NCBI GenBank assembly: GCA_019594305.1
Contig: JAFDTZ010000001.1
Location: 1 to 45,617 of the forward strand
DNA from: Thermoplasmata archaeon
Lineage (GTDB): Archaea > Thermoplasmatota > Thermoplasmata > Halarchaeoplasmatales > Halarchaeoplasmataceae
Direction: 5' to 3'
DNA length: 45,617 bases
Both the position numbers and the translations under genes were made by a program. Below, one piece after another: positions 1 through 45,617 of this stretch. Within the stretch, counting starts at the first letter, position 1, and each line of letters opens with the position of its first letter. Below the pieces are notes generated by a model that did not search any database, was not told the DNA's origin, and saw nothing but the letters and a program-made list of their open reading frames with translations.

Positions 1-1340
1 CACCAGAGTATCTCATCAGCGGTACCCTTGTTCTCGTCCAGGTAAGTATAGTTCGACGAACCGTCCGCCGATACGCTGTCTATGAAGGTGCTTTCGTCCC
101 AGGGTCCGCCGTAGTCCTCCGACCGATATATGTTGTAATGACTGACTTCAGCAGGGTCGTCCGGGCTGGCATCCCACGTGAGTAGGTTGTGTTCGTCGCC
201 TTCGCCTCCTTCACCTGTAAGTATGATATCGTCTATATCCCATCTCCACATATCATAAGAATTACCGTCGAAGGTCCATGAGATGTACAGTGTATCTGAG
301 CCGACGTTGTGGCTGAAGGGTATTGTTACCACTTCCGGGCCTATATCGCCAATGGGAGATACTATAGACCATATCTCTTCCCAGTTAGAACCGTCGGATG
401 ATGTCTCCACTCTGAGGGTGTAGCGCGATTGGGAACCGTAGTCGTCCAGGAAGTGTCTGAAGTTCAATTCAAGCTCGGTGAACGACGTGGAATCTATTGC
501 CGGTGTGTAGCATCTGCGGATGCTTGTTTCCGATGGTGAGTAATAGAACTCCAGCTCGGGGGCCAAACCTCCGGCCCTGTTGGTATCCTCAACACGCCAG
601 TGGGTGGTATCCGGCGCCTTGGTCCAACCCTCGGGGATGGTACCTGTATCCACACCTGTAAAGTCCTCTTCGAAGAGTTCCTGGGTTCCGCTTGAACCGT
701 GATGTTCTACCATCAAGTTCGAGGGGGGTGCGGGTGGTATACCAACTATCTCGAAGTAGCCGTCGCTTTCATCCGAATAGCTCAATCCCAGGTCATCATA
801 AACAGTAACTCTCACCAAACATTCATCGCTGGCTACATTGGATAACTCCCAGCTGTAGCTGCCGGTATCCGGCAATCCCGTATCGATGATATTCCACGTT
901 ATGCCTGCATTCGAGCTGTATTCAAGGTCCACATCGATTACCGTATTATCACCTTCGTCTGTCAGCCACGATATGGTTTCCGTGGTCCTAGCAGTCCATA
1001 TCTCACCGCCGTTGGGAGAGATCACGGTTACCTCTATTGGGTCGGCGATTATCGCAAAGTAACCGTCGCTGGTATCTTCACGTGTATTCCCCTGGGTGTC
1101 CCGTACCACCGCTTTCACCAAACATTCCAAGCTGACTTCGTCGGGGATCGTCCACATATAGCTGCCCGTATCCGGAAGTTCCGTTTCGATGGTCGTCCAT
1201 GATATCCCGGTATCCGTACTGTACAGCAAGTCCACGCTGTCTATGGGGTACGCACCCTCTTCCGTGGTCCATGTGATAGCTTCTTCGGTGCCGATTCCCC
1301 ATGCCTCACCACCGTCCGGCCTGGTTACGGTCACATCTAT
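1..1340 (-). repeat. Copy A of the shared protease tail cassette (in the C25 gene)
   Basis: Aligns without indels to 3150..4489 at a constant offset of 3149, checked at positions 1 and 1304. I counted 11 mismatches over 1..300 and 13 over 301..420. Identity decays toward about 1340. The copy may continue left of the window. Confidence 0.9.
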
Positions 1341-2543
1341 AGGTGCCTCGGCTCTAAACACCAGATCAGTGTCGGGGTCCCCAAGAAGATTGTATTGAAT
1401 TGTTACATCCTTGGATATCAATGCCAGTTCACCCAACTTTGTCACGCCGTCAACCAAACCGTCCACAAGGGCCTGGGCCAATTCGGTATTTGCACCAGAC
1501 GTCATAAACCTGCAAGCACCCAGGAATCCTACGCCTCCGTTCCTGTTAAGTACCCACTGCTCACCTATGTTTCGATAACTTCCGTCACCGATTATACCCC
1601 ATGGGTCACCATAGGATGTGTGCCGTGTTATATTGTACAACTTACCGGTGCTGCACGCGATGCTCAGCATCAGCCCCTGCCTGGCATCGGGGTAATTCTC
1701 CGGATACTCGAGGCCTCTCTCGTAATAATCTTTCGTGGTGTAATCACCTCCCTGCCATATATAAGGCCCGCCGTGCCCTCTGTAGAAGTACAGCGAATGT
1801 CCGTCTTCGAAGAACTGCTGTGTTACCTCATCGTAAACCGCAGAACCGCCTATGAGTGTCGAAACGTTATATGGCAAGCCTGCACTCAACTGATCCGCCA
1901 CATCGTTTATGTCAGATTCGAAGGTACCCCAGACACGTATATCTTCCGTCCACTCGCCCCACGTGTTGGTATAGGCTATGGTTCTATCCGTGAGCCATTG
2001 AATCTCGGTTTCGTTGTAAACCGGCCATCGGCCCACCATGGTCTGATATGTATTGGCGTTACCGTCAAGGTCCCAGTATTCATGGTCACGCCACATTCTC
2101 CAGGTTACATCATATATGAGGTCATCCACGTATCCGTTGAAAGCAGGGCTGAGGTATTCCGCAGCACCTACAAGTAGGGTATAAAAAGGCCAAGGCTGTC
2201 CCTCTTCCTGCCAAACATTCACAATCTCTCCGTGGATGTGGTTGAAGTTTACGTTACCCTCCTCTATACTCAATTCCCAATCATCGCTTGGTATGTAGGG
2301 ATACCCTTCAACGGTGATAGTCCTAACAATCCGGCCCTGGGATCCCTTGAATTCAACGAATGGCTGGATCGCGTCTTCCCATGTTGAATTAGCCAGTACT
2401 ATCAAATAGTCCGCCGAGGTCTGGTTTGAATATTCCTCTTCGTAAACAAGATGTGTTTGCTCATCATGAATGACACCGCCCAGAGCGAGGGTAGAGAGCA
2501 CCAGTAAGATCACGATTGTCAGGGACGGCGTATAGCGTTTCAT
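1..2543 (-). CDS. Secreted peptidase C25 (gingipain-like cysteine protease) family protein; C-terminus cut by the window edge
   Basis: Absent from the ORF track because it has no stop in the window. Manual minus-strand translation from ATG 2543..2541 gives MKRYTPSLTIVILLVLSTLALGG (signal/anchor) and SADYLIVLANSTWEDAIQPFVEFKGSQGRIV (C25 N-terminal pattern). It also gives YFYRGHGGP (His motif, about 1750-1780) and LMLSIACSTGKLY (Cys motif, about 1640-1680). The frame (codon first base = 2 mod 3) was checked at both motifs and matches the paralogous tail of the next gene. Confidence 0.75.
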   Translation of the reverse strand, partial: MKRYTPSLTIVILLVLSTLALGGVIHDEQTHLVYEEEYSNQTSADYLIVLANSTWEDAIQPFVEFKGSQGRIVRTITVEGYPYIPSDDWELSIEEGNVNFNHIHGEIVNVWQEEGQPWPFYTLLVGAAEYLSPAFNGYVDDLIYDVTWRMWRDHEYWDLDGNANTYQTMVGRWPVYNETEIQWLTDRTIAYTNTWGEWTEDIRVWGTFESDINDVADQLSAGLPYNVSTLIGGSAVYDEVTQQFFEDGHSLYFYRGHGGPYIWQGGDYTTKDYYERGLEYPENYPDARQGLMLSIACSTGKLYNITRHTSYGDPWGIIGDGSYRNIGEQWVLNRNGGVGFLGACRFMTSGANTELAQALVDGLVDGVTKLGELALISKDVTIQYNLLGDPDTDLVFRAEAPIDVTVTRPDGGEAWGIGTEEAITWTTEEGAYPIDSVDLLYSTDTGISWTTIETELPDTGSYMWTIPDEVSLECLVKAVVRDTQGNTREDTSDGYFAIIADPIEVTVISPNGGEIWTARTTETISWLTDEGDNTVIDVDLEYSSNAGITWNIIDTGLPDTGSYSWELSNVASDECLVRVTVYDDLGLSYSDESDGYFEIVGIPPAPPSNLMVEHHGSSGTQELFEEDFTGVDTGTIPEGWTKAPDTTHWRVEDTNRAGGLAPELEFYYSPSETSIRRCYTPAIDSTSFTELELNFRHFLDDYGSQSRYTLRVETSSDGSNWEEIWSIVSPIGDIGPEVVTIPFSHNVGSDTLYISWTFDGNSYDMWRWDIDDIILTGEGGEGDEHNLLTWDASPDDPAEVSHYNIYRSEDYGGPWDESTFIDSVSADGSSNYTYLDENKGTADEILW

Positions 2544-5500
2544 CAGTAGGTTACCTCCCAGTAGATCGCAGTATCCGTCGGATTGTGTATCCAATAGCCG
2601 TTACCGGACTCGAAAACGAAGCTGCCCGGGTCGTGGTCGTACGCAAGATTGTATGTTTGTGTCGCATCGAAGTAACCGATCTTGTCGACATCACCGGGCA
2701 ACCCGTGATTACCGCTCGCCGAAGCGGGCAGACCCACCATGTTCCAGCCGGGGTACAAGGTGATGGTGATCGTCGCAGGTGCGGTTCCGACGACGGTCAG
2801 CGTATCACTAGTGACCATACGTATCCACACGCCCATGCGGTGGTCCCATGTATCGAGTGTGTTGTATCTATCCCCCCTACCAGGAACATAAGATCTCCAC
2901 TCGCCCGCAGATGCGTCGTAGTACATCACACGGTCGTAATTACCCGAGATCCCGTATGTAGTATTATCTAGTATAGTGATAAGCGATATATCCGCAGGTA
3001 TAAGATTGAACGAGACAAAGTTCCAACCGTCAGCGTCTCCGCCCGCGTAAAGTGGTATATCAAAAGTCACAACTACGGCGCCCGGTTCCTGCACTGCGTT
3101 TTCGTTCCCCTCCTCCATACCATTTGCTCCCACCGCACGCACGATATACCACCAGAGTATCTCGTCCGCGGTGCCCTTGTTCTCGTCCAGGTAAGTATAG
3201 TTCGACGAACCGTCCGCCGATACGCTGTCTATGAAGGTGCTTTCGTCCCAGGGTCCGCCGTAGTCCTCCGACCGATATATGTTGTAATGACTGACTTCAG
3301 CAGGGTCGTTCGGGCTGGCATCCCACGTGAGCAGGTTATGTTCGTCGCCTTCACCTCCTTCACCTGTAAGTATGATATCATCTATATCCCATCTCCACAT
3401 ATCATAAGAATTACCGTCGAAGGTCCATGATATGTACAGTGTATCGGAACCCACGTTGTGGGTGAAGGGTATCGTTACCAGTTCCGGGCCTATGTCACCT
3501 ATGGGAGATTCTATTGACCATATCTCATCCCAGTTGGAACCGTCGGACGATGTCTCCACCCTGAGGGTGTACCTAGATTGAGAGCCGTAATCGTCCAGGA
3601 AGTGCCTGAAGCTCAATTCCAGTTCGGTAAACCATGTGGAATCTATTACAGGTGTGTAACATCTGCGGATGCTTGTTTCCGACGGTGAGTAATAGAACTC
3701 CAGTTCGGGAGCCACACCTCCCGCCCTGTTGGTATTCTCAACACGCCAGTGAGCGGTATCGGGAGCTTTGGTCCAGCCAACTGGGATCGTCCCGGTATCG
3801 ACACCGGTAAAGTCCTCTTCGAAGAGTTCCAGGGTTCCGATGGGACCGTGGTGTTCCACCATCAAGTTCAGGGGTGGAGCAGGCGGTATGCCCACTATCT
3901 CGAAGTAACCGTCGCTCATATCCTGATATCCGAAGCCAAGGTCATCGTGAACAGTAACTCTCACCAAACATTCACCACTGGCCACGTTGGGTATCTGCCA
4001 ACTGTAGCCGCCGGTATCGGGTAATCCCGTATCGATGACATTCCATGTTTCTCCGCCGTTCGAACTGTATTCAAGGTCAACATCTATTACCGTATTATCA
4101 CCTTCGTCGGTGTTCCACGATATCGTCTCCGTATCCCCGGCGGTCCATATCTCACCGCCGTTGGGTGAGATCAAAGTTACTTCTACAGGGTCTCCGAGGA
4201 TGGCAAAGTAACCGTCGCTGGTATCTTCGTTGGTCATTCCTCCCGTATCTCTTACCAGAGCCCGTACCTTACATTCCAGGCTAGTTGTGTCCGGGATGGT
4301 CCATGTATAACTACCGGTATCCGGAAGTCCCGAGTCTATGGTGGTCCAGGTATCACCTGCATCAATACTGTACCACAGGTCTACACTGTCTATGGGATAA
4401 GCCCCTTCAATTGTCGTCCATGTGATATTTTCCTGTGTTCCTATCTCCCAGACCTCACCGCCGTTGGGTTGGGTTACCGTTATACCAAGGTGACCGGGAG
4501 CGGTGTACGAGAAATGGAAAGAACCATGACCGTAGACACCTTTAACCACTACGTAGTAACGGCCACCCGCGGAAGATGTGTAGTTTATGTGTTCGTCCGC
4601 ACCCATTGCCGATGTGTTGCTTATATCGATTATCTCGGGGTAGCCGTACTGGTCGGGCGGCCCGTACAGGTAAAGGTCAAAATCCGCAGTGGAGGGAACA
4701 TCCAGGTAAAAGTCATAATCCTCACCGGCTTCCAGGTATACATTACCTGCCCAGGCCTTTCTTCCGTAGTTGTTATCCAGGTTCAGATCGCTCTCCCAAG
4801 TATGATTTATGGTCGTTATGTATGAAGAGTAGCCCTGACCGATGTTCAACTCCCTCGTAAGAGATTCGATGGCAGCATCTATGTTCATGAACCCGTAGCC
4901 CTCGTGTATATCCGGTAAACCCCTGTTAACACTCGGTCCGCCGGTTTCAAATGTGTACATCTCCCTGGGAACCGCGGTTTCGGTGGCGGTCATCAAAAGA
5001 GATGATTTTACCAGTCGTTTGTAATGATGCGGGGCGCTATTGTATTCCTCCCAACCACCTATCGAATCCACCACCAGCATGGTGGCGCCTGCGACAGCCG
5101 GAGTAGCCTGGGATGTGCCCTGGAATCCGTACATTGATTCGATATCCGTGGTGATGTGACCCCACTGGGTAGGAGGGTAGCCGGTGTACGTGCCCGCCGA
5201 CATGACTCCGCCCTGGTACCTGATGGAACCTCCGGGTGCTGCGATATCGGGTTTTGTGTACCCGTCTCCATTATCCAGTAATCCATTGCTCGAGTAGTAA
5301 CTAAGGTTTCCACCCGCCTGTGTCGCTGCAACACCTATCACGGGCGTGTACCTGGCGGGATAGGAGATCGAACCTCCCGGGCCGGCATTACCCGCCGCTG
5401 CAACTATCATTATACCCGAGTTCCACGTATTGTATATGGCATTCTTAACGGAAGAACTATCGCTGCCGGTACCGAGGCTCATGGAAACGGTAGTTATATG

Positions 5501-6865
5501 GAGAGCTTCCCTGTTGGCAACGATGTAGTCCAATCCGTCCACCCACGTGGACGTACCCACGAACATACCGCCTGAGACCATGACCAGTTTAGAGTCAGGT
5601 GCTATGCCGGTAAAAGTTCCGTAGCCATCCGGTGCGCTGCCCTCTGCATCAGCCCATGAGGTGGGATTATGGATCTTGAATACGTATCTCATACCCTGGC
5701 CGAGACCGGCACTGATGGATGTGCGGTAGGTTACTACCCTGTAGAAACCCAATGAGGAAGAATCGACGTCGTATGTCAAGGTGTTCCAGTTACGATCGGT
5801 TGATGTTTTTAGGTTGGGCGTTTGGACGGGATTGTTGAACCGGGCTGCTTCTTCCCAGTTGACTATGTACTCCGTATTACCATCGAACACCGCGGGTTCC
5901 GGAACCTCTCCCAAATACTTCAACGCGACGTACGTAATATCTCCTGAGTTTACGTCTGCAAGGTATGCGAAATTCACCTCGACCTCACCCGGTTCATCCA
6001 CGTAAATCACAGGCGGTTCGGGATATTCTATCTCACCCAGGGTCGTTGACCAGCCGTGGTGGGTGACTAGTCTTCCCTCCGTATCTATCTCGGCGAATTC
6101 CTGCGCAGATGCTATACCGGCTACATGCTGACCGTGACCTCCGTCGTCGTGAGGTTCCGGGTCTGTACCGGAGGCGTCGTGCCACCCCACTATCTTCCCG
6201 TCAAAATCACCTTCGCCGAGGTAGCCGGGGGCGAAGGCCGTATGGTCGGGATCTATACCTGTGTCTATGATGGCAAGGGAGGTGTCCAGGGATCCGGTGT
6301 ACCCGAGATCCGAGAATACGTAATTCCTGGCCCGCACCATATTTGAAGTGATGTAAAGGTGGTAGTCGAAATCATTCTCCTCTTCTATCTCCAAGATCCT
6401 ATGGCACGAACTTGCATAATCGTAAATATTATCGGTATGCATATCTCCCGCGAATCCGTAGATCACATCCGCCCATGGACCTTTGGTCAGCACACCACCG
6501 TACCCTGCGAAGTTCTCCAGGTCATCATCCGTTGGCGGTCCTGTAAGGAGCACTATTACACTTATTACACTCCGTTTGCTCGCAATTATCTCTTCAAGAC
6601 CGTCGGCTACGCGGTTGTTGTTATGGTCGTTATACGAAACCATATCTGGATATCCGTCTTTTAAAGTTACAATATCGTTATCGATACTGAACATTGGTTG
6701 AGACCCCGGTTCATTATTCGTTTCCGCCAAGACCATGGGAACCATCAGACACACGATGATCACCGCACACAGATATTTTCTCTTACTTTCCAAGCTATTA
6801 CCTCCTGACTCGTTGTAATACAATTCCTTTTGATTGTAAATAAACATAGTTGGTACATGTGACAT
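2543..6865 (-). CDS. Secreted subtilisin-like serine protease (peptidase S8) with a PPC domain, two Ig-like repeats, a beta-sandwich and an FN3-like tail
   Basis: Catalytic triad motifs AIIDTGIDPDH (Asp), HGQHVAGIA (His) and GTSQATPAVAG (Ser). PPC-like segment DFYLDVPSTADFDLYLYGP. Hydrophobic signal KRKYLCAVIIVCLMVPMVLA. The true start is probably TTG at 6793 (GGAGG at 6805..6801, 7-nt spacer) rather than ATG 6865. Confidence 0.9.
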   Translation of the reverse strand: MSHVPTMFIYNQKELYYNESGGNSLESKRKYLCAVIIVCLMVPMVLAETNNEPGSQPMFSIDNDIVTLKDGYPDMVSYNDHNNNRVADGLEEIIASKRSVISVIVLLTGPPTDDDLENFAGYGGVLTKGPWADVIYGFAGDMHTDNIYDYASSCHRILEIEEENDFDYHLYITSNMVRARNYVFSDLGYTGSLDTSLAIIDTGIDPDHTAFAPGYLGEGDFDGKIVGWHDASGTDPEPHDDGGHGQHVAGIASAQEFAEIDTEGRLVTHHGWSTTLGEIEYPEPPVIYVDEPGEVEVNFAYLADVNSGDITYVALKYLGEVPEPAVFDGNTEYIVNWEEAARFNNPVQTPNLKTSTDRNWNTLTYDVDSSSLGFYRVVTYRTSISAGLGQGMRYVFKIHNPTSWADAEGSAPDGYGTFTGIAPDSKLVMVSGGMFVGTSTWVDGLDYIVANREALHITTVSMSLGTGSDSSSVKNAIYNTWNSGIMIVAAAGNAGPGGSISYPARYTPVIGVAATQAGGNLSYYSSNGLLDNGDGYTKPDIAAPGGSIRYQGGVMSAGTYTGYPPTQWGHITTDIESMYGFQGTSQATPAVAGATMLVVDSIGGWEEYNSAPHHYKRLVKSSLLMTATETAVPREMYTFETGGPSVNRGLPDIHEGYGFMNIDAAIESLTRELNIGQGYSSYITTINHTWESDLNLDNNYGRKAWAGNVYLEAGEDYDFYLDVPSTADFDLYLYGPPDQYGYPEIIDISNTSAMGADEHINYTSSAGGRYYVVVKGVYGHGSFHFSYTAPGHLGITVTQPNGGEVWEIGTQENITWTTIEGAYPIDSVDLWYSIDAGDTWTTIDSGLPDTGSYTWTIPDTTSLECKVRALVRDTGGMTNEDTSDGYFAILGDPVEVTLISPNGGEIWTAGDTETISWNTDEGDNTVIDVDLEYSSNGGETWNVIDTGLPDTGGYSWQIPNVASGECLVRVTVHDDLGFGYQDMSDGYFEIVGIPPAPPLNLMVEHHGPIGTLELFEEDFTGVDTGTIPVGWTKAPDTAHWRVENTNRAGGVAPELEFYYSPSETSIRRCYTPVIDSTWFTELELSFRHFLDDYGSQSRYTLRVETSSDGSNWDEIWSIESPIGDIGPELVTIPFTHNVGSDTLYISWTFDGNSYDMWRWDIDDIILTGEGGEGDEHNLLTWDASPNDPAEVSHYNIYRSEDYGGPWDESTFIDSVSADGSSNYTYLDENKGTADEILWWYIVRAVGANGMEEGNENAVQEPGAVVVTFDIPLYAGGDADGWNFVSFNLIPADISLITILDNTTYGISGNYDRVMYYDASAGEWRSYVPGRGDRYNTLDTWDHRMGVWIRMVTSDTLTVVGTAPATITITLYPGWNMVGLPASASGNHGLPGDVDKIGYFDATQTYNLAYDHDPGSFVFESGNGYWIHNPTDTAIYWEVTY
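3150..4489 (-). repeat. Copy B of the shared protease tail cassette (in the S8 gene)
   Basis: See copy A. Encodes the segment from NGGEVWEIGTQENITW through EILWWYIVRAVG, including two ~90-aa Ig-like repeats with the pattern GGE.W..G....I.W...........VDL.YS...G.TW..I..GLPDTG.Y.W.IP......C.VR. Confidence 0.9.
6837..6844 (-). promoter_or_regulatory. Candidate TATA box (TTTATTTA on the minus strand) for the S8 protease gene
   Basis: AT-rich octamer about 44 nt upstream of the TTG at 6793. The GGAGG motif would then lie in a short 5' UTR. Position and sequence only. Confidence 0.35.
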
Positions 6866-9800
6866 CTATAACGCAGAATACGGATAATTTCCGTAACGTT
6901 ATTATGCCTCCTTTACGGTCGGTGGTAGCGATGCGGTTACCAACGGTTCGAGATAGGATATTTATCCATCTGCTGTCCTACACCCGCTTTGCCCGGGGTA
7001 AGGAGGTTCCGTACGAGGTGTCACAGCCGGGAATAGCGGATAGCTTGGGCCTTGCACGTTCTCACGTATCAAAGGAAATGATCAGGTTGAAAAAAAGTTC
7101 ATCTGACCTGGTGGAGGAGAGGACAAGGCACGTTAGAGGTTCCAAACGAAGAAGGAAGGTGTACATTCTTACCCCCCTCGGCCAAAAGAAGGCTAACTCG
7201 ATCATAGAGGGATTGATGAAAGAAATCATTACCATAAATGACGAGAATGGTAAACGCAACGTCACGCTCAGGGAGTTAGAAGAGCTCCTAAATGTAAAGG
7301 ACCCCATCACGGCGGCCTTGAGGGACATCGATGAAGAAGGCGTACTGGACCTATGCAAAAAGAGAGACATCGAAGAGATATTCATAGGCAGAGAGCGTGA
7401 ATTAAAATTGTTTAAAGAATTATTGATCGATGTGAAAAAAGGCTCGGCGAGGACGGTGATAATCAAGGGAGAGACGGGCATTGGTAAGACAAGATTGGTT
7501 TACGAGTTGAAGCCCATAGCCCTTGAGTCCGGTTTCCTATTCATCGAGGGTGTATGTAAAGTTGAAACCGCGGACCCCTACCTCCCCTTCAAGGAAGCAC
7601 TTTCCGGGTTGAACGACATGGACCATGATGAAAAGTTCACCAAGTTCTTAACCTATGATTCTAATTCGGAACCCGAGACGAGATCAAGTTTGGATGCCCT
7701 CAGGGAAGCGGTTTTTTACGATTCAACGCGGATGATAATGAAATTATCGGAAAAAAAACCTGTCGTCATTTTTCTTGATGATTTACATTGGGCCGATAAG
7801 GCCACTCTGGATCTCTTCCGGTATATGGCGGAGACCTTCGAGAATGACAGGGTGCTCCTGTTGGCCACTTACCGACCGGAAGAGGTGAACCTTGACCATC
7901 CCCTGGTCGAAACCCTTTCCAGGATGTGCCGTAAGAATGTGCATATGGAGGTGGACCTAGAACCCCTTGATAAGATGTCAACGAAAAAATTGATCGACGT
8001 CCTAACCGGTTTTAACACCCCGGATAATTTCGTAGGATTTATGAATGAAAAGACAAGGGGAAACCCTTTGTTTATTAAACAGCTGTTAAAGGAGATGCAG
8101 GATGAAGGTAAGGTAAGTGCAGAAAAAGGCTATTACGCTACGGAGGATATGAATATCACGGTACCCGAGGTTGTTGAAAGGATCGTACACCGGAAACTAT
8201 CTCACCTGGATAGAGCGGGTCGACAGGTACTTGAATTTGGATGCGTGCTGGGTAAGGAATTCTCCTTTGATATACTGGATTCGGTATCCGAACTACCGGA
8301 GATGCGGTTACTGGACCAAATAGATATACTTGTGGACCAAGCCATATGGTGCGAAGATGCCGAAAGGGATCGCTTCCACTTCACCCACGAGCTGGTACGG
8401 GATGGCGTATACAACAATATCAAATCGGTAAGGAGGAAAAAACTCCATGGTGTGGTAGCCCGAAAAATGGCCGAAAGGTACTCCGGAACCAAGGACAGAT
8501 TGTCGGATATAGCCAATCACTACATGGAGGCGGGCTTACGTGAAAATGCACTGGAATATTACGTGAAGGCCGGCGAACACGCCAAAAGCCTTTACGCACA
8601 TGAGAACGCCGTACAGCTCTTCGAAAAAGGGTTGACACTCGCCTACGAGGATGACCGCAAGTCCTGCCTCCTTCTTGAGAGTATGGGAGATACACACACG
8701 ATTCTCGGAAACTACGAAGAGGGAAGAAGGAGGTTGGAGGAAGCATTAGGTAAACTGGATGCGGATAATACGGAAGAAATTGGTCTTAGAACGAGAATCC
8801 CACGTAAGATAGCCCATACTTGGTTGATGCAGGGGTCCTATGAAAGATCCATTGAATATATTAATATAGGTATATCTCTTGGTGCCGAACACACAAAGGA
8901 GTGGTGCATACTGCTGAACGTAAAGGGTTGGACCTACATGAAGACCGGCGATTACCATAAAGCCGCCGAGATATTCAAAGATGAGCTAAGGGTTGCGGAA
9001 GATCTAGGTGATGAAAAGGAGATATCCAGAGCACATCATAATTTGGGTACGATAGCCTTGCAATCCGGGGATTTTGACGATGCGACCAGACACCTGGAAA
9101 TAGCTGCGGAAGGTTTTGATAGTTTGGGTGAAAAAGTTAAATTATCAAAAACGCTTAACAACCTGGGAGTTATGTATCTGAGAAAACATAATATTGAAAA
9201 GGCCTTGGAGTACAACGAGAAAAGTCTGCTAAATATGGAGGAGGTAGGTGATATCCAGGGCATTGGAATGAACCTCAACAACATGGGTATAATATATTCC
9301 ATGATGGAAGACTACGAAAAGGCCCTTGACTGTCATGATAGAAGCATGGATATTAAACGGAGGATAGGAGATTCGCAAGGGATGGTCGAATCACATACCA
9401 ACATCGGAGTGATACACGAGAAAATGGGTGATCTCGAAAGGGCACTCGAAGAATACAAGAAAGGGTTGAGTATCTCCCGAAAGATAGGCGATGCACGGGG
9501 CACGGCGGAATTACAGAACGATATCGGATGGATATACAATCTCAAGGGAAAAGTCACAGATTCCGCAGAGATGCTTCGCAGCTCATTAAAGCTAAGAGAG
9601 GATATCGGTGATATCCACGGTTTAGCCGAATCCCATAGGAATCTTGGGATCGTTCTCCTTAAAAAAGGTAATATGGAAGAAGCTCTTGAACACCTTGAAA
9701 AAGGTTTCGAGCTGGCATCGGATATGGATGATGAATATGAAATGGCCTTGATATCAAAATGTACCGGAGATGTGTATCACCAACAAGAAAGATTCGCTGA

Positions 9801-10248
9801 AGCATTGGACAATTACGAAAGAAGTTTGGAGCTATCACAGTCCGTGGACAATAAAGGACTTATCGCAGACACATATCGTGGAATGGCCGAAGTTTTTTTG
9901 GACATGGAGGAGATGATGTCTTCGTTGGAGTGCGCATTAAATGCTTTGGATATCTCCAAAAAGGCGAAATTAAAATTGGAGGAGGCAAAGACCCGCCGCG
10001 TCCACGGAAGGATATTACGGGGTAAAGGTAAGATGAAGGAGGCACAGGATGAGTTCTGGAAGTGCAGGGAGTTACTATCCGAAACCTATGATAACGAGGA
10101 ACTGCCAAAAGTATTCTACGAATTAGCGATACTGATGGCGGAATGCGGCGAGATGGATACCGCCGATAAGTACGTAAAGGACGCTCGGAAAGGATTTGAA
10201 GAATCAGGTATGCATCTATGGGTGGAAAGGGTAAAAAAATTCAAGTAA
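6850..10248 (+). CDS. Large wHTH - STAND/AAA ATPase - TPR regulatory protein
   Basis: N-terminal winged-HTH-like EVSQPGIADSLGLARSHVSKEMIRLKK. Walker A IKGETGIGKTRLV and Walker B-like VVIFLDDLHWAD. At least 8 TPR-like repeats in the C-terminal half (for example AHHNLGTIALQSGDFDDATRHLE and GMNLNNMGIIYSMMEDYEKALDCH). The track start is a TTG; ATG 6904 or 6931 is the more likely start. Confidence 0.8.
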   Translation: MVHVTSITQNTDNFRNVIMPPLRSVVAMRLPTVRDRIFIHLLSYTRFARGKEVPYEVSQPGIADSLGLARSHVSKEMIRLKKSSSDLVEERTRHVRGSKRRRKVYILTPLGQKKANSIIEGLMKEIITINDENGKRNVTLRELEELLNVKDPITAALRDIDEEGVLDLCKKRDIEEIFIGRERELKLFKELLIDVKKGSARTVIIKGETGIGKTRLVYELKPIALESGFLFIEGVCKVETADPYLPFKEALSGLNDMDHDEKFTKFLTYDSNSEPETRSSLDALREAVFYDSTRMIMKLSEKKPVVIFLDDLHWADKATLDLFRYMAETFENDRVLLLATYRPEEVNLDHPLVETLSRMCRKNVHMEVDLEPLDKMSTKKLIDVLTGFNTPDNFVGFMNEKTRGNPLFIKQLLKEMQDEGKVSAEKGYYATEDMNITVPEVVERIVHRKLSHLDRAGRQVLEFGCVLGKEFSFDILDSVSELPEMRLLDQIDILVDQAIWCEDAERDRFHFTHELVRDGVYNNIKSVRRKKLHGVVARKMAERYSGTKDRLSDIANHYMEAGLRENALEYYVKAGEHAKSLYAHENAVQLFEKGLTLAYEDDRKSCLLLESMGDTHTILGNYEEGRRRLEEALGKLDADNTEEIGLRTRIPRKIAHTWLMQGSYERSIEYINIGISLGAEHTKEWCILLNVKGWTYMKTGDYHKAAEIFKDELRVAEDLGDEKEISRAHHNLGTIALQSGDFDDATRHLEIAAEGFDSLGEKVKLSKTLNNLGVMYLRKHNIEKALEYNEKSLLNMEEVGDIQGIGMNLNNMGIIYSMMEDYEKALDCHDRSMDIKRRIGDSQGMVESHTNIGVIHEKMGDLERALEEYKKGLSISRKIGDARGTAELQNDIGWIYNLKGKVTDSAEMLRSSLKLREDIGDIHGLAESHRNLGIVLLKKGNMEEALEHLEKGFELASDMDDEYEMALISKCTGDVYHQQERFAEALDNYERSLELSQSVDNKGLIADTYRGMAEVFLDMEEMMSSLECALNALDISKKAKLKLEEAKTRRVHGRILRGKGKMKEAQDEFWKCRELLSETYDNEELPKVFYELAILMAECGEMDTADKYVKDARKGFEESGMHLWVERVKKFK

Positions 10249-10272
10249 AATAGAGAGTCGTGGGGATAACGT

Positions 10273-10281
10273 ATTTATATG
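10273..10281 (+). promoter_or_regulatory. Candidate TATA box for the rps13-rps4-rps11-rpoD operon
   Basis: ATTTATATG lies about 45 nt upstream of the rps13 ATG in a 74-bp intergenic gap. Confidence 0.45.
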
Positions 10282-10322
10282 ACGTGTTGATTAGCACCCT
10301 CCAACTATAACTCCAGCATTCA

Positions 10323-10811
10323 ATGGAGGTAAACAATTTGGCAGAAGAAGAATATCCAGACGATTTCAATTATATAGTCCGTTTGATGAATACCGACCTA
10401 AAGGGTGAAAAGCCCACCCTGTATGCACTCAGGGATATAAAGGGTGTCGGTACCAGGGTAGCTGAAAGTCTTGTGAAACACTCAGGCGTATCAGGTACAA
10501 AAAAGATCGGTCTCTTAAGTAACGAAGAGATAGAAAAACTCAAAAAATGTATTACTGAATTCACTGAACAGGTTCCTACATGGTTTGTCAATAGAAAAAG
10601 AGATCCTTATTCCGGCGAAGATAAGCACCTATTCGGTCCGGATATAGATATGGCATTTCGTGACGATATCAACCGTTTGAAAAAAATCAGTTGTTACAGA
10701 GGAATACGTCATGATACAGGTCAAAAGGTGAGAGGACAAAGGACTAGATCGAATGGTCGATCAGGCCTTACAGTGGGTGTGCAAAGGAGAAAGATGATAC
10801 AGAAGAAATAA
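10323..10811 (+). CDS. rps13: 30S ribosomal protein uS13
   Basis: NYIVRLMNTDLKGEKPTLYALRDIKGVGTRVAESL is a typical archaeal S13 N-terminus. First gene of the conserved S13-S4-S11-RpoD order. Confidence 0.95.
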   Translation: MEVNNLAEEEYPDDFNYIVRLMNTDLKGEKPTLYALRDIKGVGTRVAESLVKHSGVSGTKKIGLLSNEEIEKLKKCITEFTEQVPTWFVNRKRDPYSGEDKHLFGPDIDMAFRDDINRLKKISCYRGIRHDTGQKVRGQRTRSNGRSGLTVGVQRRKMIQKK

Positions 10812-10828
10812 TCAAGGAGTGAAATTAC

Positions 10829-11437
10829 ATGGGCGATCCTAAATTTAGCAGAAAAAAATACCAAAATCCGCCACACCCCTGGCAATCCGAGCGTATCCAG
10901 ATGGAGAACGATTACGTACGTTATTACGGGCTCAAGAACAAAAAAGAGTTTTGGAAAGCTCGATCTATTCTTAAGAACATTCGTTCTCAGGCGAGGAATC
11001 TTCAAGCAAGATTAAGATATGGTGATAGCCAGGCCAAGAAGGAGGTGGACGATCTGATAGATAAATTGACCGGGAACGGATATCTGGTTGGTGAAGAACT
11101 TACACTTAACGATGTACTGAACCTGACCGTAGAGAATGTACTTAACAGAAGGCTTCAGACGGTAGTCTACCATAAGGGTTTGGCGAATACACCACGGCAA
11201 GCGAGACAATTGATAACCCATGGACACATACATGTAGACGGGAGACGGATCACCATTCCCGGATATGTGATAAATCGTGCCGAAGAATCCGATATATCCT
11301 ATCATCCTCTTTCTCCCCTCAGCGACGAACTTCATCCTGTACGTCCGGATGAGGAGAAGACACATACCTTCATTCCAGAACAGATGAGGAAAGACAAGGA
11401 GAAGGAATCCTTCAGGAACAGGAGGAGGAGGAGATAA
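10829..11437 (+). CDS. rps4: 30S ribosomal protein uS4
   Basis: [23 protein letters not shown] matches the archaeal S4 N-terminus. S4 RNA-binding domain seen in [24 protein letters not shown]. Confidence 0.95.
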
Positions 11438-11439
11438 TT

Positions 11440-11823
11440 ATGGCAAAATGGGGTATAGCACACGTTTATGCATCTTACAACAACGTACTGATAACTATCA
11501 CAGATATAACCGGATCCGAGACCATTGCAAAGGCAACAGGCGGAATGGTTGTTCGACAGGACAAGGACCAGGCATCGCCCTATGCGGCGATGGAAGCCGC
11601 TAAGAAGGCCATCGACGAGGCTAAGGAAAAGGGCATTACCAATATTCATGTCAAGGTAAGGGCACCGGGCGGCAGCAAATCTCACTCTCCGGGCCCGGGC
11701 TCACAGGCGGCTATCAGGGCATTTGCAAGGGCCGGTATCAGGATAGGAACCATAGAGGACGTTACTCCCGTACCTCATGATACCACACGTCCAAAGGGCG
11801 GCCGTAGAGGGCGGCGTGTATAA
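11440..11823 (+). CDS. rps11: 30S ribosomal protein uS11
   Basis: [34 protein letters not shown] and the C-terminal [15 protein letters not shown] are characteristic of uS11. Confidence 0.95.
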
Positions 11824-11835
11824 TCATATTTAACG

Positions 11836-12687
11836 GTGTTTGTAATGAAGGTGAAAATTCGGGAACTACAGGAAAGGAAAGCGAAGATAGTTATTTCAGA
11901 TGCCAACCCCACGTTGGCCAATGCTTTAAGGAGAGTTCTTATAGCTGATGTTCCCAAACTAGCGATAGAAGACGTTGAATTCCATCTGGGATCTATTGCG
12001 GGTAGAGAAGGTGATGAAGGTGAATATGAAAGCACCACGCCGTTGTTCGATGAGATCATAGCCCATAGACTGGGGCTTATACCTATTCCAACTGACCTTA
12101 ACTTGTACAACTACAGAGAACAATGTGAAACATGCGATGGCGAAGGGTGCCCGAATTGTACCGTTATATACAGCCTCAACAAGAAGGGCCCATGTACGGT
12201 TTACTCCGGGGACCTTATACCTGTAGGCGACACCGACCTATCAGTGGCTGATAAGTACATTCCCATCGTCAAACTGACGGAAAACCAAGCTTTGCTTATA
12301 TACGCTATAGCCGAGCTTGGAACTGCAAACGAACATGCAAAATGGCAGCCAACTAGTGGTGTGGGATACAAGTATTATCCCAGTATAGAGATAGACGAGG
12401 ACAAATGTGACAATTGTGGAGAATGTGTATCCAAATGTCCTATCGATATACTCGAGGAAAAAGACGGTAAGATAATCGTAACCGATTTAGAAAGATGCAA
12501 ACTATGCCATGTCTGCGATGAAGAGTGTCCGAGGGGAGCCATTGACGTTTTGGGATTGGAAAACAAGTTCATACTCAGGTACGAAACCGATGGTTCGTTA
12601 TCCGCCGAAGAAGTATTGAAACAATCTTTGATTGCACTCGTGGATAAATTTGAGAATGTTATAGAGATGGTTGAATCCATCGAATGA
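11836..12687 (+). CDS. rpoD: DNA-directed RNA polymerase subunit D (Rpo3) with a ferredoxin-like 2x[4Fe-4S] insert
   Basis: ANPTLANALRRVLIADVPKLAIEDVEF is the RpoD pattern. Two cluster motifs are present, CDNCGECVSKCP and CKLCHVCDEECP. Likely start is ATG 11845 (MKVKIRE). Confidence 0.9.
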   Translation: MFVMKVKIRELQERKAKIVISDANPTLANALRRVLIADVPKLAIEDVEFHLGSIAGREGDEGEYESTTPLFDEIIAHRLGLIPIPTDLNLYNYREQCETCDGEGCPNCTVIYSLNKKGPCTVYSGDLIPVGDTDLSVADKYIPIVKLTENQALLIYAIAELGTANEHAKWQPTSGVGYKYYPSIEIDEDKCDNCGECVSKCPIDILEEKDGKIIVTDLERCKLCHVCDEECPRGAIDVLGLENKFILRYETDGSLSAEEVLKQSLIALVDKFENVIEMVESIE

Positions 12688-12815
12688 TGATCATTGTACG
12701 GTGCTACCAAAAAACTATTTGCTCCCACAGTTATTCATCTATTCTCATTGCGAGTCAGCAGGAATCGGAGATTCCTACAACACGCTTAACTCGTTCAAAC
12801 CTTTTCACTCCTCAA

Positions 12816-12900
12816 GCGAGGGTAGCCAAGCATGGCCAACGGCGCAGCGTTGAGGGCGCTGTCTCATAGGGGTCCGAGGGTTCAAATCCCTTCCCTCGCA
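12816..12900 (+). tRNA. tRNA-Leu (anticodon GAG), class II with long variable arm, no intron, no encoded CCA
   Basis: Manual fold. Acceptor GCGAGGG/CCCTCGC. Anticodon stem CAGCG/CGCTG with loop TTGAGGG. T arm GAGGG-TTCAAAT-CCCTT. Discriminator A. Confidence 0.85.
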
Positions 12901-12907
12901 TTTTTTT
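12901..12907 (+). terminator. Oligo-T (T7) terminator directly after tRNA-Leu
   Basis: TTTTTTT starts at the first nucleotide after the discriminator base. Oligo-T is the archaeal termination signal. Confidence 0.6.
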
Positions 12908-13019
12908 ATTTCAGGCGTAGCGTGAAATGAAAAAGTGAACAGAATCTCTGATTCTGTGGCATTCAATTATCTTAACGAGTGAAGCGAGAGAAGTTTGTAA
13001 AAGGGGGACATCAGTCCCC
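12901..13019 (+). repeat. tRNA-trailer element, copy at tRNA-Leu
   Basis: Contains T7, a TTTCA..TGAAA hairpin, GAAAAAGTGA (12929..12938) and hairpin CAGAATC-TCT-GATTCTG (12940..12956). It also contains TTAACGAGTGAAGCGAG and hairpin GGGGAC-ATCA-GTCCCC (13004..13019). The first 58 nt match the tRNA-Ser trailer at 45/58 ungapped positions. Confidence 0.7.
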
Positions 13020-13102
13020 ACATTCTTTTACCGATGTAACCAAGTATCCATAGCGCACACCATACCCAAAATTATATCTGTGGTTGTAAAGTTTGTACAA
13101 CC

Positions 13103-13834
13103 ATGTTGCGGATAAGATTCAAGGACGAAACCGGCGGCATACATCTCGGGGAATTCGCAGACGGTAAGATACTTCTGGAAGAGCGTGAACTCTCCATCAA
13201 CGAAGTTGAAATACTACCACCTACTCAGCCAAGCAAGATAGTTTGTGTCGGGTTGAACTATGCGGATCACGCTGCTGAAACGGGTAGGGAACCTCCTTCG
13301 AGACCATCACTGTTCCTCAAGGCACCTAATTCACTAGCCGGCCACGGAGAGACCATCACACTGTTACCCGGTGTAGAGCGAATAGATCATGAAGCTGAAC
13401 TGGGTGTGATAATCGGTAAACGATGCAGGATGGTTTCACTCGATAAAGCCATGGATGTGGTGGCCGGATATACATGCGTCAATGACCTCTCCAACCGGGA
13501 CGATCAGAGAAAAGAGCAGAACTGGGTAAGAGGGAAGGCCTTCGACAAGTCCGCTCCCATGGGGTCGGTGATAGCCTTGCCGGAAAAGGTTCCCGAAGAC
13601 GCCAGGATAACACTCAGGTCCAATGGTAGAACAATGCAGGATTCTTCAATAGACAATATGATATTCAGTGTTCCCGAATTGATAGTCGAAATAACCAAGT
13701 ACATGACCCTGGAACCGGGTGATGTGATCTCCACGGGCACCCCGGCAGGTGTGGGACCTATACACCATCAAGACGTAGTGGAAGTGGAGATCCAAGGGAT
13801 CGGTACGCTGACTAACAAATTCATAAAAAAATAA
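13103..13834 (+). CDS. Fumarylacetoacetate hydrolase (FAH) family protein
   Basis: KIVCVGLNYADHAAE, DHEAELGVIIGK, GYTCVNDLSNRD and WVRGKAFD are FAH-family signatures. Confidence 0.85.
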   Translation: MLRIRFKDETGGIHLGEFADGKILLEERELSINEVEILPPTQPSKIVCVGLNYADHAAETGREPPSRPSLFLKAPNSLAGHGETITLLPGVERIDHEAELGVIIGKRCRMVSLDKAMDVVAGYTCVNDLSNRDDQRKEQNWVRGKAFDKSAPMGSVIALPEKVPEDARITLRSNGRTMQDSSIDNMIFSVPELIVEITKYMTLEPGDVISTGTPAGVGPIHHQDVVEVEIQGIGTLTNKFIKK

Positions 13835-13865
13835 AAAAGAAGTAAAAGGGAAGGGGGTTTTTTTT

Positions 13866-15833
13866 CTATTTACTGACCTGTTCCTTCAGCTTTTCGACGA
13901 TTTCCGGATTTCTCAGGGTAGATGTATCGCCGGCTTCCTCACCAGCTTCCAGCTTTTTGAGGATTCTCCGCATAATCTTACCGGATCTCGTCTTGGGTAG
14001 GTCCTCCGTAAAGTGAACGGTAGATGGCTTCCCTATAGGACCTATGATCTTACCGACGTGAGCTCTGAGTTCCTGACCCAATTCGTCGGAACCGGTTCTA
14101 TTGCCTTCCAGTATGACGTATGCCACAGGCACATGTCCCTTCAAATCATCGGGACTACCGACCACTGCGGCTTCTGCAACCGCGGGATGGTCGACCAGGG
14201 CACTCTCCATCTCCATGGTGCTTAACCTATGTCCGGCTACGTTCAAAACATCGTCGATCCTACCGACCACCCAGAAATAACCATCTTCATCTACTCTAGC
14301 TCCGTCACCGGCAAAATACGTATCTATACCGTACTCGCTCCAGTAGGTTTTCTTGAACCTTTCAGGATCCTTATAAAGTGTCCTTAGCATTGAGGGCCAA
14401 GGTCTTTTCAGTACAAGATATCCTCCTTGATTCGGAGATAAACTGTTGCCGCCTGCGTCGTAAATATCCGCTTTTATACCTGGGAAAGGTTTCGTAGCGC
14501 TTCCCGGCTTTAGATCGGTAATTCCGGGCAATGGTGTGATCAGTATCATACCTGTTTCGGTCTGCCACCATGTATCGACGATGGGGCAGTTACCGCCGCC
14601 TATGACTTCATGATACCACTCCCATGCCTTGGGGTTGATGGGTTCGCCGACACTTCCCAGAAGTTTAAGGGTTGAAAGATCGCACCTGTCCGGATACTCT
14701 CGACCCCACTTCATGAACAACCTGATAGCCGTGGGTGCTGTGTAAAGCTTCGTCACCTTGTATTTTTCAACTATCTTCCAGAATCTGTCCTTATCGGGAT
14801 AATCCGGTGATCCCTCATACATTATTGTAGTGGTAGCGTTGGCGAGAGGACCATAAACGATGTAGCTGTGTCCTGTTATCCAACCGATATCCGCCGTGCA
14901 CCAGTACATATCATCATCTTTTATATCAAAAACCCACTTATGGGTAGTCATAGTGCCTGTTAGGTATCCACCAGTAGTGTGAAGGACACCTTTTGGCTTA
15001 CCTGTTGTACCACTAGTGTACATAAGGAATAACATATCTTCGGCATCCATCTGTTCGGGTTCGCATTCTAGAGGTTGATCCTCTGTCAGTTCATGGTAAT
15101 ACACATCTCTGTCCTCGGACAGTGTGATATCATCTCTACCCAATCTATCAACTACGATTACCTTCTTTACAGTAGGAGTACTTTCGAGGGATTCCAAAGC
15201 ATTCTCCCACATGTTTAACTTCTTACCTCGGCGGTAATATCCGTCGGCGGTTACCAGTACCTTGGATTCTGAATCGTGTACCCTATCGGCAAGTGCGGTA
15301 GGTGAAAATCCTCCGAAGACCACACTGTGCGGGGCACCTATCCTTGCACAAGCTAAAAGACCGATAGCCAATTCGGGGATCATCGGTAGATAAAAGGTTA
15401 CCACGTCTCCTTTTTCAACTCCCAGTTCCTTAAGTCCGTTGGCAAATTTACAAACTTCATCTTTTAGTTCGGAAAAAGTGTACTGTTTCGATTCATCCGT
15501 CGGTTCTCCTTCCCAGATAAGGGCTACCTTGTCACCTTTACCGTTCTCAACATGCCTGTCAACACAATTGTATGATGCATTTATCTTACCGTTGACAAAC
15601 CATTTGGCAAAAGGCGCGTCCCATTCCAGAACCTTGTCCCACTTCTTGTACCAATCGAGATTCTCTGCTTGTTCCGCCCAGAATTCTTCGTAATTTTCTT
15701 CTGCATACTTGTATATGGCGGGGTCCTTAATGTTCGCCTTTTTCTTGAACTCTTCGGACGGGGGATATATCTTAGTTTCCTCCATTCTTGCTTCTATGTG
15801 ACTTTCTTTCTTTGTCATTTTTAACACCTGCAT
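13866..15833 (-). CDS. acs: Acetyl-CoA synthetase (AMP-forming acetate-CoA ligase)
   Basis: AMP-binding motif YTSGTTGKPKGV, WWQTETG, and the C-terminal LPKTRSGKIMRR. Length is typical for Acs. Start is probably Met6 (15818). Confidence 0.92.
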   Translation of the reverse strand: MQVLKMTKKESHIEARMEETKIYPPSEEFKKKANIKDPAIYKYAEENYEEFWAEQAENLDWYKKWDKVLEWDAPFAKWFVNGKINASYNCVDRHVENGKGDKVALIWEGEPTDESKQYTFSELKDEVCKFANGLKELGVEKGDVVTFYLPMIPELAIGLLACARIGAPHSVVFGGFSPTALADRVHDSESKVLVTADGYYRRGKKLNMWENALESLESTPTVKKVIVVDRLGRDDITLSEDRDVYYHELTEDQPLECEPEQMDAEDMLFLMYTSGTTGKPKGVLHTTGGYLTGTMTTHKWVFDIKDDDMYWCTADIGWITGHSYIVYGPLANATTTIMYEGSPDYPDKDRFWKIVEKYKVTKLYTAPTAIRLFMKWGREYPDRCDLSTLKLLGSVGEPINPKAWEWYHEVIGGGNCPIVDTWWQTETGMILITPLPGITDLKPGSATKPFPGIKADIYDAGGNSLSPNQGGYLVLKRPWPSMLRTLYKDPERFKKTYWSEYGIDTYFAGDGARVDEDGYFWVVGRIDDVLNVAGHRLSTMEMESALVDHPAVAEAAVVGSPDDLKGHVPVAYVILEGNRTGSDELGQELRAHVGKIIGPIGKPSTVHFTEDLPKTRSGKIMRRILKKLEAGEEAGDTSTLRNPEIVEKLKEQVSK

Positions 15834-15912
15834 TTTTTCGTAAACGTTAACGGCATATTGGAACTACTATTTAGGTATTTTCGGAGAATATTGTAAATAA
15901 ATCAAAAATGAA

Positions 15913-16015
15913 TAGCGGGGAGTGGATTTGAACCACTGGTCTCCGGGTACCTCAAACACGTATGTTTTATGTATTTTATGAGCCCGACGGGATTTCCTGG
16001 CTACCCTACCCCGCT
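15913..16015 (-). tRNA. Initiator tRNA-Met (CAT) with a 28-nt intron at position 37/38 (intron 15949..15976)
   Basis: Acceptor AGCGGGG/CCCCGCT, giving A1:U72. Anticodon stem TCGGG/CCCGG with three G:C pairs adjacent to loop CTCATA|A. The intron AAATACATAAAACATACGTGTTTGAGGT forms a BHB motif: central helix CTCA/TGAG, two 3-nt bulges, inner helix AATAC/GTGTT. T arm AGTGG-TTCAAAT-CCACT. Confidence 0.85.
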
Positions 16016-16145
16016 TTTGCGATTATAAGGTATACGGAATCCCTTAAAACCAGTCTTATATAAAAAATCTTTCCTATGATGTTCATAGGTGTGGGAAAGA
16101 TTGATATATTGAAAGATAACTTAGGTTAGAGATAAAGGGAAATTT

Positions 16146-17174
16146 ATGGAATCGAAGGACATTATCAAAAACAATACCCGTAAAGAGATGAACAATATAG
16201 CTGATAACCTTGGTATAGATAATCCTGAAAGTTTCAGCAATAAATCAGCCTTGGCCGAAGAACTGATACGGGTTTTGAATGATGACAGTACCTCCGACCA
16301 TATATCTAGCTATATTAACAACATAAAAACTACACTTAAGAAAGCAAGAGATTCTGAATTCGATATTCATGCTTTTAAAGAAAATTTTAAAGAACTGATT
16401 AATTCGAAAAAGGAAGGCGACACGTTAAAGGTTCTCGGGATGATCGAGGACGTAAACAAACAGGGTGAAGATATAATCGTACTTGATGAGGCCGTAAAAA
16501 GTACCAAAGACCTGATTGAAGAAATTGTTAATAAAGAAACCCGAAACGGATTCGAAGAAAGATTGAAAGAGAGACTAGAGGTTTGCTCTCAGGGTGAATA
16601 CGTCCAACCAAAGGTTGATTGTGAAAGTTTGAAAAAGGAGATTATTACGTTCATAGAGGAGCAAAACGACTATGAAAAAACGTTAATGGAAAACCTTGAG
16701 ATCGCCAAAGAACGGCTTTCTTTATTGCGAGAGACTAAAATGGAAATAGATCATGTAAAAGAACTCGTCCACCAAGCCTTTGATGCCCATAAAGCAGGTG
16801 ACCTTAAGAAAAGCTTCAAAAATATTGAGGAAGCACTTGAATGTTCCGAAGATATCCTGGCAATCTATGAAAAGATCGAGGAGGGTAAAAAACGTATTCA
16901 AGAAATCAAAGAGAGCGGTAAGGAGATAGATACATACTTGGAGGCTCTTAAACAGGGAAAGAAAAAAGCCAATGAAAAGGAGTATAATCATGCAATGCAG
17001 ATATTGGACGACGCTCTAATAGAGATGGTGAGAGATCAGGAAGAGGTCTTGAAACGCGAAGAGAATAAAATAGATCAAACAACACTTAAGATCAATAATA
17101 TTTACAAGAAAATTGTCGCTATCGAAAAGGCACTACAAAACGTTAGAAGAGACCTGGATGATATTAATAAATAA
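16146..17174 (+). CDS. Hypothetical coiled-coil protein with an N-terminal SAP/HeH-like helix-extended-helix segment
   Basis: The K/E-rich heptad-like sequence runs throughout. The N-terminal KEMNNIADNLGIDNPESFSNKSALAEELIRVL resembles Rho-N/SAP-type motifs. No catalytic motif seen. Confidence 0.5.
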   Translation: MESKDIIKNNTRKEMNNIADNLGIDNPESFSNKSALAEELIRVLNDDSTSDHISSYINNIKTTLKKARDSEFDIHAFKENFKELINSKKEGDTLKVLGMIEDVNKQGEDIIVLDEAVKSTKDLIEEIVNKETRNGFEERLKERLEVCSQGEYVQPKVDCESLKKEIITFIEEQNDYEKTLMENLEIAKERLSLLRETKMEIDHVKELVHQAFDAHKAGDLKKSFKNIEEALECSEDILAIYEKIEEGKKRIQEIKESGKEIDTYLEALKQGKKKANEKEYNHAMQILDDALIEMVRDQEEVLKREENKIDQTTLKINNIYKKIVAIEKALQNVRRDLDDINK

Positions 17175-17234
17175 ACGTCTTCGTCGGTCGATAACCTTTT
17201 TATTAACCTGCGTAATCGGTATAGGTGTGTTAAG

Positions 17235-17975
17235 ATGAATAAAAAAATATGCACTCTTGCAACGTGTGTGATGTTCATGATGAGTTTAATGCTATTGTCC
17301 GGAAACACAGCACAGACCAGTGGTAATAACCCTATCGCGGTTATAGAGACCAACAGAGGTACAATTAGGATAGAGCTATACGAGAAGGATGCACCTATCA
17401 CAGTTGAGAACTTCGTCAAATATGCAGAGGACGGGTTCTACGACGGTTTGATTTTCCACAGGGTTATTCAGAATTTCATGATACAAGGCGGCGGGTTCAG
17501 ACCTGGGATGGAATATGTAGAACCTACTTATGGTCCTATTCAAAACGAAGCTTCGATAAGCGGTCACCGAAACAATCGCGGAACTATAGCGATGGCCAGG
17601 ACCGACGATCCTCATTCTGCTACCAGCCAATTCTATATTAACCTGGTAAACAATAATAATCTGGATTTTGACGCGGGAGTGTACTGCGTATTCGGTAAAG
17701 TCATAGATGGTATGGATGTGATGGATTCTATCGCCACAGTTCAAACGACATCTGTAGGTGGATTCGACGATGTACCTGTCGAAGATATTGTGATACAGAG
17801 TGTTACTATCTCGGATTCAGTTCCTACCAACGGTGGAGATACCACTAAAGATGAAACGGAACCTTTCTACAAGAACATACTATTCCTTCAGATACTCGTT
17901 TCAGTCATAGTCGCAGCAGTGATCATATTATTCTTACGACATCGGGAAAATATGGAAGAGGAAGAGAAGGATTAG
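17235..17975 (+). CDS. Cyclophilin-type peptidyl-prolyl cis-trans isomerase, secreted and C-terminally membrane anchored
   Basis: IETNRGTIRIELYEKDAPITVENFVKYAEDGFYDGLIFHRVIQNFMIQGGGF is the cyclophilin core. N-terminal hydrophobic signal (ICTLATCVMFMMSLMLL) and C-terminal TM helix (ILFLQILVSVIVAAVIILFL). Confidence 0.88.
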   Translation: MNKKICTLATCVMFMMSLMLLSGNTAQTSGNNPIAVIETNRGTIRIELYEKDAPITVENFVKYAEDGFYDGLIFHRVIQNFMIQGGGFRPGMEYVEPTYGPIQNEASISGHRNNRGTIAMARTDDPHSATSQFYINLVNNNNLDFDAGVYCVFGKVIDGMDVMDSIATVQTTSVGGFDDVPVEDIVIQSVTISDSVPTNGGDTTKDETEPFYKNILFLQILVSVIVAAVIILFLRHRENMEEEEKD

Positions 17976-18778
17976 TCCTCTTCATCGGTCACTATATGAA
18001 ATCCGCAGGTTTCCAGTTGTTTTAAGGGTGTTTCTATGCTGTCGTACCACTGCCCCCATTTACGGGATATATGTTCTGTCCAGCTGTAGTCATCGTAGGT
18101 GAATCTATCTTCTTTATCTCCGGACAACTTGATCTTGGCGTTAAGTTTACGATAATAGTCCTGCTGGAGGTATCCTTCGTCCATCATACTTACGGCCTTG
18201 TCTATTAAATCGTCGGTAAGTTCCGGATATTTGTTTTCAAAAAGAACGAAATCAAGAGGATATCTCGGACGCGGTGGTTCATCTTCGTCGGGATACCCCA
18301 TGGCGAGCTGTACCAACGGGAACACCCTATCCGGTAGCTGGTATTCCTTTTTGATACTTTCAGCTATGTATATCGCCCTTCCCAGAAATACACTGCCGAT
18401 ACCCATGCTTTCACCTGCGGTAACCATGTTCTGTGCCATGTAGGCTGCATCCTGGATACCGAAGAGCAGGAGGGATAGGTCGTTGGTGACCATCTTCCAC
18501 CCTTTTTTATCCATGATTTTTTCCATCTTCTGTATGTCGACGCATATTGTGAACATGAGAGGTGCTTTGAAGGGGTGTTTTTCTCTATTACGTGATAGTA
18601 GAACGCTGTAAAGCTGGGATACGAAGGGTGCCTGCTGACCTGCCCTGACGATCTGCTCGATCTCCTCCTGGGTAGGGGGTTCATTTTTGTATTTTCTCAC
18701 CGATTTATGGTTCAGCATCGTGTGAATTACATGGTTTTCGCTCATTATATCGCTTTTTTTATAAGTGAATACGTACAT
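17972..18778 (-). CDS. Nitroreductase family protein
   Basis: LNHKSVRKYKNEPPTQEEIEQIVRAGQQAP is the nitroreductase N-terminal signature. Start is probably Met12 (MSENHV). Confidence 0.75.
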   Translation of the reverse strand: MYVFTYKKSDIMSENHVIHTMLNHKSVRKYKNEPPTQEEIEQIVRAGQQAPFVSQLYSVLLSRNREKHPFKAPLMFTICVDIQKMEKIMDKKGWKMVTNDLSLLLFGIQDAAYMAQNMVTAGESMGIGSVFLGRAIYIAESIKKEYQLPDRVFPLVQLAMGYPDEDEPPRPRYPLDFVLFENKYPELTDDLIDKAVSMMDEGYLQQDYYRKLNAKIKLSGDKEDRFTYDDYSWTEHISRKWGQWYDSIETPLKQLETCGFHIVTDEED

Positions 18779-18810
18779 AAAGGTTTTCGGATATATTCCG
18801 AAGGCGTGAG

Positions 18811-18948
18811 CCTCTTGCTTCTAAATTGCTCGTTAACTTGCAATGTTAGAAGTTAGCGGGAATACACATATTCCCGCAATTTTCAAACTTCACAAAATCA
18901 GAGATTTTCCTCACTTTTTCGTCTTTCGCAAAGCTCGAAACAAAAAAA
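18811..18948 (-). repeat. tRNA-trailer element, copy at tRNA-Ser
   Basis: Read on the minus strand: T7 (18948..18942), TTCG..CGAA hairpin, GAAAAAGTGA (18920..18911) and hairpin AAAATC-TCT-GATTTT (18908..18894). It also has the 9-bp/4-nt-loop hairpin GCGGGAATA-TGTG-TATTCCCGC (18877..18856) and TTAACGAG (about 18837..18830). Confidence 0.7.
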
Positions 18949-19053
18949 CGCCGAGGGGGAGATTCGAACTCCCGAGGCGGGGGTCCGCCACCGGCTTGCT
19001 TGGAAAGACGGCTCTCAAGGCCGGCGCCTTGGTCCGGGCTTAGCTACCTCGGC
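18949..19053 (-). tRNA. tRNA-Ser (anticodon TGA) with a 17-nt intron at position 37/38 (intron 18997..19013)
   Basis: Acceptor GCCGAGG/CCTCGGC. Anticodon stem CCGGC/GCCGG forms only after removing AGCCGTCTTTCCAAGCA. The BHB central helix is CTTG/CAAG with 3-nt bulges AGA and CAA. Variable arm GGCGG-ACCC-CCGCC. T arm GGGAG-TTCGAAT-CTCCC. Discriminator G. Confidence 0.85.
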
Positions 19054-19057
19054 ATGG

Positions 19058-20791
19058 TTGAAACATCCTAAGAAGTCGTCTCCAATACACCAACGGATAA
19101 AAATACTTTGGTTTGATTCAACGGTTTCTCGTTCACCATACCAAAAAAATGTTATTGAAGGAAGGTATGATAATGAAGGATCCATGAAACTCGATATATA
19201 TTCAAGCCTTGAAAAAAAAAGGTTCGGACCTCTCATCGTAATCTTGTACCTTATGATAGTGGGTTCTGTCAGCTTCGCACTCAGAGGTGCTTTCAACACG
19301 GAAATAAGATATTCTTATCTCGTACTTACCACGGAAATACTCGTACTCAGCCTTTATTTTTTTATTATTTTCATTATCTTCGGTATTCTGGCAAAAAAAC
19401 CCAACATCGACAGAACTTTGGAAAACTTGATTTATTTTTACTGGCTCCTGGCCCTGACCCCACTCATGTCCGGCCTGACAGGCGGAACGGTCTACAACAC
19501 ACGTTTGATCTCCGCAATGAACCTATCCGTCCGGCAATTGTTCCAAGGGGAGGCAGGCATGGTCATCATAGTGGTCGTCATCATATCCATCTTACTTTGC
19601 TACCGTATTTTTACCCGTTTTCCTTCAAAACACAAAGCTCCAACATACGGTATCCTAGCCTTCGCAGCCACATTAGCTCTTTCATTCCCTTCCTTCTTCA
19701 TAAGACGCGTAACCGTAGACGGTAATACATTCGTACTGTATGAACTCTTACGAACGGATATGGTGTCCGGCGGGGGGCTGCCATCGACCCAACAACTTTC
19801 CAATCTTCTGCTGAACCAAGGATATCATCTGTATATCGTGTTGCTCTTGATAGAGATATCCGTTATGGTATCTATCCTGTTGTATCTGACCTCAAAGGAT
19901 TTCTTCTCCTCGCTGATAAGGAACCTGAAACCCTTTCGTTCGATCCACTTCATCATGCTGGTTTTGATAGGTATCATCGTGGTCAGGAAGATAAGCCCCG
20001 ATTATGCACTCGATCCCCTGGCATTGAACCATTTTCCCTTTGTGCTCTTAGCGGTTTTTTGCAGCGCCTTCTTCATATGGCAGTTCACATCGCTCCTAAA
20101 CGACCTGTACGACGTATCGATAGACAAACTGGCACACCCGGACAGACCCCTGGTTCAAGAACATAAACACGAAAAGATCTACTTAGAACTGTGCATAGTG
20201 ATAGCGATAGTATCGTCGTGGTTCACAATCCTGCTGGGTCCGTTTATATTCCTTTTAAATTCTATGGCAATTTTCGCAGCCGTAATATACTCCGTTCCGC
20301 CTATCAGGCTGAGGAACCGACCTTACGGTCATATCTGTATTGGATTGGGAAGTGTGATCGCTCTACTGGTGGGGGTGTATTCACCTACCGGTTGGACCGA
20401 CGGCATCGCATCAAACGCCCCCTATCACCCAAGGGCCATACCATTTTACTCCGATGTACTTCAACTATCTTTTTTACTCTTTGTAGTGCTCTCTATATCG
20501 CCACTTATCAACGCGATATCAGATTACGAGGGGGACCTGAGATCCGGTGTAAAAAATGTTTATACCGTTTACGGCCTTGAAAAGGGAAAGAAGATAGTTT
20601 CCGTACTTATCATCTTTCTGTTCCTATCACCCCTTTTAATGTTCCACAGTTTACAGGATATTGTTGTACTCGTCCCACCGGCAATAGTTTCTTCGATTTT
20701 ATTCTATAAAGGTGAGAAATGGAAGGCGCTCTTCGGACTTTACTTTTTGATCTTGATCTACTGCCTGTTGAGATTTCTGGAGTTCATATGA
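19058..20791 (+). CDS. UbiA-family prenyltransferase fused to a ~290-aa N-terminal polytopic membrane extension
   Basis: Asp-rich motifs NDLYDVSID (NDxxDxxxD) and DYEGD lie in the C-terminal half. Many predicted TM helices throughout. The start is likely ATG 19184 (MKLDIYS), because 19058 lies 5 nt from the tRNA-Ser 5' end. Confidence 0.75.
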   Translation: MKHPKKSSPIHQRIKILWFDSTVSRSPYQKNVIEGRYDNEGSMKLDIYSSLEKKRFGPLIVILYLMIVGSVSFALRGAFNTEIRYSYLVLTTEILVLSLYFFIIFIIFGILAKKPNIDRTLENLIYFYWLLALTPLMSGLTGGTVYNTRLISAMNLSVRQLFQGEAGMVIIVVVIISILLCYRIFTRFPSKHKAPTYGILAFAATLALSFPSFFIRRVTVDGNTFVLYELLRTDMVSGGGLPSTQQLSNLLLNQGYHLYIVLLLIEISVMVSILLYLTSKDFFSSLIRNLKPFRSIHFIMLVLIGIIVVRKISPDYALDPLALNHFPFVLLAVFCSAFFIWQFTSLLNDLYDVSIDKLAHPDRPLVQEHKHEKIYLELCIVIAIVSSWFTILLGPFIFLLNSMAIFAAVIYSVPPIRLRNRPYGHICIGLGSVIALLVGVYSPTGWTDGIASNAPYHPRAIPFYSDVLQLSFLLFVVLSISPLINAISDYEGDLRSGVKNVYTVYGLEKGKKIVSVLIIFLFLSPLLMFHSLQDIVVLVPPAIVSSILFYKGEKWKALFGLYFLILIYCLLRFLEFI

Positions 20792-20807
20792 ACGATAAAT
20801 ACCGAAA

Positions 20808-22124
20808 CTAAATCGGAGGCGGTCTCCGGTAACTGATATTAGCGTGGAAGAAATCGGAGGTCATCTTACCGATGGACCGAAGCGAACCCTTACGGCTCCT
20901 GCGTAAAAGGTAATGCTTGATGGGGGTGGAAACGAATTTTTTAGGGCTGTATGATACCTTGAAACCCCATTTAAGCAAGGATTCCATATTATCTTTCGGT
21001 ATCTCCGGATGGTTCCACACAAGATGCTTTGTGTCCCATCTGCTCCAGTCGGTCTCGAATATGCCGTATTTGTCCTCTATCTCGTCCCAAAGTTTCGTAC
21101 GGGGAAAGGGTGTCAATATGCATATCTGCAGCATATCTATGGAATAATCCCTGTTAAGTTTGATTATGCTTCTGCGGATGGAATCCTCGGTCTCGTTTTC
21201 GAATCCGATAATGTAGAATCCCATGAGAAGTATGTTCTTATCCTTCACCCTTTTCAGCAATTCTTCCGTTTTGTTCACATCGAGGTTCTTTCCAACTTCA
21301 TTAAGGTTTTTCTGGTCCAGGGTTTCTATCCCCAAGAACGTACCTGAAAAACCCATGCCGTACCATTCGTCGAAATTATGCAGCAGTGTATCCGTTCTTG
21401 TCATCACATACCAGTTAATACCGTACGTTTTCAGCAGTTCTATCGCATCTCTGGTGTGCCTCTTCAAAATACCGAAATTTTCATCGCCGATAAGAACCTC
21501 GTTGACACCCAGTCTTCTATACGTATAAAGTACCCTTTCAAGGGATTCCAGAGGTATCTTTTCGATCTTCTTGCAGAACACGGGGGTTTGACAGAACGAA
21601 CAGCCGATATTACATCCCCTAGAGGTGTATATCACCCCTATGGGTATGGCCGCGAGGTTGAAGGGGATGCCGAGGTATTCTATCAGTAGAGGATGTTCGA
21701 GTTGTTGGATATCACGCCCGAAATATTCGCCCAATTCCCTTTCCGAGTAACCTATGAATATCTTGTCAAAGTAATCTTCCATACCGTAGGTTAGGGCACC
21801 GTAGTTGCCTGCCCAGATTTCCTTGATCCCCTTTTCCCTAGCCGCTTTAACCATCTCCAAGATCCGGGGTATCTCGTGGGTGAAGAAGGAAAAACCAACT
21901 ATGTCGTAACCTTCGTCCAGCTTATCCATGTACTGTTTCCATGTAGGATATTCCAGTATATCGAGTTCGGGTATGTTCACCTTTAAAAATCTCAGTCCCG
22001 GGGAGAACTTTTGAGGATAGCGGTACCTTAACCACCGGGTAACGTTTTCACTCCAGTAATCATAGTATCCTTTTTTTTTCCTACAACTGGTGGTCAGTAA
22101 TATCCTGCCAGTGGTTTTTCCCAT
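20808..22124 (-). CDS. Class B-like (B12-binding-domain type) radical SAM protein
   Basis: Canonical CX3CX2C in YTSRGCNIGCSFCQTP. The N-terminal ~150-aa Rossmann-like region preceding it is typical of B12-binding rSAM architecture. The cobalamin motif itself could not be verified by eye. Confidence 0.7.
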   Translation of the reverse strand: MGKTTGRILLTTSCRKKKGYYDYWSENVTRWLRYRYPQKFSPGLRFLKVNIPELDILEYPTWKQYMDKLDEGYDIVGFSFFTHEIPRILEMVKAAREKGIKEIWAGNYGALTYGMEDYFDKIFIGYSERELGEYFGRDIQQLEHPLLIEYLGIPFNLAAIPIGVIYTSRGCNIGCSFCQTPVFCKKIEKIPLESLERVLYTYRRLGVNEVLIGDENFGILKRHTRDAIELLKTYGINWYVMTRTDTLLHNFDEWYGMGFSGTFLGIETLDQKNLNEVGKNLDVNKTEELLKRVKDKNILLMGFYIIGFENETEDSIRRSIIKLNRDYSIDMLQICILTPFPRTKLWDEIEDKYGIFETDWSRWDTKHLVWNHPEIPKDNMESLLKWGFKVSYSPKKFVSTPIKHYLLRRSRKGSLRSIGKMTSDFFHANISYRRPPPI

Positions 22125-22196
22125 GTTAAAGAATGTTAAATGTATAATCTCTATTTAACTTTTTAGATTCAGAAAGATGAAAGATATGCACATAAA

Positions 22197-22670
22197 CTAG
22201 TATCTCCTGGTGGTTCTTACTTCTCCGCCGCATATCTCACATTCCCCCTCACTTTCACGATACCAATGGCCGCATTTTTTGCATCTGTAGGTCCATGAGT
22301 ATTCCTTTTTTATCCCTTTCTGAGATATCCCACTGTACTGAATATCCATATTCTTTGCCATGTTCTGTATGGAATAATCGTCCGTTAGTATCTTGGCATT
22401 CAGATATAAGGCAAGGGCGATGACCTCAACATCGGTTTTAGACAAACGCAAATAGTCTCCGGTGCTCTTAGCTTTCTTTTCCACAACTTCAATCAATGCA
22501 CCCGGCGGTGAAACTACTGTAAGACCGGCGGCCATCATCATCTTGATCTTTCTGTACCATCGTCCCCCTTCCTTTATCTCGTCCAGCACTCCCGGTGGTA
22601 TAAATATGTCCACCGTGAATGGAAGGTCCTTTCCGGATAATATAGCCGAGGTGTCAAGCACGTAACTCAT
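22197..22670 (-). CDS. nob1: Nob1-like endonuclease (PIN domain + C-terminal zinc ribbon), 16S rRNA 3'-end maturation
   Basis: PIN start MSYVLDTSAILSG, plus the zinc ribbon CKKCGHWYRESEGECEICGG. The ~157 aa size matches archaeal Nob1 architecture. Confidence 0.7.
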   Translation of the reverse strand: MSYVLDTSAILSGKDLPFTVDIFIPPGVLDEIKEGGRWYRKIKMMMAAGLTVVSPPGALIEVVEKKAKSTGDYLRLSKTDVEVIALALYLNAKILTDDYSIQNMAKNMDIQYSGISQKGIKKEYSWTYRCKKCGHWYRESEGECEICGGEVRTTRRY

Positions 22671-23217
22671 GGACTACATCATATACGAGGGAGGTAATAT
22701 CTTTTACCACCGGGAAACATATTTATTGTTGAGTAAATCACCCTTTATGACAATATATGAGTTCGAAGGGAGAATTCCAAAAATTCACGAGAGTACTTAT
22801 GTGAGTAAAAGCGCTGATATCATCGGAGACGTAAAGATAGGAAAAAACTGCTATATAGGTCCGGGTGCAAAGATAAAAGGCGACTACGGAAGTGTCATCA
22901 TCGGAGATAACTCTAACGTACAAGAAAACTGTGTAATACACGCAAGACCGGATAAGAAAACTGTCATAGGGGATTATGTATCTATAGGGCACGGCGCCAT
23001 AATCCACGGTGCAACCATAAACGATTATGCGGTTGTCGGTATGGGGTCTGTGGTTAGCGATTTTGCCAAAGTAGGGATATGGAGTGCGGTTGGTGAAGGT
23101 GCGGTGGTTGTGAGTGGAAAAGAGGTACCCGATCAAGGGATCGCCGTAGGCATACCTGCAAAAGTTATAGGGTCCGTTGATGAAGATTATAAAAAGATGT
23201 GGACAGAGTATAAATAA
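22669..23217 (+). CDS. Gamma-carbonic-anhydrase-like left-handed beta-helix (hexapeptide repeat) protein
   Basis: IHESTYVSKSADIIGDVKIGKNCYIGPGAKIKGDYG and HARPDKKTVIGDYVSIGHGAIIHGATI show hexapeptide repeats with His ligands. Likely start is ATG 22747 (MTIYEFEG). Confidence 0.8.
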   Translation: MDYIIYEGGNIFYHRETYLLLSKSPFMTIYEFEGRIPKIHESTYVSKSADIIGDVKIGKNCYIGPGAKIKGDYGSVIIGDNSNVQENCVIHARPDKKTVIGDYVSIGHGAIIHGATINDYAVVGMGSVVSDFAKVGIWSAVGEGAVVVSGKEVPDQGIAVGIPAKVIGSVDEDYKKMWTEYK

Positions 23218-23273
23218 TTGTATCGTTCACTCTCATGGAGATATAAGGAAGGATTGAAACCTCTGGATTGACC

Positions 23274-24905
23274 TCAATTTGAAAAGATTGCATATCTAAG
23301 TATTTCCTTTACCACTTTAGAATCGTCAAAAACCTCTTTTAAATCGCTTTCGCAGGAAGGTCTGGCACGGAAGATGCGTGCCGCTCTCTTTTCGCCTATC
23401 CCCGGAAGCGCCTTTAATTCCGAAAAACTGGCCTTGTTGATAAAGAAAGGATAGTGTAATCCGGTAACACTACGGTAACCGTGATCGATGATTATCACAT
23501 CGTTGTATTCGCCTAGCCTGAGAGGGTATTCGATACCGACTAAAATAGGATAGGTACCTATCTGTCTGCCGAAAGTTTGTTTTCCCCGGTGTAACTCCAT
23601 ATAAACATCCTTAAGTACGGTTCCCCCTGGGAGCATCTTTTTTAGCATTACTTGATCTATCCTTTCCCTAACAATGGATTTGAATTTTTTGAATTCCTTT
23701 GGATATTTGAGATGGCATTTCATACGATGAGGTAGAACCTGACGTATGTTTATCCTCCTAAGAAATAAGCCTGAATCCAATATTTTTTCCAGGAAAGAAA
23801 GGTTTAGTTCGTAGGTTTCCTTCCTTTCGCCCTTCAAACCTGCGAGAAAGTTTATACCGGGCAGCAATTCGGGCATGCCGCTTTCACCTTTTCCGGCACC
23901 GACTTCGTTTATCATCACAACCGACGTCTCTACATCTTCCGGTGTAGCATTCAGATTGTTAGATTCAATAACACGGGGGTCTGCTGACTCCATCCCTAAT
24001 GCCAGTACATTTCCCGATGTAGTATTTTCAACCAGTATATTCAATATTTTTCGACTCTCCTCTGGATGGGCGGCTATCACGCCGGGATTGGCGTTGTCTA
24101 CATGCAGTATACTGATATCCGGGCATGCATTATTGATACCTCGAAACAATCTTCTTATCTCGTCAGCTCTGGGAACCGGTCTTTCTTTTTTCCCTATACC
24201 GTCTGCCTTGTAACTGACGATACAAGATTGTCCGCCTAGTCTGAAATTCTGGATGCCTAATTTATATAGTGTTGATATCTCTGCGATCACATCTTCCTGT
24301 TCTCTGAACTTTGGTTTTCCATACCCTGGCTCCGAACAGAACGAGCAACCTCCTGTAAAATAACGTACGCAACCTCGGTATGTACTGACCTCCGCAAGAA
24401 GGGGGTCAGGATACAAAGGATGTTTTTTTACCACTTTTGCGCCCAAGCAGAGCCATCTCTCCCTTTCATCTAACTCACCCCATCTATCCCTTGGGTTTCC
24501 TTTCAAGGATTCGTGCAGGTAGGCGGAAAGATCCTTCACCGATATATGATCGTAGGATGTATCGGCCACCGCTCTTGCCAGTGGACCTCCCAGAAAGCTC
24601 TCTGTTTGGTTGCTATTTTTTCCCAACTCTCTACATTCCCGTAGGCTGAGGGGAGTACCACCTAGGTAAGTCCCGGGTACCGTCGTACCTCCATGTACTA
24701 TAATGATATCCGAAGGGGGTAATCCTGATATTCTGTATTCATCAGCTGTAACATAATCATAAGTTAGGCCGGCTTCTTCAAGCACGCCCGCTAGTAGCCT
24801 GGGCTCTGGTGATATATACGGAGGCACACCTAGTAAAGCGGGTTCATCTACGTAGCCATCAAGTATGACAGCGTGGATATTTTTTGATGTATCACGACGA
24901 ATCAT
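23274..24905 (-). CDS. Radical SAM protein with a C-terminal helix-hairpin-helix (COG1031-like), function unknown
   Basis: Cys cluster YRGCVRYFTGGCSFC, with CX7CX2C spacing as read. C-terminal HhH LKALPGIGEKRAARIF. The start ATG is 3 nt after the Pop5 stop (TGAATCATG). Confidence 0.7.
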   Translation of the reverse strand: MIRRDTSKNIHAVILDGYVDEPALLGVPPYISPEPRLLAGVLEEAGLTYDYVTADEYRISGLPPSDIIIVHGGTTVPGTYLGGTPLSLRECRELGKNSNQTESFLGGPLARAVADTSYDHISVKDLSAYLHESLKGNPRDRWGELDERERWLCLGAKVVKKHPLYPDPLLAEVSTYRGCVRYFTGGCSFCSEPGYGKPKFREQEDVIAEISTLYKLGIQNFRLGGQSCIVSYKADGIGKKERPVPRADEIRRLFRGINNACPDISILHVDNANPGVIAAHPEESRKILNILVENTTSGNVLALGMESADPRVIESNNLNATPEDVETSVVMINEVGAGKGESGMPELLPGINFLAGLKGERKETYELNLSFLEKILDSGLFLRRINIRQVLPHRMKCHLKYPKEFKKFKSIVRERIDQVMLKKMLPGGTVLKDVYMELHRGKQTFGRQIGTYPILVGIEYPLRLGEYNDVIIIDHGYRSVTGLHYPFFINKASFSELKALPGIGEKRAARIFRARPSCESDLKEVFDDSKVVKEILRYAIFSN

Positions 24906-24908
24906 GAT

Positions 24909-25208
24909 TCACTCCTCAAATAGTATCTTACTCACTTTTTTAATTGTACCGCCGGTGACAATGGTCCTCACCTTGCCGCCTCCGAGGTCCATAGAATTGA
25001 GTAATTCGATAGTCTTCTCCTTACCCGTATGTTCGCATCTCAATATGCCCTTATTATCGGTAAAGACAGTGAGCCAGGGTTCGATAGTTATATACTCATC
25101 TTTACTGAATGCTCTCCTGAGGGCTCTGATGAACTCCTTTCTATCTATCTTGTGTCCGCCTACAATCTGAAAACCGATATACCTGATTCTCTTGTTCTTA
25201 ACAGCCAT
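24909..25208 (-). CDS. pop5: RNase P protein component Pop5/Rpp14-like
   Basis: KRIRYIGFQIVGG....KEFIRALRRA ... GILRCEH matches the Pop5 pattern (RYIxFEI ... GIVRCxH). Small basic protein. Confidence 0.55.
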   Translation of the reverse strand: MAVKNKRIRYIGFQIVGGHKIDRKEFIRALRRAFSKDEYITIEPWLTVFTDNKGILRCEHTGKEKTIELLNSMDLGGGKVRTIVTGGTIKKVSKILFEE

Positions 25209-25324
25209 GGTTTATTACCGCCGAAGTCGTACGGGATTAGTTGTCCGTATCCATTATGTCGCACCAATAATATTCCCTGTATATAAAATTGTCCGATTAA
25301 TGATTATCCGTCCTACTTGCTGTA

Positions 25325-25780
25325 CTAATAAGGTGGTATATCATCTGTGAAAGGTTCATCTTGGAACCAACTCGGTGTGAAGCGAAGTATGTTTCCCTTC
25401 TCTTCCGTTGGTATCTCGAAGATCACCCAGAAATTGATGGTTGCCCCTGCTATTATCCTATCGGGGGCTCCTTCGGTCCGTGCATTCGCGTACACAGAGC
25501 CTTCCGCCGTTACCAGCTCAAAATACCAAGCATGTAGTGATAGATCTTCCTTTTCATTCATATTCGTTATCTCCACTTGAACCCAGAGAAATTCGTATCC
25601 GTCTTTAGGGGTCATCCAATTTTGAGTCCCGGTCATTCTCGCTTCAGCGTACAAAACCTCCATCTCCGCTTGGGCCTTATCTTCTTCCACACATCCTGTT
25701 AGGGCGGCTACATACAAGATCATAAGTCCGATTATTAGAAAGGTAAATAGTTTATCACTGAAGCCCGCTCCTTTTATCAT
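25325..25780 (-). CDS. DUF4352-like secreted/lipid-anchored Ig-fold protein
   Basis: N-terminal TM followed by LTGC (lipobox-like). The beta-rich FLWVQVEITNMNEKEDLSLHAWYFELVTAEGSVY ... INFWVIFEIP matches the DUF4352 pattern. Confidence 0.55.
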   Translation of the reverse strand: MIKGAGFSDKLFTFLIIGLMILYVAALTGCVEEDKAQAEMEVLYAEARMTGTQNWMTPKDGYEFLWVQVEITNMNEKEDLSLHAWYFELVTAEGSVYANARTEGAPDRIIAGATINFWVIFEIPTEEKGNILRFTPSWFQDEPFTDDIPPY

Positions 25781-25833
25781 ATTGAATAAATAGGACTTTA
25801 ACTAAAAATACTTTATGCTAACGATTGTTTGAT

Positions 25834-25862
25834 CGGTCGTAAAAGTGCCCGATCCGGGATTC
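25834..25862 (-). repeat. Partial duplicate of the tRNA-Arg 3' end plus flank (att-like direct repeat, distal copy)
   Basis: CGGTCGTAAAAGTGCCCGATCCGGGATTC is identical at 25834..25862 and 25972..26000. The proximal copy covers the last 17 nt of tRNA-Arg and 12 nt of 3' flank. Confidence 0.85.
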
Positions 25863-25971
25863 TGGTCACAAACACTCGTTTCACTCGTGATTCTAACCGC
25901 TCGTGCATTTAAGTGTAAATGCACTCACGAACCTCCGGTTCTCATCCCGTTCCGGTCACTTTTTCTCCCTC
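25863..25971 (-). repeat. tRNA-trailer element, copy at tRNA-Arg (109 nt between the direct repeats)
   Basis: On the minus strand it contains GAAAAAGTGA, the 9-bp/4-nt-loop hairpin at 25903..25924 (plus-strand sequence GTGCATTTA-AGTG-TAAATGCAC) and CACGAGTGAAACGAGTG. It ends GTGACCAGAATC, fused to the duplicated tRNA fragment. Confidence 0.65.
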
Positions 25972-25983
25972 CGGTCGTAAAAG

Positions 25984-26057
25984 TGCCCGATCCGGGATTC
26001 GAACCCGGGTAAGAGGCTCCGCAGGCCCCTATGATATCCAGACTACACTAATCGGGC
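25984..26057 (-). tRNA. tRNA-Arg (anticodon GCG), no intron, no encoded CCA
   Basis: Acceptor GCCCGAT/ATCGGGC. Anticodon stem GGGGC/GCCTC with loop CTGCGGA. T arm CCGGG-TTCGAAT-CCCGG. Discriminator A. Confidence 0.85.
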
Positions 26058-26096
26058 TGTTAGATAAAATAGGGGATGATATGCTTCTAGTTTAAT

Positions 26097-27308
26097 TTAT
26101 CGCTTTTTTTCGGCCATGGGCCACCTCTCCACCTCGAGAGCGTCTGCAGTAGGATATACCTCTATTCCGTAACATTCCTCATCTAATTTCGGTGCGATAT
26201 CTTCCAGTATCGGCAAATATATCTCTATCCTGTCTTTACTGACATCGTGCCATAACTTTTCGGCTGGTACGTCGTAATCCTTCACCAGTAACTTTATCAT
26301 CTCTTCGGGGCGTTGACAACTTATTATCCCCTTTACAAGCGTTCCGTCGTCGGTTATTATCTCCCACTCTCGGACCACACGCTGGGCCCTCCTCATTATT
26401 CTTTTCCTTAACTGTATACCATCCTTGAATGATGCCGAGCAATAATGTACGGACGTTCCATGGTCGATAGTCATCAGATACGTGGCAAACTCCTGACTAC
26501 CACGAGCTGCACTAGAGATGTCGCTCTTTTCATTGAAACCCCTACTCAACAATTCTTCCCAGTTGGTTGAAGAGAACTCCAGTTCGTTCAAATTTACAAA
26601 ATCCACAAGGGGTCCTAAAATCTTCAGTAGATGAAGTGTTTCTTCACGTAAAAAAGGTATCGAAGGTATCTCGATACCTACATCTATAGGATATTTCCTC
26701 AATTCGTGCACGATATGCGGATATTCAGTTTCCTCGATATTATTCCATGTCTCCACCGGCGGATGAAACCTGATCTCGTCGAGACCCATCTGGCACGCCC
26801 TCCGTATCTTGTCGATATCGGTTACCTGCGTATACAGATGTATGTGATGGTCATCACCGAAGGCCTCCTTCAGAGCACCTATGTATGCAAAAGTATTGTC
26901 TGTTACCAGCGGGTCGCCACCGGTTATACCGGTTCCCAGGGCACCTATGTCTTTCGCCTCTTGAATTACATCTTCTTCACCGGTGGTAAGAAGTTCATTT
27001 GCATATACGATATTCTTATCTTTCTTTTCTTTCGATAAAGGACAGTACCAGCATGTACCTTCACATCGGCCGGTTACAAGGAGGACCATCTTCGCGCCTA
27101 GCGTGCAGTAACTGCAGCCCTTTGGTAAATTACCGGTAAAGGCCGAATCGTTCTCAAGTTTGTTCACTTTCACAGGAAGAATAGATTGAGAAGACAATAT
27201 AACCTTTACCCTGGGAAAATATATTACACACTGAACGGATAGCCCGATGATGATATACTTAGGACCGGGGGGTACACCCCATGGAGTAAAGGGTACGGAG
27301 GCGAGCAT
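26097..27308 (-). CDS. Radical SAM protein (PflA-related, COG2108-like), function unknown
   Basis: LPKGCSYCTLGAKMVLLVTGRCEGTCWYCPLS carries a canonical CX3CX2C. The true start is probably internal (for example GTG 27173), because the first ~20 codons overlap the divergent gene at 27247. Confidence 0.7.
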   Translation of the reverse strand: MLASVPFTPWGVPPGPKYIIIGLSVQCVIYFPRVKVILSSQSILPVKVNKLENDSAFTGNLPKGCSYCTLGAKMVLLVTGRCEGTCWYCPLSKEKKDKNIVYANELLTTGEEDVIQEAKDIGALGTGITGGDPLVTDNTFAYIGALKEAFGDDHHIHLYTQVTDIDKIRRACQMGLDEIRFHPPVETWNNIEETEYPHIVHELRKYPIDVGIEIPSIPFLREETLHLLKILGPLVDFVNLNELEFSSTNWEELLSRGFNEKSDISSAARGSQEFATYLMTIDHGTSVHYCSASFKDGIQLRKRIMRRAQRVVREWEIITDDGTLVKGIISCQRPEEMIKLLVKDYDVPAEKLWHDVSKDRIEIYLPILEDIAPKLDEECYGIEVYPTADALEVERWPMAEKKR

Positions 27309-28056
27309 GGCCTACTTAGCCGAAGAGAGGCTTAATGCCATGGAAGTTCAATTTGTCAGGGGTGCCAGGATGAAGGATTCAACGGCAAAAAGTATAGGCG
27401 ATGAGGCCTCTAAACACGGCATACATCTGAGTATCCACGCGCCTTACTATATCAACCTTAACTCCGAGAAGGACGACATAATAGAAAAAAGTAAAGAGCG
27501 AATAATGAAGAGCGCACGTCTGGGCGATATAATGGGAGCTAAGGTTATCACGGTACATGCCGGTTACTACGGTGAACTCGGCAGTGAAGAAACCACCGAT
27601 ATAATCGGTGAGAATGTTGTCGAATGTGCTGAGATGATCGTTGAAGAATCTCTTAAGGTAAAGATAGGCCTCGAGCAGATGGGTAGAAAGAAAAGTTGGG
27701 GCACCCTTGACGAGATCGCAGATGTGATGAAGATGACTGAATTCGTCGTTCCCGTGCTGGACTTTGCACATTACCATGCACGATACGATGGAATACTTAA
27801 GACGGAGAAGGACTTTCGTGAACTGCTGAAAAAGTACGAAACCATCCACAACGGCCCGCTGCACTCGCATTTTTCCTCAATCGAATACAACGATACCGGT
27901 GAAAGGGCACATCTCAACGTGAATGACAGAGACCCTGACTTCTCTATGCTGGCACCGTTGCTAAAGGAAAAAGACTATGATATTACAGTCATATGCGAGA
28001 CTCCGGAGCTAGACCGTGACAGTCTAAGGATGAAGAAGATGCTGGAATCGGTTTAA
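27247..28056 (+). CDS. Xylose-isomerase-like TIM-barrel protein, AP endonuclease family 2 (endonuclease IV-like)
   Basis: NAMEVQFVRG ... GIHLSIHAPYYINLNS ... GAKVITVHAGYY ... DFAHYHAR follows the Nfo/AP-endonuclease-2 metal-ligand pattern. Confidence 0.7.
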   Translation: MMIYLGPGGTPHGVKGTEASMAYLAEERLNAMEVQFVRGARMKDSTAKSIGDEASKHGIHLSIHAPYYINLNSEKDDIIEKSKERIMKSARLGDIMGAKVITVHAGYYGELGSEETTDIIGENVVECAEMIVEESLKVKIGLEQMGRKKSWGTLDEIADVMKMTEFVVPVLDFAHYHARYDGILKTEKDFRELLKKYETIHNGPLHSHFSSIEYNDTGERAHLNVNDRDPDFSMLAPLLKEKDYDITVICETPELDRDSLRMKKMLESV

Positions 28057-28157
28057 ATCCGTTTTTCATGAACAACCATTATGATGGTCAGAGAAAAGAG
28101 CAACGGAAAACTATTTTTTGTAATAGTCTATCTATATTAAACCCGGGGTAAAAGGTA

Positions 28158-29048
28158 ATGATACAACCGCTATATTATGACCAGGTAGTTGAATGGCGTC
28201 AAAAAAGGTTTAAGAATAGATGGAAAAAATTTGCCTGGAAATTGTTATATTCCACCTTATCTATCTTTACCCTAATTCTCGTCATCTATGTTTTCATATA
28301 TCTAACTAGATTCGAAACCGATGCTATCCAAAGGGTATTGGTCTATAACCTCGTTTTCGTAGGGCTTTACATCTTGTTCACATACGACGCCTTAGACGAA
28401 TACAGAGAACTCGGTTTGATCAGTAGTTTTATCTTTCCCATGGGATTTTTTTTATATATGACATTTTTTGCATCGGATCTATCGTTTATATCTTTTTTCA
28501 TATTACCGATAATCCTCGGCGGCGCGTATTTCTCGATATTGGATGTGCTGCGCGGTCGTGTGATACTCAAGAAAACACGGTATCCTCAAGAACAACCCGT
28601 ATTTTACTACGAAGACGGTTCCGTAAGATCGTACAAACGTAAACTGCTCCTTGAGCGGTGGAACATAATATGGTATAAGGTCCTATTCGTACTGAGCTTT
28701 TTCTTACTTTTTTTCGGTGCATTGATCCTGGATGTATTCATGTACATATTCAAGCCCGGCCCCCTGGTTACTTTTGCTGCATTGAACATGATCTCGATTG
28801 GTTTTATCTTGATGACCGCAGACATAGCTTGGACTGAGTTTAAGGAAAAAAGGTACATAAGTTCATTGTTAGCCTTGATCTACTGTGAGTTTATGTTCAT
28901 TCTTACCTCTTTTGGAAAGATAGTGATACCCCATGAAAACGCTATTTTTTTTGTGCTTTTTTTCGTTGTGCTCGTACTTGTTTCCCCGATCGACATGCTC
29001 ATGGTTTACATCCGAAATAAACTCAGAAAGGATCAGTGTAAGACTTGA
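28158..29048 (+). CDS. Polytopic membrane protein with an internal two-fold repeat, function unknown
   Basis: About 8 hydrophobic helices. The N half (YYDQVVEWRQKRFKNRWKKFAWKLLY ... YDALDEYRELGLISS) parallels the C half (YYEDGSVRSYKRKLLLERWNIIWYKVLF ... ADIAWTEFKEKRYISS). Confidence 0.6.
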   Translation: MIQPLYYDQVVEWRQKRFKNRWKKFAWKLLYSTLSIFTLILVIYVFIYLTRFETDAIQRVLVYNLVFVGLYILFTYDALDEYRELGLISSFIFPMGFFLYMTFFASDLSFISFFILPIILGGAYFSILDVLRGRVILKKTRYPQEQPVFYYEDGSVRSYKRKLLLERWNIIWYKVLFVLSFFLLFFGALILDVFMYIFKPGPLVTFAALNMISIGFILMTADIAWTEFKEKRYISSLLALIYCEFMFILTSFGKIVIPHENAIFFVLFFVVLVLVSPIDMLMVYIRNKLRKDQCKT

Positions 29049-29055
29049 ATTGATT

Positions 29056-31470
29056 TCAATCTACCCTCGCAACCCGTGACACACCATCCTCTTTTTGTAC
29101 CAAGTACTCCACATCAGCAAGATTGACTATCTCATTCTCGTGAGATACTATAACGATCTGATCCGCCGTTACCTTCTCCATAACATCCTTAAGGCGTCTC
29201 AACTGTTCACGGCTGAAGCCCGTTGTCGGCTCGTCCAGTACCAACAAATTGTTCTTAAGTTCAAGCTCTTTCTTTATCATCGTGTTGAATGCCAGCCTGT
29301 ATGCCAAAGCTACCGAGGTCCTTTCACCGCCGCTTATATCGTCAACAGGAGTGACGTGATTCTGTACGGTGATTATGGGTGCGAAGTTTTCATCTAAGGT
29401 GGCGTTTATTTCCGGATCATCCAATATCTCATCGAACCATGCCCTGAAGTAAGACTCGAAGTCCATGTTCAACTGTGCCATTCGGTGTTCTTCCATGGAA
29501 CGAATACACTCCTTGAGATCCCTGGTTATCCACGTTTGCATCGAATTTAATTCCGATGCCCTAACTTTGCATCCTTCCATCTTCTTCAACTCACGCTCCA
29601 GCGCCTCTATCTCTCTATTCAACCGCTTTATGGTACTCTGATGGTAGTTACGCTTTTCCTTTAACTTGCTGGTTTCTTTTATCAATCCCTCGTGCTCCCT
29701 TTTCAGCTTATTGAATTCCTCCTGTGAAAATTTCTGTTTAAGCTCTATAAGTTGTTTTTCTATCTCAGCCAGCTTATCCACCGTATCTTCAAGCTTGCTC
29801 TCTTTATCTTCTTTCTTCTTCACTAGTTCATTCTTTTTAGCTATCTTTTCTTCCAACTGCAACTTTCTGTCCCTGTACTTACGCAACTTTTTTTTCCTTT
29901 TCTCCAGAGCCTGTAGATCCTCTTTGCTGTGTTCGAACTCACCGATAATATCTTTTAGCTCAGCCATCTTCTTTTCTGTTGACTCGACCCTATCTTGGAT
30001 ATCGGGTAGCGATTTTAACTCCTTTTCCAACCTCTGCTTCTCCTTCTTCCGGTAACCGATATTTCTTTCAAGCTTCTCCATATGCTCCACCTCCACCCCC
30101 AAGGTACGGTGTTCCTCACTCTTTGTCTCCAGACCCTCTTTCAATTCTTCCTCTTTCTCTTCCTCTTCCCCTCTTTTACTCTCGAGTTCCTCCAAAATAT
30201 TATCTATGTGCTCTTCGCTTATGGGCTGTTTACATTTGCTACATTCACCCTGACCCTCCAAACCGGCCATCTCCTTCTTCTCTGTCTCTATTGCTTTAAT
30301 TTCGTTCTGTACGGTCCTGATGTCACCCTTCAAATCGGTAACTTCCCTTCGCAATTTCTCTTGTTGCTTCTTCGTATCTTCCAATCCTTCCGTTTCTTTT
30401 TCAAGCTTCTCGAGTTCCAGTATTATCTTACGTACGGCTTCTTCCTGGCTGTTCAACTTTTCTAGCTTTTCTGTTAAGTTCTTATGCTCTACCTGTAGGG
30501 TCTCCAGCCTTCGCTCCTTATCCGTCCGTTCTTGGATCTCCTCCCTCATCTTATCCACTTTTTCAGTGACTTCAACGTACTCCTCGTAGTGACCCTTTAT
30601 TTCACCGAGTTCTTTTTCTCCCTTAGCGATATCTTCGATCTCCTTATCTATATCATATATATTTTCCTTCAAAGCCTCCGCCAGACTCTTGAAACGCTCA
30701 CCCAGGGACTGTGCTTTGTTCTTCGTGTCTCTCAATTCCTCAAGCTCCTTCTTCCTGACAGTGATGTCCTCCAAGATAGCGTTCTTTTCTTCAAGCTTTT
30801 TTACGGTTTTCTTTTTTTCTTCATTCTCAAATTTTACCTCTTCTTTCTTATCTTCATATTTCTCCCGGTATTCTTCTATCCTCTCAGCTCTGGTTATCAA
30901 CCTTAGTATCTCCTTCTCCAGCCCCTTTTTTATCACCGAGATATTATCGACCGCTCTTTTATACTCTTCCAAATTGAAAATCTTGCGTACGGCTTCGAGC
31001 CGCTCTTCGTCCCTCATGGACAATATCGAGTTCATCTGTTCCTGAGGCGTGAATATGCTCATGTGGAACGTTTCGACCTTACCACGACTTTTCTCCCTCA
31101 ATCTTAAAAGTTCAAGTATCCTTTCCCTCATCTCCTCGGGACTGAGCTCAGTCTTTACATCGTCGGAAACAAGATACGATTTGTCGGGCTTCATACCGTT
31201 ACTAGTCCTCTTTATGCTTCGATAGGCGGTATAATCCGTTCCATCTACTGTAAAATCAAGCTCGACACTAGCACCGGTAGAATCATGCCTGGTTATCTTG
31301 TCGTAAAATCCCTGGTTGATCGCTCCGAAGAGCACGAATTCCAACCCTAAAAGTATGGAAGATTTTCCGGAGCCGATATCTCCCTGAAACAGCAGGACAC
31401 CTTCCTGGAAATCGATGGTTTCCTTCTTGTAGCTACGAATATTCTCCAGCTCCATCCGTCTGAGCATCAT
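29056..31470 (-). CDS. rad50: DNA double-strand break repair ATPase Rad50
   Basis: Walker A GDIGSGKSS. Long coiled coil with a zinc hook CSKCKQP. Signature SGGERTSVALAYRLAF. Walker B LLVLDEPT. ATGA overlap with mre11. Confidence 0.93.
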   Translation of the reverse strand: MMLRRMELENIRSYKKETIDFQEGVLLFQGDIGSGKSSILLGLEFVLFGAINQGFYDKITRHDSTGASVELDFTVDGTDYTAYRSIKRTSNGMKPDKSYLVSDDVKTELSPEEMRERILELLRLREKSRGKVETFHMSIFTPQEQMNSILSMRDEERLEAVRKIFNLEEYKRAVDNISVIKKGLEKEILRLITRAERIEEYREKYEDKKEEVKFENEEKKKTVKKLEEKNAILEDITVRKKELEELRDTKNKAQSLGERFKSLAEALKENIYDIDKEIEDIAKGEKELGEIKGHYEEYVEVTEKVDKMREEIQERTDKERRLETLQVEHKNLTEKLEKLNSQEEAVRKIILELEKLEKETEGLEDTKKQQEKLRREVTDLKGDIRTVQNEIKAIETEKKEMAGLEGQGECSKCKQPISEEHIDNILEELESKRGEEEEKEEELKEGLETKSEEHRTLGVEVEHMEKLERNIGYRKKEKQRLEKELKSLPDIQDRVESTEKKMAELKDIIGEFEHSKEDLQALEKRKKKLRKYRDRKLQLEEKIAKKNELVKKKEDKESKLEDTVDKLAEIEKQLIELKQKFSQEEFNKLKREHEGLIKETSKLKEKRNYHQSTIKRLNREIEALERELKKMEGCKVRASELNSMQTWITRDLKECIRSMEEHRMAQLNMDFESYFRAWFDEILDDPEINATLDENFAPIITVQNHVTPVDDISGGERTSVALAYRLAFNTMIKKELELKNNLLVLDEPTTGFSREQLRRLKDVMEKVTADQIVIVSHENEIVNLADVEYLVQKEDGVSRVARVD

Positions 31471-32774
31471 TCGGGTTCACCTCCGAAGTCCGACAACGAT
31501 ACCTGGCCCGATGTGTCTTTCTCGGCGGACACCTTTCCTATCTTAACCCCGTTGATCAATGCCCATGCATCACTCCATAAACGCCCTTCGTAGTCGTCCT
31601 TTGTCTCGCCGTCGGCCTGCTCCGTCTTTAATATACTCAGCAGTTGACCGGCAAATGATATGTCCACACCTTCTGGTGTCCCGTACTCCTCCAGCAGGCT
31701 CTCCTCTACCTTTTCGGTACTCTCTTCCCTTACCTTGATCCTTTCCAGGTTCTTTCCCGATAGTTGTCTGCGATTGACGAACACCGTTTTAGCCCCTGCT
31801 TTCTCCAGTTTCTGCTTCACCTCGTTGAAGTCTATATCTTCTGGTACGCCCTCGGTGAGTTCACCGTGTACTTTAAGCAAGAAAATCTCTTCTGATATTT
31901 TTCCGGAATAGAGTGCCGATAACTTTTCTTCCAGCTCCCTTGTGCTCATACCGGTAGCATCCACATCTTCGCGCTTTATACCGAAGGAATCCAATTCGAT
32001 ATACACAGGGTTCCAGTCGTCAACTATGAAAAAACCTCTATGCTCTTCCCTCTCCAGGTCGGTATACGACGAACCGAAGGTAGCACCCGGGTAGGTGACA
32101 GGCGCACCGTCTTTGACATGCTCTAGCAACCTGTGTACATGCCCTCCCGCATAGTATTTATAACCGTCGGGCAATAAAGACATAGGCACGGTTTCGGACT
32201 CGTGTATATCAGCTGGCTTCATCTCTGACAAAGGTGTGTGGAAGACGAAGATAGCGTCACCGTCGGGTTCCTGAAAATCTATCGATTCGTAGTAACTTGC
32301 ATCCATTCGGTTCTTCCTACCGCTCATACCCGCGATGGATATCCCCGTAGGATCTTTTACATGTGACAGTTTACCTTCGTCGTGAAGATACTGCACCACT
32401 TTTTTGAATACCTGTGCACTCTCAAGCACATCTATCAAAGATGCCTTGGAGATGTTGAAGTCGTGGGAGCCGTAAACCGCATATATCCTGATACCACGGC
32501 CCCTTGCCTCTATCATAGCCTTCACAGCCCTGTTGACTACATCCATATCCGGATGGGGGTTGTGGAACAGGTCTCCCGCGATTATGATAAAATCTACTTC
32601 TCTCTCTATACAGATATCGACAGCCTCTTCGAAGGCCTTAAGATTGTATTCCCTAAGCTCGGGATTGCGCCCGAAAGCACCCAGGTGACAGTCTGCCATA
32701 TGTGCGAACCTAACCATCGTCTCACCCGAAGAACTCCAGCTTCGTCTTTTTTCTTCCCCCTTCCACGACATCAT
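31467..32774 (-). CDS. mre11: DNA double-strand break repair nuclease Mre11
   Basis: Phosphoesterase motifs [25 protein letters not shown] and GGHVH. Likely start is Met20 (ATG 32717) with GGTGA 5 nt upstream, 4 nt after the herA stop. Confidence 0.92.
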
Positions 32775-34221
32775 CGAAGAGGTCTATCTTTATGGGTACG
32801 GCGAACTTGGTGAATATGCTACTCACCAGGGCCTCGCCCTTGTCCAAGCTGGCGATGTTCTTTCCGTCTTTTGAAAGGTCTTGGGCGGCACTACCGATTA
32901 TCGCTTCTCTCTCGCTCTTCATCTCGTTACCGAGAATGATCTTGGTGTTCATGTTAGCCAGTATCTCACGTGGTATCATACTGGACAACTGGGTTATGGC
33001 GATGAGTCCGACCCTGAACTTTCGTCCCTCCCTAGCGATGGAATGGAAAACATTCCTGCCACCTCGTTCGCCCAGCACTCTCGGTGCTTCCTCGATCACT
33101 ATACCGATGGTCGGTTTGCTGTCCAGTTCCCCCAACTCCTTGTATTTTTTATATCGGTTGAATACCCTGTCGGTGATCATACCGGCTATCAACAACTCCT
33201 TGTCTCCCGACATAGAACTAGTATCCAAAATCACCTTTTTTCCGTCCTCCAGTGCATCGGCTATCTCGTTGACCATGTTGTCCGAGCCTTGGGTAACGAA
33301 TATACTGCCTCTCGGCACTACCTCACCGTTTACCATACGTACGTCGAAGGAAAGCTGCAGTTTACGCTGCAGAACATTAAGAGTGGTTTCGTGGATGCCG
33401 TGGGCCTTAGCATCTTCAGCTTCCGCCCTTAATATCGCCTTCAGCCAATTATCGTGATATATATTGTAGTACACGTACATGGCCTGACTTTGGGCGTCAG
33501 TTATGTCGATGATCCCCCTGAGGTTCCACGGTCTAAGCAGAGATATATTTATCCTCAGGCTATAGCCACCTTTCGGCGGGTTCGGTGAATAGTACAGTAC
33601 TTTATCTCTGGCATCATGGTGGTCCTTTATACCTATCTCGTTACGGCCGAAGTATTCATCGTGGGGATCTATCACCAGGACCCCGCACCATTCCTTGGGA
33701 ACCATGTCCCAAAGCATCACCTTGACAAGGTTACTCTTTCCGCGTCCTGTGGTTGCGGGTATCAATATATGGTGAGAGAGGGCCTCCTTGCCGTTGATCT
33801 TTACCGGTACATCCAACACCATGCTGCCGCTCCGTACCTTGCCGAGATACAGACTGTTCTCCGGTTCCTCCATAAAGTAAAAATCATCCTTCTTCACCCT
33901 GTCCACAGTACCGAAGAATCCCGGCAGTCGCTTCGGTATCTTTGCTACTCCTTTTTTGACATGTACCAGCGGTTTGGCTTTGGCACTCACATAATTCCTT
34001 ATCTCCTCTTCCATCAGTGAGGTATCGTCGTAACCTTCCAGCTGCATACCGCTCATCCTAGCTATGTCAGTATCTTCCAGCAACGAACCGTATGCAAGGT
34101 CGTACACTTGAAGAATGATGTCGTCTATGGACAGCAAGTCACCGATCTCTATGATCTGTCCGCTTTTTTGCCTTACCAGAAGTTCGCCGTATTCTCCGCC
34201 TATTATCTGTCCTACTACCAT
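32722..34221 (-). CDS. herA: HerA hexameric DNA helicase/translocase
   Basis: Walker [15 protein letters not shown] and Walker [10 protein letters not shown]. Positioned between nurA and mre11. Confidence 0.9.
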
Positions 34222-34231
34222 ATGATCTCAC

Positions 34232-35269
34232 CTAAATATCGCTCAATATATCGTGGGCGTTCATGGAGTTCACCTTGTAATGCATGGACTTCCCCATCAT
34301 GCCCGTTCCCAGTGTTCTGAGGTACTTCACCTCCTCGTCGGTCACACGAGCCCTTTTGTCCGCGTCTACTAGCCCGTAAGGATACCCGAGGAATATGGGA
34401 TCCTTGGCCTGTACCGCGAGTTCGCCTAAAACCTTATCCACCGGTATATCTTGCTCCCGATGGAACTCAGTTCGGAACACGTAGTCGGAAGACCCGTGGT
34501 ACTTAATAACATAAATATCTCCCATGTGGTCCGGGTGACGGTTAGCCGCTACGGGATGGTAGTACCACCTTCCTCCCGTAATATCATCCGCCATGCCCCT
34601 TATTGCCGCCAGTAGGGGGTACCCCGTGGTGGTCATCAGTGAACTCGTCTTCGCGATTCCAGTCAGTATCACGCCCTTCTCCATACATCCTTGGTAAAGG
34701 TCATTTGCGTAACCACGTTCCTCCTCCACGCTCGTCTGAAGTACACCGTCCTTGACCAGTATATCACCTTTATCCAGATGCTCTTTCACCGCGTACTTTG
34801 CCACGAGCCATTCCAGGTAACGCCTCACGGTGTGTCCGGCATTCATCATGCTTCCGCCGTCGATCTCGTCCCTGCTAAGGACGAATTTGCGTTCTCCCAG
34901 AGGGATGGTAGAGTTTATGGGGTATAGGATAGAAACTATCCTGTCCTCAACCGGTCTTGAAACAAGGTAACCGCTGAAGGGTTCGATGTTCTTCACCCTT
35001 GTCCGGCCCCTGAAGAGGTTGAAATATACCCTTAGAAGGTGTATGCATTCCGACGGTGACTCAAATATGGTGTTGTTACCTCCGTCCACACTGCATATGA
35101 CCCTGTTATCGCTTACCGGCTCAAAATAATTGAAATTATCCGTTGATAATGGAAAGGGTTCATAGTACTGCTCCTGTTTAAAATAAGGCATCCCCCACTC
35201 TTCCGGTATGTGGTCCATGTCACTCAGCAGGTCCATCAGTTCACGTATCATTCTTTTACACCATATCAC
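34232..35269 (-). CDS. nurA: NurA 5'-3' nuclease
   Basis: NurA-domain pattern ICSVDGGNN, about 340 aa, located 10 nt upstream of herA. Confidence 0.8.
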   Translation of the reverse strand: MIWCKRMIRELMDLLSDMDHIPEEWGMPYFKQEQYYEPFPLSTDNFNYFEPVSDNRVICSVDGGNNTIFESPSECIHLLRVYFNLFRGRTRVKNIEPFSGYLVSRPVEDRIVSILYPINSTIPLGERKFVLSRDEIDGGSMMNAGHTVRRYLEWLVAKYAVKEHLDKGDILVKDGVLQTSVEEERGYANDLYQGCMEKGVILTGIAKTSSLMTTTGYPLLAAIRGMADDITGGRWYYHPVAANRHPDHMGDIYVIKYHGSSDYVFRTEFHREQDIPVDKVLGELAVQAKDPIFLGYPYGLVDADKRARVTDEEVKYLRTLGTGMMGKSMHYKVNSMNAHDILSDI

Positions 35270-35349
35270 CAGTGGTACTTAAAGGTTAAAGTCAGAGTAC
35301 GGTGAAAGTGGTTCACCAGCGGGATAAAACTTTATTAAATATAAACCTT

Positions 35350-36420
35350 TCACTGGCGGGGGCCTGCGGCATCGAGCATACGATTGAATAGATTGTAACA
35401 ATCTTCTATCTCGTCTTCGTACCCGTTCCTCAACAGGCCGACATCTATACGGGTAGGTTTCGAATTCTCCAAAAAGTCAATGAGGGTCTCCTTCGAACGA
35501 TCGAATATATCTTCGATGAATTCCGGCCTGTCGTGGAGTACGGACCTGCCGAATACTGAAAGGTACTTGAATGAGTTTCCCCCGTACCTTTCAATCTCAT
35601 CCGTTTCCGAGATCATTTTCAAAAATGAAACACCTATAAGATATGGAATACCGATGACCTTTTTCATGACTTTGTCATGATCCTTTGCATCGATCCTGAG
35701 TAGTTCGAAACCCATAGGCTGGAAGACGGACCTTACGACTTCGGCATCGGCCTCCCTTCCCTCTACCGGTATGATGACCACTCTTTTACCTTCGAGGTTT
35801 TTTGAGCCGCAGCCGAACATGGGATGTACACTCGCCACCTTTACGGAATCGGGAAATTCATTGTAGATACCGAGTACTTCATCCTTAAAGGTGGATATAT
35901 CGAAAACCGCTTTTTCATCGCCGGAAACCGCCATGTCCGCAAGCTCTTCGACTATTCCGGGTACGGTATCCGTCGGTGTAGCTATCATTATAAAATCGCA
36001 TCCCCTGTAAAGCTCGCTTATCGAAGAGTAACAGTGGAATTCATCCGTAATATTCATGGTATCGTAAAGGGCCACTTCCATCTTCATGGAGAATTCTTCC
36101 GCCAGTAACTTACCCATCCTACCGTATCCGATGATACCCATCTTCTTATTACTGAGGTGACTAGCATCCGTACTGCTCATGCTCGCCAATTCTTCTCTCT
36201 TGGTCTTGCTGATTATGCGATCAAATATGTCCCTGTATTCACCCGCTCTTTCTAATACCTTCATCTCCCTGCCCAGGTCTTCGACGGATATATCCCTTAA
36301 GGCCTTCATCTCGCCTATCTTACAGCCTAACTTAACCCGTTTATCGAGTAACTCGATTATCGCCTCGTCTATCTTGTCGATCTCTTTCCTGAGTTCATAT
36401 ATCTCTTCCAACTGGAACAC
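35350..36420 (-). CDS. Bifunctional chorismate mutase / prephenate dehydrogenase (TyrA-like)
   Basis: N-terminal CM type 2 helix LRKEIDKIDEAIIELLDKRVKLGCKIGEMK, followed by the Rossmann motif MGIIGYGRMGKLLAEEF of prephenate dehydrogenase. Confidence 0.8.
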   Translation of the reverse strand: MFQLEEIYELRKEIDKIDEAIIELLDKRVKLGCKIGEMKALRDISVEDLGREMKVLERAGEYRDIFDRIISKTKREELASMSSTDASHLSNKKMGIIGYGRMGKLLAEEFSMKMEVALYDTMNITDEFHCYSSISELYRGCDFIMIATPTDTVPGIVEELADMAVSGDEKAVFDISTFKDEVLGIYNEFPDSVKVASVHPMFGCGSKNLEGKRVVIIPVEGREADAEVVRSVFQPMGFELLRIDAKDHDKVMKKVIGIPYLIGVSFLKMISETDEIERYGGNSFKYLSVFGRSVLHDRPEFIEDIFDRSKETLIDFLENSKPTRIDVGLLRNGYEDEIEDCYNLFNRMLDAAGPRQ

Positions 36421-36487
36421 CTTGGGACTTCAGATAAACAATTCTATATCTATTTTTGGCTGCCCCTTGTTTGATACAATACACGGT

Positions 36488-37297
36488 TCAACCGGTAGAA
36501 GTGACTATATTTTGAGATGCCTTCATCCACGGATCCAAATCGCGCATGAGCTGGTGAAAATCCTCGAACCTTAGACTCTGTTTTCCGTCACATAATGCAT
36601 TTTCAGGTTCCGGGTGTACCTCGATCATGATACCGTCAGCCTCGATAGCCACAGCTGCCTTTGTAAGGGGTGTGATTAGGTTTCTGTTCCCTGCGGCATG
36701 GGATAGATCAACAACTATGGGCATGGAACAGCGTTCCTTTACCACAGGTACCGCCGAGATGTCAAGAGTGAACCGTGTAGAGGTCTCGAAGGTCCTTATG
36801 CCTCTTTCGCAAAGTATCACTTTCTCGTTCCCTTCGCTGATGATGTATTCGGCCGACTGGAGCCATTCATCTATTGTGTTACCGAAACCTCTCTTCAACA
36901 ACACCGGTTTGTCCGTCCTTCCCACTTCCTTTAAAAGGTCGAAGTTCTGGCTGTTCCGAGCTCCGATCTGTAATATATCTATGTACTTACACAAGAGCTC
37001 TACCTTCCTAGTGTCCATCACCTCGCTCACCGTGGGTAAACCGTATCTTTTGCCCGCATCGCTGAGCCATTTTAGGGCCTTCTCCCCATGGCCCTGGAAC
37101 GAGTAGGGTGACGAGCGCGGCTTGAAGGCTCCTCCTCTGAGAACATCCACGCCTATTTCCTTCAGAAAGCTTGCGGTTTTCATTATCTGTTCTTTACTTT
37201 CCACAGAACAAGGTCCGGCGATCAAGACGATATTTTCTCCGAACTTGACACCACCGACCTTTACCGCTCTCCTCTCATTTTCGATCTGGTTGTTCAT
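36488..37297 (-). CDS. 3-deoxy-7-phosphoheptulonate (DAHP) synthase, type I-beta
   Basis: IAGPCSVESKEQI ... LRGGAFKPRSSPYSFQG ... LLKRGF ... IMIEVHPEP is the KDO8P/DAHP I-beta pattern. Confidence 0.88.
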   Translation of the reverse strand: MNNQIENERRAVKVGGVKFGENIVLIAGPCSVESKEQIMKTASFLKEIGVDVLRGGAFKPRSSPYSFQGHGEKALKWLSDAGKRYGLPTVSEVMDTRKVELLCKYIDILQIGARNSQNFDLLKEVGRTDKPVLLKRGFGNTIDEWLQSAEYIISEGNEKVILCERGIRTFETSTRFTLDISAVPVVKERCSMPIVVDLSHAAGNRNLITPLTKAAVAIEADGIMIEVHPEPENALCDGKQSLRFEDFHQLMRDLDPWMKASQNIVTSTG

Positions 37298-37758
37298 CTA
37301 TCTTTCACCTCTTCGTTGTCTTTTTTTATTATATCCCGTATCATCTTTCCGTACGATGTAAGGGTCACCGGGACAGGGTCGTCCCTGCAGCCATAGTCTA
37401 TAAGGTAAAGATCTTTCAGTATACGGGCATTAAGTTTGAGGGTAGATACCGGTATATCGTATCTGTCACAAAGGTGGTTGAGCAATTTGTTAAGGGACCT
37501 TTTATCACCGTTAATATGCTCTAGTAGGAATCTCTGGTTATCGTTCAAAGCCCTTAAGAATAGATTTCTAAATACTTCAACGTGCTCTTCGGCGCTACCC
37601 TCTAGCGGGGCAACAGATATTGGCGGGGCATCACGACCGTACTCTTCTCGAATTGGCAGGGCATCACTATCACTTATATCACAAACAAAAGGGCTTATAT
37701 TTAAATCATTGGATTGGTCAACCGGTCTATAAGGTTTCATGGTAACACTTCGGTACAT
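37294..37758 (-). CDS. Small protein with a C-terminal winged-HTH-like domain, putative regulator
   Basis: RSLNKLLNHLCDRYDIPVSTLKLNARILKDLYLIDYG resembles HTH plus wing. ATGA stop/start overlap with the DAHP synthase gene (37294..37297). Confidence 0.5.
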   Translation of the reverse strand: MYRSVTMKPYRPVDQSNDLNISPFVCDISDSDALPIREEYGRDAPPISVAPLEGSAEEHVEVFRNLFLRALNDNQRFLLEHINGDKRSLNKLLNHLCDRYDIPVSTLKLNARILKDLYLIDYGCRDDPVPVTLTSYGKMIRDIIKKDNEEVKDR

Positions 37759-38056
37759 ACCATAAATTTTTCTTTCAATAACGCAGTTGATCTTTGAAGT
37801 ATCACGTATGTTTCCAGACAGTTTTATCCCCCCTATCCGTTCTAAAGTTGAGTGACCATAGAACCGGTCATAGCTCAGAACTCGGCCAAACTAAATCCCT
37901 TCTTGTCATAAAGTCATCTAGCACTATGTACTATTTAATACTTGCGTGTACAAATACGTACAATTCATGAAGGCAAAACCATACGAAAACCACACTCCAT
38001 CTAGGCCGATTTTACCAAAAGTATATATAGACCCCCCTTACGCCCTTTACATATAG

Positions 38057-38239
38057 GTGTTTGATATGAAAGAACCCATATGTTCCATTGAGATAACCAA
38101 AGACTCGGGCCTCCTCAAGGCAAAGGTCCAAAGCAACAAGGGAAGGTACGTAGAGATAGAGAACCATGATCTAGATTATCTTCTGGAAATGGTATACCAG
38201 GATATATCGATGGAGATAGACGAAGATGAATACTGGTAG
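38057..38239 (+). CDS. Small acidic hypothetical protein (57 aa from ATG 38066)
   Basis: TATATATA at 38022..38029 and AGGTG at 38055..38059, 6 nt before ATG 38066. No recognisable domain. Confidence 0.45.
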   Translation: MFDMKEPICSIEITKDSGLLKAKVQSNKGRYVEIENHDLDYLLEMVYQDISMEIDEDEYW

Positions 38240-38252
38240 ATCTTTCTAATCT

Positions 38253-39266
38253 TCAAAGAGATGTTAAGGTTGAGCTTCGAGGGTCGAAGTGCAGGGTTTC
38301 CGGTACCTCCAGTCCTTCTTCCACCAGCCGGAGGACTCTCTCCTTCTCACCTGGCAGCTCGTAACCGTTGAAGGAAGTGTCGAACAAAAGAGTTCCATCC
38401 ATGTTTCTCCAACCGTTCAAAAAGTGGTCAAAACATAGTACTGAAGATACTTCCAATCCATCCACCATCATACCTATCTCCTTTAAACGCTGATGAGGCG
38501 AAGTCATAACGAACTCTCCGTTGATCCGAAGTTTGTGTAGTTCGGTAATGGGATGGACGGTAAGAGGACGCATCCTTATGTAGTCGGGGTCTATACGGTT
38601 CAGAACTTTTGCGGTGTTCACGGCGTGTTCTTTCCATCTCTCTTTACCGCCCAGACCAGGTATCACGTACTCGGACAGTTCAAAACCCGCCTCCTTTGCT
38701 TTTCTTCCCGCCTCTACATGCTGTTCTGGAGTCACACCCTTGTTCATGAGTTCAAGGACCTCGTCATCCCCACTCTCCAGCCCCACGTGAAGTCTGGTCA
38801 AACCGGCATCCTTGATACTTTTCAACTCTTGGATGTCTTTTCTGACTATCGTATCCGCTCTTGCATAGGAAGTGATCCTCTCGAGGGAAGAAAAACAATC
38901 CACAACATATCGAACTATCTCCACCAATCGGTCTGTCGGCACCATGAGAGAATTCGAATCTTGTAGAAAGGCCGTTCTGCCGCCACTCCGGTACCAGTTT
39001 CGGACCATGTACAGCGTTTGGTAGTTAATCTTGTCCGTGTCCCCTCCGTTCACCAGCATGTCCCTTACGATCTTTACGGTGTTTATATCACTCTCGACTT
39101 CACTTACATCCCTTATACTAAATTTTTTATCACGGTAAAAAGGACAGAAAGCACATCTGTTCCAAGGGCAGTTACGGGTGACCCTGATAAGTAACGAACC
39201 GGCACTTCCTTCGTTAGGTGGTCTTATCGGCCCTAGTTCCAAAGAGTACTTTTCCGGGTCTTTCAT
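38253..39266 (-). CDS. Radical SAM protein, Elp3/HemN-like core without an accessory domain, function unknown
   Basis: IRPPNEGSAGSLLIRVTRNCPWNRCAFCPFY, with CX4CX2C spacing as read. GLESGDDEVL is a typical rSAM barrel motif. Confidence 0.7.
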   Translation of the reverse strand: MKDPEKYSLELGPIRPPNEGSAGSLLIRVTRNCPWNRCAFCPFYRDKKFSIRDVSEVESDINTVKIVRDMLVNGGDTDKINYQTLYMVRNWYRSGGRTAFLQDSNSLMVPTDRLVEIVRYVVDCFSSLERITSYARADTIVRKDIQELKSIKDAGLTRLHVGLESGDDEVLELMNKGVTPEQHVEAGRKAKEAGFELSEYVIPGLGGKERWKEHAVNTAKVLNRIDPDYIRMRPLTVHPITELHKLRINGEFVMTSPHQRLKEIGMMVDGLEVSSVLCFDHFLNGWRNMDGTLLFDTSFNGYELPGEKERVLRLVEEGLEVPETLHFDPRSSTLTSL

Positions 39267-39326
39267 GATAACGGAAAATCCAACGAAGGCTATATTATTT
39301 ACGGAAGGAAGTCGGAGATCAGGCCT

Positions 39327-42209
39327 TCAGTCGAACCTAAGGGCCTCGGCAGGTGATACTCTGCTAGCCTTCCGAGCACTAGGTATGGCGGTCAGGAGCA
39401 TGGCCAAGTAAGCTATGATACCTATGGTTATGATGGAAGTCCAGGGGATATAGAAATTCCAACCCATGGGCTCGAAGCCGTCGTACCATAATAACCATCC
39501 TACGCCTATACCCAGCAGAGAGCCGAGTACTATGCCCGTGATGGTTACGAAGGAATTTTCGATCAGGAAAACATACCTTATCATACGTCTTTTGAATCCG
39601 ATGGCCCTCATCATTCCTATCTCCAGCCGTCTTTCGTGTACCGCTCTTAAGCTGATTATACCGAGACCCGCTATACCTACCACCAGTCCTAGACCCATGT
39701 ATCCGCTGAATAGGTTGAAGAACATGAACTGTGCACTCATCACTTCTCTGAAGACGGTATCGATCACGATAGGCTGGAAGCCGTACATTATGAATTCCCT
39801 CTCCATATCACGACCGAGTTGGTCCGGATCCACCTGGTCGCCAACGCTCATGAAAAAGAGATTGTTGGCTGTGATGTTGAAATCGGTTTCCGCAGCTTCC
39901 TTGGAGATGAAGTAACCATTGACTATGAACTGGTCCATGAACCCTATGACCCTTTTTTCTATGGTTATCCCGTCGCCGTCTACGAATGTGACGGTCGAAT
40001 TGAGCTGTACCGCATCCGGCATGGGCGGGCCGAAATCGTCACCGGGATCATTGGTTACCATCAGCGTGGGATCGGACATGACGGCCTCCCATACCTCTTC
40101 AACGGAATCGTAATCGTCAAGATATTCGGTAAAACCAAAGGTGTTATTGTTTACAAAATTACGGTCCACCGCTATGATGGAATCCATACCTCTGGTACCG
40201 TCCTCGCTTATGGTGGTCACCATACCGATGGAGGCGGAATCGATCTTTCGGAAATCGTTTATGTTAAGGTCACTTTGCATTATATCCTGTTGTATATCAT
40301 CTATCGGCCGGTCCCATGCGGTGAGAGCAAGTATCTGATAACCTCCGGACTGCTCCTCGATCATCCTGTCTATGTTGGTGTCGAATATACCGACGATCAT
40401 GCTCATCACGATTATAGCGAAGATGATAAGTGCGAAGATGAACATGGTCATACCTGTTCTGAATTTTTCCTTCAACGGATGGGATATAGCGGACAGTACA
40501 ACGGCCTTGGAACCCTTTCCGGAGCCCGAGGCTTTCTCCAATACACCCGTGATAACCGTTCCGTTGAGCATGATTATCAGTATACCGGCGGTCACTAGGA
40601 AAAGGCCTGATAGTATGAACATCTCCAAACCTGCGGAATAATCCTCGAAAACCGGTATTACTTCCGGAGGGAGGAACCACCATACCAGCAGAAATATGCC
40701 TACACCCGTATAAGCTATCCTGTCACTAACCCATCTTCTCGAGATGGTGCCGATACCAATTATCACCAGGGATACGCCGGTAACCGGTAGCCAGAGTTGG
40801 TTAGAGCCCATACCCGCCAGGGTCATAACCAACCCCAGAAACAAACCGGCTACGGAAAGATAAACTAGTTTTTTACTCTTCCTGGATACGGGCGGTTCCG
40901 GTATCTCTCTTATGGCCCTTACTATGTTCAACTTCGAGATGCGGTTGACCGAAAACAGTATGGTTACCATGGTCAGCAGGAAACCAGCGCTGAATGCCAT
41001 GATCAAACTCTGAGAGGTGAAATTAAAGAAGGATAGCAAAGATATCTCGCCGCCAAAGACAGCAAATATATCTTCAAGCAGGTAGAAGATTATGTAGGCT
41101 ATACCTACCCCCACGAAGGTGCCTATAAGGGATGCGCCTCCGGCGTAAAATATGCCCTCGTAAGAAAATAATCTTCGCAGATGCTTTCTCTTCATACCTA
41201 TGGCCCTGCTCATGCCCATCTCGGATTTCCTTTCCTCACCCAGCATGACGAATATGTTTATAGTCAAAATGATAGCGGCTATTATGACGAAGGAACCGAA
41301 TACGAAGAACAAATCGGTGAACATGGACATCATGTCCTTGAATCCGGTCATAACCTCGTTCTTGTTGCCCCTCGCCTCGAGCACCCGATACTCGGGTTCT
41401 TCCTCCAATATCCCCTCTATGTCCTCAAATATCTGGTCGCTGTAACGCAGTCCCCCCTCCACACCGCTCACGGAGGTTACACGTATGTAGTTTACTTGTC
41501 CCGGGATACCGAATGCCATCCGGGAGTCGTTAAGGTTCATTATCACCTTTTCAGGACCGTTGAAGGCCGCTCTACCGTGGCTGTCGATAATGTACCTTAC
41601 CGTGTAAAACCGCCCCTGGGGATATCCTAGTGAAAATATGTACAGCTCATGACCCTCTTCAACCTCCAGATCATCCGCCAGTTTCGTGTCGATGAATATC
41701 TCACCGTCGTCAAGATATGGCTCGAAGGGTTCACCATTCGTGGTAAAATCACCGAATTTGTCGGATTCGTGAAGGTCCATGCCCATGGTGCGGGTATCAG
41801 AGCTTGACAGCAGTGAGTCGGGATTGAATACGGAAACCCTCCCGTGGACTTCACCTACCACGTCGCCCACGTTGTCCACCTCCATTATATCTGACTTCAG
41901 CTGAAGGTAGGTGCTATGGTTTACAGGTACGTAATTTCCCTGGACCGTCGTGTTGTACACCGTCACATCGGTTTCCTGCCAATCTCCGAGTATCTCACTC
42001 TCGATCCAGTTATCCATGGTATCTCCCACACAGAAAGATGACGAGATTATAGCCGTGGCCACCAAAAGCCCCAGTATCACTATGATGGTATCGGTCTTCC
42101 TTCTGAAGATATTTCTGAACCCCATCTTGAAAAGGACCCTATGCCGCATGGCGTCTATTGCGACCACGGCGACTACTATACCGATAATCAGCAGCATGGT
42201 GCCCATCAT
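39327..42209 (-). CDS. ABC transporter permease, MacB/FtsX type with two FtsX modules and large extracytoplasmic domains
   Basis: FRNIFRRKTDTIIVILGLLVATAII start motif. Two 4-TM FtsX-like blocks, each preceded by a ~250-aa soluble domain. Located 6 nt downstream of the ATPase gene. Confidence 0.8.
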   Translation of the reverse strand: MMGTMLLIIGIVVAVVAIDAMRHRVLFKMGFRNIFRRKTDTIIVILGLLVATAIISSSFCVGDTMDNWIESEILGDWQETDVTVYNTTVQGNYVPVNHSTYLQLKSDIMEVDNVGDVVGEVHGRVSVFNPDSLLSSSDTRTMGMDLHESDKFGDFTTNGEPFEPYLDDGEIFIDTKLADDLEVEEGHELYIFSLGYPQGRFYTVRYIIDSHGRAAFNGPEKVIMNLNDSRMAFGIPGQVNYIRVTSVSGVEGGLRYSDQIFEDIEGILEEEPEYRVLEARGNKNEVMTGFKDMMSMFTDLFFVFGSFVIIAAIILTINIFVMLGEERKSEMGMSRAIGMKRKHLRRLFSYEGIFYAGGASLIGTFVGVGIAYIIFYLLEDIFAVFGGEISLLSFFNFTSQSLIMAFSAGFLLTMVTILFSVNRISKLNIVRAIREIPEPPVSRKSKKLVYLSVAGLFLGLVMTLAGMGSNQLWLPVTGVSLVIIGIGTISRRWVSDRIAYTGVGIFLLVWWFLPPEVIPVFEDYSAGLEMFILSGLFLVTAGILIIMLNGTVITGVLEKASGSGKGSKAVVLSAISHPLKEKFRTGMTMFIFALIIFAIIVMSMIVGIFDTNIDRMIEEQSGGYQILALTAWDRPIDDIQQDIMQSDLNINDFRKIDSASIGMVTTISEDGTRGMDSIIAVDRNFVNNNTFGFTEYLDDYDSVEEVWEAVMSDPTLMVTNDPGDDFGPPMPDAVQLNSTVTFVDGDGITIEKRVIGFMDQFIVNGYFISKEAAETDFNITANNLFFMSVGDQVDPDQLGRDMEREFIMYGFQPIVIDTVFREVMSAQFMFFNLFSGYMGLGLVVGIAGLGIISLRAVHERRLEIGMMRAIGFKRRMIRYVFLIENSFVTITGIVLGSLLGIGVGWLLWYDGFEPMGWNFYIPWTSIITIGIIAYLAMLLTAIPSARKASRVSPAEALRFD

Positions 42210-42215
42210 TGAACA

Positions 42216-42914
42216 TCAAACTCCTTTAGTACAGTTCCTTTTGATAAGTCCGCTTTCCATGCGGATTATCCTTTCCGCCCTCTCGGCCACCCTGTCCTCG
42301 TGGGTCACTAGAACCATTGTATGTCCGTTTTTCTTGTTGAGCTTGCACAGTATGTCCATTATCATGTCCGAGGTTTCAGTGTCAAGATCACCGGTGGGCT
42401 CGTCGGCCCAGATGATGTCGGGTTCGTTCACTATTGCCCTGGCGATGGTCACCCGCTGACGCTCGCCTCCTGAGAGTGCCGAAGGTCTGTGGTCGTACCT
42501 GTGGCTCAACCCAACCATATCCAGTGCCTTTTTTGCTTTTTCTTTTGCGTACTTTGATTTTCCCGCCAGCAGCAGAGGCATCTCCACGTTTTCGACGGCG
42601 GTGAGCACGGGTAACAGGTTGTAAAATTGGAACACGAAGCCCATGTTCAACGCCCTGAGCTCGGTTTTTTTGTTATCCGACAGAGAGTTCAAATCCTTAC
42701 CGCCTATCCACACCTTGCCGTTGGATATATCATCCAGACCGGAGAGACAATTCAACAAAGTTGTCTTCCCGCATCCCGAGGGGCCCATCATGGCCACCAT
42801 CTCACCCTTGGCAATTGATATGTCCACGCCCCTTAGAGCGTGTACCCTGACCTCGCCTTCGTAGTACTTGTGTAATCTTTCCGATCTGATCATTATCTCG
42901 GTCATCTTGAACAC
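42216..42914 (-). CDS. ABC transporter ATP-binding protein (MacB/LolD-like)
   Basis: Walker A GPSGCGKTT, signature LSGGERQRVTIARA, Walker B IIWADEPTGDLD. Confidence 0.93.
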   Translation of the reverse strand: MFKMTEIMIRSERLHKYYEGEVRVHALRGVDISIAKGEMVAMMGPSGCGKTTLLNCLSGLDDISNGKVWIGGKDLNSLSDNKKTELRALNMGFVFQFYNLLPVLTAVENVEMPLLLAGKSKYAKEKAKKALDMVGLSHRYDHRPSALSGGERQRVTIARAIVNEPDIIWADEPTGDLDTETSDMIMDILCKLNKKNGHTMVLVTHEDRVAERAERIIRMESGLIKRNCTKGV

Positions 42915-42933
42915 TTCTTTTTACTGACAAAAT

Positions 42934-45600
42934 ATGACGGTAATTAACTTTTGTGTTCGAGAGTTCGGTGACCTCGCAAACATTATAACGATTATACCGT
43001 ATTACGGTACCATCATGGTAAAAGGTTTAACCACGGTGGCCGCAAAAAAACGCCTGAAAGAACATGGTCCTAACGAGCTGGAGCAGAAGGAAGAGACCAC
43101 TCCCTTAGATGTGCTCATGGACCAATTCAAAGAGAACGTCCTCATTTGGATCTTGATAGTGGCCGCTGTAGCTTCCTTCGCCGCAGGCGAGATGGCTGAG
43201 TTCTATTTTGTTGTTACGATCATAGGGATAGTGGCCTTCATGGGTTTCTTTCAGGAGTGGAAGGCAGAAGAGGCCATGAAAGAACTGGCTAAGATGGCTA
43301 CACCTTCGGTGAAGGTTTACAGGGACGGAGAGATAGCTGACATACCCGGTAAAGAGCTGGTGCCGGGAGACTTATTGAAGCTTGAGATGGGCGGTAAGGT
43401 TCCGACGGACGCAAAGGTAATCGAGTCTAACAACCTTAAGGTCGATGAATCCATCTTGACGGGAGAGAGTGAATCGGTGAGTAAAGAAAAAGGAGATGAG
43501 ATATATTCAGGCACCGTAATTTCCAGGGGAAGGTGCGAAGCTAAGGTTATCGGAACGGGTATGAAGACAAAACTCGGCGAGATAGCCGGTGAATTACAGA
43601 AAGAGAGCATCGAAACGCCCCTGCAAAGAAAGTCTAAGGACCTAGCCAAGAAGGTGGGATATCTCGCCATCATCGCGTCGGTGATGCTTTTCCTAATAGG
43701 TATCGGCGTAGGGGTGGAAAGAACGTTGATCATCACCGTAACCATCGCTGTGGCTGTAGCGGTGGTGCCGGAGGCCCTCCCGTTGACCATGACGCTGACA
43801 CTCTCACTGGGTATGAAATCCATGGCAAAAAATAAAGCCGTGGTGAAGAAGATGTTAGCCGTAGAAGGCCTGGGTTCGACCACTGTTATCTGTACCGACA
43901 AGACGGGAACCCTTACCAAGAACGAGATGACCGTGAAAAGGATCTGGGCCGGAGGTGAAGAATACGAAGTTCAGGGCTCGGGTTATTCTATGGAAGGTGA
44001 TATACTAAAGGATGGGAAATCTGCGGATATAGATGCAAATTGTGCTTTGGATATTCTGGTGAAGGGGGCGGCTCTCTGCAGTAACGCCTCGGTGAACTTT
44101 AAAGATGACGAGGTACACGGAGAACCTACGGAGGCGGCCCTGGTTACACTGGTTCAGAAAACAAAATACGATTTTAAGGAACTCCGAGACAAATATACCC
44201 GATCTCATGAGATACAGTTCAACTCGGATAGGAAGAGGATGACTACCGTGCACGACAGTTCGGATTGGGAAGCACCCCACGCCTTCATGAAAGGTGCTCC
44301 GGAGGTTGTTCTCGATAGGTGTACCCACGTACTTGAAAACGGAGAACCTATATCTTTAAACGAGGACAAGAAGAAAAACATATTGAAAAAGAATACTGAT
44401 TACGCCCGGGACGCCTTGAGGGTATTGGCCTTCGCTTACAGTACGAATTCCTCCCTGAGCTCTCAGGAAGATGAAGTGGAGAAGGAGATGACCTTTGTCG
44501 GTCTTACCGGGATCATGGACCCGCCCCGGGAAGAGGTACCGGAGGCGATCAGAAAATGTAAAGACGCCGGTATACGGGTCAAGATGGTCACCGGCGATAA
44601 TAGGGACACTGCAATGGCTATCGCCGAGATGATAGGTTTGACCGATAATAAACGCGTTGTGACCGGTGACGAGATAGACGACATGACAGAGGAAGAACTG
44701 CGGGAGATAATCAAAGACGTGGACATATACGCAAGGACACATCCTGGAAATAAATTGCAGATAGTGAGGGCTTTACAGAGTAATGGTGAGATAGTCGCCA
44801 TGACGGGAGACGGTGTCAACGACGCACCGGCGGTGAACCACGCCGATATCGGTATCGGTATGGGTATAAAGGGTACCGATGTGACCAAAGAAGCCAGCGA
44901 TATAATACTACAGGACGACAATTTTAGTACCATCGAGAAGGCCATCGAGGAGGGAAGGAGGATCTATGATAATATAGAAAAATTCGTTACGTTTCTATTG
45001 TCAAGGAATTTTACGGAAGTTATCCTTATAGCATCCGTACTGGCTTTGTTCAGGGATTTCGCTCTCCTCCCTCTTTTGGGGATGCAGATACTATTCCTGA
45101 ACATGATAGGACAGGTGGGCCCCGGTCTGGGGTTGGGTGTCGATCCCGCAAGCGATGACTTGATGAAGAGACCTCCCAGAGACCCGAGCTCGGAACTGTT
45201 GAACCGCAGAAATCTATTCATGATATCCACCATGGCTGTAGCCATGGTCTGCATGGCTTCCATATCATATCTGTACGGACTGAGGAACGGCTCGATAGAA
45301 CTTGCCAGGACCATGACCTTTACCTCCATATCAGTCATGATAATGGTCAACGCCTACAACTTCAGATCCCTGGATAAGTCCATATTACGGTTCAACCCCT
45401 TGGAAAATAAATGGATAATCCTGTCCACTTTGGTCACCGCCCCTCTGGTGCTTCTAACCTTGTATCTACCGGTTCTACGGGATATGTTCGGACACGTGCC
45501 TCTCGGTACCAACGGATGGTTGATCGCCGCTGGAACCGGGCTGGCGACCATGTTCCTTTTGGAAGTTGTGAAGAGAGTTACCGGCATTTTAAAGATATGA
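42934..45600 (+). CDS. P-type cation-transporting ATPase (type IIA, Ca2+-ATPase-like)
   Basis: Phosphorylation site ICTDKTGTLT, TGES, PEALP in M4, MVTGDN and GDGVNDAPA. Likely start is ATG 43012 (MVKGLTT). Confidence 0.9.
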   Translation: MTVINFCVREFGDLANIITIIPYYGTIMVKGLTTVAAKKRLKEHGPNELEQKEETTPLDVLMDQFKENVLIWILIVAAVASFAAGEMAEFYFVVTIIGIVAFMGFFQEWKAEEAMKELAKMATPSVKVYRDGEIADIPGKELVPGDLLKLEMGGKVPTDAKVIESNNLKVDESILTGESESVSKEKGDEIYSGTVISRGRCEAKVIGTGMKTKLGEIAGELQKESIETPLQRKSKDLAKKVGYLAIIASVMLFLIGIGVGVERTLIITVTIAVAVAVVPEALPLTMTLTLSLGMKSMAKNKAVVKKMLAVEGLGSTTVICTDKTGTLTKNEMTVKRIWAGGEEYEVQGSGYSMEGDILKDGKSADIDANCALDILVKGAALCSNASVNFKDDEVHGEPTEAALVTLVQKTKYDFKELRDKYTRSHEIQFNSDRKRMTTVHDSSDWEAPHAFMKGAPEVVLDRCTHVLENGEPISLNEDKKKNILKKNTDYARDALRVLAFAYSTNSSLSSQEDEVEKEMTFVGLTGIMDPPREEVPEAIRKCKDAGIRVKMVTGDNRDTAMAIAEMIGLTDNKRVVTGDEIDDMTEEELREIIKDVDIYARTHPGNKLQIVRALQSNGEIVAMTGDGVNDAPAVNHADIGIGMGIKGTDVTKEASDIILQDDNFSTIEKAIEEGRRIYDNIEKFVTFLLSRNFTEVILIASVLALFRDFALLPLLGMQILFLNMIGQVGPGLGLGVDPASDDLMKRPPRDPSSELLNRRNLFMISTMAVAMVCMASISYLYGLRNGSIELARTMTFTSISVMIMVNAYNFRSLDKSILRFNPLENKWIILSTLVTAPLVLLTLYLPVLRDMFGHVPLGTNGWLIAAGTGLATMFLLEVVKRVTGILKI

Positions 45601-45617
45601 GATCGTTGTTTTGAAAA

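Follow-up and report, generated by a model that had tools for sequence, protein, structure and literature searches.

The window analysed here, a stretch of 45,617 nt, belongs to the genome of an uncultured Thermoplasmata archaeon (a MAG of 2.08 Mb in 197 contigs), whose named relatives include Ca. Haladaptatiplasma halalkaliphilum (order Ca. Halarchaeoplasmatales). On its minus strand the window carries a tRNA-Arg(GCG) gene, placed at 25984-26057 by Infernal and at 25983-26057 by ARAGORN. An exact match search bore out the claim of an earlier note that the 29-mer CGGTCGTAAAAGTGCCCGATCCGGGATTC occurs identically at 25834-25862 and 25972-26000, 138 bp apart. Given the tRNA coordinates, the tRNA-proximal copy consists, as that note had it, of tRNA positions 57-73 (25984-26000, from T-loop G57 to discriminator A73) and 12 nt of 3' flank (25972-25983). 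A third copy was found neither in the window, with up to 3 mismatches allowed and a chance expectation of 0 matches in 100 shuffles, nor elsewhere in the 2.08-Mb assembly, where the two window copies are the only ones. Read in tRNA sense, the locus comprises the tRNA, CUUUUACGACCG, a 109-nt insert, GAAUCCCGGAUCGGGCA (tRNA 57-73), CUUUUACGACCG again and unique flank.

The insert (25863-25971) is non-coding, as had been proposed: it contains no credible ORF, and the only frames over it, of 55 and 58 aa on the plus strand, run through the tRNA. In a scan of the region against Rfam 15 the tRNA alone passes, the next best match scoring 18.8 bits against a cut-off of 80. The genes near the locus are ordinary ones (radical SAM, DUF4352, AP-endonuclease-like). 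The resemblance previously drawn to a Leu trailer (GUGAACAGAAUC) is real, but it is short and reflects a shared type of small hairpin, UUAGAAUC..GAUUCUGA, not a common tRNA fragment. A promoter role for GAGCGUUUAGAAU was considered and rejected, this sequence being unlike the BRE/TATA consensus upstream of tRNA-Arg genes (CGATAAATTAAA). The parts of the Arg-GCG unit are as follows.

25984-26057, minus strand: intact tRNA-Arg(GCG), CCA not encoded (ARAGORN; Rfam tRNA, 56.6 bits)
25972-26000, minus strand: tRNA-proximal 29-nt copy, tRNA 57-73 (25984-26000) plus flank CUUUUACGACCG (25972-25983) (exact match)
25949-25971, minus strand: leader GAGGGAGAAAAAGUGACCGGAAC (fold; leader conserved at Arg-GCG in relatives)
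25937-25948, minus strand: anti-T-arm segment GGGAUGAGAACC (alignment A3 and pair counts)
25929-25936, minus strand: P1a loop GGA and GGUUC (T-arm 5' half), directly 5' of the core
25899-25928, minus strand: hairpin P2 (GUGCAUUUA-CACU-UAAAUGCAC) with flanking tandem G-A motif (UGAG / CGAG) (covariation; compensatory changes among Arg-GCG orthologues)
25864-25898, minus strand: long hairpin P3 (GGUUAGAAUCAC-GA-GUGAAAC-GA-GUGUUUGUGACC) with internal tandem G-A motif and conserved U-G wobble
A25863, minus strand: core/tail junction
25834-25862, minus strand: distal 29-nt copy, GAAUCCCGGAUCGGGCA (25846-25862, tRNA 57-73) plus flank copy (25834-25845)

Examination of the whole genome with ARAGORN revealed that tRNAs Arg(UCU) and Ser(GCU) precede inserts with the same internal sequence, each ending in a copy of its own tRNA's tail. 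Two covariance models were built, one (R1) from the Arg-GCG, Arg(UCU) and Ser(GCU) units and the other (R2) from 101 units with the structure obtained in this analysis. Together they detect 15-18 module copies in the window's own genome, 15 of them with R1. Almost all R1 copies lie directly 3' of a tRNA gene, and many form tandem arrays whose period is 110, 117 or 171 nt or which have a 59-nt inner repeat. Many copies stand at contig ends because the repeats evidently broke the assembly. Of 24 further genomes of the family, in 10 genera, R1 matches 23, and it matches none of 16 genomes outside the family. R2 matches all 17 sampled family genomes, with 2-19 copies each, as well as 18 genomes from ten other Thermoplasmata families, with 1-2 copies each; it has no match in four well-sampled Thermoplasmata families (10-16 genomes each). 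Units outside the home family lie 3' of tRNA-Leu, Ser, Met and Trp with the design unchanged, and soda-lake sediment metagenome contigs carry units too. A search of JGI metagenomes with an exact 32-mer for strain-level alleles returned nothing. At least 15 tRNA isoacceptors have a unit behind them, always in tRNA sense and often in tandem, and no family copy was found away from a tRNA end. The insert therefore belongs, as the earlier note had suspected, to a family linked to tRNA ends, made of homologous inserts of about 110 nt that each carry their own tRNA's tail.

The 101 aligned units share a common anatomy. Each begins with a spacer or leader, often headed by a T-run, followed by the anti-T-arm segment, which is GGGAUGAGAACC in most home-family units and, in other families, the exact antisense of the adjacent tRNA's T-arm, as in GGGGAUUUGAACC behind GGUUCAAAUCCCC. 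A loop of 3-4 nt and GGUUC come next, then RYGAG, hairpin P2 and CGAGC, and then the P3 block, composed of K-UUAGAAU, the long hairpin with its internal GA..GA motif and AUUSUGA-NC-N. The unit closes with GAAUCC and the host tRNA's T-stem 3' strand, acceptor 3' strand and discriminator. Behind Ser-GCU and Gly-CCC the anti-T-arm is replaced by variable-arm and T-stem 5' sequence of the unit's own tRNA, which precedes GGUUC. The upstream tRNA is intact for every unit with upstream sequence available, and behind tRNA-Met cores have multiplied internally without tRNA pieces.

The tails follow their hosts closely: over positions 57-72, 47 of 64 units differ from their own tRNA by at most 1 nt. Behind tRNAs with a UUCAAAU T-loop, the tail still begins GAAU or GAAC. 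The first few tail letters are thus those of the module and the tRNA-specific part begins in the T-stem, which places the junction of donor and recipient inside sequence common to all T-arms. The length of the repeat varies from site to site, with 16 nt at Ser-GCT, 17 nt, 29 nt at Arg-GCG, about 55 nt, and at least 70 nt at Arg-TCT.

The pairing was scored over P1, P1a, P2 and P3, 29 pairs in all. P1 and P1a are formed by the two halves of GGGAUGAGAACC, GGGAU pairing with AUCCC of the tail (P1) and GAACC with GGUUC (P1a). Of 2298 pair cells, 88.0% hold a standard pair; shuffles reach 73.6%, and with the partners slid the value is 31-48%. Fitting of the alignment to a related model gives these counts some bias in favour of the structure, but the outcome is still clear from the controls with slid partners and from how many pair types occur. 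Both sides have changed in 364 cells, compared with 111 in shuffles, and none of 500 shuffles reached the observed covariation score. P3 alone has 13 pairs, with 92% of cells paired and 11 pairs changed on both sides. P2 shows compensatory changes between orthologous Arg-GCG units, from GUGCA/UGCAC in the window's own genome to GUACA/UGUAC (genome G014), GUGAA/UUCAC (G005) and AUGAA/UUCAU (G041), and both hairpins bear the same symmetric tandem G-A motif (YGAR opposite YGAR). The U-G wobble of P3 is preserved in 78 of the 92 distinct rows, and this identifies the tRNA-sense strand as the one that folds. Pairing on this strand is under selection.

The window's unit alone folds with z = -5.0. 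When it is folded together with its tRNA (z = -6.3), the distal tail forms the acceptor stem and the proximal 3' half pairs with the leader, whose AAAAGUG (25957-25963) can pair in the fold with CACUUUU 3' of either tRNA-end copy. This fold and the ordinary tRNA fold are nearly equivalent because the two tails are identical. A tRNA-minihelix mimic made of the leader and the acceptor 3' strand holds for the window's unit and was rejected as a general property (-11.9 kcal/mol with own tails, -11.6 with foreign ones).

Comparison with relatives revealed occupied, empty and differently filled Arg-GCG sites. Fifteen family genomes have a unit there, 12 have none and one more, G024, has a reduced variant; both the occupied and the empty state occur within each of the genera g6 and g7. 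At Arg-TCT a unit stands in 13 of 30 genomes and is missing from G003, a member of the window's own genus. The earlier note had held that an invariant duplicated structure among relatives would favour a plain local duplication, and the polymorphism of the site removes this ground. Such a duplication of the tRNA 3' region, with neither family nor function, would suit two identical 29-mers lying so close together, but more than 100 homologous units with conserved structure in dozens of genomes make it scarcely credible.

In the closest relative the locus is syntenic (a neighbouring protein is 88% identical), with leader, tail and both flanks kept. Its core is different and composite, its repeat covers positions 57-73 only, without the 12-nt flank copy, and its distal tail copy abuts the native flank. 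In G012, G014, other families and a soda-lake contig, the last tail of an array is followed by a leader and an anti-T-arm, after which the sequence diverges; no fixed att border therefore sets the register. Genome G010 has cores behind tRNA-Gly(UCC) and tRNA-Cys(GCA) that share 97% identity over the stretch from GGUUC to GAAUCCC and carry different tails, and its Cys leader resembles the Arg-GCG leader of the window's genome. As the stems are free to vary, identity is about 50% whatever the class, and clustering of cores by tRNA or by genome was uninformative. The comparison shows units being gained, lost and exchanged between tRNA genes; single units are therefore dispensable and exchangeable, and the family persists in the lineage.

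Our best reading is of a lineage-wide family of structured, non-coding modules of about 110 nt, anchored on tRNA 3' ends and reshuffled by recombination in the T-arm and tail repeats, of which the 29-bp repeat encloses one unit; with the mechanism included, we consider this reading about evenly balanced between right and wrong. The module would be read as RNA in tRNA sense, its simplest source being read-through from the tRNA promoter that yields a 3' trailer, and would fold into a helix junction closed by the anti-T-arm and the duplicated half of the T-arm. All tRNA genes have just one sequence in common, the T-arm. The duplicated tail may be first a by-product and then a substrate of recombination or template switching in the T-arm, and such events may also account for the duplication, loss and exchange of units and for the passage of cores between tRNA genes, in which case no dedicated integrase would be needed. 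As a guess, the module could be a cis-acting, protein-binding 3' structure affecting the end processing or the stability of the pre-tRNA.

Several observations weigh against parts of this scheme. Several units that lie 3' of runs of 7-8 T, the expected archaeal transcription stops, speak against the RNA reading, as does the fact that hairpins of top-strand ssDNA would yield equal covariation and tolerate G-T and G-A pairs. Copy numbers of 1-19 and the dispensability of every unit suit a selfish element as well as a function. For recombination, 5-10 nt of microhomology is little, and intermediates were not observed.

The alternatives can be ranked by weight, a PATE-like transposon coming before a mini integrative element and the latter before an intron-related relic. 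In the first, which is unlikely and still the strongest competitor, the core would be a non-autonomous ssDNA transposon of the IS200/IS605 kind, inserted 3' of the T-loop GGUUC by a Y1 transposase acting in trans; either only insertions in spare partial tRNA copies would survive, or the insertions would be rescued through unequal recombination in a polyploid background. Two hairpins, the absence of terminal inverted repeats, a single orientation and a position always directly 3' of GGUUC are what such an element would show, and presence/absence polymorphism and the 97% identical core behind two tRNAs agree with it. Y1 genes (PF01797) are at hand, with 3 matches in the window's own genome and presence in 16 of 24 family genomes, and IS200-like copies of relatives lie 23-400 nt behind tRNA genes. 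Moreover, the IS200 copy on contig C6, a non-tRNA site, contains in each of its end hairpins a 47-nt two-hairpin insertion related to a second trailer-module family, the one at tRNA-Ala and tRNA-Val; the insertion stands after a GTTCG and has GTTCG at its own end, and G009 has this IS without it. Against the transposon, stems vary freely within one genome, whereas Y1 transposases read specific hairpins, and the end hairpins of the resident C6 and C107 elements (CCACCAGTC..GACTGGTGG and others) are unlike the core and give no R1 match. Y1 was undetected in G006, G007, G013 and G015, MAGs of 73-95% completeness that hold 6-12 units each, and no family copy was found off tRNA ends. The anti-T-arm, the intact upstream tRNA and the compensatory changes between orthologues would also be left unexplained.

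Somewhat less probable again is a reading of the modules as functional RNAs with a regulatory or protective task specific to a tRNA; each would combine a conserved protein-binding scaffold with a tail and an anti-T-arm matched to that one tRNA. Such RNAs would give the cell a means of sensing, gating, shielding or repairing the tRNA in its 3' half, for instance by letting the module compete for the acceptor 5' strand in the precursor or serve as a decoy for enzymes that attack tRNA ends.

A tRNA, an insert and a second tRNA 3' end starting from the T-loop form the classic layout of T-loop-class integration, and the earlier note had accordingly proposed an attL/attR scar of a tyrosine integrase, with a non-autonomous mini-element mobilised in trans as its other option, which keeps its place as a rival. 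The corresponding alternative is a mini integrative element or decayed att scar, in which a circle of about 140 bp with a tRNA 3' fragment as attP would be integrated by a tyrosine recombinase in trans, possibly a Xer-like enzyme of the host, with tandem arrays arising from repeated integration. The closest relative, with its repeat of just positions 57-73 and its distal copy against the native flank, fits this, and the only tyrosine recombinase gene (PF00589) of the window's genome, a Xer-like gene on contig C194 beside which no other integrase was found in that genome, has counterparts adjoining a module-bearing tRNA-Lys(CTT) in several genomes. However, a separate attP would be needed for each of at least 15 isoacceptors, the repeats are of unequal length (the shortest 16 nt, the longest at least 70 nt), and arrays stop out of register, beyond a leader and anti-T-arm. 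The Xer-like gene also occurs in Thermoplasmata families without modules, no integrase-bearing element with the same 29-mer was found in the assembly, and of the 54 pattern matches in IMG/VR viral contigs none scores with R1. The classic scar is thus unsupported, and the broader integrative reading is quite improbable.

More doubtful still is a relic or by-product of a T-loop intron, the unit being then the 3' part of a tRNA split at 56/57, or its distal tail an alternative 3' exon of the precursor, with splicing removing all the sequence from one tail to the other. The variable-arm and T-stem 5' sequence kept before GGUUC by the Ser-GCT and Gly-CCC units would fit, as would the minimum-energy fold of tRNA and unit, in which the acceptor 5' strand pairs with the distal tail, and the lineage does have T-loop introns, one of them located in tRNA-Lys(UUU). 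Yet that intron has 28 nt and is unrelated, which also led us to reject homology of the module to it. By inspection there is no bulge-helix-bulge at 56/57, where UUC and GAA extend the T-stem without 3-nt bulges, and neither the intact tRNA upstream of every unit for which that sequence is available nor the internal multiplication of cores, as behind tRNA-Met, is expected of such a relic.

Four other candidates were examined and rejected. Target-primed reverse transcription in the manner of SINEs fits the anatomy, and reverse transcriptase (PF00078) was found in 0 genomes of the genus and in 2 of 24 family genomes. A guide of the TnpB/omega-RNA kind (for circular omega-RNAs see PMC12558985) met with sub-threshold TnpB matches only (PF07282) in the window's own genome. 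A hammerhead or other known ribozyme or RNA family gave no Rfam match up to E = 10, and a viral origin no scoring match in IMG/VR.

Genes for tRNAs are classic landing sites for mobile DNA, and duplicated tails behind them are routinely taken as integrase footprints. Here a footprint of this type has been made repeatedly by a very small module that encodes no protein and whose fold is under selection, with no integrase in evidence. If the modules are RNAs acting at tRNA ends, they would represent an unrecognised layer of archaeal tRNA biology, and the regulatory-RNA reading would make of them a system spanning the class Thermoplasmata; should they be selfish, DNA would have in them a novel route to parasitising the one sequence that every tRNA gene shares. 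In practical terms, the modules break assemblies, many contigs of the host MAG ending inside arrays, they hide tRNA genes from annotation, and island finders would miscall them as prophage att sites.

A full-text literature search returned related ideas and no published description of such modules. Among these, non-canonical archaeal tRNA introns and split tRNA genes likewise involve interruption in the T-loop and fragments near tRNA genes (PMC3293823, PMC4090602). The first of these studies deals with mobile elements disrupting archaeal tRNA genes (PMC3293823) and the second with the diversity of archaeal tRNA introns (PMC4090602), and a connection of tRNA disruption with mobile DNA has been put forward (PMC3293823, PMC4090602). 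The module differs in having no bulge-helix-bulge and no recombinase-bearing element, and in interrupting a spare copy behind an intact gene.

The attL/attR sites of SSV-type and pNOB8-type integrases, and their integrase-less remnants, show the same direct repeat of a tRNA 3' segment starting in the T-loop. The likeness extends to the insert between an intact tRNA and a displaced tail and to stacks of inserts punctuated by tail copies. Nevertheless, the module insert is gene-free and only about 110 nt long, and the same folded core stands behind at least 15 tRNAs. Repeat borders are not fixed across the family, array ends are out of register, and neither a cognate integrase, an element with the same att nor a viral copy (IMG/VR) was found for the modules.

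The PATEs of the IS200/IS605 group are likewise small two-hairpin elements without inverted terminal repeats, in fixed orientation 3' of a short motif; P2 and P3 are sub-terminal in the same way, and the core always follows GGUUC. In contrast to PATEs, module hairpins are not conserved and do not match those of resident autonomous Y1 elements, and all modules are tied to tRNA tails and carry tRNA-matched sense and antisense segments. The RtT repeats (Rfam RF00391) of E. coli tyrT/tyrV are also tandem and non-coding, contain tRNA-derived sequence and are placed directly behind a tRNA. Their function is poorly understood. They differ in being bacterial, limited to one tRNA and of another fold, and the Rfam scan gave no RF00391 match.

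Finally, dicistronic genes join a tRNA to a small RNA, as in the tRNA-snoRNA genes of plants and the tRNA-C/D sRNA units of Nanoarchaeum. The box C/D features (RUGAUGA, CUGA and guides of 10-12 nt) are absent from the module, whose tandem G-A pairs lie in continuous helices, whose variable parts are stems and whose tail copies the tRNA instead of complementing a target. The possible likeness to these genes would be in the way of working, with a structured RNA transcribed from the tRNA promoter and freed by the 3' processing of the tRNA.

Besides the structured module of about 110 nt found 3' of tRNA genes, further trailers and small modules, a recombinase gene and a transposase gene were noted in the window's genome. 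The loci, with contigs of this genome designated by C-numbers, are the following:

Window, 12901-12990, + strand: tRNA-Leu(GAG) trailer, a U-run followed by a small hairpin
C38:31350-31850: small modules stacked behind tRNA-Ala(UGC), outside the window
C141:8324-8480: tRNA-Val(CAC) trailer, outside the window
C37:18160-18250: partial tRNA-Ala copy (3' third) whose T-loop contains a two-hairpin module
C194:8959-9441: sole Xer-like tyrosine recombinase gene of this genome, adjoining a module-bearing tRNA-Lys(CUU) (9571-9672)
C6:620-1440: IS200-like element with a Y1 transposase (L198)

The U-run that opens the tRNA-Leu(GAG) trailer can pair with GAAAUGAAAAAG, and the small hairpin 3' of it, CAGAAUC-UCU-GAUUCUG, is of the type that forms the base of P3, the longer hairpin of the module. 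Related trailers also stand behind the genome's four remaining tRNA-Leu genes.

The trailer modules of tRNA-Ala(UGC) and tRNA-Val(CAC) are a second module family, with the pattern xGGAAC-NAG-GUUCCx-ACUCAC-hairpin-GUUCG. At least five small modules are stacked 3' of tRNA-Ala(UGC), each terminating in GGUCCA or UCCCGCUGGGUGAG, and the tRNA-Val(CAC) trailer opens with 16 nt exactly antisense to the T-arm and acceptor strand of its own tRNA. About 110 nt separate the partial tRNA-Ala copy from the intron-bearing tRNA-Ala(GGC) gene downstream of it, an arrangement unlike the usual one, in which the module stands behind a tRNA.

In G019 (L025) and G011 (L030), two genomes of one genus, the second unit of the array shares an extra insertion of about 50 nt within the core (..GGGUU|UCUAAAGGAAUUAUAAUUCCUUAUCUCACUCACCAGG..). 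Many contigs of the window's MAG begin or end at a tRNA gene or within an array of modules (C119, C150, C33, C50, C89, C42, C146, C30 and C166). The module counts are for this reason minimum values, and parts of several tRNA genes lie on different contigs.

A stand-alone relative of the module, lacking an upstream tRNA gene and without a match in Rfam, occurs on two metagenome contigs, Ga0210006_1049129 (L200) and Ga0051980_10103658 (L205). It opens with GCGGGAUGAGAACC..GGUUCGUGAG and has a larger core with the module's GA hairpin; its 3' end, UAUCCCGCUCGACCCACCA, is followed by a terminator made of a hairpin and a T-run.

The Xer-like gene and the module-bearing tRNA-Lys(CUU) also adjoin in G003, G004, G005, G007 and G014, which represent several genera. 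In two relatives, tRNA-Thr(GGU), tRNA-Ser(GGA) and tRNA-Glu(UUC) are each followed, at a distance of 23-400 nt, by an IS200-type transposase gene in the orientation of the tRNA (L193 and L194 in G009; L190 in G004). On C6, direct repeats of about 85 nt flank the Y1 transposase on both sides and fold into the hairpin CCACCAGUC..GACUGGUGG. In each repeat, GTTCG is followed by an inserted 47-nt segment with two hairpins, which the same IS lacks in G009.
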